Both the position numbers and the translations under genes were made by a program. A DNA stretch of 63,009 nt, the filler included, from Rhabdomonas costata (taxonomy: Eukaryota), in assembly GCA_019059605.1 (NCBI GenBank). It is 49 parts of 49 records of this genome, joined end to end, with 100 filler letters (N's around TTAATTAATTAA, not from the genome) between each part and the next. Parts side by side here need not be neighbours in the genome. Positions count along the whole stretch, not along the records: positions 20,613 to 21,801 come from JAHMHO010024360.1; 48 more parts are not named here. One strand, written 5' to 3'. The stretch's first letter is position 1. The number at the start of each line of letters is the position of its first letter. Shown here in pieces: positions 1 through 63,009 of this stretch. Under the pieces are notes generated by a model. The model saw nothing but the letters and a program-made list of their open reading frames with translations. It was not told where the DNA came from and did no database searches.

Positions 1-1100
1 TGTTGGTGTTTCTTGCTTCCTCTTCCCGCGGTGCCTGGGGGTGCATCTGGCATACTTGGGTAGGGATGGGGGCGCACGGCGCCTACGAGCGCCAATGATG
101 ATTCCCATGAAAATCTTACTGGCAGCACGGCGGGTGCTAGAATTTGAAGCGGTGGGCATAGGTCCGCAGGTTGCTGGGTTCGATTCTCGGGTTGTTCTCG
201 GTTTTTCAAGGGTTGGGCTTTTCGCCGCGCGTTCTTTTGTCCGGAATGTTCCTCCGCCCCGGTTCAGTTTTTTTTGCGGGAAACGGGATAACCTTCTCTT
301 GGAAGAAAACCCCGTGTTTTTTTTTATGCTTTCAACAAAACGTTGGAAACGCAAAATACAAAATAGGGAACAACAAGCGCAAATCAACTACAAGATGCAT
401 TCCAAGCCATATTTTCGTGCAGGAAAAAGTAGAGAGGGAAAGATAATATTCAGCCGCCCCCCCCCGCATGGCTTGCGCGTTTTTTTTGCTGTCGAGCTGC
501 TTGTTGCAATCCGCTGTTTAGGTTGGGGGCATCGTGTGCATATCACCGTCGATCCACTCACACGACGATTTGCTCGTTTAGAGTTAAATGACCGCCGAGC
601 CAGTCTCCATCAGCGCAATGGAGGGTTAACGGGAAGAACTTGCACAACACTCATAGGAGGGCATTGGTCGGGAATAAATTCTTCGGGTAAGCGTTGCTCC
701 TAAACATTAAAAACATGAGGAATGCAAAAACACGAGCACCATTGGCAGCTCAAGAACGCACACTCGAAATGCACCATGAAAAACTGCTGTTTCCACAAGT
801 CGCGACAAAGAAGCATCCGAACATCAGGCAAGCCAACAGTTCAAGCGAGAAGCAATCATTCATTGTCTTCCTCAGCTTCAGCTGCCTGCGCCAGCTCAGC
901 CTGTCCAGGAAAAAGGGGCATGCCGAAGAGATGCCTCAAAAACATCAAATTGCCTTCACGAAGATAAACGGACTCGTGGCAATGACGAATAGCGGGCCAC
1001 AGTCTGAAAAGGTTCGTCATTGAGCAGTTCTCGCTTTCAAGACCTCACAAGGAAGAGAGGTGTCAATTTTCATTTCACTATCTCTGATATCTGTGCAAAT

Positions 1101-1186
1101 TTGTGGACGAACACAGCATTTGGTGGACCAAGCTGTTGTTGAAAAAAAAAACAGCTTGGTCCACCAATTGCTGTGTTCGTCCACAA
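1101..1186. repeat. Long inverted repeat / hairpin (37-bp arms, 1 mismatch)
   Basis: ttgtggacgaacacagca-t-ttggtggaccaagctgtt (1101-1137) pairs with aacagcttggtccaccaa-t-tgctgtgttcgtccacaa (1150-1186); the loop is A-rich. Confidence 0.9.
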
Positions 1187-1190
1187 CAAC

Positions 1191-1290
1191 NNNNNNNNNN
1201 NNNNNNNNNNNNNNNNNNNNNNNNNNNNNNNNNNTTAATTAATTAANNNNNNNNNNNNNNNNNNNNNNNNNNNNNNNNNNNNNNNNNNNN
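1191..1290. other. Artificial contig-joining spacer (first of 48 identical spacers, one about every 1.29 kb)
   Basis: N44 + TTAATTAATTAA (stop codons in all six frames) + N44 recurs through the whole window and separates 49 contigs of about 1170-1193 bp. Confidence 0.98.
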
Positions 1291-4200
1291 GGTTTTGTGG
1301 CAAGTATTCCCTTCTTTTTCGGAATACGTGCCACAAAAAAATTTACTCCGTTCTTTATGATGTCCCTCCCAAAATGGTGGCCGAAGAGAAGATCTCACCC
1401 CACCTGCAGCAAGAAGTTTCAACTGGGGGTTTGCCGGAATTTGGGAACGGTGGAAGGAGGTTTCCAGGGGAGGCGAGGAAGCCGCGGGGAAAAATGGTGC
1501 TGAACTTCGAAACACGAGCATGAGTCGATTCCACCCAAGAGAAAAGGGAGAAAAGGAGGAAAGGAGGAAGTAGAGATGCAGTGTCCAGTGCAGGGTCGGG
1601 TGGAGATGGTGCAGACAACTTTGGAGAAAAAACAAACCCGAACGTCGGCAAAAAGTGTGTATGTTCGCAGACCACGGATTACGTGAGGTTTGCATGTCAA
1701 TGCAAGAAGAAACAACACCTGCACTCGTGCAGAAAGAGCATTGGATGAGTTGAGGGCCAAGTTGACGAGAAGTCAAACGAGCCCATCGAGGAAAAGACGG
1801 AGTTGGGTGTTGAGCACGGTCACATGGTGGATGACCCTTGGAATCGCGCAAGGGCGAAAAAACACAACAGGACTCAATCTATCTGACTTTCTCACGTGTA
1901 CCCCACGGGGGTAGGAGGACGGGAGGGAAGAGTTGGGGTCGAGAGCGCAGCAGCAATAAGCGGGAACTAACCCGTCCCTTTCAAATAGTCACACGCGCAA
2001 TCGCTAACACTTCATTGGGATAACTGGGGTGGGTTGGGGAAGGAAACACGACGATAAAGACCGGGTCACCCAGGAAACAAAGTAATCCCTGGGTACACTG
2101 GAGTCTCGATGTCAGGAGCCGTCTATGGCTCCACTGCCACACGCGCAGGGGCACAAATGTTGAAGAAAGAAAAAAGGGGGAAGGAAGAGAAGGTCAGCAA
2201 AAGGGGGAGTACCGGGAATCCCTCTTGCAACAAATAAAAGCAGAACATTTCAAATGATGATCGAACGAGGGAGTGAGGGACGGCTGCAAAGTACAAAGGG
2301 CACAGTAAAACCAATGCGATTTGAAGGGAGACGACATCTTGGCCGAGAGATAGATCGATAACGTAATTTTGGATTGAGAAGTTTCATAGCCGCAAAAACC
2401 GCCCGCGAACGGCTCGGCAGCCTTGCCTGCACTGACCCCGACATTCACGGCGCCTCAAAGGCACCCATCCCCACACCCCNNNNNNNNNNNNNNNNNNNNN
2501 NNNNNNNNNNNNNNNNNNNNNNNTTAATTAATTAANNNNNNNNNNNNNNNNNNNNNNNNNNNNNNNNNNNNNNNNNNNNGGGTTTGTGGTTGATGATGCG
2601 ATGATTTAGGAGATTTAGAAGGATTTAGGAGAGGATCACAGAGTCGGGTGAATGTCACAGAACCAAGGTTGGCTGCAACTATTCCCAATGAGCGCAGTCC
2701 AAGAAGGAGGTGCCTGGAGGAAGGGTTCATGGGTAGGACCGAAAAGCATAGTGTGTGCTCTTTTCTTTACCTCCCACCTCACCTCCCTTTTAACACCCCT
2801 CTATCTCTCCAACTTCTCAGCACCGATGGGCTTAAAGGTTGCTGATCAGTAGTCTGGTAATGGAATTATAATTGATTGAAGGCAGGCTGGTTCACACCAG
2901 TAATCTGTACGATATTTCTTGCTCTAGTTTTTGCGATGGCCGCGAATCGTAACATTTGGTTTGCACACCAGTGCAGGCTCCGAAACTGCGAAAAAAAAGC
3001 CTCTTCAGTGAATCAAACCAGCGCAAGAAGCGGTGGTAATTGCAGGTGATAACATCACAATGCTGAGAACTCGCTGACGCTGATCTCTGATTCCACCCCT
3101 TTCGTACACACAAGCTTGAAGTGCAGTGGGCAGTCAAATGAAATGACTTACTTCCTAAGAAAATTCAGGCAGCATCCTTCTACACATCGCAGGCGGCGGA
3201 GGGGATGAGGGTGTGGCAGCCCGCACCTTCCGCACCTTCGCGGCGGTCCCGCTCCCTGCCGCACCGCACCCGCAGCCCCTCGGCAACTGCCGAAGCGGAC
3301 GGGCGGATGGGCGGACTGCCCCGAAATTTTCCCTTTGAGCTGGATAACGGCAACAAGGCCAAGCAAGTGAACGACTGCCTCAAGGTTTTTTTTGACGTCG
3401 CGTTTGGAGAGAGGAACACCGCAAGTTCCACTTTCACCCCACGCTCTGTCCCAAAAGGCAGGGAAGGGAGGGAAAGATCTGCTTTGTTTTGCACTCGCCG
3501 CTCCATTATACCAGTGATATGCATGATATGCATGTTCTGTGGAGCACTGGTGGCCCACCCAGAATGCAAGTTACTTCCTGCAGTTTGGTTTGAAGGGAAG
3601 TCGATACTGCAGGTTGAGGAGCAGCTTCCGGGGCGAGATCCCAGCACACAACCTTCCGCATCCCTTCCTTCACGAGGACCCATCACTCGCGCCTGACAAG
3701 TGCCGCATGTTAAATAATAGTGTAATATCGGGTCAACTGGAAACCCCCCCCCACACACACCCACCACANNNNNNNNNNNNNNNNNNNNNNNNNNNNNNNN
3801 NNNNNNNNNNNNTTAATTAATTAANNNNNNNNNNNNNNNNNNNNNNNNNNNNNNNNNNNNNNNNNNNNGTGTGGGTGTGTTTGGGTTTTGGTGGAGTCCC
3901 GAGGCTTTGCCTCCCCAGGCTCATCCTGGGCCCTGCAAGCAACTGCTCGCATGCTTCCTCTGCAGTGAGAGAGCAACCCCGGCACATGTGCATGCCTTTA
4001 TGGGGGCACCTCGTGTATTTGAAAGAGCTCGAACGCGCCTCGCATTGTCGTGAGCCCCCGAAAATCATCAAATGATATTGCCTTGAACTGTGCCAGCATC
4101 GATTGGCGCGCAATTTGCTACAGTGGTTTGAATGACGGATGGATAGTTTGCATGACGAAGAAGAGAAGCCCGTCCTGTGTTTCTACCAACTCCATGCTTC

Positions 4201-4349
4201 TTTCCACCATTCTTTGGTCCACTGACCCACAGGAAGATGAGGGAAAAGGGCAAAACCAAGTGGGTTGGAACTTCGCAAAATAGCCCGCAAACACGTTATA
4301 AATCTGGACAGCCGTCATTCCTCTGTAGAATGCTGAGAGCCGCGAGTTC

Positions 4350-4620
4350 ACGGCCTGGCCAAAAGTCGACCAGTGAGTTTCAATGCCTGACGGACAGGGC
4401 CTCTGAGGTGTTGCCACACGGCCTTTTGGAGAGGATCCTCATGGGAACGATATACTTCGGCAGCCATTACTTTTTATACTCCTCCGTATTTGCGGTACCT
4501 CAGATATCCCTTCAGAAGACCTTTACAGTGGTTATTTGTCTTTTCTTATGTGAAGCAAACGTATTCCACCAAGTTGCAAGCATGGTGACGATACCCCACC
4601 TGCCCTGGTTGATAGCTAAA
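4350..4620 (-). pseudogene. Possible decayed hAT-family transposase fragment
   Basis: Minus strand gives YRHHACNLV (CxxH..NL-like) and, about 65 codons later after stops, PSGIETHWST (TRW-like). The spacing fits hAT transposases, but the match is weak. Confidence 0.3.
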
Positions 4621-5286
4621 AAGCAGTAAAAACACAAAAAAAAACTCGCATGCAAGGAGCAGCCTCCATCGCTCGATCCATCGATGTGCTTCACTGTGCA
4701 GGTGGTTTCATTTCTTCCGGTACGTTTTTGGATTCAAACTTTTCTCCCAGTGTCCACCAGGTTTGTTCCGTTTGGTGTGGCAAGTTCTGTGAGGCGTGGA
4801 GAGAAAATGCTGGACAACCTGTTTCTGAAAGACCAGGAGACCCCTGCTCGGCGCAAAGGCCTCTGCTCGGCAGCAGCGGCCGCCCATCGTGGAGATTCCC
4901 TGTTGCTCGCCGAAGTGCCCGGGCTTGAGCCCAAGTCCAGGTTGGGCCGACGCCCTGTCAGGTGAGCGCTGCACCAAGGCTTTTACCGAACATATTTTGC
5001 AGTTGACTGGGCAGCACCCGACACAATCACCAAATGAAATATAGCATACCCAAAAACNNNNNNNNNNNNNNNNNNNNNNNNNNNNNNNNNNNNNNNNNNN
5101 NTTAATTAATTAANNNNNNNNNNNNNNNNNNNNNNNNNNNNNNNNNNNNNNNNNNNNAGCGCGACCCCGACAAGGGAAGGGACGGCTTCTGCCTTGTATT
5201 CCAAGGCCTCGAACCGTGGCATCGACGCTCCAACAATGAGCTCTACCAGTTGTGTGCAGACTTCCCACAGTTTTCCTCTCAGCCTT

Positions 5287-6095
5287 TCAGTGGGAGAAGT
5301 CTCCGATGCCGTAGTACGGCTCGGCATAGTCCTCTGCATCGAACATCGTGGTGGCACACCGGTGGCCCAGCAAGGGGCTTCCGCGAATAAAGTCGGGCAC
5401 GGTCAGCCCAGAGGGGTGCAGCTGCTGCAGGAGAGCGGAGAGCACTCGTAGCACCCCATCGCTGTGCACGTGCGTGTGTCATTGAGAGTCTTGTCAGCGA
5501 GTCTATGGAAGGCCCCGCGGAAACCAAACCGGCAGGACGGGCGCGGCATACGGTAGACCGGAGGAAAGTACCGGGGGGATTCCTGTTATACGTCGATGTG
5601 CGAAAGAACATGAATCTCAAGTTCAAGCCTCTTGCATCGCTCCTGAACCCCTTCGGGACCAATGTGCTCACTTTTCTGTGGCTTACGTCGCACTCTGGCC
5701 CTACGACCCCTTCTCCCTAAAAGACCCCTAAATTTGTCTTGCGAGAGTATAGCGGATCCCCCATGCTCAAGATGATCTCATCTCTGCTCCCGACTGTCGC
5801 TTCCACTCGATAACGATACAGGCCGCGAATTTCGCCGGCTCGGATTTGTCCCCGATGCATTAAAACGCGAAATCCGGAAACTTACACCAATCTAAACAGA
5901 CCAGAAATAATTGTACAACCCCAAAAGACAGCGCGATGATCGCATTGGGAGTATGCCGCACACTTGGTGTGGGCTCGGAAGTAGTCCGGCACAAGGATGG
6001 CATTGGCTCGGTTCATCCACACCGAAGATGGGGAGTTTTCGATGATCACCGTGTCACTGAGGTTCCGGCCCAGCCTTCTTAGGTCCTTGGTGTAT
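5287..6095 (-). CDS. FCP1/SCP (NIF) CTD-type HAD phosphatase, last two exons
   Basis: Exons 6095-5964 and 5461-5287 with a GT-AG intron. They give YTKDLRRLGRNLSDTVIIENSPSSVWMNRANAILVPDYF..NDGVLRVLSALLQQL, matching the NIF C-terminal motif KDL..LGRDL..VIIDNSP...NAI. Confidence 0.85.
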
Positions 6096-6478
6096 CTGCA
6101 ACAGGGCAATGAGTGCATAAGTGTGAGCGAGAGGGTGTTCAGTGTAGCCACACGATAACGAGGAAATTCTGTGTCATTGGTGCGTACATAGCAGCACATC
6201 CAGTCTCATCAGAAATCAGGCAACTCTCTCTTTAAAACATATCCGATCCATGAGCTCGCCGTTTCACCTCTCATCGAAGGTGTGCCAGGCAACTGGCTCT
6301 TGGCCGCCTAAAGCCCACACGGCTGTATTGACAAAACCAACACACCNNNNNNNNNNNNNNNNNNNNNNNNNNNNNNNNNNNNNNNNNNNNTTAATTAATT
6401 AANNNNNNNNNNNNNNNNNNNNNNNNNNNNNNNNNNNNNNNNNNNNTTTGTGGTTGTAGCTCAATGTTGGGATATGAC

Positions 6479-6770
6479 TGTTAGGGTTCCCGTACTGGGG
6501 CTCAGGGTTAGGGCTCAGCGTTGGTAGAAGAGGTCAGGCTATCAGGTATGGAGCTAAGGCAGGGATCTGAGTGTCGGTCAGGGTGGGAAATGGGAGCTGA
6601 GGGTGTTGGGGAATGACGGCTAGAGTTTTAGGGTTGTGGTGGGTTCTGTGACGTGGGCTATGTTGTTGGGTTTGGAGCCTAGTGTTGTGTGGCGGTAGGG
6701 TGGGGACCCTGAACCCCAACCCTAACCTGAGTCCCGAACCTAACACCCTAACTCTGAGCCCTAAGTCAAA
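6479..6770. repeat. Degenerate TTAGGG-like repeats in head-to-head orientation
   Basis: TTAGGG/TCAGGG/GTAGGG variants on the + strand up to about 6705, then CCCTGA/CCCTAA/CCTAA variants at 6706-6770. Confidence 0.55.
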
Positions 6771-7718
6771 CACCCATCAGAGAGAAATGAAGGCGGGGTA
6801 TGAGAAAGGGTGGGCGGACAGTGTTCACCCCGCTAACCAAAGGAAATGGGATGCGAGATAAAAACTGGGTAGGCATATTCTCTCCTTTCGCCGACCACGA
6901 CTGAAAAACAGGCAGAAAAACATTCCAGAAATACCAGAAACGGGCACCTGCAGGGAGTGCTGTGGCCGGTTTGATGGAGCTGTGCTGTTAAATCCAAACG
7001 AAACCAAGATGGGCAGACTTTGAGAGCAGTTAAGTAACGTGCGCCCGCTGCTTGTTTCAAATTCGTAAAGCAAACAACGTTCCAAAAGTAAGAGAATACT
7101 GCCCAGCGAGACAATTCTTCTTGGTGCCAAGAGTTAGGAAACACACACACACACACACCACAGTGAGGTGCAAGCCAAACAGGAATAATGCCACAACCTA
7201 AAACGAACCATCCAAAGTCAAACGCGATGTCGAAACCAACAGCACCCAAACAAAAAGGACTTTGCCGGAAGCGCCAATGAGTACCACAGATCAATGGGAG
7301 CGGGCAGAGAGGGGGAAAGAGAGAGAAGCGCAATGCACTATGTGCACACGGGGTTTGGGTGAATGCGAAGGGAGAACGGAAAGCGGAGGGACAATAATGC
7401 ATTGTGGCAGATCAAAACAGGCCAAGAGAAAGAACCACAAACCCGATTTGAACATGCTGGCACACACGGAGAGGGCAACGCGGGGGAACAGGTGAGTGAA
7501 AAGGCAAGGGCAACAGTAGTGACACAGACGGGACAGAGAGCAGGACACCGGACACCACACAATCGGGTGAGATTATACAGAGGGGGAAGGGGACAGTCTT
7601 GCAAGAAAAGCCCTGCACNNNNNNNNNNNNNNNNNNNNNNNNNNNNNNNNNNNNNNNNNNNNTTAATTAATTAANNNNNNNNNNNNNNNNNNNNNNNNNN
7701 NNNNNNNNNNNNNNNNNN

Positions 7719-8908
7719 TGGTTGAACTCGGGTGAACATGGAAATCAGTCGGAAGAACCGATGAGGTCTTACTCTCTCAAAATAAATCCGGAGTCCCGAG
7801 GTGATGATGATGCCGAAGCGACTAACACACCAGGGTCCCGCTTGGACCGCCCTTGGGGTCTCGATGGTGGTGGTCAACTTCGGGTCGCCAAGGTATCCGG
7901 GATCCTGCAGTGATCTCGATGACACGGAGAAACAGTAGGAGATGTAGAACAGGTAGGTAGTGAGTCGATGGAGGGAACATAATGGACATGTCAGCGCGAA
8001 GGACGTCGGTCAGAAGAGTGTCGGTGTTGACCAAGTCCTTGGTGGACGTCGCCGATCTGTCGAAAAAGGGTCACTGGCCTTTCGATGCGTAGGATTGATA
8101 CCTCAACCGATCGGTTGCCGGCTTTGGTTTGAGTCTCGGTGGCTCTGCCTGGCACTTCATCTGGCTTGGTTTAGACTTCTTATGTTAGTATTCTTGGCAT
8201 GGCGAAGTAAAGAACAACACAATCTCATTAGTCTGGTTCGGTCCACCGATGCACGGGCAAGCACAATTGAGGCTACGATTGGGGCAAAGGAATTTCCTCC
8301 CAATTCTCAGCTCTCGTTTCCGGCACGCTCAATCCACCAGGGGCGATCTTTCAAGCATTCTGTCTGAAAAATGGATTCCTCCGTCTCTCTCGTTTCTTCG
8401 CTCACTCCAATTCTTCACGGTGGATCGGGTTTGCTCTCCACTCGATCTTTATCCGCAACAGATCGCTTGGTGGACCATGGCGGTCAGCTGCATCAGTTGA
8501 TTTAAAGCATTACAAAGTGAAGCGAAATCGCATTGAATGAAAATAGAGTGTCATCATTCTCGCCACAACGAGCGAGGGCTTTCCAACGCATGGCGCGCGA
8601 GTGGAAGAAGGGCAATTGGACCGCACACTCGGTCCCAAACCCAGTCTTTTGAAGATGTATCTGTTGGTGTGCTCATCTTGCGCTCGATAGATAAACCTGG
8701 ATAAACCAACCCAAAAGGGGGAACAAATGCAGAAACAATATGGGGGCAAACCACAAGCAAAGGCAAGAAAAGCTAAAAAAGAAAGAGAAAGAAAAAACTA
8801 GCAAGCTATGAGAGATCTCTCGCACGAAACCGGGTGTAACCAGGAACAGGTGTGAACGTGCGATGGTGGTTGAACTCGGGTGAACATGGAAATCAGTCGG
8901 AAGAACCG
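7719..8908. repeat. Contig with 42-bp terminal direct repeat: 1148-bp circle or tandem-repeat unit
   Basis: tggttgaactcgggtgaacatggaaatcagtcggaagaaccg occurs at 7719-7760 and at 8867-8908. Confidence 0.8.
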
Positions 8909-10633
8909 NNNNNNNNNNNNNNNNNNNNNNNNNNNNNNNNNNNNNNNNNNNNTTAATTAATTAANNNNNNNNNNNNNNNNNNNNNNNNNNNNNNNNNNNN
9001 NNNNNNNNAGGACGTTCAAAGCTGTAGGCTCTAAGACACACGGGGGGGGTGGCAAAGGGCTACAAATGTGTCGACACAAAATGCAGTTGCGAGAAAATAA
9101 CAGTTGGAGAGCTCCATAGATGAGTACTCAACATGCTGTTGGTGGCAAGGACTTGCGTATGTGTTTGCTGACCACTTGCGCGCTTGTGAGACGCAAGAGC
9201 AAGGGAAAAAGACGGCCAGAGCAAGCACGCACCCTCTCCAACTCTCCAGGCACGAAAAAGAACAAAGAGGCAAACCGGAAACTTTCGCCTTGATCCTGGA
9301 CCAGAGGCTGTCTTGAAGGCACCGTCGGGTGAGGCGGTACATTGCAGCAGCGAGCTCAAGACGAGGTCACTGCAAAACCGTCTGCACGCTGGAACGCTTG
9401 CACCACTGTTGCAGCCACGCACAATTCCACGGCAAAACTTCAGAAGAAAATGCAAATGAGGTGACGGCGGCTCAAAACTCTGCCTAAAAGTAAATCATTT
9501 GAGAAAGGGCGAAGGGCAGCCATCAACATAAGAGCCAGCTTGTCTTCGGGAGAATGTCCCCCCCCCCCGCTCACACTGTTTCCCTATGCACCCTCGAAAG
9601 GAGGGGGAGTATGCAAAATGGAAATGTGAATAGGAAAAGCGGGCGATGGAGAATATCACCAAAACTTGTTCTTTTGTTGACATGTCCCTCCCACCCAACC
9701 ACTAGAACCACTACAGATGAACGGCGCTTTCCCGCCCATTTCATCCTGTGGTGCAATTCCCGTGGTGTGAGTTTTAGCTTAAGTCGCAAAAGACAAGGGC
9801 GCAAGTTACCTCTCCACCCTTCACCCCCACGAGAAAAGACGAGAAAAGCCTCCAGAAAGCACAACCGTATCAGTAACACACCAGTCTCAACACACAGTTC
9901 AAGAGGAAAGGTGCCGCAATGCGGCAGGGGCATCAGTACACTCCCTTCTCCCCCAGCGACGAATTCCCCTACAGTCACCGCAAAATTGTGCTTGCCCGCA
10001 TCTCAAAGACAATCCGGCAGGCGAAGAGAATTCCCAAAAGTGCACAGCCAGACAACTGGTTCCCTTGGTAGTGTCAGCACCCGACAGCCTCTCGGCACGG
10101 CGTTCAGCGATCTGCGCAGCGTCACCTGCTGAACTTGTCAATTGTGGGGGCAGCGCTGAAAACGCGCAGAAAAACCAACACCCAAACACACCAACANNNN
10201 NNNNNNNNNNNNNNNNNNNNNNNNNNNNNNNNNNNNNNNNTTAATTAATTAANNNNNNNNNNNNNNNNNNNNNNNNNNNNNNNNNNNNNNNNNNNNTTGT
10301 TGGTGTGTTTGGTGGGTTTGTTGGACCGGAGCCGGAGTGCCTGGCATGGGCCCATACTTGGGGCTTGGTGGGTTCGTGGTACTCATGAGTTGAATTCACT
10401 GGCAGCTTGTTAGCCTCTGGCTGCATCTTCGCGCCCAGTTATGGCATCATGAAGAGTCCACTCTGTTCCTTGTAAGGCCTTTTTGGACATTTTTTAGCCA
10501 AGTCCTTCATGCTGGCACTTGCCAACATGTGCTGTGTGCGTAAGTGTGTTTGACATGTTGAAATTGTGCTTTGTTCCTTTGTGGTGAACTTTCATCGACT
10601 CACAACCTGAATGTGTGTGTATGTGTTGTGCAG

Positions 10634-10859
10634 ACCTCCCGCATCGAGAGAGCTGTCGGTTCTCCGCTGCTCCCGAGTACCGCGCCGGTGGGGTGGGCTC
10701 GTACACCGTGGGGTTGTTCGACCGCTTTGGCAACCCCTTGACGCAGGCCCGCCTGGCCCGTCGCACGGACACAAAGTGCCTGGAGTACCGCGAGGTGGTC
10801 AACCTTGGCCTCTCCGAGGGCCAGCCCGGGTTCTACCGCGTGGAATTCTACACAGAGAG
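10634..10859 (+). CDS. Internal exon of an unknown protein (possibly Ig/filamin-like beta-sandwich)
   Basis: tgcag acceptor and GT donor; GC3-rich codons; reads YTVGLFDRFGNP...GQPGFYRVEFY. Confidence 0.5.
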
Positions 10860-13795
10860 GTTGGATGTGGCACCTCCACCCTGCCATGGATGCCCTTTAT
10901 TGAGGGGGGGGGGGCAGGCGCACATTTGGCAGTGGAAAAGAAAAGCCAAGCCGATGTGTCAAGAACCAACAGTGGAAGGGAAAGAGTAGATGTCCCCAGC
11001 ACGCGTAACATGATCAGTACAACGAGGACTGTCCTTCACTATTTCTGGGCAACAGGTGGCTTTCTTTTACCACTCACCCCACAACGCCGCACGTTGACCT
11101 GCTAAAATAGAAAGTTGAGCGGGCCCTAATTTTTGGTGCCTTTTTTACTTGATACGAAGGCACCGTTTAGTTCTGCACTGAGTCTTTTATGCCTTCCGGC
11201 ATACTTGGGTATGGGTGTAATTTCGATACATATGCTTACGGAAGACAGACCATAAAGATACGAAACAATAGGATGGAGCCGTGGATGCCCAAAGAAAGCA
11301 TAATAGTTTCAGCTCACGAGAATCGAAACGGAGTGCTGTTGCTCTGCTTGGGGCGGGGATTGCCAGGTGCTATAAGTACATCTTGAAGACCTTTGTCGAG
11401 GGCAACGCAGGTCTTTGCAGAACCTTTCCCCCTTCTCCCTTATCACTTTTTTTCCCAATTTTCTTTTGTGTTGTGATTCCTAGTGNNNNNNNNNNNNNNN
11501 NNNNNNNNNNNNNNNNNNNNNNNNNNNNNTTAATTAATTAANNNNNNNNNNNNNNNNNNNNNNNNNNNNNNNNNNNNNNNNNNNNCCGGCGGGCTTCTCA
11601 GCGACTCTTAGGCCGAATGGCTGCATGTATTACTTGCTGCGTTTTGCTGGAAAATGGGACAGGTTGCTATCAGACCATCCGTTGGCGCGGCTGAATGTGC
11701 TGGATCTGAGGTGATGTGTATTATAGTGTGACTCGCCTTGAAAACCGTTGTCGCGTCAACCCTCGAGCACCGATGAAGGCTTGTTCCGGCTTTTTGCATG
11801 TATATGGTTCTATATCTGCTTATGTCTGCTTGGGGATACTCATTAATGCAGATTTGGTTGTTTGCTTCATTTCGATTGAAGAAAGCGCTGGGAGAAAAAC
11901 TGCATCAAAAACTTTGCCAACGCTCGGTCGCTTACCTGTCGCTCACCTGAAGCCCCCACCCGATGTGATTGTTTGCGGCGCGACCATGGCGCTTCGGGTT
12001 TCCAAGAAAACTTCAAAAAAGAATTCGCGGCACTGCGGCAGCAGTGGTCGGGGGGGGGGGTTCCCGCTTCCGGATGGCGCTTCCGAGAAGGCGGATGAAT
12101 TTCCTGTGCGGTGGGGCTGCTGGTTTAGCAGCTGCAGGTGCGGAGCGGCAGAACGGCAGAGAAGAGAGTGACTAAAAGCAGAAAGGTGTAAGTGCAACCC
12201 GAACGCCGGCAGAGCCCGAAGAATAAGCCCACCTTCTTTTTAAGGGCAGAAGAACTCACGGAATGCGCACGGTGAAGCTACCGCCCAAAAAACCCACCAG
12301 CATAACTGTGAGAAAAAAGGCAAATACTGATTTAGAGGAATGTTCGAAGAAGTTCTTCCCGCTTTTCCCCCACCCCCACCCACAAAGGTCTCGTGCTGTG
12401 GCGCCTTCGGTATGCCACCCGAAGCTTGCGAAGCTTTTTAATCGATTCAAGCGGCTGTTCACGTGCCATCGGCTCAGTGCTCCCACGAAGGAATAATCGG
12501 GCGCAGTGCTGTTTAAGTGTGAAAGGAAGAACGAGTGTCAGTTGGTCAAAAGCAATCTGGAGCGGCAGTGGGGCTGAAAAGGCGATCCGCCTCTCCATGT
12601 GCACTTGGGACCTTTGCTCACTTTCACTGCACAATTTGTGCTTGCTCGATAAGTTCTCGTTTGTGTTTCTTTTACCCTTTTCTTGATCCGAGGATGCCTT
12701 GTATATTTGCGTCTTGCACATCCTCGGGCCTTTGTTCATCCTTTCTCTCAACTCACTCCTGTACCCACACCCCANNNNNNNNNNNNNNNNNNNNNNNNNN
12801 NNNNNNNNNNNNNNNNNNTTAATTAATTAANNNNNNNNNNNNNNNNNNNNNNNNNNNNNNNNNNNNNNNNNNNNGGGGGTTGGGGGCCTCTTTTCCCCTT
12901 TTGTGGACCAGTACGAGTACTGCATCCTAGCTCGCCATTTTGTGACGGGCTATTTCCCATTACCCTTTCGGAGAGCGCTGGACTCCCCCAGGTCAACGCC
13001 ACAGAGTCCAACAACACCGTCATCCGGACTCTCTCCCGGATGCTATGCCGGTGCACCTCCGGGGGCAATGTGGAGTGGGCCCCGCTGCTTTCCTACCGCC
13101 GGGCAACCTCCCTGGGCCTAGTGTCCGACTATCTCGTCACAGTGCAGGCAGTGAACCGTCTGGTGTGTTTGTCTGCATCGTACGATGCAAACTGATGGCG
13201 TGGTGGAGTGGGGTGGAAACCGATGGACCAGAGGTATGGCGGAGGTTACATAACTGGACACCTGGAATCAGAGGGAAGTGGATGAGGTGTCAGATCAGAT
13301 GAAGTCCATCCTAGCAGATGAAATCTAGCGGATCTGTTTGATGAGGGAAGTTGGGATGCCCCGCTTATTTGCGGTTGACCATGGAGGCAACCTTTTGCGG
13401 GGCCGAACGCAGCCGCGTTCCCAACTTCGACCGAAAGAGAGATACTTCTGAAGTGTTGGGGGACGCGCTTTCCGATGCAGCCCTTTTTCTTTCTTCCACG
13501 GCAGTGCTGCCCCGTGTGTCGTATATAGCTTTCGCTGCGCGAGTGTGTGACTTCTGAGTTGGACTTGCGTTCAAATATATACTCGGTCGTCGATCCCACT
13601 GGCCGTGCCCAGCGTATATTGTTACACGTTGATTACTGAACACTCGTTACCTCGGTGATCACCCATCGTCACCATGAAATGAACAACGACTTCGTTACAC
13701 GTACTGCTGGAGGACCCGCGGTTACCCCAAATACTACCTGCACTAGTCGCCATTCTTCCCCCACTCGCCTCATCTCTCGGTTTGCTTTTGCATAG

Positions 13796-13902
13796 GGCTT
13801 GAAGTGGGTTCTTGTGGTGGCCACGAAGACGGAATTGTGGACGCGGTGGACCGACTCAGGCGCCCGATTAAATCTCGCAATCACGATGGGAAGCCTTGCA
13901 AC
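13796..13902 (+). CDS. Internal exon, possible end of a Cache-like sensor domain before a TM helix
   Basis: catag acceptor and GTATGC donor. GLKWVLVVAT resembles the GLxWxxVV motif of Cache-domain receptors (inference). Confidence 0.35.
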
Positions 13903-14426
13903 GTATGCCCAGTGCTCCCTTATCTAATGTGTGCATGCAAATTTTCCTGGGTTCCCCTTCTTTTTTTCTCAGTAATAGCAGGTTTCAAACCACAATTTGA
14001 TATGCCACGTGCAGCTATTTCCCTCGGCAAATACATGCTCACCGAAACAATCTCACCACAACCNNNNNNNNNNNNNNNNNNNNNNNNNNNNNNNNNNNNN
14101 NNNNNNNTTAATTAATTAANNNNNNNNNNNNNNNNNNNNNNNNNNNNNNNNNNNNNNNNNNNNGGGGGGGGGGAAGGTGGAACGTGGAACGTTTGACTGT
14201 GTAAAATGCCAGACTTTATGTTTTTCCGAGAAGTTATATTTCGAACGCGGGGGTTAGGTGAAGTGTGTCTATACCCACTAGATGATGTTTTTTCGGAAGG
14301 GGGTTTGGTATACTGTTCCACTGCCCCTAAGATGCCGATTTAAAAAATTCTTCGACCGTTTTACGGTGTTAAACGTTTAACGAACCCCACCCACCCAGAC
14401 CACAGCCAGGTTTTACTTGTGTACAG

Positions 14427-14565
14427 GTGTGGCGCTGCCTTTCAAGATGTGGTGCGTGGGCTGGAGCAGCTTATGCTTGTGCCGGATACCAGCCGGTTCC
14501 CCATGGTGCTGGGTTGCTTCCGGCTGTTCCTGCCGTTCTACCGCGGCCTGCCCCAGCTCACCGAG
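14427..14565 (+). CDS. Internal exon of an unknown protein with a probable GC donor
   Basis: tacag acceptor; reads CGAAFQDVVRGLEQLMLVPDTSRFPMVLGCFRLFLPFYRGLPQLTE; GAG|GCACGT is followed by low-complexity intron sequence. Confidence 0.5.
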
Positions 14566-15698
14566 GCACGTGCTGTTCCCCGTCGTGCTTTTGTGTGTGT
14601 GACGGGGGGGGGGGGCTTGATAATCACTCCGCTAGAGATAGATCGCCGGCAACCGCGAGTTTGTGGATCCCACGGAACAAAGAGCATGTAAAGAGATTGA
14701 AAAAAGACTCGAGCACTCGCTGATTAAACAAAGGGACCAGGAAGCTGCTCCCCCCCCCCTCCCAGCTCCTCTGAGGACTGCAGTCCGTGCTGCTCAGTAC
14801 AGGCAGTATTTTTGAGCCGAAGAGGGGGGAGGGAAATCCTCACGTCCCCTTCAAGGCGATGCACCTAAACACCTCGTCGTTGTTCAATGACTTCTTACAC
14901 TTTAACAAAACTCAATCAACACCTTCAAACACAATCGCTGCCAGTTTCCTCACACAACATGTATTCCGTGTCACCTCAAAAGAATCGCCACCGAGAAACG
15001 TGCACTCTAAATCAGGCGATTTCCAAATCAGCCAAAATGGGGTGATTGAAAAAAGGTCTTTGACGGGAGGTGTTTTTTCTTCTTTTCCCTGGGCTTTGTG
15101 CATGTAACCCTCCCTTAGAGATGACGCAGGTCATGAAATCGAAAAAGACTCTGTGTTCCCATGAGCGAGGGAGAGAACGGATTAAACCTGAAAAGCAGAC
15201 GGCACGTTCCGGCGGCGGCGGCTCCCAGAAAGAGAAAGAGAAGGGCAGACATCATGGGAAGTCCCAACATTTTGTTTTTACCAGATGGAATGAGTCGGCC
15301 TGGGGCCGACCAAAACACGGGCAGACCTCTCTGTGGTGAGAAAGGCGGCGAGNNNNNNNNNNNNNNNNNNNNNNNNNNNNNNNNNNNNNNNNNNNNTTAA
15401 TTAATTAANNNNNNNNNNNNNNNNNNNNNNNNNNNNNNNNNNNNNNNNNNNNTCGAGTGGGTTTTGGTTGAGGCGCTGATTTTTTTTTCGCCTGCGTCTT
15501 CTTTGACCTTGAGCAGCCTGGCTGCAGATGCTTCGGTCTCTGCAGTATTCTGTCCTGCTGCTCCTGTGATGGCGGTGATCGGAGAAGCCCTTTTGCTCCG
15601 TTTTAACGTCTGCGTTGCAATCTTTATGCATGTGGGACAGGTCTTTTCGGTCCAAGGCCCGTTCTCATTCCTTGTCAGTGTGTCTTCTCGATCCACAG

Positions 15699-16232
15699 GG
15701 GACTGCGACGTGGAGTCCAAGGATGTCCAAGACTTGATCCAGTCCGAGGTGGACAGGATTGTGGCCTTCTGCGACATTAACAGGGACGGGCAGATCAGCA
15801 AAGAAGAGCTGTACGCCGCAGGTATGGGTTGCTGCTGCTCTGTTCCATGTAAGTCGATAGGAGGGTGTTCGTTTTCCCGCCAAACGGGTTAAGCCGGAGC
15901 GTCTGACAATGGCCACCATGAGGCTTTCACAAAGCTGGTGCTCGATTTGGTCTCACGGTTTGGCTTGCTCTGTGTGTGTGCGCGCGTTTTGGGACCAAGA
16001 TAATTGTTAACTCATCATTTTTAACAGGACGTCCCAGTTGTAGGTGGTAGTCATTTGGTTTTCTCCCTTTGACAGAGTGCCTCATGTGCGCCTCGCCTCG
16101 TGTGGCTGTTTGGTGTGCATGACGATGGATTGCCCTTGGCTTGGGTTGTGCGCGTGCTCCGTCATTGTCCATCTTTTACGTTCAGCGGAGAAGCACCCGG
16201 AGATCCTCGAGAAGCTGAAGAATCTTGCTTGA
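15699..16232 (+). CDS. EF-hand calcium sensor (NCS/calcineurin-B-like), last two exons
   Basis: Exons 15699-15821 and 16186-16232 (GT-AG, in frame) give VDRIVAFCDINRDGQISKEELYAAAEKHPEILEKLKNLA*, with a canonical DxNxDGxISxEE loop. Confidence 0.85.
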
Positions 16233-16741
16233 GCTGCCCTTGAAAAGCAAGGGTTTGCTTTTGCTGCTCCGTGCAGCTCTGCTCTGCCAAACTCAACTTG
16301 GTTTGGGTGAGGTTTTAAAAATCGGGCAGGCCGTCTCATGTCGGACCAGAAAAGGAGCCACTTGGTGTTGGAATTCCAGCAGCTCAATGTGCCCGCTAGG
16401 GCATCTATTCTTTGATATTGCGATTGGTGTGTTCAGGTCGAAGCACCCGAGCCAGTGAGTGGGGAACTGCACACCGCCATTTTGTTGCTCTTTTCCTCCT
16501 GTTTTTTCTTTTTATGAATTAGTCCTACACCATGGGATAAGCGACTTTCTTGTTCGCAGGTGAATCTCAAAGTAGAGAGCTGGCCGTGATCAACTGCTGC
16601 TCTTGTTGTCTCGCGCCCCCACCCCACTCCCAAACCCCACANNNNNNNNNNNNNNNNNNNNNNNNNNNNNNNNNNNNNNNNNNNNTTAATTAATTAANNN
16701 NNNNNNNNNNNNNNNNNNNNNNNNNNNNNNNNNNNNNNNNN

Positions 16742-17934
16742 CAAATAGTACGAATCAAGGCAAGTCTCGCCAAACACCGCACGACTTACGATACACAGCT
16801 CCACCGCCCAAACCTCCACAACCCCTCTTGTGCGGCACCCCACGAACTCAACCTATACAACCAAAACCCCAAACAAATGCAAGAAAGAGGATTTTAAACA
16901 CACCACACTTCAACCCATTGCGGTACGCAACCATCAAACTCCTACTCCACCACGTCAGGTCAAAAAGCCACAAAACGCATCCAAAGTCCCTTTTGAACTC
17001 GATGTAGAAAGTCTTGGATTCCACTCAACGTAATCTTCTTCAAAATCCGCGGCATTCTCGACCATCATCACATCGTCCTCGGAATCCTTCGAAATTCTTG
17101 TAAATTATTTGCTCCAACGTGTTCTCCTCGGCGTTGTGCCCTGTGGAGGCCTAAGGCTAACCACAAGGAAACCGTGAACGTGCGGTAGTCTAAACACCAT
17201 CTGTGACGGCCCAGCCTTCTGCGTGGCCACTTGCCTGTCCCGGTGGGTTCACAGGACTGCGGACACGGCTTGGGGCTCACCGCTTCCAGAACGCCTGTTA
17301 CGCGCGTTGGGCGCTGCCGGGGCTTACCTTGGTATACACCAAGTACCTGGATTTGATTACACTCATCCGCCTTTCGCAGCGCGGGGCGGGGTCATTCCCG
17401 CTTTTCCTCGGTGACCTGGCGGTTGTGGTGCTTTCTCCTCCTTCTGGGGTGGCGTGGCTACGAGGGTGCGAGAGCGCGCAAGCTTTGACTCCAAAACCCA
17501 ACCCTCTTGGCAAATTGCCTGCGTGTGGGCTGCCCTTCCGCGTGGAGGGTGTGCTTTCGACTACCTGTGGCCTGTGGTGTGCTTTGGCTTCGCCCCTTCT
17601 AACAAACACGCGCGCTTCAGGTGGTGTACGTTTTCCCTTTGGCCTTTCAAAGCTTTCCCCTATTCCCGGCTTGTGCGTCGAAGGAATGTGAGCACAGCAA
17701 CAGCCAAATAGTACGAATCAAGGCAAGTCTCGCCAAACACCGCACGACTTACGATACACAGCTCCACCGCCCAAACCTCCACAACCCCTCTTGTGCGGCA
17801 CCCCACGAACTCAACCTATACAACCAAAACCCCAAACAAATGCAAGAAAGAGGATTTTAAACACACCACACTTCAACCCATTGCGGTACGCAACCATCAA
17901 ACTCCTACTCCACCACGTCAGGTCAAAAAGCCAC
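16742..17934. repeat. 963-bp circular molecule or tandem unit (230-bp terminal direct repeat) with an A/C-skewed region
   Basis: 16742-16971 is identical to 17705-17934, giving a period of 963 bp. Confidence 0.85.
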
Positions 17935-20646
17935 NNNNNNNNNNNNNNNNNNNNNNNNNNNNNNNNNNNNNNNNNNNNTTAATTAATTAANNNNNNNNNN
18001 NNNNNNNNNNNNNNNNNNNNNNNNNNNNNNNNNNGGGGTTTTGGGATCGATATAGACATTGGGGTTAATTCCCACATTTTCAGCCGTTCACTGGAGTTAC
18101 ACGGATGGGAGACGTATGGATAGGTAAGTGTATTGTTTTTGCCATGTACGTCTTTGTTCTTTTTTGTTAGTCTTCAGTATTTTGGGGGGTATAGAAATGG
18201 CCAGAGCTGTGTCCACGAGAAACCCCTTGAGGTCGCGCAAGAAGAGCAGCGGGTCCGAGAGGCCTTGCAAGAGGTGTAGGGAGCTGTTTCTGAGTACAAA
18301 TCCGCGGTTAGAATGCCACTGCTTGAATTGCCTACGCGTTGGGGCCATGAGAGGAGCGGATGATGCGCTTCATTGATCTCGTTGTGTGGCCAGGCGAAAA
18401 ACGTTACAGCCGCATGCAACAAAAAAACGCAAAATATGCCTGGTCTTGCAGAAAGGAACGTTCTCTTAAAAGCTTCTTCTGAATCTCGCGCACCGCTACT
18501 TTCCTGTAGAGGGAAAGTGTATATGCTTGCTTTGTACTTTGCTTCTTAGAACTGTGTCAACCAACAGCATTGATACCACGCCTGTGATCTTTTTCCCAAG
18601 AGCGGCGTGGTCTAGATCGTGTTTGCCTATGAAACTGAGAAGGAAACATTTGAAGCACGCAACGTCATTAAAGACCCCATCGCGCATCTCCGCTCTGCAT
18701 TCAGCCCCCGACCTTCACGTTCTCCTTTGACATGGCGGAGCTGCTTCAGGCCTGGCGGGGGAACCTCGGCTCCCCTGCAGTGAAGTCCAGGGTGCGCAGG
18801 CCCGTGGCTGCCTCGGAAATAAAAAACCTGCCTTACATACAGGGAGAGGATTCCACACTCCCTCGCGCACTTGCAGCCCCCACCGAACATCCAGATTCCT
18901 CCTTCGTTGCCCGGCCACCTTTGGAAGCCTTGGAGCTGCTTCCTTGCCAGGGCGCTGAGCACCCCGTCCTGACCTGCCTGGACGTGCTTTCTGGTGAGCC
19001 TTCGGACGGAGACGCCGATCCCTCCAGCAAGGAGCTGAGAGACGAGCTTGGCAGCAACCGCCGCCTTCAGCCCCGGCTGGGTGGGTTTGCACCCAACCCC
19101 TCGACGCATCGCCCGATCAATCTCCCCGTGAAGCCAGGTCACTCTTGCGGGCCAGCCTGTGGCAATGGAATGTCCTCGCCGCAGACCCGCGAGGCTCCCG
19201 GCCAGGGGACTGACCACAACACCNNNNNNNNNNNNNNNNNNNNNNNNNNNNNNNNNNNNNNNNNNNNTTAATTAATTAANNNNNNNNNNNNNNNNNNNNN
19301 NNNNNNNNNNNNNNNNNNNNNNNGGGGTGTGGGGCCTGCAGCCCGGGGACAAGGTGGACTGGCCCTGCGGCCCCCCTGCGGATGTTGGTGGGGGCCCCCC
19401 ACGGCTGGCAAGGCCGGCGCGGCTAGGGCCCCCTCCGCGGCTCTCCAGCTGAGGCCGTGCGGCGGGGGATAGTTGGGGCCCCAGCTGACCACTCGACCGC
19501 GGGGAGGGGGCCACCTCCGAGCCGTCCAGCCTCCTGGTCCGGGAAAAAAAAGGTCAAGGGAAGGGACCGTTGCCAATTCCTTGCTAGTAAAACTGCAGGT
19601 CAACGCCTTCTACAAAAGTTGTTGGCTTCTAATTTTGTGAATATACGTTGAAGGTTCTCACGCGTCCCAGACGTTTCCTTACACCGCTTCCTGCTGCAGA
19701 GCTAACCACACCAGACTGTCCCTCGTGAACGGAAACGAAGATCAGCGGACTATTAACCGGGGCACGGCAGGTACCTGGTCTTGATGAACCAGCAACACAC
19801 CACATTATTACCTCATGGGTACCAATGGCTGCTACTGAGGAGTGTGTGTGTGTGTGGGGGGGCGTGCAACAAACAAGGAAAGAAGCCCTCTGCAACACAG
19901 GAGGCTGCTTGTAGAATGTAATTGAATGGGATTTAGTCATTCGGTCGGCGCTTGGGAGGGAGGGTGCAGTTTTACAGTTGTCCACGAGAGCCATTAAAAC
20001 TCGACACGAACCCCACCACACGTTCTCCCACCACTCGCATCCTCAGCAGCTCCCTCCGACCACGGACTGCCTTTCACCTACTCCACTCGTCCAGTTACAA
20101 CGGTTACTTTCTTGATCTCCTCCGGACCCAGGCTCTCACTCTCCTCCTGGGCCTTCTATTCTACTTGCCATCGGAATTTTCACTTAAAACAGACACAACT
20201 GTCCCTAAGTCAAAGAAGAAAATTTATCCCAGGCTCAAAGCCTCGCTTTGTTCTTTTTCTGACATGAACGACAAAACTTCTACTTCCGGCCCACATCCCC
20301 GCGACCCAACATGCCACATAAGGTAAGTTACATCCCGAAACTCAGAATTTAGTGTTTTACGAGTTTCCAATTGAAGTCCTGGGAACGCTATAAAGTGCCG
20401 CTAAGCCGGTGTGTATGCACACGATATGTTTTAAACGTCTTCACGATAGTGAGGCTAAAAAGCACGTGTTCTGAGTTTACGGTGTAACGTGCTATACATG
20501 TATGTCCACCCCNNNNNNNNNNNNNNNNNNNNNNNNNNNNNNNNNNNNNNNNNNNNTTAATTAATTAANNNNNNNNNNNNNNNNNNNNNNNNNNNNNNNN
20601 NNNNNNNNNNNNGTGTGGGTGTGGGGAGGGATCAGATATCAGATAC

Positions 20647-21517
20647 CGAAGCTCAAGGTGTCAATTGGGATGGCCTTCTGGCGGGCGTAGTTCTGCAGGG
20701 TGCCAGTCAGGAAGGCCTGGGGGAAGAAGAACCCTGGAAGCCAGAACACCCCGGGGGGGCCGTCGGCGTACCACCGAGAGATCATCTCGCACCTCCGGCC
20801 CAGGTCCTCAACCCAGCTCGACAGCGGCCGCAACGAGGGGTAGCCCACCTCAGCCCACGACGCAGGAACCTGTGGGAGAGCGGGCGCATTTTTTGTACTC
20901 GAAAAAGAGAAGAAGACACTAAATTACAACAGAAGCCTGGCCAAATAGGGCCACTTTAGGAACCCGCTCGAAATAGGGGCTACGGACGACAGTGGAAGAG
21001 CAGTACTTATGGCCATACTAGGGCGGAGGTGTGACGGAAGGGAGCATCTGCGGGATCGGGGTTCCCTTCGGGCTTGATTCCCATTGGAGCCCGGAACGGA
21101 AGGTCTAGCCTCGACACGGGAAAGGTTGTCAAGATAGCTGGAAGGGACGGCAACGGCATTCTAATATATACTCCAATCCGCAAAAAAAAAAAAAAACAGA
21201 ACAAGTCATCCCACTGCTAAATGGACAGCCCAGATCGGCCCCGAAAGTGTCGGGCAACAGCCAAATAGAGGACAAGAGGACAGCAAGCGGAAAGAGAAAG
21301 AGAGAAAGCCTCGGAAGAAGCAACAGCCTTCAGGCCCAGTCCAACACGGGGGTGACCAAGGGATGGGACAATGAGTGGGGCGGGATGAAGAGGTTCCTGG
21401 TTGATGTACACGCTGCTGCCCACCAGCTCCAGCTCTGATGAGAGCACGACTTCTCCGGCCAAGGCCCGGGTGAGCTCACGCAGGCTGGTGTGCACCACGG
21501 AGAGCAGGCGGTTGAAG
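20647..21517 (-). CDS. Axonemal dynein heavy chain, C-terminal region (two exons)
   Basis: Exons 21517-21397 and 20869-20647 give [90 protein letters not shown], hallmark DHC C-terminal motifs. Confidence 0.95.
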
Positions 21518-22092
21518 CTGAATAATAAAGCACAAATGACCATGGGCAAAAGGAACCTCAGCTAGAGGCAATCGGAAGAGGGGGAGCATGTGACATCACG
21601 TTGGCATCACCCAACTCACAAAAATTTGGCTGAAGTGTCGGCTATATGTCACTTTCACCGTGCATCGCTTCTTCAACTGCTGCAAAACCAGTGCCCGCTC
21701 TGGAATACCAATGTTTGCATACGCCTGGCTCAGACGGCAGTCGTGGGCAGGATTGCGTGTCAACTCAGCTTATGACCCAACCCGCTGTAACAAAAAACAA
21801 CNNNNNNNNNNNNNNNNNNNNNNNNNNNNNNNNNNNNNNNNNNNNTTAATTAATTAANNNNNNNNNNNNNNNNNNNNNNNNNNNNNNNNNNNNNNNNNNN
21901 NTTGGTGGGTGGGGTGCCGGGGTGGAGAAGTGATTTAGAATTCGAAGGCCGCTAGTGGACTTTCATTGCGCGTATAAAAAGGAGGACCAAATAGGATGTG
22001 GAGGTGGAGGCCGTTTTGAATTGTCCGTCTGTGTGTGAGCAAGGTCACTGTCTGTTTTTTTGGCATGCTTAGCACTTCCTGCTTGTCTGTAG

Positions 22093-22633
22093 GATGGCTT
22101 TCTGGCGGCTGCGATGAATGAGGTGGACTACGTCGAGCAATGCCTCGGCCTAACACTGCACATTCTTGACAACCTCATGGTGTGTATTTTGTCACTTATG
22201 GAAACTTGGTATCCTGCCATTTTCCTTGAAGCGGTTCCACAGTATTTTTGGTTTGCCGCCAATGGCCTAATTCCAAGCATCTTCGGGTTTTTTATTGGCA
22301 TCTTTTTTTTTTCGAAATTCAGAAATTTTTCCCGAAGACAAAGGACCAATGTCATGAATCCCTACACGAATTTGTAGCCCCCCCCCCTCTAATGCCTTTG
22401 GGGTTGGGTCGGTAAAACTTGCTGGAATTCTGGCTGCCTTCTCTGCTTCTCAGGAGGTGTACAACCTGCAATCGGGGCGGGAGTTCCTCGGGGTACGGCC
22501 TCTGTCGCTGGCGGATCAGCTGGCGCACACTGCAAAGTGCATTCGGCAGGCACTTCGGCCCGGGGTCTCTTTCGCCTCGTCATTGGACCTGGAGGACATC
22601 CCTGTGCTGGGCTCCCCGTTCCACCTGCAGCAG
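22093..22633 (+). CDS. Sensor histidine kinase (HisKA end to HATPase start), two exons
   Basis: Exons 22093-22179 and 22454-22633 give LHILDNLMEVYNLQSG...IPVLGSPFHLQQ, matching the HK pattern IIDNILDLSKIESG...V.GDP.RLRQ. Confidence 0.65.
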
Positions 22634-25304
22634 GTCACCCATAACGAGGGGCAGGCGTGGAGAGTGGGAATGGGGCGAGATGAGCATGCTGGATGCCATC
22701 TTCTGTGGCTCGGATTCGGTTATATTGGTGCCCCGGATTCCTCGTTCACCTTGGCAGATGTCGAAAATCCCGCGTACTGCTCTGGTTCTCCCCGAAACTA
22801 AGCAAGGAGAACAACAAAAGATGAACTCGTCAGGTGCACAAACGGTGCGTGTGTGTGTGAAGACACGGCAGGCCTGGTTTCTGTCCGTCCTTGATTTATA
22901 CGCGAAGATAAAAAAAGAAACACATCATCCGGCCCGGGCATCGGCCTCGGTTCACATGTCCAATCAAATAACTCAACAGCGCATCCGCCGGTCAGCCCGC
23001 AGTACGTAGTCCGGACGCCCGTAGTCTCCAACAGCCAATCAGGCAATAGCCTGCGCGGTATGTACCCAACCCCCCAACCACACCCAACACNNNNNNNNNN
23101 NNNNNNNNNNNNNNNNNNNNNNNNNNNNNNNNNNTTAATTAATTAANNNNNNNNNNNNNNNNNNNNNNNNNNNNNNNNNNNNNNNNNNNNCTCCTCCTGT
23201 TAGTGGGAAGTCGCCTGGAAACCCTATGCGAGAATATTGTATATTTCGCGGCACTGCACAGGTGGCTTGATTTCCGCCTTTGCTCACTCTGCCCATACCA
23301 AAGCAGGATGGTGGGGTTTTTTGTGGCTCCGCCTGAGTGCTGATGGTAATGTAATTTGAGTGCCGTTCTTGCTTTTTTTCTGTCGTGTTTTCATTAGGTA
23401 CAAACACACAAACAACCATCCCAGCAACAGGGGCAGCAGCAGTGACAACATAACCAACAGTAAGCCAAAGCAATCCAAACACATCAGGCGTGACAGGCCA
23501 CGCGAGAAGAACCCTGGGGGCACGCTCCAGAGTCCCGACGAAGTTACCATGGCGGTGAGCCGTTACCCCGTGGCACCACTTTGACTGAGGGCTCCGGAGG
23601 TGAGCCTACTGGCAATTAAACAAGCGTTTGCGCTCCAATAGCCCCAGCAGACTCCTGGCGCACTCCTGAACCTCTCTCCTGAACCGCTCATGGGTACAGA
23701 AAACAGGGGATTACCAGAAGACCCAGACAGGCTGAGTCTTTGTCCCAGCTAGCCCCTGCAGTTTTTCATACAAGGGCAAGGAAAGAGTGCACTAAGCAGG
23801 GCAGTCACTTCATAGGTGGTCTTGCACTATTTGGCGGCTTGAATGCCCCCAATGGCCGTCAAGAACCGCCAGCCAAACTAAGCGGCCATGAGCAGTCGTC
23901 GCGGCAGTGGTGTCCTCCTGGGTGCGCCGGATCCCTGCAAGAAGCGCCCCCATGACGGTGCGGTGGAAAGGGCAGCAACCGCCCACGCAGCCGTCTCGTT
24001 TGCCAAGCAGGCTATCTTTCGTCGCGCAGGACAAATCCGAAATTCGGGCGAAAGCCCCTGAGATCCCTCTCCCTTCACCTCCACTCACATACAACTCCCA
24101 TCTTCCTCTACATCTTCCATTCCCAGCCAGAACGCTGAGTGCCCTCAACGCTCTCAAACAAATAACTCATCTGCCAAATCCTGTTTCATCCTCACACATT
24201 CGCTTCTTTGCATTCACGGAAGGCTTCTTTTAGCTATTGGCAGTATGTGAGAAGGCACCTTTCGCAACCAATACTCCCCTCCTCTGCAGCTCACGCTGTT
24301 CAACACCACGGCTTCTGACGTCGCGTTCACCTTGGAGACCCTCCAGCGCGCCAGCGTCTCAGCATCGGGCGGGGATCCANNNNNNNNNNNNNNNNNNNNN
24401 NNNNNNNNNNNNNNNNNNNNNNNTTAATTAATTAANNNNNNNNNNNNNNNNNNNNNNNNNNNNNNNNNNNNNNNNNNNNTGTGTGGGGTCAAATCACACT
24501 TCTCGCTCTCTTACATCCTGCCTTGAGCCCACATGGGTCAGATCACAAAATCAAGCGGAGCGGTATGCCGTATTTCACTCCATTCGACAGGCTGCCTTGC
24601 GATCACTCACGCACATTTGTATTATGACCGACAGCACGCCTTTTTTGCACTTGTTTCCGGTAGAGCCTCCCTCAAGCACCCGATTTTCCTCCGGATTCTT
24701 CGCCGCATTTGGCGTGTCGTAAATCAGTTTTCCATCAAAGTCGCTGTCGCGTTGACCCCATCCTGCTCAAACGCCGCCGACGCAGTCTCCCGCATTCATC
24801 AACTGCCTCCCTTCATTGTGTCCAAAAGTCGGCGCAGCCAACTGCGCCACGGAGTGCACGGTCGCTGCAAAGAAGAGGGGCGCACGCATCCCCTGCTGAG
24901 TTCCCTGCCGGGTTAGGGCCCTTTGCGCCCTTTTGTGCGGACTTTTCGAAATCGTTTTCCTCGTCATCCTTTTTGTGGTTAATCTGTTACAATCCTCCTG
25001 CGACAGCTTTTTTTGCTCTCTTTCAGGTTGGTTTTTACTAATGGCTGTTCGGGCGCTGGGTTGGTTGCAAAGTAAAATCGGCCTAGACATCACTGGGGAG
25101 TCCGAGTTTGAGCGAAATAAGCAGCTCGATCTCTCCAAGAAGCACGATCAGTCTCAAGCTGAGGTGTCTTTATGCTGATGCTTGGACGCTTTTCTGAGAC
25201 TTCCTTACAGCTATCCTATCGCACCAGCAGACCGACCGGCGTGCAGGTGTGCTGACGAAAGTTCTTTCTCTTATCAGTAAGCAGGCCTGCCAAGAACCAA
25301 AAGA

Positions 25305-25635
25305 GTCCTTGCAAGCCTGTGTAAAAAGGCAAAAGAGGCCCCAAAAAAACAACCCAAAATGGTCCTTAAATGGCCTCCAGCGTGTCTCTAAACCGAAGCA
25401 TTCCGCCCACTCCGGTGCCAGCATGAAGTACTCCTGGGCTTTACCCGTAGGTATGCTTAACAGGCCCGGCCGAAAGCTTGGGCTCAGTATGCAGGTCTTC
25501 AGAGGTCCGAAAAAGGTCCCCCAGGCCAAAATGGGACCTTGAGGGGGCCATGTCTCGGCATAGAAAAGTCCGGGAAGCGGCCAACCAACTCAGGAGTACT
25601 ACCATCTCTGTCACCCAGCTGGTAGAACCTCCAGA
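25305..25635 (+). mobile_element. Interspersed intronic repeat, copy 1
   Basis: Collinear similarity to 47030-47565, including ccttaaatg, aaaccgaagc, taggtatgct, caggcccggccgaaagctt.ggctcagt.tgcaggt, tgtcacccagc and ctggtagaacc. Confidence 0.7.
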
Positions 25636-26340
25636 ACAGCGATAAGAGAACTGTACTACAAAACCACANNNNNNNNNNNNNNNNNNNNNNNNNNNNNNNN
25701 NNNNNNNNNNNNTTAATTAATTAANNNNNNNNNNNNNNNNNNNNNNNNNNNNNNNNNNNNNNNNNNNNCTATGATGATTTCACTGCATTTCAGTTCCGAG
25801 TTGTTTTTCAACTGTCGTGACGGTGTCTAGTTTTTTTTTGGTGACCTACGGGAGATTTGCTGATTTGCTGATTTGCAAGGCTATTGGCTTTCATACGTTG
25901 CTTACCGCTTTTGTTCCGTGATTTTCGCTTCTTTTAAGCGGTTCTTTCAACCTCTGCCTGGAAATTGTGCTTGTTCTGTCTGGAAGGTATGCTTCGATCC
26001 CCGCGTCTAAAGACTTTGAAGGATCTCAGTATGCCCTCGTTTGTGCGAGGATGAGCTCCACTAGGTCACTCTGCTTTTCTTTCTGCATCAGGAGGAGGGT
26101 CCACCTCCACGCCGACGCTCACGAGCACTGCTTCTACTTCAGGTCCGTCATTCTTGTCTTTTCCCTCCAACCTACGTGTGTTAGCGTTTGTGATTTTGGG
26201 AGCAGTCGCGTATCCCTGTGCAACGACACACTCCCAGCCAGGAGAATGAATGCCGTTTGTGTTATTGTGTGTATTGATTGATGAAGATGCGCCTGCGCCT
26301 TTAGTGTTTGGCCATCACTTCTCATCCATGTCTCCAACAG

Positions 26341-26957
26341 CCACTTTGAGCCCCACTCAGACCCCCACTTCCAGCCCCAGCTCCACTCCCAGCTCGACGC
26401 CGACCTCCTCCCCGAGTGGCTCGCCGGCAGGCACTCCCAGCACCACTCCCACCGAGAGCCCAAGTGCCACCTCCACAACCACTCTTAGTCCGACGCCCAC
26501 GGACAGTCCCAGCCTCACTCCCACGGCCAGCCCAAGTCCGACCTTCACTTGCACTTCCAGCTCAACGACGACGCACAGGCCAGCTTCCTCATCCAGCCCC
26601 ACCGAGACAGGCACGGCCTTGCCTGTCTTCTTTCCTCCTGTATTCTTGATATTTTCTCCTTCAGTGCCCCTCTGCAGATGTCCAGGTGATTGAGAAGCAA
26701 TGCTCATAATTTTGTGTCTGCGGTGTTGGGTGGACTTGATGTTCAATTGTCCCTCCGGGATTTCTTACAGCTACTTTGTGCCCAAGTGAGACCCCAACCT
26801 CCAGCCCGAGCACGACAGCGGCTCCTCCCAGCTCAACTTCTCTGGTTGTACTTCCTCCACCTCTGATGCCGACTTCCAGTTCCACCCAGACGCCCAGCTG
26901 CAGTCCCACCGTCAGCACCAGTCCGACACTCACAGGCACTTCTAGCCCAACAACAAA
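26341..26957 (+). CDS. Ser/Thr/Pro-rich mucin-like surface protein, two exons
   Basis: Exons 26341-26610 and 26771-26957 with SPT/TPS repeats; the intron has a GC donor (CAG|GCACGG) and a tacag acceptor, and the frame is kept. Confidence 0.7.
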
Positions 26958-28846
26958 NNNNNNNNNNNNNNNNNNNNNNNNNNNNNNNNNNNNNNNNNNN
27001 NTTAATTAATTAANNNNNNNNNNNNNNNNNNNNNNNNNNNNNNNNNNNNNNNNNNNNTGTTGTTGTTGATTCATGCTTCAAGGCTTGGAAAGGCTTAAAC
27101 ATACCATTATCTCTGATCTGACCTATGCGTCTGTTGTTTGTTTTCAACGTGTGTTGAATAATTTCGGATGCCGAAGCGCCCGGACAGGATTGGGGAGCAG
27201 TTGGTCATTTAAGGCGAACTGGTTGCTTGAATAGCTGTGGTTTCTAACTCACTGGTTGGGACATAGGCGTGGTAAGTACGACAATGAGATCGCACGGGCA
27301 GCCCGCATTGTCGAAAAGCAGGAGAAGGCCGCGAAGAAGTGAGCTTTCAGGACGTGAGGTTCTGCAGCGTCGTCTTTGCTGCCGGAATGTATATACGAAC
27401 CTAGTTTCCTTTCTGGGCGTTCCTGGCTCTTTGGACCGGTGACTGGACTTGACAAAGTGTATGCTACGTGCTGTTTGCCCACATATTCCCTCCTTCCAAT
27501 TAAACCCAGTGAGCGCGTCCCCCTATTTCCATCGCCCGAAAAAGGCTGCACCTAAAGGAAAGAGTATTTTTCTTTGGGTGCTTATCCGCATTTTGCCATT
27601 GCCTGTAATCCCCACGACTGGAGTGAACAGGAGTTAGTCAAACGCGCTTCTGCGCTCTTCTTCAATAAAATGTGTTTGAGCAGTCGCAAAGGCAAAGCAA
27701 TAAAAACTGTACTGTGAATAAGGAATGGTCCGATTTTCTCGAACGCTAAGGTTTGGCGCAAAATGTCGCACAAGTCAATACAAGGCATTTCGATTTCGTG
27801 GTGTTCTCTTCACTGTGCACTTTAAATGGACCCAAAAAACGTTCGATGCACCACTTGTCCCCTGACACAGTACGATATAGAAGACAAAAAGCCTTCCGAA
27901 GTTGTTTTGCGTGAACGTGTGCGTTTGACGCTGGTTTGGTTTGCTTTTAAGGTCACCCGTCTCAACCTGGCTTCCACAACCGCCCTCCCGGCTCTGGTCG
28001 CCGCCACCGCTCCCCTCAACTGGAGCCGCGGAAACGCACCGACCGTTCGGGGAATTTCCCTCTTCTGTTCCTGGGTCGCGTCCGCTCGCGCTGCAACCGT
28101 TTGCGCGGCCACTCGGACTTCCTCCGCCAGCGTTTTTAAACCACTTAAACCCTTTGTGTCCTCAAAAACCGTTCCGGCATACTTGCCCCTTCGGAAAATC
28201 GAACCTGGGACCGGGAACGCAATGGAATAACGGGAATTCACGCATTNNNNNNNNNNNNNNNNNNNNNNNNNNNNNNNNNNNNNNNNNNNNTTAATTAATT
28301 AANNNNNNNNNNNNNNNNNNNNNNNNNNNNNNNNNNNNNNNNNNNNGTGGGGGGTGGTGAAGCCGGTCATGCCTCTAGACATCAGCGAACCCCTTTTTGG
28401 AAAGGTCCATTCCGAAACTGGCAAAGTGTTTCGGCAAATTATCGGCGAACTTGTTCCATCCACGGAAAAGCAATTTTGACATCTGGTGCGGTGGATGGGA
28501 CCCGTGAAGCAATTGGAGAGTGTAAGTTAGCTTGAAAGGGGTGAACTCTGAGCTAAACAGCTGACTGATCTGATGAGTTACGGGAGTGACTGGCGTTTCG
28601 ACCCCGACGGGGAGGGTGGGTCAGCGAGGCACCGTCTCCGTCTGCCTTGGATGCTCTTCGTCGACTTTGCAACTGTGAGATTGAGGCTGACTTTTCGTGG
28701 GATGCTTCGCATCTAAAATCGGACGATGATTCGGGTTCTATGGCCTCTGCGATGGGGTGCGAGCTGCGGGGTGACGGGATGATGGGGGGCTGTGGTTGAG
28801 ATGGAAATTATGAAAGGAGGATGAGAGAGAGAGGAGATTGGGTTGC

Positions 28847-29072
28847 CTTCAAAGGTGACGAAGGAATCCAGGCAGCGGTGACGGTGCTTCTCATAGGCCC
28901 CGATGTGGAGATCCGTCGCGACCAGAATCCGGAACAGTTCCTCCGGTGGGGGGTCCCCTGGGCCCCTTGCCGACGACGATGGCGAGTTGGCCGCAGCGGA
29001 TGAGGAGGAAGAGGAGGTCACCCCGACGCCTTCCGTGCCGCGGCCCTGGGTGAACCTCGGGCACGCGGACAT
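28847..29072 (-). CDS. MRE11: MRE11 nuclease, first coding exon
   Basis: FRILVATDLHIGAYEKHRHRCLDSFVTFE is MRE11 motif I (ILVATDxHxG..EK...R..DSF.TFEE). The exon ends at GAAG|GCAACC (GC donor). Confidence 0.92.
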
Positions 29073-31321
29073 TTCGCCCCTTCGACTGACACCCTTCCCA
29101 ATACCTGCGCTCACTCACGCGCTCTTTCTCGTCACTCCTTGTATCAATGCAAGTTAAATTGTAATCCGCAGGTGTGGCTTGCCCCCGCACATTCCACCTG
29201 AAGAAATTCTATCTCTCTCCGGATGGGCCAGACACGTTCCCGGTTTGAACCCCAATCGAGTGCCGTGCTCCCGGACTCCACCCGCCACCCCAACAGTTCA
29301 ACTGCGCAAACTTGCTCACACAAGCCGCCCGACGGACGCTGTCCTGGGTCCAGGTCTCGAGAAATACCCTGTAACCCTGAGACCAAGTTGAGCGGCTACT
29401 TGACCACATTAACCTAACATTGTGGCGACTCAGGAGGGTCGCACACACACACACACACACACAGTGAACACCAGATGCACATTCCCGCGGTTCCTGCAGC
29501 CGAGAGGTGCGAGTGCGTCTGCTGTCCCCACCACANNNNNNNNNNNNNNNNNNNNNNNNNNNNNNNNNNNNNNNNNNNNTTAATTAATTAANNNNNNNNN
29601 NNNNNNNNNNNNNNNNNNNNNNNNNNNNNNNNNNNATTTATTAGTGGAAAAAAACGCAAGCCGCAAACCATTTAACTTCTGCCTTTGCCCATTTAACGTT
29701 TAACCCTAAACGAGACCAGAAGCCTCTCTCACTTTTAGAAATGACGAGAGCCAAGGCCAGAAAGACTTCTCCATGCTGCAGGGGGAGGCCGGGTCTGCTC
29801 TTCCACCTGTGCGGCCGAAAACCGTGGCATGCGGTTCCACCGCACAACCCCGTCCAGTCCGCCAAGCAGTGGAGCCAGCTGTGGTGGTAGTGCCGAAGTC
29901 CGTAACAACGACTGCGGAAGGCCCCCATCAATGGACGCAGGCTGGGAGGTCTTCACTGGGAAAAAGCGTTGGCTGGATCGTTCAAAAATTCTGATGAGGG
30001 CATATGAAGAGTGACACGGGGCAGCTGGTTTGGGTGGACATGCGCAGCGCCTCGTGGAACAGTGCGATTGCGCGGAGTTACGGATGATTGTCCCGGCCCG
30101 GGGGGTGCCGTGGAGGGACCCTGAACGACCAGGCGAGGCCCAGCCATGTTTGGAAAGTGCAAAAGGAGTGCAGGCATGGCAACAGCAAGCCCGACCAGCA
30201 CCACCGCCAGTCCTGCACGCAGGATGGCGGGCGGCATAGGAGGGCCTCCCGGGCATTCGGCAGCGCAGGCACACAGTACAGTTGAAATGAGAGCCCAAGA
30301 TATAGAGAAATCATGACAGCAAAGAACAAAGAAGGGAGATGACAAACTGTCCTGAAAAGAATGGCAAAAGTAGGGAAGCATGTGATCATCCAAAAAAAAA
30401 ATCGGGAGCTTGGGTGCTATCCTGTGTGGTGGCAGCTTTGGTCGCAGAATACCGCAAAAATCCTGCAAACCGATCCTTCAAATTCTCCACAGTATTGCCC
30501 TCAACCCAGGTGACGTTTTTTTAAAAGCACACATCCATGGTGGTCTGAAAACAATATGTCATACCAGCTTACTAGCGTCTCAGTGCACAAGCATTCCATA
30601 TTCCATAATATAAATACTGCAGCTCTTCTTCTGTCGAATACAAATTGCTGCTGAGAGATAGTAATCCGCAGATATAGGCGGGAAGCACAGTAAAACTGCA
30701 ACCTCTCAAGGGGGTACAGCTGGCAGGTGCACCGTGCAAAAAGACCCGGTATGGGAGCACACGTTAAACAAGATAAAAAACCGGGGACGCACATCACCGC
30801 AAAGAAATATGACCACCAAAANNNNNNNNNNNNNNNNNNNNNNNNNNNNNNNNNNNNNNNNNNNNTTAATTAATTAANNNNNNNNNNNNNNNNNNNNNNN
30901 NNNNNNNNNNNNNNNNNNNNNGTTGGTTGGTGTTTCACAGAAAGAAATACAAAATTGACGGGTGTCTGTCGGTTCCGGTGTTTATGGATGGCGGAATTAA
31001 TGCACAGCACGCGCTTTTTTGGTTTTTGCAAATAGTGCAAAAAAGGATTGATTCGAAAATGATTTTTGCTGTGCGGTGGACCAGAGGTCTTGGTGCCTTG
31101 CATTTTTGCTCTGCTGTTATTGTGAAGTCAGGATTGGGGCAAAGCAAGCTTATGCGCCTTGGGCATCTATTTTCAGGCGGTTCCAGCCAAATAACTACCC
31201 TTTCCGGGTCTGCTGATTTTGTGGTTTCAGATGCCTCTCAGGATGTAATCTTTTCGTGAAAGTAGAAGAGTTGTGCCCTCGAACGTTTTTAGTATTTTGG
31301 ATGGCTTCTGGTGTCTTGCAG

Positions 31322-31578
31322 GACGTCGCCGTTGGGTTCCGACGGGCAACGATGCGGAGCACGGAGAGCGCATTTATGGACCTTATCCAGCCCACCGAGG
31401 ACCTCATCCTTACCGAGTCCTGCCGCCTGAAGGGCAGCGTCCTTTTGAGTTACTCTGGACCTGGTGCTGTCCTCAACTACACCTCTATCCTGGACCGCAT
31501 GGCGATCTTCTACGACATGAGGGCCAGCCGTCACCTCTCAACGATTACATACGAGCTGTACTTGCTCCCCTCAGTGAG
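31322..31578 (+). CDS. Internal exon of an unknown protein
   Basis: tgcag acceptor, GTGTGC donor, GC3-biased open frame DVAVGFRRATMRSTESAFMDLIQP... Confidence 0.5.
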
Positions 31579-31989
31579 GTGTGCGGGCACGTGCAATAAC
31601 TTATTCCACGGTGTGCTGCAGGGCATCTATAAATTCGGTGAGCGCTGCTTGGGTGTACTTCAAGATGCAGTATGTTATTGTCCAGTGTGTTTCCTTCCCC
31701 ATCACAGTAAAGAAATGAATAAGGAAGAACTTCCATAGGCGCGCAACATGCAGAGTGAAAAGTCATATCTAGAGGGTTCGACTTCACTTCTTTCCTCCAC
31801 ACCGAGCAAAGCGACCGCGGACGGGGTGGCGAGCAGCCGCTGGGTTAGAGGGCCAGAGCCAGCAGTGCTCAAGTGTTGCATCCCTACAGCTATCTTCACC
31901 ACTCTAGACAGAAAGCCCACCGAACACCGTTCAAGTGCAGCGCCAGCACGAACGGGCGCACCCACAATCCCTCAGGGTAGCCATGTGTC

Positions 31990-32039
31990 AAAAGGCCCCA
32001 TTCGAAAAGGCCCCGTGCGAAAAGGCCCCGTGCGAAAAG
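31990..32039. repeat. 15-bp tandem repeat, about 3.3 copies
   Basis: aaaaggccccattcg aaaaggccccgtgcg aaaaggccccgtgcg aaaag. Confidence 0.85.
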
Positions 32040-33504
32040 CCGGGAGAAGTGAGTTCAGTCCTCAGTCCGGACGGCCGGAAAGCCAGAGTAGCAAAGATAC
32101 ACCCCACCCCNNNNNNNNNNNNNNNNNNNNNNNNNNNNNNNNNNNNNNNNNNNNTTAATTAATTAANNNNNNNNNNNNNNNNNNNNNNNNNNNNNNNNNN
32201 NNNNNNNNNNCGTGTAAATGTGTGCGTGAAATTTGTGCGTGTGGAGAGAACCTTGTGGACATCTGGGTGTCCGCATGGGGCAGGGCAGGCGCCTTCTTCT
32301 CAGTGGTATCACCTCTCGCTGACGCCGCCGCAACAGGCCCCGAGGAGCAAAAGGAGCTCTCTTTCCTACTGCCCTCAGCCTCGCACAAGGGGCGGCCCCG
32401 CTTCGCACTGAGCACCAAGCGAAAGGTAGAGAAACACAAGGCCCACCCCCGCTAGCAGCGGTAGGTTCGATAGCTGCCAATCGCCCAACCGAGGATACAT
32501 CTCTCCCGATGCACACGAGGAGTAAATTTCAAATCGTTTCAAGCTCAGCGCGATGGCCCGTACTCTTCCTGGCATGCGCCGCGCCGCATGCAGACAATGC
32601 GTTCGGAACGGTATAAAGGAGAGATTCTCTGGGAGTTTAGTTACAGTCCTGCTCGCTTGAGCTAGACACCCAGCTCTTCTGTACATGACAGCTGAGCAGT
32701 AATGTTCCACCAAAAAGGCACCACCAGATTGACACTCAAGAAGCCGAGCCCGAATCAGACCAGAAAATACGACTCGGCTTCAATAGAGAAACCGTTTCCG
32801 ACCTGACACCATAACGATGGGAACACAGGTTGCGCAGTGCATGGGTGCAACCTATAATGAAGGCCACCAAAAGGGACCCAAGGATGATAGAGAGTAGCAC
32901 GAAAAGAAGAGAACAGGATACCAACATGAACGCATATGTGAAAGAGCAATTAACAGGAGATGTGTCAATGGTGCAAAGTAACGGATCGCGACAGGAGGTG
33001 GGGCCTTTCGGCAAACCTGTTAGCTTCAAAGGGTTTTCCGCCAGAAGCCTTCGGGGTGAGAGGGGCGCAAAAATCCGTCACTTCTGTCAAAAAAGAAGGA
33101 AGGAGAGTGTTCACAATAAACAGAAGCGATTCAGGACTGAAGGCCCAACCTGAAGCGAAGCCCCCAAAAGTCTCAGCACAAGAACGACTCTACAGCAATG
33201 TGGAGGCAGGTGGTGAAAACCTGCTGCCACACATCTCTGTCTTCTTGCGCAAAAAGAAGCTCAGCTGGAAAAGAATTGGGCACACACGCAAACGGGAACG
33301 CGGAAATTAAGTTCGCACATGTTCGAGAGAGGAATTCGTGGGAAGAGGAGAACGAATAGCTGGACCACTTAGCCTCTCACGTGAGGCGGAACACACCACN
33401 NNNNNNNNNNNNNNNNNNNNNNNNNNNNNNNNNNNNNNNNNNNTTAATTAATTAANNNNNNNNNNNNNNNNNNNNNNNNNNNNNNNNNNNNNNNNNNNNG
33501 TGTG

Positions 33505-33562
33505 GTGTTTCACTCCAAGTGCGGTGCACGCACGGGGTTGCCCAGCACTTGGAGTGAAACAC
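33505..33562. repeat. Perfect 18-bp inverted repeat with a 22-nt loop
   Basis: gtgtttcactccaagtgc ... gcacttggagtgaaacac. Confidence 0.85.
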
Positions 33563-34098
33563 TTCCATGCAATCACGGAACCCCGTTGGGCACCGTTAGC
33601 TCCGTTCCGATGCTTTTGCGCAGCGGACGCTACTCAGCCGTGAATAGCGAACGCAGCTCATGAACAGCGGGGGGGGGGCAAAGAGTCCAAGACCAAAAAT
33701 TGTAAAACAAGGCCGTTCCTGTGGGATGCAAGTTTAAACGAATTTGCCTGAAAACAAAAGGGACTGGGACACGGGTTTTCTTCTGACTGGTGCTCGCTGT
33801 GGTGGTTCTCTTGAGGCCGCTGATGTCTTGATAGGGAGTACCATGCCACAAGGAATGAATTTCTTCCAATGGCGCAACTTCGGACAGGCTTGCGCTTGGC
33901 AAGATACGGTACTGATGTGTAGAGAGGCAGACACGATGACGCGACTTCCCCCCCCCCCGTCATTTCTTTGACCAAGCGCCTCTCATTACTTTTTTCCGCC
34001 TTGTAAGATTGGCCCTTTCCGAGTGACAGGAAGAAGGGAGCAGCTCAGTCAGTGAGGTTGTGTGTCTTTGTCACTCGGTGTAGTGTTGTGGGCACGCA

Positions 34099-34347
34099 AT
34101 GTCTCTGAGCGTCAGCCTTTGGAGGCCGCACCAGGCTCTGCGGATCCTGTACCTCAGCTTCAACCAAGACTTCGGCTGTGTGGCGATGGGGACGGACGTG
34201 GGGCTACGGTTGTACAACTGTGACCCCTTTCGGCTGATCTATGACCGCGAGATGTCGGGGGCGGTGGGCATTGTGGAGATGATCTACCGCAGCAACCTGC
34301 TGGCCGTGGTGGGGGGCTATGGGAACAAGTCCTATCCCACAACCAAG
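34099..34347 (+). CDS. ATG18: ATG18/WIPI PROPPIN, first exon
   Basis: SFNQDFGCVAMGTDVGLRLYNCDPF...GIVEMIYRSNLLAVVGG is the conserved PROPPIN N-terminus. The exon ends at AAG|GCTTGC (GC donor). Confidence 0.9.
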
Positions 34348-36527
34348 GCTTGCCCCCCCCCCACTCCACCCGCATATGCTCCGCCATTTCCGGCTGATGA
34401 GCTTGTCTTTTAGTCGAGTGGTTTCCTCCTGAACAGAAGAGCATGAGATTCAGCCAGATGCCCGCATCCTGACCTTTGGACATCACAGCAGCGGTGGGAT
34501 GCTCGTGAAGTCCGATGCTTTTTTTGGGGTGGGGAATTTTATATCATGGTACCTTTCCACCACGCTGATAATATTTCTGGTGTGTTAGAGGTGGTACTTG
34601 GGTGACTTTGGCCGGGAAGGAATTTGAACGATTCCCAGGAGATTGCACACTTGAGGGACAAACCCATTTTAGCGGCTTAGTGGCGAAGNNNNNNNNNNNN
34701 NNNNNNNNNNNNNNNNNNNNNNNNNNNNNNNNTTAATTAATTAANNNNNNNNNNNNNNNNNNNNNNNNNNNNNNNNNNNNNNNNNNNNGGGGTGGTGTGG
34801 CAATTGTGCTTTTCTCGATATGGCGAGAGGACATCTTTGCCGGCATAGTGCGACAATGCACGAAAAACAACTGCACGAGAGCCCTAATGCATGCAGAAAT
34901 ACGTAGTGGAAAAAGTTACTTCTTCACGTGTCGCGTCCTGAAAGAGTTGCACTACACCTAACACGTTCTACAGGCACAGCCCGCTCAGCCAAGGCATTGC
35001 ATCGCATCCCAGGGCAGTGCAGTGCTCCACTTGCTATTTCAACTACCGAGAAACTGGTACCGGTCGACACTTGGTGCGGATCACGTTCCCCATGGCTGCT
35101 GCTCTTTCGGATACTTATCTACTACTTACAATGGCGGACTCGGAAGAAGGAGCGGTGACAAATAATCCCGGCTAGACATCGAACGATACCTCCTGAACAA
35201 CGATGCAAACCACCCACAGCTGGCATGCACAACTGCTGTAAGGCTTGCCTTTCTTTCTAAATCAGTTTCCCACTGGAGACCTAACGTCACTGCAACGTGC
35301 AGCGGAACGAGGGCAAGTGGATGAGGAGCATCAAGTGAGGGTGGTGCATTCGGGGGGACTACGTACGGGCGGGTGCGAGGGTGGTGTGCGGGAAATAGGA
35401 ACATCTGAACGAGAGAAGGATCGGGCAGGGACGGGGCACTTCGGTACGGGGAGGTTCTGCCCTTTGGGACAATGGTAAGTTTTGATAGGTTTTGGTTTGG
35501 TTCTGGTAGGTTTTGAAGCCCACTTACGCGCAGAAAGCGCCCACAGAATGTCCCGCAAACACCTTCCCCTAGCCACCCGCCCAGATTAGGGTCAACAGAA
35601 TCCTTGCCCTCCGTGTACACGACGCGTGGGCGCTCAACGGCTTCGACAATGTGGTGCATTCCCCAAAAAAAATTATTCGATCTGCACCAAGCACACGGAG
35701 GCCACCCGGTATTTCCACGAAAGCAACACTTAACACTATACAATGACCCGTAGAACAGTGATCCTCCAAGCGAATCGGCAATCGCACCCGAAGTAAGTCG
35801 CTCCCTTCGAAACCCATCTGCAAATAACCTCCGATTCGCTCCCCTCAAACAACCGTCCGACATTGTTCCGTGAGGTTAGGGCCAGGAGGTAGGTTGCGGC
35901 TCAGCTCTGCTTAAACTTCCACACCACAACTTGTCGCACCGCCCACACCACGCCAAGCCACACCCCCACCACCACCCNNNNNNNNNNNNNNNNNNNNNNN
36001 NNNNNNNNNNNNNNNNNNNNNTTAATTAATTAANNNNNNNNNNNNNNNNNNNNNNNNNNNNNNNNNNNNNNNNNNNNGTGGTGTGTGGGCGGGTCCGTTT
36101 TCAGTTTGACTTTGGGCGTGCGCTGCTATGTCAGCCATCAGCGGTTTTTCGGTTTTGTCTGTGCTTTGTTCGTAGGCCAGTCCATGCCGCACCCGCACCC
36201 GTTGAGGTGTTGTGGCAAATTCCGACTGATGCTTCCTTTTCCAACATGAGCAACTTTGCTTTTGGTGGCTCTCTCGGGCGCGGCTCACAATCAATAGGTG
36301 TGTGACACCGCGTGCGCTATATGCATCCTATTGCCGATTTCTGAGAGAAAGAGAGAGAGAATGAGAGTTCATCATATCTGCAGTTCGAAAATTCCAGTGT
36401 TTGGGGTCTGGGAGGATCTACGCCGTTAAAAGCACCGTCATGGAGGTCATCGCTGCTGAGAATCTTTTTTTTTGCAATTTTTGTTTTCTCTTCGGTCTGC
36501 GTGATTTCCGAGTGACCTATTGTGCAG

Positions 36528-37070
36528 CAAAGACGAGATCACGTTATGAGAGAACTTCACGACGCCTTTAAGGGCTTAGAGCACCAAAACGTTGTGAAGA
36601 TTTTTGGGGTATGCTGTCGGTGCTGTGCAGATTTTTTTGATCTATTTTGTGCGGGCTCTTGTTGTTTTGATTTTCTTTGTTGCCATGACTATTGTAGATC
36701 TTTGTGCAGCAGGAACAAGTTCACTTGGTGATGGAATACATGAATTTTGGGCACCTTGGGGTTCTGGCATACCTTTTAAGTCGTCGTGATTTGATTCCTG
36801 CTGATTTTGAGGGAATTGTTCCTGAATGGCTGCTGTCTTGTCTCACCCGCCAGGTTTTTTTTGCTTCGGCTGCGTGTATTTTAGAGTCCTTTCCATGGAG
36901 TTGAATACTTTGCCGAATTTTAGCGCCCGCCCTCGGCACTGCGTTGATTTTTGCTGCTGCTATGAATTTCTTGTGTTGGACTGTTTGTAGATTTTGGCTG
37001 GGTTGCTATGTCTTCACAAGAAGAAGATCATTCACAAACACATCAATCCGACCAATTTGCTGCTCAACAG
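36528..37070 (+). CDS. MAP2K/STE7-like protein kinase domain, probably a pseudokinase (three exons)
   Basis: Exons 36528-36608, 36698-36853 and 36991-37070 give REL..HQNVVKIFG|IFVQQEQVHLVMEYMNFG..VPEWLLSCLTRQ|ILAGLLCLHKKKIIHKHINPTNLLLN. Confidence 0.8.
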
Positions 37071-37682
37071 GTGAATATTTTGTTAGCCCTGCTTCGTCAA
37101 AATGTAGCTCTGTGGATCCTGTGCTATTTTTGAACAAAACACTTGCTTTGTCATTTCTGTGAACTGGTTGATTGCCGACATGTCCAACTGTTGTCTTTTT
37201 AGGTGAAAAGCGGGATCTCACAGCAACCCGGGAGGGAGCGCAATGCAATGTTGCAATCAAAAAAANNNNNNNNNNNNNNNNNNNNNNNNNNNNNNNNNNN
37301 NNNNNNNNNTTAATTAATTAANNNNNNNNNNNNNNNNNNNNNNNNNNNNNNNNNNNNNNNNNNNNTGTGTTGGGGAAGGGAAGGGAAGGGAATTTCTTTT
37401 GGGTGGGACTTTGTCGTTTCTGAAGTGCTTTCTTTTGACATTCTGCCCTGCACTTCATTGGTGAACACTTGATTAACTGGCTTGGGTGTGTGTAATTCCG
37501 ATCCAATTCTCTGTGTTCAACTTGCAAAACGAAGATTAACGCACAAAAAGGAGCAAATGCCTATTGAGAATCCACTGAAACTAAATGCCCCTGGTGTGAC
37601 ATGGACTCATTTGTTTGTTTTGGCGGGCACCCTTCCCTAAAATTTCCCTGGACGTTCACGACCTTTTGAACCTGAACTTCAG

Positions 37683-38120
37683 GCACACCAAGAACGTCAG
37701 CGTGGACGTGGACGAAGAAGACGTGGAAGAAGTTCTTCTTGAAGAGAAGGCATTCAACAACTATTCCCTTTTCATTTTCGCACTTCTCATTTCTTATTAC
37801 ATTGCATTAGGTTCGTCATTATGTTCGTAATCGTTTTTAGGAGAAAGATGGTGAAGAGGAAGAAGACGAGCCCTCACCTGCGGAAATTGCCTTGAAGTTT
37901 GTCACTGATCTTCCTTCCGATGTGCGAAGGCGAGTTTTTGCGCTGCAAGGAATCCAGGTTACTTTCTTTTCTTTTCTTTTTCTTTTTATTCATTTGGTTT
38001 TTGTCGTGTCCACGACTCTTCTTTCAGAAAGACTTTGCAGAGGTGCACGCGAAGTACCTTGAGGAAATGCGCGAGCTGGAACGCCGCTTTGAGACTCTGT
38101 ACCAACCCCTTTTTGACCGA
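37683..38120 (+). CDS. NAP1: Nucleosome assembly protein (NAP1 family), three exons
   Basis: Exons 37683-37749 (GC donor), 37841-37957 and 38028-38120 give LPSDVRRRVFALQGIQ|KDFAEVHAKYLEEMRELERRFETLYQPLFDR. Confidence 0.9.
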
Positions 38121-38866
38121 GTATGCTTATGTTTCGCAGGTCAGAAAACTGTGAAAACAGACGGGCCAGAGGACGTTGAATGACATTGATTTTGTCATCG
38201 CATTCTCCTCCTTTTTGCACTTTTTGTGAAGCAATCCCTTTTTGACCCCAATTTGCACTTTCCCTTCCGGAGCTAATGATGCAAGCTCTTGTCCAACTGC
38301 CGGACAAAACATTGTGCACCTGTCCTCTTTCTTCGTCCTTCCGGTCGTCTTTGCGATTAGACCCCACGCAGCACTAAGCACACAGGCCCGCCTCCCCCCT
38401 TCCATCATTTGTTACCCTTATGATATCGGTGTTCCTCACCCTGTCTTCCGGGTACATTTGTTGCCTTTGCCCCCTTTGGAATCACCCCACATCCACGGCG
38501 CGTGTTCTCCGTTGTTCTCTCTAGTTTCCCTCTATGATCACTTGACCCCCACAANNNNNNNNNNNNNNNNNNNNNNNNNNNNNNNNNNNNNNNNNNNNTT
38601 AATTAATTAANNNNNNNNNNNNNNNNNNNNNNNNNNNNNNNNNNNNNNNNNNNNGTTGGTTTTTACCTGAAATATATCACATCGCTCCTCGGGGCTCTTT
38701 GGAGTTACAGGCATTTGCCAACAACGTGGCGCTGCCGCTTAAAAAAATCCGTGCGGCTTGAAATTGTAGCATGCGCATCCGATTGTCGGTCCTCTCTTGT
38801 GTTCACAAGGCGGTAGTTGACATCCAGCCATGGTGCACTACGGCTTGGCGACCATTCCCTTCATAG

Positions 38867-39788
38867 GTTGTGGCGGAAGCTGTGGGAGCTGCCTGGCCAA
38901 CCAGACGTGCTCCTCAGGGCAGTGCGTCGCGACGTGCACGCCAAAGTGCACCGGCAGCTGTGGGTCTGACGGCTGTGGAGGTGTGGGTGTGGGATCCTTT
39001 CTTCTAATGCGCATTTAATGGAATGTGAAAACTGTCCCAGGAACGTGCTTGCGCCAGGGCTAGGAACTCGGTTAGGGTGGTTCGGAGATCATTCTTGCTC
39101 GTTCGCACTCAACTGACCATTGCGAGCCCAACCCGAAAGTAGCTTCAGACGGCTTAAGGGCGCTGTATCCGCCATATGTTGTGAGACATTCGGGAATGTT
39201 ATTCACGAAAGTATGAGTCAAATGGTTGCGATGATTGTGATGATTGTCCCACACAGAGATGCTCCCCGTTTTTTTTGGCCTTGTTCGAATCACCCCAGGA
39301 TACGATGGGATATAACAGAGGATAGGTGCTGTATGTTGGCTCCTCTAGACCTCGATGCTGCAATAATTGCATGCACGGCCGCCGCTGTTGATAGACCGTT
39401 GCCCCCCCCCCTCCCGGTCTGATGATGTGGTTCAAATCATGTACTCCGTGGAAATTACATCAGCTTGCAAAGTGACATGCTCAACCCGGCACGCCGTCGG
39501 GTTCCGTGGTTAGCCAATGCAGAAGGCCCGAAGAGTGAAACGTTTTCCTATCTCTCTCTTTCTCTTTCTCTCCCTCCCTCGCAGCAGCACCTGGACGCCT
39601 CCTTTAGAGGAAACCAGGCAACCTCTTCAGCAAGTTTACCGTTATTCAAACTCTCTTTCAGGCTCTTGCGGAAGCTGCTCGGCTGGCTCCAGCTGTGTGA
39701 GCGGGCAGTGCGTGGCCAACCCCTTCCCTTTCAAGTCCGACTGCCCCTCGTGGACAAAGTACGGCTCTGCGCCCCCGACCACCTGCAG
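38867..39788 (+). CDS. Cys/Gly-rich repeat protein (CTPxC..CGxDGCGGSCGxC type), two exons
   Basis: Exons 38867-38980 and 39662-39788 splice in frame to GCGGSCGSCLANQTCSSGQCVATCTPKCTGSCGSDGCGG|SCGSCSAGSSCVSGQCV. Confidence 0.8.
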
Positions 39789-40620
39789 GTGTGGGGCTTC
39801 CCTTCCAATGCGTGAATGCGCTCCATCCCAACCCAAACACCNNNNNNNNNNNNNNNNNNNNNNNNNNNNNNNNNNNNNNNNNNNNTTAATTAATTAANNN
39901 NNNNNNNNNNNNNNNNNNNNNNNNNNNNNNNNNNNNNNNNNGGTGGTGTGGTGATTGCCCCAGGTCTCTGTCACATCGCCGACCTCCGCTGCGAAAATAA
40001 CTCCGTTGGGACGCATCATAGATAATATTTTTACTGGGATCCAGGGTCCCGTGTGCAGCCCCAAATCCCAGGCTGCCTTCGGAGTTAACGGCGAAGAGCG
40101 GCACACTTGGCAGAGGTACTTACTTGCACGACAAACACAACCAGAAACACTGTGGTAACAACGGGGGGAACAACGTTGGGAGGGGACAGGTGCCAGGCTC
40201 ACACCCCAGAAACTGATAATTTGAAATCGACGAGAAATTATAGGCTCTACCTTAAACTGAGACTATTTGCCACCTGGACAATACTGAGGTTCTCGGCCCA
40301 AACCTTACTTCACCACCGCGTTCCAAACAGCAGCTTCTGCCCCCCCCCCAAAAAAAAATCGGCTTACCTTTGGCGTGCAACCCTTGACCATTATCATGCA
40401 TTGTTGTGCGCCAAGCCAAGCCGAAAACTGGGAGTTGTGCACCTATGCACATTGACCCCCATCAAAGACCAGCGGCATAAATTTAGGGCAAAAGAGTTCA
40501 GATCGGGAATCACAATCTAATCTCTCAGTTTCGAATGGAGCTAACCAATTTAGGTACCCGGATGCCAAGCATAATGCAAACAAACAGCAATATACGGGTT
40601 GTTGGGAAAAGAAGAGACAC

Positions 40621-41089
40621 CGCTGGCTGTCCTTCCACGGAAGGAGCCTGGGGAGAGCATCCTGCGGCTGGACTTCCCCTTCTCCAGCCGGGCCGTCTTG
40701 GTAGCATTTTGCACCTTCTGCCCAGAGGCCTCCTTCAGCTTGCGGATGCAGTCCATATACCTCTGCAGAAAGGGGAATTCGGCGCCTTGCCCGGGCGTAC
40801 AGCAGAAGGGGAGGAGGAAAGAGTTTTACACCATGGTCAAATCGAAATGAATTTCTCTTTCACAGGAAGCACCCCCCGAGCTGGGGCAGCAAGGTTAGGA
40901 GTGTGGGGCATTGGAAACGTCATAAAAACGCGAGCCGACCAACCGACAGCACCCCTTCGCACACATTGGCACTCCTACTAGCGTCTTTAGCAAAGGAAGC
41001 GGCAGGGGGAGGCGCACCTTTATGGTGAAGAAGAATGAGCTGAGGTGCCCAACGCACGATCGCGAGAGGATCACAGGGTCATCCCGGTT
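40621..41089 (-). CDS. Unknown protein, two exons
   Basis: Exons 41089-41018 and 40762-40621 with GT-AG junctions in frame: NRDDPVILSRSCVGHLSSFFFTIK|RYMDCIRKLKEASG... Confidence 0.45.
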
Positions 41090-41641
41090 CTGCAAAGAAA
41101 TGGCACAAAAACACAAACACACGTAACACANNNNNNNNNNNNNNNNNNNNNNNNNNNNNNNNNNNNNNNNNNNNTTAATTAATTAANNNNNNNNNNNNNN
41201 NNNNNNNNNNNNNNNNNNNNNNNNNNNNNNGTGGTTGTGGTTCAAGAAATGAAATGAACGCTGCTTAGCGAGCAGCGAGTTCTTGCGTATTCTTTGCCGT
41301 GGCAGTGTCCGAGAAGATGCCCCAGGACTTGCTGTGAAGATGTCCCGATACCGTCTAGGACATCATACATTGTAAATCGATCAGTTCCTTCAACTTCACT
41401 TACACACATACACTTTTGATGACGGCCTCCTCACCATCATACGCACACGCATGCGCACAGGTACGTGGGACTCGACTGGGATAGCATTATTTGGCCGCTC
41501 CTTACCCTCGGCGCTTGGCGTATCGATTGTTCGATAACAAAAACGTTTACCTGTATGCTGGGATTTCAGTTCGAACTCGGACCACCAGCATACCCTCGTA
41601 TGCTCCCCCCTCCCCAGACTCCTTGGAACTTCTTATCACAG

Positions 41642-42080
41642 TGTCCGAGAAGATGCCCCAGGCCTGATCGCCCAGTGGCACTTCGATGACCTGTTGGACT
41701 CCCCCAACGCCTGGACCACCACCAGCGCCCAGAACCTCACGCTGTACCTCCTGGACAGCACCTCCACAGCGACCATTGGCTCGGCCTGTGACACGGCGGC
41801 GCGTCCGATGGGCTCTGCGGTGGCCCCAGCGATCCGCCACTCGGAGCTCCCCTTTGTGGTGATCAGCTACCTCCCCAACAGCACGGTGGAGATCCCTGTT
41901 CCGGTTGCCGTGAACCTGACAGGGATGCCATTGCATGGGCAGCTGTGGGTGTCTGGGGTCGGAGGTGGGGTGGTTCTCAGCGCAGGTGCTTCGCTCTCTG
42001 CGGGCAGCACTTTGCTGTACCGGAGCACGGCGGCGAACTTTGTGCAGGACACGATTGTGTTGACGTCGGAGGATGTGGAG
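41642..42080 (+). CDS. Exon of a large extracellular protein (contains a LamG/ConA-like GLIAQWHFDD motif)
   Basis: cacag acceptor and GT donor; long GC3-rich frame VREDAPGLIAQWHFDDLLDSPNAW...LTGMPLHGQLW. Confidence 0.65.
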
Positions 42081-42521
42081 GTTTGCCTTTTTGTAGTATC
42101 AAGTTTGGTTTTTTTTTCTTTCAGAAGTTTCGCTTTTTCCCGTTGTTTCTGGGCTTCCTACGGGTAATTAAGGATGATGAATTAGGAGAGTAGCCGTTTC
42201 TTTTGAGATACCCTTCCACCAAAGCTCATTCAGAGGAGCTGAGGACGGAGCGCTTTCTTTTTGATGTCGTCTTCTCAAAATTGCGATGTTGTGGTTTCTG
42301 TGAGTTGTTAGCTTCGTGAAAGTGTCCCTTGTGGATTGGTTTGCTTTGGAGTCGGACCTCATTTTCCGCTCCATACGTTTTGGTTGGTGCAGGGACGAGT
42401 GGAGCTGCACCAACCACAANNNNNNNNNNNNNNNNNNNNNNNNNNNNNNNNNNNNNNNNNNNNTTAATTAATTAANNNNNNNNNNNNNNNNNNNNNNNNN
42501 NNNNNNNNNNNNNNNNNNNGG

Positions 42522-42598
42522 GTGGGAGAAACGGGGGCTTTTTTCCTTGTTCGCACCTCTCTTGTCACTTATGCAGGAAACACCCCCGTTTCTCCCAC
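42522..42598. repeat. Perfect 16-bp inverted repeat at contig start
   Basis: gtgggagaaacggggg (42522-42537) ... cccccgtttctcccac (42583-42598). Confidence 0.85.
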
Positions 42599-43355
42599 TT
42601 CCAGGGTCTCGTGGTTACTGTTTCGTGCACCTATTCCTCTGCGTCCCTCTGCTACTTTTTTCCCCTTCCTCACCTGACATCAGCCAGCGCACTAACACGC
42701 TGTCCCCTGTGAAGATGTGAGTATCCACATCTGGTGATGCACTTTCGATTATACCTGAAATCCGCCCAACCCCCGGGAACTTGTTTCGTGTTAGGGTGTG
42801 TGTTTAATCTGAGTGTAATAATTTTTTTCGTATGTGTATAACCTCCAAGAAGCGATGTGAGCGGAACGAGAAAGTCATGTCTGCAATGCGACTGTGTGGG
42901 TTTGGTAATTTTTCAGCACTGGTGAAGTCATCCCGTGGATCCCATGTATCCCGTGGTCCCGCTGTACTATTGGCACCCCGTTTGTGCGGGCATGCCCTTT
43001 ACTTGTAGTGATTTTCTTCGATCCCGTGGATCCCGTGGATTGTTGTGAGTTGTGAGGCTATTGTTAGGGTTAGGTTGGGGTGACCTTGTATTTTGGGTTC
43101 AGGGGTGTTTCACCCCCCACACCCCCCACACAGAGGATCCGCATTTTCGAGACAAAACATGCGTGAATTTTTCACGGTGAATATTTCCAAAATATGAAAA
43201 TACGGAAACTCAAGGAACTGTCCGAAAAATACAATCAAAAATTCGGAGGGAGGGGATACGAAATTTTAGCACCCTCCTTCAGCAAGACACGTGCACGTTG
43301 ATGTGTTGGTTGCCGCAGAGCGCTTTGTGAGGAGAAGGGGGACCAGGTCAACGTA

Positions 43356-43532
43356 ATGTGGCTGCCCAAAACGCGTCACGGGGGCTTCCTGCACTCCTCC
43401 GCCGCGACGAAAGCGATTATTCACGCCATCGTGGACGGCCCCGAGGCACTTCCGAGCGAGGAGGTGCCCTCGAACACGCAAGAGTCCAAGGACTCCGTCA
43501 TCGCCTCGATCGCCTCGAAGCCTTTCTCTCGG
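43356..43532 (+). CDS. Probable first coding exon of an unknown protein
   Basis: ATG start and GC-rich frame MWLPKTRHGGFLHSSAATKAIIHAIVDG..., ending at CGG|GTATTG. Confidence 0.4.
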
Positions 43533-45087
43533 GTATTGCTGCAGCTTTGCGCCTTTTTCCCGTCTCTGTCATTAACGCAAGCATGAAGGAGACACTAGGT
43601 GCCAAGATGGAGCAAAGAAAGTCAACGACCAATAGTTTATATATGGCAATGATGAGACAATCTTTAGCCACCTCCTGTGACCCTCAATACATAAACACAC
43701 CGAACACANNNNNNNNNNNNNNNNNNNNNNNNNNNNNNNNNNNNNNNNNNNNTTAATTAATTAANNNNNNNNNNNNNNNNNNNNNNNNNNNNNNNNNNNN
43801 NNNNNNNNGGTTTTTTTTCCCAATTCCAAACACCCTTAGCGGGGATTTCGACATATGACCGACAAAACGAAGCAATGGTGACGTCATCTGCAACCTCCTC
43901 GGCCGTGGTGCCCCTTGGCGGCTCTTTCGTAACCCTTTTGCGCCGCTTCTTGCCCCACGCAGCGGAGGCTCGGCAACTGGCTCGTGGCCGCCTGCAGCTC
44001 ACAAATTCGGAAACAAATTTCACCTCTTTTTTAACGGTTCGACTTTTACGGTTTTCCCAATAACAACTGCGTTTTCAGCAAAAGAAAAAAATCCGGATCA
44101 GCCCAGGATTAGGCCCGCGCGGCAGTTGGTGCGGGCGGCTTGAAGTACCAGAGCTGTGACTGGCGTAAATGTAGCTCACAAACCAGCCTCAGCTGACGTG
44201 GGCCTGATACCGGTCAGCATCGACTGAGTGAGTTTGGTGGGTACCAGGAGGCCGAGAGCCAATCGGGGGAATAGGAGGCAGGTGGGTTTTTGTACATTTT
44301 TTTGTACGTTGCGGGTGCCGTCGAAAAGCCCGCCGCTGCGCTAGAGAAAGATGCGGCGCAACATTCAAGAAAAAGCAAGGGGCACATGTTCCGGGAGGTC
44401 CACTGTACATACCCTAGGCCTGCTTCGGCTTCGCCCTCATACTACAGGGTTATCAGCCCAGAATACAACAACATGCAGAAAAATGTGCAAAATTACACTT
44501 TTCCCGAGGGGAAACATGACAAAGTTAGACGACACACAAAAAGCACGCTTAACACCGTAAAACCACAACTAACCCTTGTTCTTTAAATTTGAGTTGTTTC
44601 CCTTCGGGACCTCATTCTCCTTGTGCGTGCTCGACAACGACCTGCTGCTTCTGGGCGGAAGACCTTCTTCCGTGCACACTCAACAATGGACGTATTGGGG
44701 GTCGACTTGGACGGTGAGAACTTCCCATTCGTCCTTGACCTGCTGACCGTATCTTCCGTAGAGTGGGCTCACGCTGTGCACTATGCCCTCCGCCTTCGAC
44801 AGCGGCGCAGGCCGCCAGCACAACATGCCTGGCATTGAGAATAGGACCGATCGCGTCCTCGCCACCTGTAAGGGCGAACTCCTCAGCGGCGGGGCGGATC
44901 CGTTCCATGCTCGCCGAAAATGTGTGGACTCAACACCAACGACATCGATCTGAGTCCACCATATACCCCCCCCCCAACTGCTTCCACNNNNNNNNNNNNN
45001 NNNNNNNNNNNNNNNNNNNNNNNNNNNNNNNTTAATTAATTAANNNNNNNNNNNNNNNNNNNNNNNNNNNNNNNNNNNNNNNNNNNN

Positions 45088-46276
45088 GGGTACCCTGGGC
45101 TGGTGGTGGCCTTACGCATTCTCATTTCGGGGTCTCAGGGGGTTGGAATTTCGGGTGTCGGTCTTTAGGGTTTCTGTTTTTGGGGCTGGGTTCGTGTCGT
45201 GGGATGTATTCTGGGGCCGCCTCTCTACGTTGTGATGCTATCCGGTGGTCAGGGGTTCGTGGTGCTCTGGGTGCGGGCCTTCATTCGTACGGTGGGTTTC
45301 TTCAGGTGGTCAGGGGTTCATGACGTTGGGTTGCTGCGTTGGGTTCTTGCGTTGGATGGTACTGGTTCGTGAGGGCATGCAAGCACCTTAGGGTGGTGGA
45401 ATGCCCGAACAACGCATTGAGGGAGCATGGGACGCAAGGACCATGCGACCAGCAAGAACCCCTCAAGGCCTTCACCCTTCCACCTCACTCCCCGCCACAA
45501 GGCGGTACGTTCGGTCCTTCTACGTTTACTACACCTGTCACTTCCCTCCACTCCCCGGCATAAGCCGGTACGTGTCGGTCCGTCCGGGCGAAGCCACGCA
45601 GGAACTCCTCCCTTGGGTTGAAGTGTTGAGGTTACCACTGGGGTATTGGCTGTACTCCTTCCTTCGCGTTAGAACGAGGGTTGAAGCATTGGCCAACACC
45701 AACACCACCAGGAATGCCATGATCCCTTCGCCTCCAACACACTACGGATTGACAGGGTTGTTATGCCCATACCGATAGCGTGAGGGTGACTATGGTACCA
45801 CGACACCCACTGTGACCCAACCATTGCATCGGCATCGGACATACAACAGGACATGCCCTTACCTTACAACGGTGTGACCACTGGGGGTTGTGGCTGGCTT
45901 CCATGACATGGGAACGTAACCCCATCGTAACCCTTGGGCTGATGGATGTAACGCCCTTGATGCCAAGACATGATGAGAGGGTAAGGGCACAACTCCTACC
46001 CAACGCATCATGGACATGTCCACACCCCACCATTGGTCTTGTCAGGTTGTTACGCCTTTGCCAATGATGCGATGCTGGACATACCGTTGTGCCTCGACAC
46101 CACCATCCTGATCCATGTTACGTACCGGAGTGTAACCCCAAGCACAGCACACTTCCCAAGGGATGCTGACGGCAAGGACACATCAAGCGTACCAACTAGG
46201 GCTTACACCACTGTTACGTAGGTGCCTAGCAGATAAGCCGACGGTGAGGTAACAGGAATGCTACCCGTCCAGCCCC
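45088..46276. other. Compositionally distinct contig: G/T-skewed region plus cassette region (candidate minicircle-like or organellar chromosome fragment)
   Basis: G/T-rich 45088-45360; motif gccttcattcgtac at 45277; GGTTGTTAYGCC at 45756 and 46045; almost no A/T homopolymers; no recognisable spliced exons. Confidence 0.45.
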
Positions 46277-46472
46277 NNNNNNNNNNNNNNNNNNNNNNNN
46301 NNNNNNNNNNNNNNNNNNNNTTAATTAATTAANNNNNNNNNNNNNNNNNNNNNNNNNNNNNNNNNNNNNNNNNNNNTGGTTGTTTGCTTGAAACTGTTAG
46401 TTCAATCCCCGATAAGTGTAATTTAAAACTCGTCTTGGTGTCGTACGTTTTTCTGTTGATGCAGTGGTGTAG

Positions 46473-46935
46473 CAGGCGATGCAGCAGGTGCTGTCGAACC
46501 CGCAAATGATGCAACAGGTCCGTTGCTCCCGCGCGATTGCGTAAGCACATCTTTTTTTTCGGGACCTTGCTTTCTGCCTTTCAATTTGAGCCCTCTCTGG
46601 GCCCCAAACCCAAAACTCAAGTGTGTGCTGGTTGGGAGGGACCCGCAACTTCCAGCTGCAAATAACAGCCGGGGTTTCTGATTGATCTTTTGGAACTTAT
46701 TCCCTCTCTTTCTGCCGAAATGCTGAAGTGTGCGTCTGCGCACTGTCACTGAAGCAGCGGTTCTGTTGTTCCCTCGGGGGCATGTCCTTCGGGGTTTTTT
46801 CGCACTCTCCATCGAATGGGTTTCCTTTTCCTTCAGATGATGCAGAACCCGATGGTGCAGCAGATGCTGGCGCAGAATCCCATGTTTGCTGACCCTCAGA
46901 TGCGGCAGATGATGACCAACCCTGCTACTCTGCAG
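46473..46935 (+). CDS. Ubiquilin/DSK2-like protein, STI1 repeats (two exons)
   Basis: Exons about 46473-46517 and 46837-46935 give AMQQVLSNPQMMQQ|MMQNPMVQQMLAQNPMFADPQMRQMMTNPATLQ. Confidence 0.8.
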
Positions 46936-47029
46936 GTTAGTCGGTGGGATGGACCAGCATAAACAAATTGTTGCTGTTTTTTCTCTTATCAAAGCCCATG
47001 CCCGATGTAAAGCTAGTGCAAAAACAAAA

Positions 47030-47565
47030 GGTCTTTCCAAGCCTTTGTAAAGGCAGGAAGGGAAAAAAACACTCCGAAACGGCCCTTAAATGCCCCCTAG
47101 GGTGGCTCAAAACCGAAGCGATCCGGCGCTCTGCCCTTAGGTATGCTTCCCTTAGGTATCCTTAGGTATGCTAAGCAGGCCCGGCCGAAAGCTTAGGCTC
47201 AGTTTGCAGGTAAAGGTCAGAAAGTGCATCCCAGGCCCTTAAAAGGGCCTCATCTGAGTCGAAAATGCCCTTAAAAGGGCTAAAATGACCTTGAAGGGGC
47301 CATATTCGGCGTAGAGCAAGAGCCACCATACCACTAAATATGAGCCCCAACCCGTCACTCTAGACCGAGTTCTGAGGTCAATGTTAGGTCTCCTGTCCTG
47401 TCCTGTCCTGTCCGGTCTGGGAATGACCATGGGATGTCACCCAGCGAATAGCGCGAGGTTTTGGGCCGAAGTAATTGGTCCCCCATTTCCGATGAGGCCC
47501 CCGACGATTGGTGAGGTTCCCGAGGTCGGCTGAAGACGCTAGGCCCTCCTGGTAGAACCCCCACC
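47030..47565 (+). mobile_element. Interspersed intronic repeat, copy 2
   Basis: Collinear with 25305-25635; contains internal duplications (ccttaggtat x3, cctgt x4). Confidence 0.7.
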
Positions 47566-48426
47566 NNNNNNNNNNNNNNNNNNNNNNNNNNNNNNNNNNN
47601 NNNNNNNNNTTAATTAATTAANNNNNNNNNNNNNNNNNNNNNNNNNNNNNNNNNNNNNNNNNNNNGTTTGTTGGTATGTACTTCTTGGTATAGAGTCTCC
47701 GGGCACCCATGTCTCTTACTTTGGTTTTCTCACTGAATGCGATGCTTCTGAAGTGGGGCTTTCTGTCGAGATTTCGATTGCGCGTATGATTCCCTGCACA
47801 GTGATCTCGTTTGTTTTCTTGTTGACCGCTTTTTTTTGATATCTTTTGTATCATTGTATCTCATTGTGCCTTGTCGTCTGCCCTTCTCCGTCACTGGGCT
47901 ATAAAGTCAATGAGGTACCGCTGTGTGCTTCCTGTTGCGTGCGATACTTACGACCGCTCTTGCGTAGTGCGTCTGCCGCCAGGTCGCACTGCTTTCATTT
48001 TTGGGGCTTGAGATTTTCTCTCTAGCTATGGCGAACTCTTTTAGGAAAGTGTCATTCCAAAACAACGCCAATGCATCGGAAAAAACAAAACCCTGGATCG
48101 AGATTCATCAGAGAGATAGAGACAGAGCGCAAAGAGCCGGGGCCTGATGAAACCATGAAGCCGTGTGTGAGTGAGTGAGTGTGCTCGCGTTGGAGGGGTT
48201 TGTTGGCCCTGCGCAGCTGGCACATACATGGCATTGGGTCCCTCTCGTTTATTTGTGGATCATCGTTGTAAGTCAGTGCGCTTTGAATAGTTTGCAATGG
48301 CACGCTACATAGTAAATCGAAAGTTGTATCACATTGACGCATTCGTGAAGGAATTGCGCATGCCGCCACAGCCCGGCGGCATAAATACAAGCAAAATTAC
48401 TTCAGTATGATGGTGTGCGTGCACAG

Positions 48427-48535
48427 AGTGTATGATGCCACCACGGGGAAGGAGATTGCTCTGCCCCACGGGCTCTCCGCTCAGCTTACCATGGAGGAGT
48501 TGCGCGGGCTGGTTTGCACCGCGCTGAGAGTGGAG
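48427..48535 (+). CDS. Internal exon, possibly ubiquitin-like fold
   Basis: cacag acceptor, GTACGC donor; reads VYDATTGKEIALPHGLSAQLTMEELRGLVCTALRVE. Confidence 0.5.
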
Positions 48536-48954
48536 GTACGCCCATGCCCATACACCACCGCCGCCGACTTTCTCCCTGTATGTTGCGCTAACCGTGCACG
48601 TGCTTGCGGGCCAAAAACGCTGCTCGAAAAGGATTCCCGCCGTGCAGTCGAGGTGCGACCGGTACCCCGAGAAGTAGCAGGAAGCGGGGAAAATTCCGAA
48701 AATCTCCGCACCTACAAGTTCCGTTTCATGTTTTCATTTGTGCCAGGTTGAATTCCCCCTCTTTTCTTCTCTCTGTTTCAAAGCAATACCTCGTGCATGC
48801 AGTGCACGTGTGGACTGCAGTAGACGCGTCGGGGCTGACGTGCACACCACCCCCNNNNNNNNNNNNNNNNNNNNNNNNNNNNNNNNNNNNNNNNNNNNTT
48901 AATTAATTAANNNNNNNNNNNNNNNNNNNNNNNNNNNNNNNNNNNNNNNNNNNN

Positions 48955-49400
48955 GTGGCCAGTTGGTCGGCGAGATTTCGACAATGTGTCCTTAACCAGC
49001 ATGAAGCTATTGTGGATGTGTTGGGTGGTCGTGACGTGGAAGTAGAAAATGGTGAAACAGAGGTGGGCCGGAAGCGTAAGGGTCTCTACGGACATGATAA
49101 GCAAGTCTGATGTCCGTGGTGTCTTCAAAAGTTGTACTGGTAAACTTTGGTTGGACACTTTTGACAAGCTTTGGGCCTCCTAACACCTCCGAGGCTACTT
49201 CTTTGTTTGACCGCATAGCCTCCCGGTCAATTTTGTTCGCGGATAGTGCAAAAGCTGATATTGAGCCAGCAAAAGAGCATGGTCTGTTGCTGAAGAGCGT
49301 TGGCCATGGAAGTGTGGAGTACACCAGGCGAGCCGTCTCGGATGTGCTCACAAAGAGTCACAAAGGGGTCCGCAGAGCCAATGTTATGGCGCCACTGGAA
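48955..49400 (+). mobile_element. Decayed Merlin/IS1595-family DDE transposase
   Basis: Three frames joined by frameshifts give WSARFRQCV..VLGGRDVEVENGETEVGRKRK / DVRGVFKSCTGKLWLDTFD / SILFADSAKA..HGLLLKSVGHGSVEY. These parallel Merlin motifs GG...VEIDETx.G.RK, WVFG..ER.TG and TIYSD.WKAY..H.TVNHS. Confidence 0.7.
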
Positions 49401-51532
49401 CTCCTCCAAATATCCCAGGAGGTGGCCGGTGTTTGCACATCCCTTAGCAGCGAGCCAAATCTTGAGTTTCCCCCAAGATCCATCGATCCCATGACAGTCC
49501 TCAATTTACCGCGGAAATGTTCTACTTTCAGTGATTCTCGTGCGTGGGATTTTGTTATTCTTCTCACCCGGGGTTAAGGAGCATTACCTATTTTCGGATT
49601 TTGTTATTCTTTTCGCAAAAAGGTAGGGGCTTTTCATATTTTCACTGTGGTACACAACGAAAGTAATGCCGTATATTCTTCCTAATAGACACCTTGATAT
49701 TTCTGCTCTTCCAATTAATCTGCGGTTGTGGCTGTGATTGCGGTCTTGACCACGCTCAAAAGCAATTTAATTGGCATGGTAATCGAAATTTCTACAACTC
49801 GTACAAAGTGTTATATTTGCAGGTACTGACGGTATCTCGGTCCGAAATGACCCCGTTCGTCTTACGCAGTCCATTTGTGCGCTTTCTGCCAAATGAACCC
49901 TGACTCAAACTTCCGCCCGTTCATCACCCTCTTCATGACACTTGGCTTTGATTCGCCTTGGTGTCATCTGGCCAAAGGTGGGACTTTTCGACTTGAGCTG
50001 TTCAAGGGTCAAGAAATATTTGGCGGAACGGTGTTTGAAACATCTGGTAATCTCGCCCATTACTTGTGTTGAATGGAGTCAATACAATGGTACCCGAATT
50101 CTGGTCGAACCATTTTGGCTAATGGAACGGATTCACAAACCACNNNNNNNNNNNNNNNNNNNNNNNNNNNNNNNNNNNNNNNNNNNNTTAATTAATTAAN
50201 NNNNNNNNNNNNNNNNNNNNNNNNNNNNNNNNNNNNNNNNNNNTTTTGTGTGTTAGGAGACCAGCTTTGGGAACCTACGACCATCTGACATGAACTTGAA
50301 AAATCCAGGGCATCTTCTGGAACCAGAATGAGAAACCTGTGCGGAGCACCCGTCATGACAGTACTCACAAGGCAGATGAAAGTTGTGTTGTCCGGCTTTT
50401 CCTTTCGCCATGGGTGAAAAAAGGCGACAGAAGGAAGTGAAACCCGCCTTCGGCATACCTTCAGGTACTTGACGTATTGTGAGCTCATGTGCCTGGGAAG
50501 GGCAGAGGCTGGCGCAGTGGACGTCGCAGCAGTGGCCGCGGCAGCTGGCGCCTGTTGCGGACAAAGAGAGCAACATCGAATTAAAATTCAGTCAAAAGCG
50601 TTTCCAAAAGCGTGGGTTCAGGGCGAGTGAGCCCCCTGAACGCAAAGAAATAGGGACCCGGCTGCTTCCACTTCGGGGAAGTCCATCCCAAGGGTGAGAG
50701 CGGCCTTCCTTTGCCGCGTCCATCGTGGCTGCCATGAAAGTCGCCTGGGTTGCCTGGGGAGCCTCACTCTAAGAAAATATGCCGGTGCGTGAAAAGACCG
50801 TGAAGTACGAGAAAAGCGAGTACGTGCATCGCCACCTAACCCCCTTCTATTGGAATCCCAGAGAGCACGTTCATCGCCACCTGACCCCCAGCAAACCTTC
50901 TATTACAGAGTACAGAGTCCTACAATACCTGTATTTCCATGATTTGGGGGAAACTCTTTCCTGGGAAAATATATACACTTTGGATAATTATTTCTCGCTG
51001 GGGAAACTTGGCCAAACACCCCTTCAGATGGGTTCTCGCTCCATCGAAACAAAAAATGAAAAAAGGTTTTGGAGGGTAAAAATATGGAATATGTTGAAAA
51101 GCACATGTTGCAAAAGCACATGCGCTCCAAAAGGAGTCACAAACCTGCAAGGGCTTCTGCCCAGAGGAATCTATGGCGCGGAAGCCGCCAGCAGTCTCCG
51201 AAGGTAAGGCTCTTCCAAAGCTTAAAAAAACAAGGATAAAAGTTGAGAAAAGAACAAGAAAACAATGAAGTACTGTAAAAACAGCGAATTAAGACGGTAC
51301 CTTCCTCGAGCAACCACAGGAGGAAGCGTCTTCGAGGGTGGCGGTGGAGAAACGGGTGAAATGGGCGCCACAGGAGCAGGGTGAGGTTCTACGAGGTGGA
51401 ACATAAAAGGGTGAGTCAAGGGCAAAACCACCNNNNNNNNNNNNNNNNNNNNNNNNNNNNNNNNNNNNNNNNNNNNTTAATTAATTAANNNNNNNNNNNN
51501 NNNNNNNNNNNNNNNNNNNNNNNNNNNNNNNN

Positions 51533-52721
51533 GAGGTGAGGTGCGTGTGTTTTGGAGAGAGTTGTAGTGATCAGCGTATGTGTGGTTGGTGTGGACTGTT
51601 GGATAGGTTTTTTGTTTGTTCTTTGTGTTCGGTGTTCCTGGTATATTTGCGCAGTAGTGGAAGTAGGTTGGATATTGTGGTACGGTGTCTGACTGATGGT
51701 GTGTGTGGTTGTTTGGGCTGAGTTGACGTTGGTGGATGTTTGAGGGCTGTGGAGATGGTCGGTGGGTTCTGCTATTGGTCTTGTGGTTTGGTGGCGTTGG
51801 CTGTGGTTGTGGAAGTGGAGGAGTTGGTGGTGGTTGTGAGAGTTATGGTACTGACTTTGTGGCGTGTGTTATGACTTCGGTGGTTCGATGTTGTGGATGT
51901 GGTTTCTGTGTTGGTTGGGAATTCGTAGGTCTTTTCATTCGGTATTGGCACTTGTTGAATTTGGAAAGTAGCTAGATTAGTGTCTGCGTATCCGATAGTA
52001 CGCGACTGCACAAAGACAACAAAGCACATCTCTGGCCAGAGTACCATGTTTATAACATTCAAGTAGTTGCAATGACTGACAGACTCCAGTGGTTGGGTGT
52101 CCTATATATTAATTCTGAGTTCTGGAACTTACACGCTATGGTACAACAATGCCTGGTACAACTCAGTGAGGGGAATCAACGTGCAGTAGTAGTGGCTAAA
52201 GTGGTAGTGGTAATAGCGGTTGTTATGCCAGTTGTTGGAACGTCACCACACTAGAGGGTTTATTGCACACACCGGTCAACGCCAAGACGTTCACCACCAC
52301 CATAACTCCACTCTCATAATAGTATTTCATGGAGTAAGATGTGCGTAAGTCGTAATGGCAGTGTGATATTATCACACAATGTAATGGTAGTAACATAGTA
52401 CTACCAATACCTAGTGTAATGGTAGTACCATGTCACCAACATCAGTATATGAACAGAAGCACATCAACCAAACATTAGTGGACTTTTGCAACGTGAAAGC
52501 CGCAGATGCCTACATCGTGAACACCACAAGTTACCACGTTGGTGAGTTGAGTGGGAGCGTAACAGTTCTTATGCCAGTGGAGATACAACCGACATGCGAG
52601 CGTTGTTGCTAATGTTTAAGTGTGATGTTGGATGCTACTAAGGTGCTCGTATGCTTCCATTTACACACCTACGTTTATTCCACCAACTCAGAGGGCTGTA
52701 AGTGTGAGTATACAACCAAAA
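51533..52721. other. Compositionally distinct contig: G/T-skewed region plus cassette region (candidate minicircle-like or organellar chromosome fragment)
   Basis: About 400 nt of extreme G/T skew ending at cttttcattcggta (51931); ggttgttatgcc at 52218 and agttcttatgcc at 52564; tgtaatggtagta occurs twice. Confidence 0.45.
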
Positions 52722-52866
52722 NNNNNNNNNNNNNNNNNNNNNNNNNNNNNNNNNNNNNNNNNNNNTTAATTAATTAANNNNNNNNNNNNNNNNNNNNNNN
52801 NNNNNNNNNNNNNNNNNNNNNGGGTTGTGGGCGTTCCAAATGTCTGAGCCTTTTCCTGCCCCACAG

Positions 52867-52997
52867 CTGCGCCGAGGGGCCTTAATGGCGACCATTTACA
52901 GCATTGGCTTCTCCGGTTGTAGCCGCTTTATTTGTGTGGCGAGCAGCTGGGGGACGCTACACGTGTTTGACACTTCCGCTGCACCTGAGCCTCCTAG
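52867..52997 (+). CDS. ATG18: ATG18/WIPI PROPPIN, exon carrying the LRRG lipid-binding motif
   Basis: LRRGALMATIYSIGFSGCSRFICVASSWGTLHVF matches (F/L)RRG...A.IYSI.FS....L.VSS..GT.H.F. Confidence 0.88.
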
Positions 52998-55456
52998 GCA
53001 GGGTCCGTTTTTGGACGAGAAGAGGTTTCCCCTCCAACATTTCCCTCCCCTCCCTTCAGTTCCGTTAATGATCCTGGATTTTTGCTTCCACAGTGCAGTG
53101 CATGCCAATTTTTCTGCACAATATGCTCGTGGCACCAGAGGAAGTGTCACATCTAAGAGAACATCTCAAAGAAGCAAAGAACACGTGACTTGCCTTTCTG
53201 ACCGATCTGAGAGGCGATGATGAGAATTATCGCCTCTTCGTGACTCGGTTGCATATTTAGTGCTTTTTGTTCAGTTTCAGGTCAGCTCACCCGTTCCTCG
53301 ATTCAGTTCGAAGGCTTTTCAATTGCATCACTTCAAAATTAAAATGTCAGTTGCCTTACTTCTCCGAGTTTGCGTGTTGTGTGGCCTTTACAGCTCGACG
53401 GAGCTTACCCCAAACAACCAGAAATCAACGTATGCCGCAGCCAGTGTTTTCGTTTTCGCTCCTCTTCCGTTTGCCATTTGGGTTTCGGTAAGTGCATTCT
53501 TCTCTAGCTGGGTTCGCGTGACAACGGAGTCTGGAGCTGCCCACCCGCGCCATGTGCATGAAAGCAATTGGCATTGGACACTTTGAGGGGGGGGGGCGTT
53601 AAGCATTCATCACTGCTAAACGGTCATAAATTTTCCAAACTACCTTTAAAATGTATGTGTTTCTGGTAAATGGAGAAACATTATAACCCCAATTTGCTAA
53701 AATTAATGGATGTAAGACAGTGGACACAGTTTATCTCACATGAAAGATCCGAAAACATCCGCCAGCTCCGGCCATGTCGCGGACTCGCCTCCTCCTAAAA
53801 CAATACTGTCCCACTGCAATTCATCGACAAGGATGATAGAGATGAATAATGAGATGGTAAGATTTTTGAAGGAAACTGAGGCACCCCTTTTCTTTGCGCA
53901 CTTTTGCATGCACTGGATAGGAAGCACCGCAAATGAATAGCTAATGTTTGTTCCAGTTTTGGAAACTTTTTGAACTCGGTTTACTTTTTTATCTTCCAAA
54001 AAACACACAANNNNNNNNNNNNNNNNNNNNNNNNNNNNNNNNNNNNNNNNNNNNTTAATTAATTAANNNNNNNNNNNNNNNNNNNNNNNNNNNNNNNNNN
54101 NNNNNNNNNNGCGGAGGAGCAGGGCGAGAGCATGGGCGGGCGGATGCCCAGGGTCAGCTCTCCGAGAAACTGACGGACCACTGCACGCTCCTGCAGGGCA
54201 CCATTGCGGGGCACCTCCACGGCGACCATGCCCCCGGATCGGCACCGCTGTGCTGAGAGGAATGCGACGGGGGAAAGGGAACACGCCCCTTGCCCGGAGA
54301 CGTACACAACCGGGGGCGCCCTCGGGGTAAAAGGCGGGCTCGATCTCTGTATGGAATTTGCTGGGATTGCAGATAGTGAAAGTCAGAGGACTGACAGGCT
54401 CCCAAAAACCACTACTTCTCAACCGATCGGTCCAAGAGAGGTGAAAAAGGGGGTGGGGGTGCAACAAAGGTCATTAAGGGATAAAAACTAAAAGTAACCA
54501 AAAAAATAATCACTCTGTTTAACTATAAGAAAGTTGTATCGGCCCGAAGCAGTATCTGAGTCTTCCCGAGCTGCTATGTAAGGTTTCAACCACGGCGAGA
54601 AATCACGGTAGGTCAGAACACACCAAGCTGGGACAAAGCCGCGCCTGGGTCCTCCACCGTTTCCAGCATGCCCAGGCACAACACAACGTCGAAATCTCGG
54701 TACTCGCCTGAAAAAGCCACACAAGCAATCACATTCGCAGATAATGCGAAGAAACGCGTGCGGCAGAGAAAAGCACACACAGTTCAGGAGTTCTGGAGAG
54801 CGAGCCGCACGGCTTCCGCGACCCTCGTCTCCATTATAAATTCAGAGCACTGGAGGGAAAAGGGATCAACACCAAAAGCAAACCAGTAAAACGGTTACGC
54901 AAACCTGGCAGAGTTGGCAGGGAGTCATGCACAAGTTCGATGCTTTCGCTCCATAGGCCTGGAAGGCAAGGTCACACGCAGCAAACCAAAAAGATCACGG
55001 GGAGATAACGCACAAATGAAAACGTTTTTGCGTGGCTCCCAACGTCCCAACGTCCAAGGTGCGTGTGCCTGCGAGCGTAAACGCAATGTGTCGACTAGTT
55101 TCTATTCTCTTCCTTCATTTTCAGTTGTTTGAGTTGCACGCTCAGGTGCAGCCATAACTGCACAACCGCATGTATTGGGGAACATGTGCCTCAACGACGA
55201 GAACCTAGGTCACTGAGCTGCCGCTTCGCATAGGCCAAGTTGGGCAAACTTTCGTCCACCACGGTGATCACGCTCTTCCCACCTGAAGCACCACAAAAAN
55301 NNNNNNNNNNNNNNNNNNNNNNNNNNNNNNNNNNNNNNNNNNNTTAATTAATTAANNNNNNNNNNNNNNNNNNNNNNNNNNNNNNNNNNNNNNNNNNNNG
55401 CTTCACTTTTTTCACTCGCGATAACAAAGACGTGAGTGGGGGCAACAGGGGGCGAC

Positions 55457-55784
55457 CTTGAGCCCTTCTCATCAGCAAGCCCCTCAGCTCATTGACGACC
55501 TCTTGCTTTCCCCGTGGAGGCGACGCCGCCTGGGCTGCAGGGGGTGGTACTCCTTTCTTGAAGCATTCAATCACAAGGTCGTTCACTGCGTCATCGGCGA
55601 CAAGAGCGGCCTCGGCCTCGTAAGAGTTTCCTAAGGGCATGAGCGAAATCGAGAGAAAAGGAATTCAAATCCTGTTATGGAACCCCAGCGAATGAAGAGC
55701 GTTTAGCCTACAGTTTGGGAAAAACATGGAATAGAGAGCAAAATGGAAAACTAAAATTCAAAGAAAACAATGGAGAAACAGCGC

Positions 55785-55824
<40 letters not shown>

Positions 55825-56004
55825 CACAGCACAGCACAGCACAGCACATGCCGTTGGGAGGCATTTGCAAGCACAACGCTTGCAGGTCGCGAGCTACAGT
55901 GCTCATGCTGCGCTGGCCGGGGCCTGTGTACCGAGGAGGTGGAAGACCTTTTTGAAAACACTCCAAAGCCAGCTGGTCGATGGCATCGGAGACCTCATCC
56001 CTCC
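55457..56004 (-). CDS. Unknown protein with one repeat unit per exon
   Basis: Exons 56004-55852 (GC donor) and 55630-55457 are both phase 1-1 and encode DAIDQLALECFQKGLPPP and DAVNDLVIECFKKGVPPP. Confidence 0.65.
55789..55848. repeat. Compound microsatellite (CA)n-(CACAG)n
   Basis: Seen directly in the sequence, inside an intron. Confidence 0.95.
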
Positions 56005-56877
56005 CTGAAAGTTAGGCAAAAGTGAGGATGAAAACGTGTCAACTATGCACGCAACGGATAGATATTCCCAAACACCACAATTTCATCGGCATCACCACTC
56101 TAAACCAAATTGCAAAAGACGTCCCGCTGCATCACGCGAAACTAAATATCATCCGTCGCTTCAAGAAATGCTGCCAGGTGCTTTAAAATGAATTTGTCAA
56201 ACTAAAATGCGCCAAATGACTGACTTTTCTGCTCAATGCAAAGGAAGAGTTGAATTTGGCCAAACAACAGAACAGTGGCACAAAAACAGGTGAGACCATC
56301 CACATGCTGAACAAGGGTCATGGCGATGACTTCAACTACAGCAAAGGGTCATTGCAATTGCACAAAAAAAACAAATAACTAAAAAAAAAAAACAGAGCAA
56401 ACAGAACACAACCGCAGCTTGTTCTTTGCACAAGAGCTGGGTTACAGGTCAGGAAAGTTCTGAAAACCTACCCACAATCCACATCCTCTGCAGCTACTTG
56501 TCAGTGTGCAAGGTGGTCTTTCTTCTGAGGACGCTTGGCAGGCGCCGCAGGCTACACACCCGATGGGGAGGGACAGGGAGCTCCCAGACCNNNNNNNNNN
56601 NNNNNNNNNNNNNNNNNNNNNNNNNNNNNNNNNNTTAATTAATTAANNNNNNNNNNNNNNNNNNNNNNNNNNNNNNNNNNNNNNNNNNNNAGTGTTGGGT
56701 GAGGTTGGGGTTTGGGTAAGGGTGAAAGGGTCCAACTCGGAGCTTAGGTGTGACTGGGGCAGCTGCTGGGTTGCGCCGTGTTCCACCCTTCATCTGCGTT
56801 ATTTCTTGTCCTGAGATGTTTCAAATTGTTAAACGCTCTCCCTTGAAGCTCTCTTGTGTTTCTTGCCGTTCTCATAG

Positions 56878-57823
56878 GTTCGTTTGGAGAAGCCATGCTA
56901 TGCGTTGACCGGAAATTAGGGACAACGGTCGTTGTTAAGCGGATGTTCTACAAGGGGGTTCCAGAGAAAGAAATGAAACAGGCCGTCAACGAAGTCAAGA
57001 TTCTCTCCACCCTGGACCACGTTAACATTGTGCGATACATTGACTCCTGGAGTGAAAGTGGTTGCGCTGGTGCTCTTTTCTTCCGTTCCGAACTTTTTCG
57101 CTGGGAAACCTTTCGTTAACATCCTTTTGCTTTGATTTCACTGTTCAGGTCAGTTCTACATTGAAATGGAGTATTGTGAAAATGGGGATCTTCAGACTAA
57201 GCTCCGACAGCTTCGCAAGGACGGTAGCTTCGTCGAAGAACTTGTGTGTCTCCCGGTCAAGTCCCATTTTTCTTTCAGTTTCAATAAATACCATTGTCCA
57301 GAGTGCGTTCAGCAGACAATGTAGGGAAAAAACGAGAAAAAAGTGGGAACAACAAAAACCCTGAAAACAGGCAGCAACATGTACAGTCGACCAAGATGGG
57401 TGAAAGTCGGGTCTTGGACAAACACAAATCCCATTCATTAACCTCCGAATAGGTTATCACAGCCAGTATAGCCGGAAACTTGATGCTTCTCACATGTGCA
57501 AGACTCATGCACACACACTTCGGAAGTTTCACTCCTTTCTCTGTTAACCCCCTGCCCAACAAGAAAAAATGCGCGGAAATTTCTCTTCAGGACGCGCAGG
57601 ATAACCGTGCCTTTCTTGTTCCTAGAGAATTTTCATTTCTGATTCGCGAACTCGTTGCATTGCAGTGCAAAACGTTACGTAAACGTGGGGTAAGATTCTG
57701 CGTACTCTTACCACCTCTAGTTTCTGTTGTATTTCAGCGGGCGTTGGACTGGTTCATCCAAATGTGCTCAGGTCTGAAGCATTTACACGACCAGAAGATT
57801 CTTCACCGTGACTTGAAAACTGG
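56878..57823 (+). CDS. NEK (NIMA-related) Ser/Thr kinase, three exons
   Basis: Exons 56878-57060, 57149-57243 and 57738-57823 give GSFGEAML..VVVKRM..AVNEVKILSTLDHVNIVRYIDSW..YIEMEYCENGDL..ALDWFIQMCSGLKHLHDQKILHRDLKT. Confidence 0.92.
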
Positions 57824-58481
57824 GTACACTTTTAAGTGTTGTGTGTCCCCACCCACANNNNNNNNNNNNNNNNNNNNNNNNNNNNNNNNNNNNNNNNNNN
57901 NTTAATTAATTAANNNNNNNNNNNNNNNNNNNNNNNNNNNNNNNNNNNNNNNNNNNNGGTGTGGCGCGCGATTAGGACAGCATCGGTTTAGAGGCGGTGC
58001 CAGTTCTCGGCACGGCCTCGGCGATTAGCTGAACGTGAGGAAGGGATGGAAGGCGTGTATGGCATACTGGCGGTACATAGGATACAAGTATTTCCATCGA
58101 TAAGGTTTCCTTTGTTTCCATTGATAAACGTCAACGGTTACCGTTACCACTAGTAAGTTGTAGGGGACGGTTGCCACCGTTAGCTGTTATCAAGAGAACT
58201 GTGATGCTTGTGAGTATCTGCTTCTAACACCCCCTCGTGAGGATTTGGCCACGACTGAGGAAATTCCTTTTGTTCGTAAAGTTGATGATCCTTTGATCCG
58301 GCCACTGCATACCCATGTAACAACCGCCAAACTGGCATGGGACGTATGGTGGCCCCGTCCTTTAGCATGGAACCAATCCAAGCCCCTGTTGTCAAAGCTT
58401 CTCTCATTCTCATGTGCGATTTCATAAGGGGTTTAGCAGTTCTAGAATGTATGGCTTTGGTCTGCCGGTCCTGTGGCACAG

Positions 58482-59066
58482 GAGTTCACGATGGTGGGCG
58501 GGGACTTTCTGGAGGTTTACCGTACGGCTGAGCACGCAGGGAAGTGGGACGCTGTCATGACGTGTTTCTTTCTGGACACTGCTCGCAACCCGCTGGAGTA
58601 CGTGGAGACTGTGCACCATCTTTTGGCCCCTGGCGGGGTTTGGATTAACCTCGGGCCCCTGCTCTACCACTTTGCTGAGATGCGCTCTGAGGTATATATG
58701 CCACCTTTTTATGTCTAGGGGCCAATCTTGAACAGTGTCTGCTTGGTCGGGTCAGTGTCTTTCTCTAGGTTATCGTGTTGGTCAGTAGCTTCGCATTCCA
58801 AACCCTCTCTTTGGGGAGGCAGTGGTGACACTGACTCCACCAAACTTCCCCAGGATCCCACCCACATTGGTACGCTACAGAATGGTCCGGGTCAAAAAAC
58901 CATCGGAAGTTGTGGGGATCCTCATAAGGCCCCCCTCTGAAGAAAGCACTTACATTTTTTTTCGTTCAGGTCAGCGTGGAGCTCTCGCTGGAGGAGCTCA
59001 AGGCCTCGATCCAAAAGCTCGGGTTCCGAATCGAAAGAGAGAAGCTCCAGCAGTCCCACTACACAA
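58482..59066 (+). CDS. CARNMT1: Carnosine N-methyltransferase (N2227 family), two exons
   Basis: Exons 58482-58691 and 58970-59066 give MVGGDFLEVY..WDAVMTCFFLDTARNPLEYVETVHHLLAPGGVWINLGPLLYHF..SVELSLEEL. Confidence 0.92.
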
Positions 59067-60021
59067 GTATTTCTTTTTCCCACGCCTTTTGTTCGACCAC
59101 CAGCACCACTTTGGCTCCCAACCCCCCACCCACACACACCAACACANNNNNNNNNNNNNNNNNNNNNNNNNNNNNNNNNNNNNNNNNNNNTTAATTAATT
59201 AANNNNNNNNNNNNNNNNNNNNNNNNNNNNNNNNNNNNNNNNNNNNGGTGGGGTTTGAGGGAGGCAGGGATTCCTTTTTTTCGTGCAAAGTTTTCTCGCT
59301 GCCCCGCTGGAACTGAAAGGGCGCCAGTTTTGAAAAACAATTCCGCCATTGTTTGCATTCGTTTTTTTGCCTGTTGTATAAATAAACTGCTAAAATGATT
59401 TTAAAAAAAGCCGTATTCGAAAGAAATTATTGACAGGCGACAAATTGATTTGGAAACAAGCTAGAACGCAAAAACATCGCATAAACATCATCAGCATTTG
59501 CTTAAAAGAATTTCACTCCAAAAGTTGTGGTCCTGTTGACGCAGTGCTGCGCGTAGGGGGTGGATAGACGCCGTGACTCTACGAGCACCACCACACCCAC
59601 TAGTGAGCATATCATCCTTGGGGCCGCTGTTCCTGGTACTCTTTTTTCTTACCTTGCGGTGACGTCCTGACAATGTGTACAGGAGGATGAGAGAACATTT
59701 TTGGACGAGGCCTGGGTTTGCGTTGAGTTGAGCGGTATTAACGGTTTCAGATGGTTGCTACCCTTGGAGCCCTTCGAACCCTTCGAAAGCTCACCCTATC
59801 CGCATTTGTCCATGCCGTTTGGCCTGCTCACGTCTCTATCAATCCTGATCATTCACTGATTGATTCCCTTGCTGTCACAGTTGCACAATCCTGTGCCTGG
59901 CTTCCGTGATTCCAACCATAAAAACTAATTACTAACGTCGCATTCACCCTCGACGTGTTGCTTGCTGACTGTCATTGTGACCTCCCACGCTTGTCACCGC
60001 CGTTTTGTGTCTGCTGTTCAG

Positions 60022-60223
60022 GTTTCAGCAGTACGCGATGTCCTCGCTGTCAGGGCCGATGTCCCGCAACCTGCGGTCCTCCAACGTGGTGCAGCTAGGC
60101 CAGCTCTCCACGGCGCTGATCCAGGGCCTGGCCCAGATGCAGGGGTTCCGCGACACCCTCCGCGGGATGGGCCTGCTACCACCCCCCGAGACCTCCCGCT
60201 TCGACGCCAACGGGCGGAGGATG
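60022..60223 (+). CDS. Internal exon of an unknown protein
   Basis: ttcag acceptor, GTATGT donor, strongly GC3-rich frame FQQYAMSSLSGPMSRNLRSSNVVQLGQL...; the next exon probably starts at 60331. Confidence 0.55.
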
Positions 60224-62277
60224 GTATGTGGACCCACCCCCACTCTACCACTCAAAACATTCGATTTTTCAGAAATTTTCGGAGAAAACTTTGTTGAGAT
60301 AAGCAGTTGGGGCCTCTTTCATGCCTGCAGGCCCAATTTCATGCCCCCATCAAAGGTGATGAGGCAGCGGGTTCACCCCGACGGTACCGTGGAGGAGTAC
60401 TGGGAGCTGGAGGCATGAAAGAGGCCCCAACAACNNNNNNNNNNNNNNNNNNNNNNNNNNNNNNNNNNNNNNNNNNNNTTAATTAATTAANNNNNNNNNN
60501 NNNNNNNNNNNNNNNNNNNNNNNNNNNNNNNNNNTTGTGGGTGGGGCCAGAGGTGCCTCTAACCAGACCAGTGTGTTGGACCGTGATATGGATTCCAGCC
60601 GATTTCGGTGCTGACAGTGTTCGTACCAGTGCTTACACTTCACACAGCTGTGTGTGCGTGTGTGCAGATACCGTCCAGGGCGTGCTCGAGTCCCCAGAGC
60701 GAGCTGAGTGAGCTGAAAAGCGAGCTGGAGAGGTTGCAGAGATCATCAGCTGCACCGGTCGAGAATCCAGGGGTCTGTTGACCCTTGGGACGTGACTCCG
60801 ATCGACTCTGCTTTCAAAACACGTTGCCTGTGCATGTGTACTACTATCCCCCTTGAAAATGCGGGAATCATCAGCCTTCATTTTTCTCATGGGCTAAGTC
60901 ATGGGGCTAAGGGGCGGACGAAAACATTGGTGGCTGTGTTTACCCGCTTATTTCCTGATTAAGCGACGAGTTCCTTGATTGTACGGAAGAAGTTTCCTCT
61001 TCAAGGATTTGGCTCGTCTCCTCCTTGCCGATATGTTTCTCCATTTTTTCCGTTGCTCGCTGTCCCTGGCTGCTTCGTGCAAACTTGCGTTCCCACCCTC
61101 AATTCGTAATTCGTTGGCAAAGGGGAAGTCCGGTCCTGCGCCACACGGCGGTCTCCGCGCATCCCTCCCATTTGAACACCGTACGGCTCCTGACATCGTG
61201 GGTGATGTCAAAAGCAGAGGCACATGCCGTGTCTTTCGGTTTCACGAAGTAGCAGGGAGAGAAGGACAGGTTGAACCGTCTTCCTTCTTCGGACAGTCGA
61301 TATCTGTTTTGTGTGTTTCTTCGTTTTTTCCTGGGGGTGCCGTCCAGCAGTCTACCACTGAGTACTGAGGTGGTACACCAAAAAGGCGCGAGGGGCACTC
61401 TCTTCACTCTGCCAGCGCGGCGGTGCTCCTAGGGACATCGGAAATGCATTCCGAGGGCCAGTTGCCCGCTGCCGCCGCGTCCGAAGGCACTGGCACTGTG
61501 TTGCCGCCAATCGGAAGGTGTGTGCCTTAGGTGGAAGAACACGCTGGGTCCTCACATAAAACCATCCCCGTGGTCAACTCCGCGAAAGGGTGCTAATCTG
61601 TAAAACAAATCAGTGTGTGTGTGGGGGGGGGGGAAGTGATTCGCACACCCGAGAAGCGGGCAGGCATTGGGAGAGAGTCTGAAAGCTCGCAGGAGGCTAA
61701 AAAGACCATCACCAAAACCCCNNNNNNNNNNNNNNNNNNNNNNNNNNNNNNNNNNNNNNNNNNNNTTAATTAATTAANNNNNNNNNNNNNNNNNNNNNNN
61801 NNNNNNNNNNNNNNNNNNNNNGTTTGTGGTTAAACGATGTTTGAAACTTCTGTTGGTATGTGGCCAGGGGCCAGGAGCTGTGTTTGTGGGATCGAGGTTT
61901 GCTCATGGATGGCACTTTCCGACCTCCAGTGGAGAGAAGCAGATGTGCATCATCGGTAGGGTGCATCTCCAGTTGAGCAAGTGGGGGCCCAACGTCCCAG
62001 GCAGCAAGAAGAAAAGAGGTTGGAGATGAAAGTGGGGACAGTCGGGGAGAGTGTGCCCCGCTGGTTACCGCCGGTTTCTGCAACGCGGTTTGGGAGTGAT
62101 TTTTCTGTGTGGTGCATTACCCCCCCCATATTGGCAGCACACCGTCAATGCATCCACACTTTGGGTCCGGAAAATGCAACTTAAATGGGGGGAGGGTCCC
62201 CAAAATACCTGCCGTTTTTTCCTTTGTGTAATGAGCTCACGATGGTTTTATGATGAGAGTGGGAATGGTCGGCCCAG

Positions 62278-62480
62278 GTGCAGCCGATCCGCAAAGGGAC
62301 CACCGCGCGGGAGCTGAGCTCGGCGTTGTCGAAGTTTGGGCGTGTCCTCAGCGCCACCGTGCACAGCGGGAACCCCGCGTATGGCTACGTGCGGTTCTCG
62401 TCCGAGGCCGAGGCCCACGCCGCGGACGCCGCGGGCTCCGTGATGGTGGGTGAAGTCCTGGTACTCACCCCCGTGCCAAA
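62278..62480 (+). CDS. RRM RNA-binding domain exon
   Basis: TTARELSSALSKFGRVLSATV..PAYGYVRFSSEAEAHAA contains an RNP1-like YGYVRF; the 3' boundary is uncertain. Confidence 0.75.
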
Positions 62481-63009
62481 CACCCACACCGGTAACCTGA
62501 TAATGAGGGTACGAAAAGGCAGCAAGGCAACCACAGAGAGATGTGCTGGCAAGTCAACGGCTGCAGGTACTTTTGTTACTCGTTGAAAAGCTCAAAGGTG
62601 CGAGGTTTCAACGAGATAAGCTCCCCCTCTAGCCCAGAGCATTCAAAGAGATGAGCGGCAATGGAGCAGCGGGGGTAGCAGGTGGAACGATACGAGGGGC
62701 GTTTTCCTCGGCGACGCCGAGACCTGGATGAAAAGGATGAATACGGCAACTGTGGGTGCCTTTGTAAATCATCACTCCAGCAAAACCTCCTCAACGTCTT
62801 GGTCGCCAACAGCACCCTCATTTTGGGGAACAAGGAACACATTTTGGTGCAGAATTGCATGTGTTCAGGTGAGAACGGACGTAAAATGATGATGAAATGC
62901 AAGTTGTAAATGGCTGTATGCTGCCTCCCCGCACCCTTCTCCTTCTGTACTCCTTTGTCCCAAGCGGAACGCGGACGAAGTCAACAAATCTCAAGTTTCC
63001 CACCCACAC

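Follow-up and report, generated by a model that had tools for sequence, protein, structure and literature searches.

In the assembled sequence of the euglenid Rhabdomonas costata, a flagellar dynein heavy chain gene is interrupted by an intron that starts with GA and ends with AG, and the presence of this boundary in the assembly is confirmed. The reading that we favour, at a probability of roughly 0.6 (the odds among the readings are our own judgement), is that of a U2-type spliceosomal GA-AG intron with strong exon-side pairing, in which a complementarity between the two splice junctions is incidental. GA-AG introns have already been published for euglenids, and the dynein case is one more example of them.

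The window, i.e. the whole stretch of 63,009 nucleotides that was analysed, consists of 49 short contigs with N spacers between them. The gene fragment lies wholly on one 1189-nt contig at window positions 20613-21801 (JAHMHO010024360.1, or G000:C24360, locus L001), and, as the finding is confined to this contig, the remaining window gives no context for the dynein intron. The gene is read from the minus strand, and the protein segment that it specifies belongs to the C-terminal domain of a dynein heavy chain (a match to Pfam Dynein_C); single-headed inner-arm dyneins, e.g. DHC2 and DNAH1, are its best named matches by structure. Elsewhere in the window, an identical stretch of 230 bases was seen at both ends of one contig (16742-16971 and 17705-17934), for which a collapsed tandem repeat and a circular element are the alternatives. 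The dynein contig contains the following elements:

20613..21801, no strand assigned: contig of 1189 nt, the single contig covering the site
21518..21519, minus strand: canonical acceptor AG of the upstream intron
21397..21517, minus strand: upstream exon, 121 nt, Dynein_C positions 76-115, 3' end AACCAG (NQ)
20870..21396, minus strand: intron, 527 nt, GA donor, CAG acceptor, phase 0
20647..20869, minus strand: downstream exon, 223 nt, Dynein_C positions 116-190, 5' start GTT CCT (VP)
20645..20646, minus strand: canonical donor GT of the downstream intron

In-frame joining of the two exons (21517-21397 and 20869-20647) gives SVYINQ|VPASW and leaves an intron that reads GAACCT...CCCACAG. Across this join Pfam Dynein_C positions 115 and 116 are contiguous, without a gap. 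The junction is spanned by 113 of 120 homologs, 112 of which are gap-free from -12 to +9 residues; P43 and W46 are invariant in the alignment, and N40 is retained in 105 sequences. An earlier, sequence-only reading of this DNA had held that the conserved INQ|VPASW sets a 527-nt intron, which the homologs bear out. It had also held that no shift of the boundary yields GT or GC, and this agrees with our result: slides of the boundary between -3 and +1 leave the mRNA identical, and none of the five positions starts with either dinucleotide.

It is quite unlikely that the GA is real but not the main donor, with a cryptic GT (likeliest the one 27 nt upstream) used in its place, the intron retained, or the allele non-functional. 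As many as 63 stop-free GT/GC-AG alternatives exist, the best in-frame GT among them being:

21422..21423, minus strand: in-frame GT donor 27 nt upstream, the best of the rivals; splicing there would delete 9 conserved residues

The donor-matrix score of this site, CTG|GTGGGC, is within the range of the control introns described below (28/83 lower or equal), but U1 pairing of the site is weak (6/83 weaker or equal), and four of the five in-frame GT/GC rivals tested rank 1/83 on the same matrix. The nearest alternatives would shift the length by -5, +5, -9 or +9 residues in the very stretch where the homologs are gap-free, and the GA join outscores the best GT join by 25 units and the best GC join by 18. 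In addition, both exons are open, with a GC3 of 0.87, and they are flanked by canonical splice sites.

For comparison we used introns from dynein contigs of the same genome, for which frame-compatible junctions were scored with up to 20 reference proteins out of 269. Out of 104 junction groups, 17 ambiguous ones were set aside and 3 were duplicates, which left 84 confident introns: 79 GT-AG, 4 GC-AG and one GA-AG, the intron at 20870..21396. The other 83, our controls, all have G at +1 and an AG end, both of which the filter demanded. That none of these 83 is a second GA intron counts against the favoured reading. Five of the set-aside junctions were inspected in sequence, and none forces another non-canonical boundary. 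A probable extra GC-AG intron, after an exon-final AAG, was seen in L055 (G000:C16525), a case set aside for its weak alignment. Among 20 DHHC and 20 IBR loci, a hunt for GA introns gave no convincing case (free-length scan in loci below 1300 nt, fixed 418- and 285-nt scans in all).

Control exons end with G in 78/83 cases and with AG in 56/83. After an exon-final AG, donor positions +3 to +6 vary widely, and 25/83 controls are without both +4T and +5G; all four GC donors follow an exon-final AG. Among the five donors that follow a non-G exon end, three start with GTATG. The U1 snRNA was found in three identical copies (L045, L046 and L047; 42 of 2289 candidates scored), whose 5' end, ACAUACCUGG, is complementary to CAG|GTATGT. 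All three leave the +2 A unpaired, which weighs against a GA-AG intron of this type, and a variant U1 as the explanation of the GA donor was not found among these copies. When position +2 is left out of the genome's donor matrix, the GA donor is mid-range (38/83 controls lower or equal), and so is its predicted pairing with U1 (-7.8 kcal/mol; 46/83 controls weaker or equal). The sequence marks of a U2-type GA-AG intron are present: a GA start and an AG end, an exon-final AG with A at +3, complementarity to U1 and a pyrimidine-rich CAG acceptor. The pyrimidine content of the latter (0.60, against a control median of 0.65) is that of a typical C/T-rich CAG acceptor.

Based on the donor pattern, we suggest that this is an ordinary U2-type spliceosomal intron with A at donor +2, in a genome whose donor signal would lie mainly on the exon side, in an exon-final AG or G. 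The CCAG exon end, together with G+1 and A+3, may grip U1 sufficiently, presumably aided by a contact with U5 loop 1. With its normal C/T-rich CAG acceptor, the intron would be spliced out to leave NQ|VP joined and the dynein intact.

The AG|GAA context is like that of the GA donors of Eurytemora affinis and Oikopleura dioica (PMC7072748), whose U2-type GA-AG introns share with the dynein intron the exon-final AG, the GA followed by A, and the AG acceptor. Unlike there, GA is rare in the dynein set (1/84) and the three U1 copies include no variant. Our survey also resembles the exon-side (U5-type) class of 5' splice sites, in which a G at -1 frees the intronic positions (PMC9803359); non-GT dinucleotides are not treated in the available part of that source, whereas the dynein donor is GA. 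Less favourable to our reading is the low usage rank of human GA donors (PMC6280755).

For R. costata itself, published intron tables (PMC8219788) give whole-file counts of 9461 GT-AG, 634 GC-AG and 185 GA-AG, the last being the largest of seven one-letter-off classes counted (the others reach 82-122). About 90 of 11,418 rows would be GA-AG, if the 5 rows of Table S5 are subtracted from 185 and the remainder is halved, Table S3 repeating Table S2. The rows of Tables S2, S3 and S5 represent the same boundary class among introns that are mostly GT-AG; in contrast to the dynein intron, they are automatic predictions, isoform-redundant and given without junction sequences, so the dynein pairing is not comparable with them. 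Of the 26 rows in Table S5 that have read support and homologs, 5 are GA-AG; of the 7 manually retained cases in Table S6, however, none is, which speaks against the favoured reading.

The same tables bear on the alternative that CAG|GT is the working donor and that the A arose by an error in assembly or amplification, or represents a single allele at a heterozygous site. As the other one-letter-off classes occur at about half the frequency of GA-AG, such noise exists; on the other hand, GA-AG is the commonest of them. A T at +2 would make the donor unremarkable, and coverage of the site amounts to one contig in an assembly of 104,289 contigs, which also weakens the case for a genuine GA-AG intron. 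Where contigs of coding genes overlap (five cases), 8 of 769 bases differ (about 1%), some of them in the interior, and alleles and errors are indistinguishable there. In all of the window's 49 contigs, A or C makes up 86-90% of the final 10 bases toward each 3' end, which is likely a read-tail artefact; these biased tails span about the last 10 nt, whereas the GA site is 405 nt from the nearer end. The donor also carries A at +3, as known GA donors do, against 5/56 of the AG-ending controls, and a further argument against error is the constancy of G+1 and AG in the controls, as far as a filter that required both allows, together with the five inspected junctions. We regard an error or a single allele as unlikely.

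The same codon boundary is occupied in other dynein genes. In L017 (G000:C16119), an outer-arm-type paralog, it carries an AAG|GT donor and an AG acceptor, in the DNAH1-like paralog L006 (C48507) an apparent CAG|GC donor, on a contig that contains the donor side only, and in L002 a CAG acceptor; L006 and L002 may be one gene. The boundary is uninterrupted in L013, L020, L023 and L133. It appears that three dynein paralogs have GT (L017), GC (L006) and GA (L001) at one codon boundary before VP. Since the site is common to paralogs of another dynein class, the intron is either an old one or marks a favoured AG|GT insertion site with repeated gain.

The two junctions of the GA-AG intron are complementary to each other, and this involves three segments:

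21391..21399, minus strand: donor-junction arm CAG|GAACCT (-3 to +6), one arm of a perfect 9-bp inverted repeat
20863..20871, minus strand: acceptor-junction arm AG|GTTCCTG (-2 to +7), reverse complement of the donor arm
21551..21559, minus strand: second 9-nt complement of the donor junction, within the upstream intron; two such copies also occur in 2/83 controls

The arms match at 9/9 positions, so that the donor junction is the exact reverse complement of the acceptor junction, just as the sequence-only reading had noted. It had added that the donor junction differs from a direct copy by a TT/AA flip; the flip is present, but it is no separate fact, since AGG-TT-CCT is a quasi-palindrome and the direct and inverted likenesses are therefore one observation.

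A strict Watson-Crick helix of at least 9 bp across both junctions occurs in 0/83 controls, in 1/6806 permuted donor-acceptor pairs and in 2/6889 pairs with +2 set to A. This exact complementarity coincides with the only non-GY donor of the 84 introns and needs minority codons (GTT, 34/225, and CCT, 29/160), and its rarity under the genome's own null is a point against the favoured reading. With G-U pairs allowed, the helix is less striking (1/83 controls, 109/6806 permuted pairs). The duplex, at -15.1 kcal/mol, is stronger than in all 83 controls at ±8 nt; among permuted pairs, the energy null gives 47/6806 at ±8 nt, 176/6806 at ±10 and 1271/6806 at ±15. The 1189-nt contig contains four perfect 9-bp inverted repeats. 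The motif AGGAACCT was found 3 times in the 63-kb window against 2.14 expected, and its window-wide enrichment was rejected; all three matches (20864-20871, 21391-21398 and 21551-21558) lie in this contig, within a span of less than 700 nt.

The match could be functional, in that donor positions -3 to +6 would pair with acceptor positions -2 to +7, with symmetrical cuts 4 bp apart, and the helix would align the splice sites or rescue the GA donor. In its general form, the proposal is that GA donors of this euglenid are licensed by donor-acceptor pairing, here through an exon-including helix, in which the intron start pairs with the start of the next exon and which synonymous codons would be kept to preserve; our literature search found no description of GA-donor licensing by such an exon-spanning helix. 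Apart from the rarity of the strict match and the duplex energy, this is favoured by a predicted helix probability that, at 37 C, is 0.93-0.98 as long as the exon flanks do not exceed 20 nt. However, with flanks of 25-200 nt the probability drops to 0.00, at 37 as well as at 25 C, and the overall fold of the region is not unusually stable (z = +1.01; 85/100 shuffles are equally stable). With 60-nt flanks, 3/83 ordinary introns have at least 3 expected junction pairs, while the GA intron has 0. The helix would presumably also cover the U1 site and the AG. Both the specific and the general form strike us as very unlikely.

In the controls as a group, junction pairing is not clearly in excess (permutation p 0.08 and 0.42), and three of the four GC donors pair below expectation. 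Pairing as a compensation for weak donors was rejected, as among the controls it does not correlate with the number of base pairs to U1 (rho 0.17 and 0.15; p 0.13 and 0.16). Moreover, the complementarity was picked post hoc from a large scan. Taken together, the softer measures, the loss of the helix with flanks of 25 nt or more, the controls and the post hoc choice suggest that the 9-bp complementarity, real as it is, is probably incidental; it is incompletely explained, given the minority GTT and CCT codons and its coincidence with the sole GA donor. In a GA-AG intron without any role for the helix, the complementarity would arise as both junctions read AG|G-NN-CCT, on the acceptor side through the codons for Val and the invariant Pro. 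Because exact complementarity is rare, we keep a small probability for junction pairing and for an origin by duplication.

As for the latter, DNA templating might have shaped the junctions, either by a 9-bp target-site duplication followed by micro-inversion of the GT, or by a template switch through which an inverted repeat with 8 of 9 matches became perfect and GT was changed to GA. All pairs in the match are Watson-Crick, the +2 A is present in both inverted copies of the donor, and perfection of quasi-palindromes is a known type of mutation (PMC3820800, PMC8604942). However, at least one such inverted copy exists in 8/83 controls, and the arms are 519 nt apart and only 9 bp long; the available part of PMC7954356 gives no usable figure for the distance limit of template switching. 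Beyond the splice consensus no direct repeat is evident, as the in-register direct match of 7 of 9 is equalled by 4/83 controls, such matches being common because both junctions carry AG|G. A search of the genome that skipped simple repeats and common words, in an assembly that may be incomplete, found no second copy of the intron, nor was one found in 309 kb of partly overlapping loci and the window; intron-internal terminal inverted repeats were not found either. Inversion of the intron between its inverted repeats was rejected, as the flipped intron would still start with GA. In L145 (G000:C1126), a 133-nt intron has a normal donor, CAG|GTTCCTG, which consists of the letters of the GA intron's acceptor junction, and such donors consequently arise without duplication. 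With paralog introns at the same boundary, an old intron or repeated gain makes duplication plus inversion, which the sequence-only reading had put forward, unneeded, and we consider a templated origin highly improbable.

The same reading had also proposed that the junctions pair as in structured or intermediate euglenid introns, and this finds no support. The pairing that defines nonconventional introns is formed between the intron's own ends (PMC4770533, PMC11170887), whereas between the 15-nt ends of the dynein intron the pairing energy is 0.0 kcal/mol, against a control median of -3.9, the complementary arms are exonic in part and their helix disappears with the longer flanks. Neither half of the tested Euglena code, N3CDG / CH'GN5-6|R (PMC12501133), is seen at any of the five slides, and 83/83 controls lack it as well. 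The dynein intron is like Euglena nonconventional introns (PMC12501133, PMC4770533, PMC11170887) in its non-GT start and in having CAGG and CCTG near the junctions, but its CAG and CCTG are exonic (Gln and Pro-Ala codons) and it has a canonical CAG end. A nonconventional register through the exonic CAGG and CCTG was rejected, since the cuts that it requires would remove NQVPASW and alter the reading frame. In addition, a nonconventional intron would be expected at a position unshared with conventional ones, whereas here paralogs carry GT and apparent GC donors at the same codon boundary. Of the marks of intermediate introns, one canonical border (the AG end) is present and the end pairing of +4..+6 with -8..-6 is absent. 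The GA-AG intermediate intron of Euglena gracilis fibrillarin (Russell et al. 2005, as quoted in PMC3935182) shares with the dynein intron the AG|GA donor, the AG|G acceptor and a euglenid host; however, its own ends form the fold, in the register of nonconventional introns, while the dynein intron is without end pairing and its complement uses exon bases.

If the dynein intron is a U2-type GA-AG intron, it would be of use in the annotation of euglenid genes and a sign that position +2 is relaxed when the exon ends with AG. The paralogs with GT, GC and GA at one codon boundary constitute a ready-made comparison. Should the exon-spanning helix prove true, it would be a mode of splice-site alignment that differs from the stems formed by intron ends in euglenid nonconventional introns, and might be a step between one intron type and the other. 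If the helix is needed for splicing, it would bear on the interconversion between conventional introns and nonconventional ones in euglenids.
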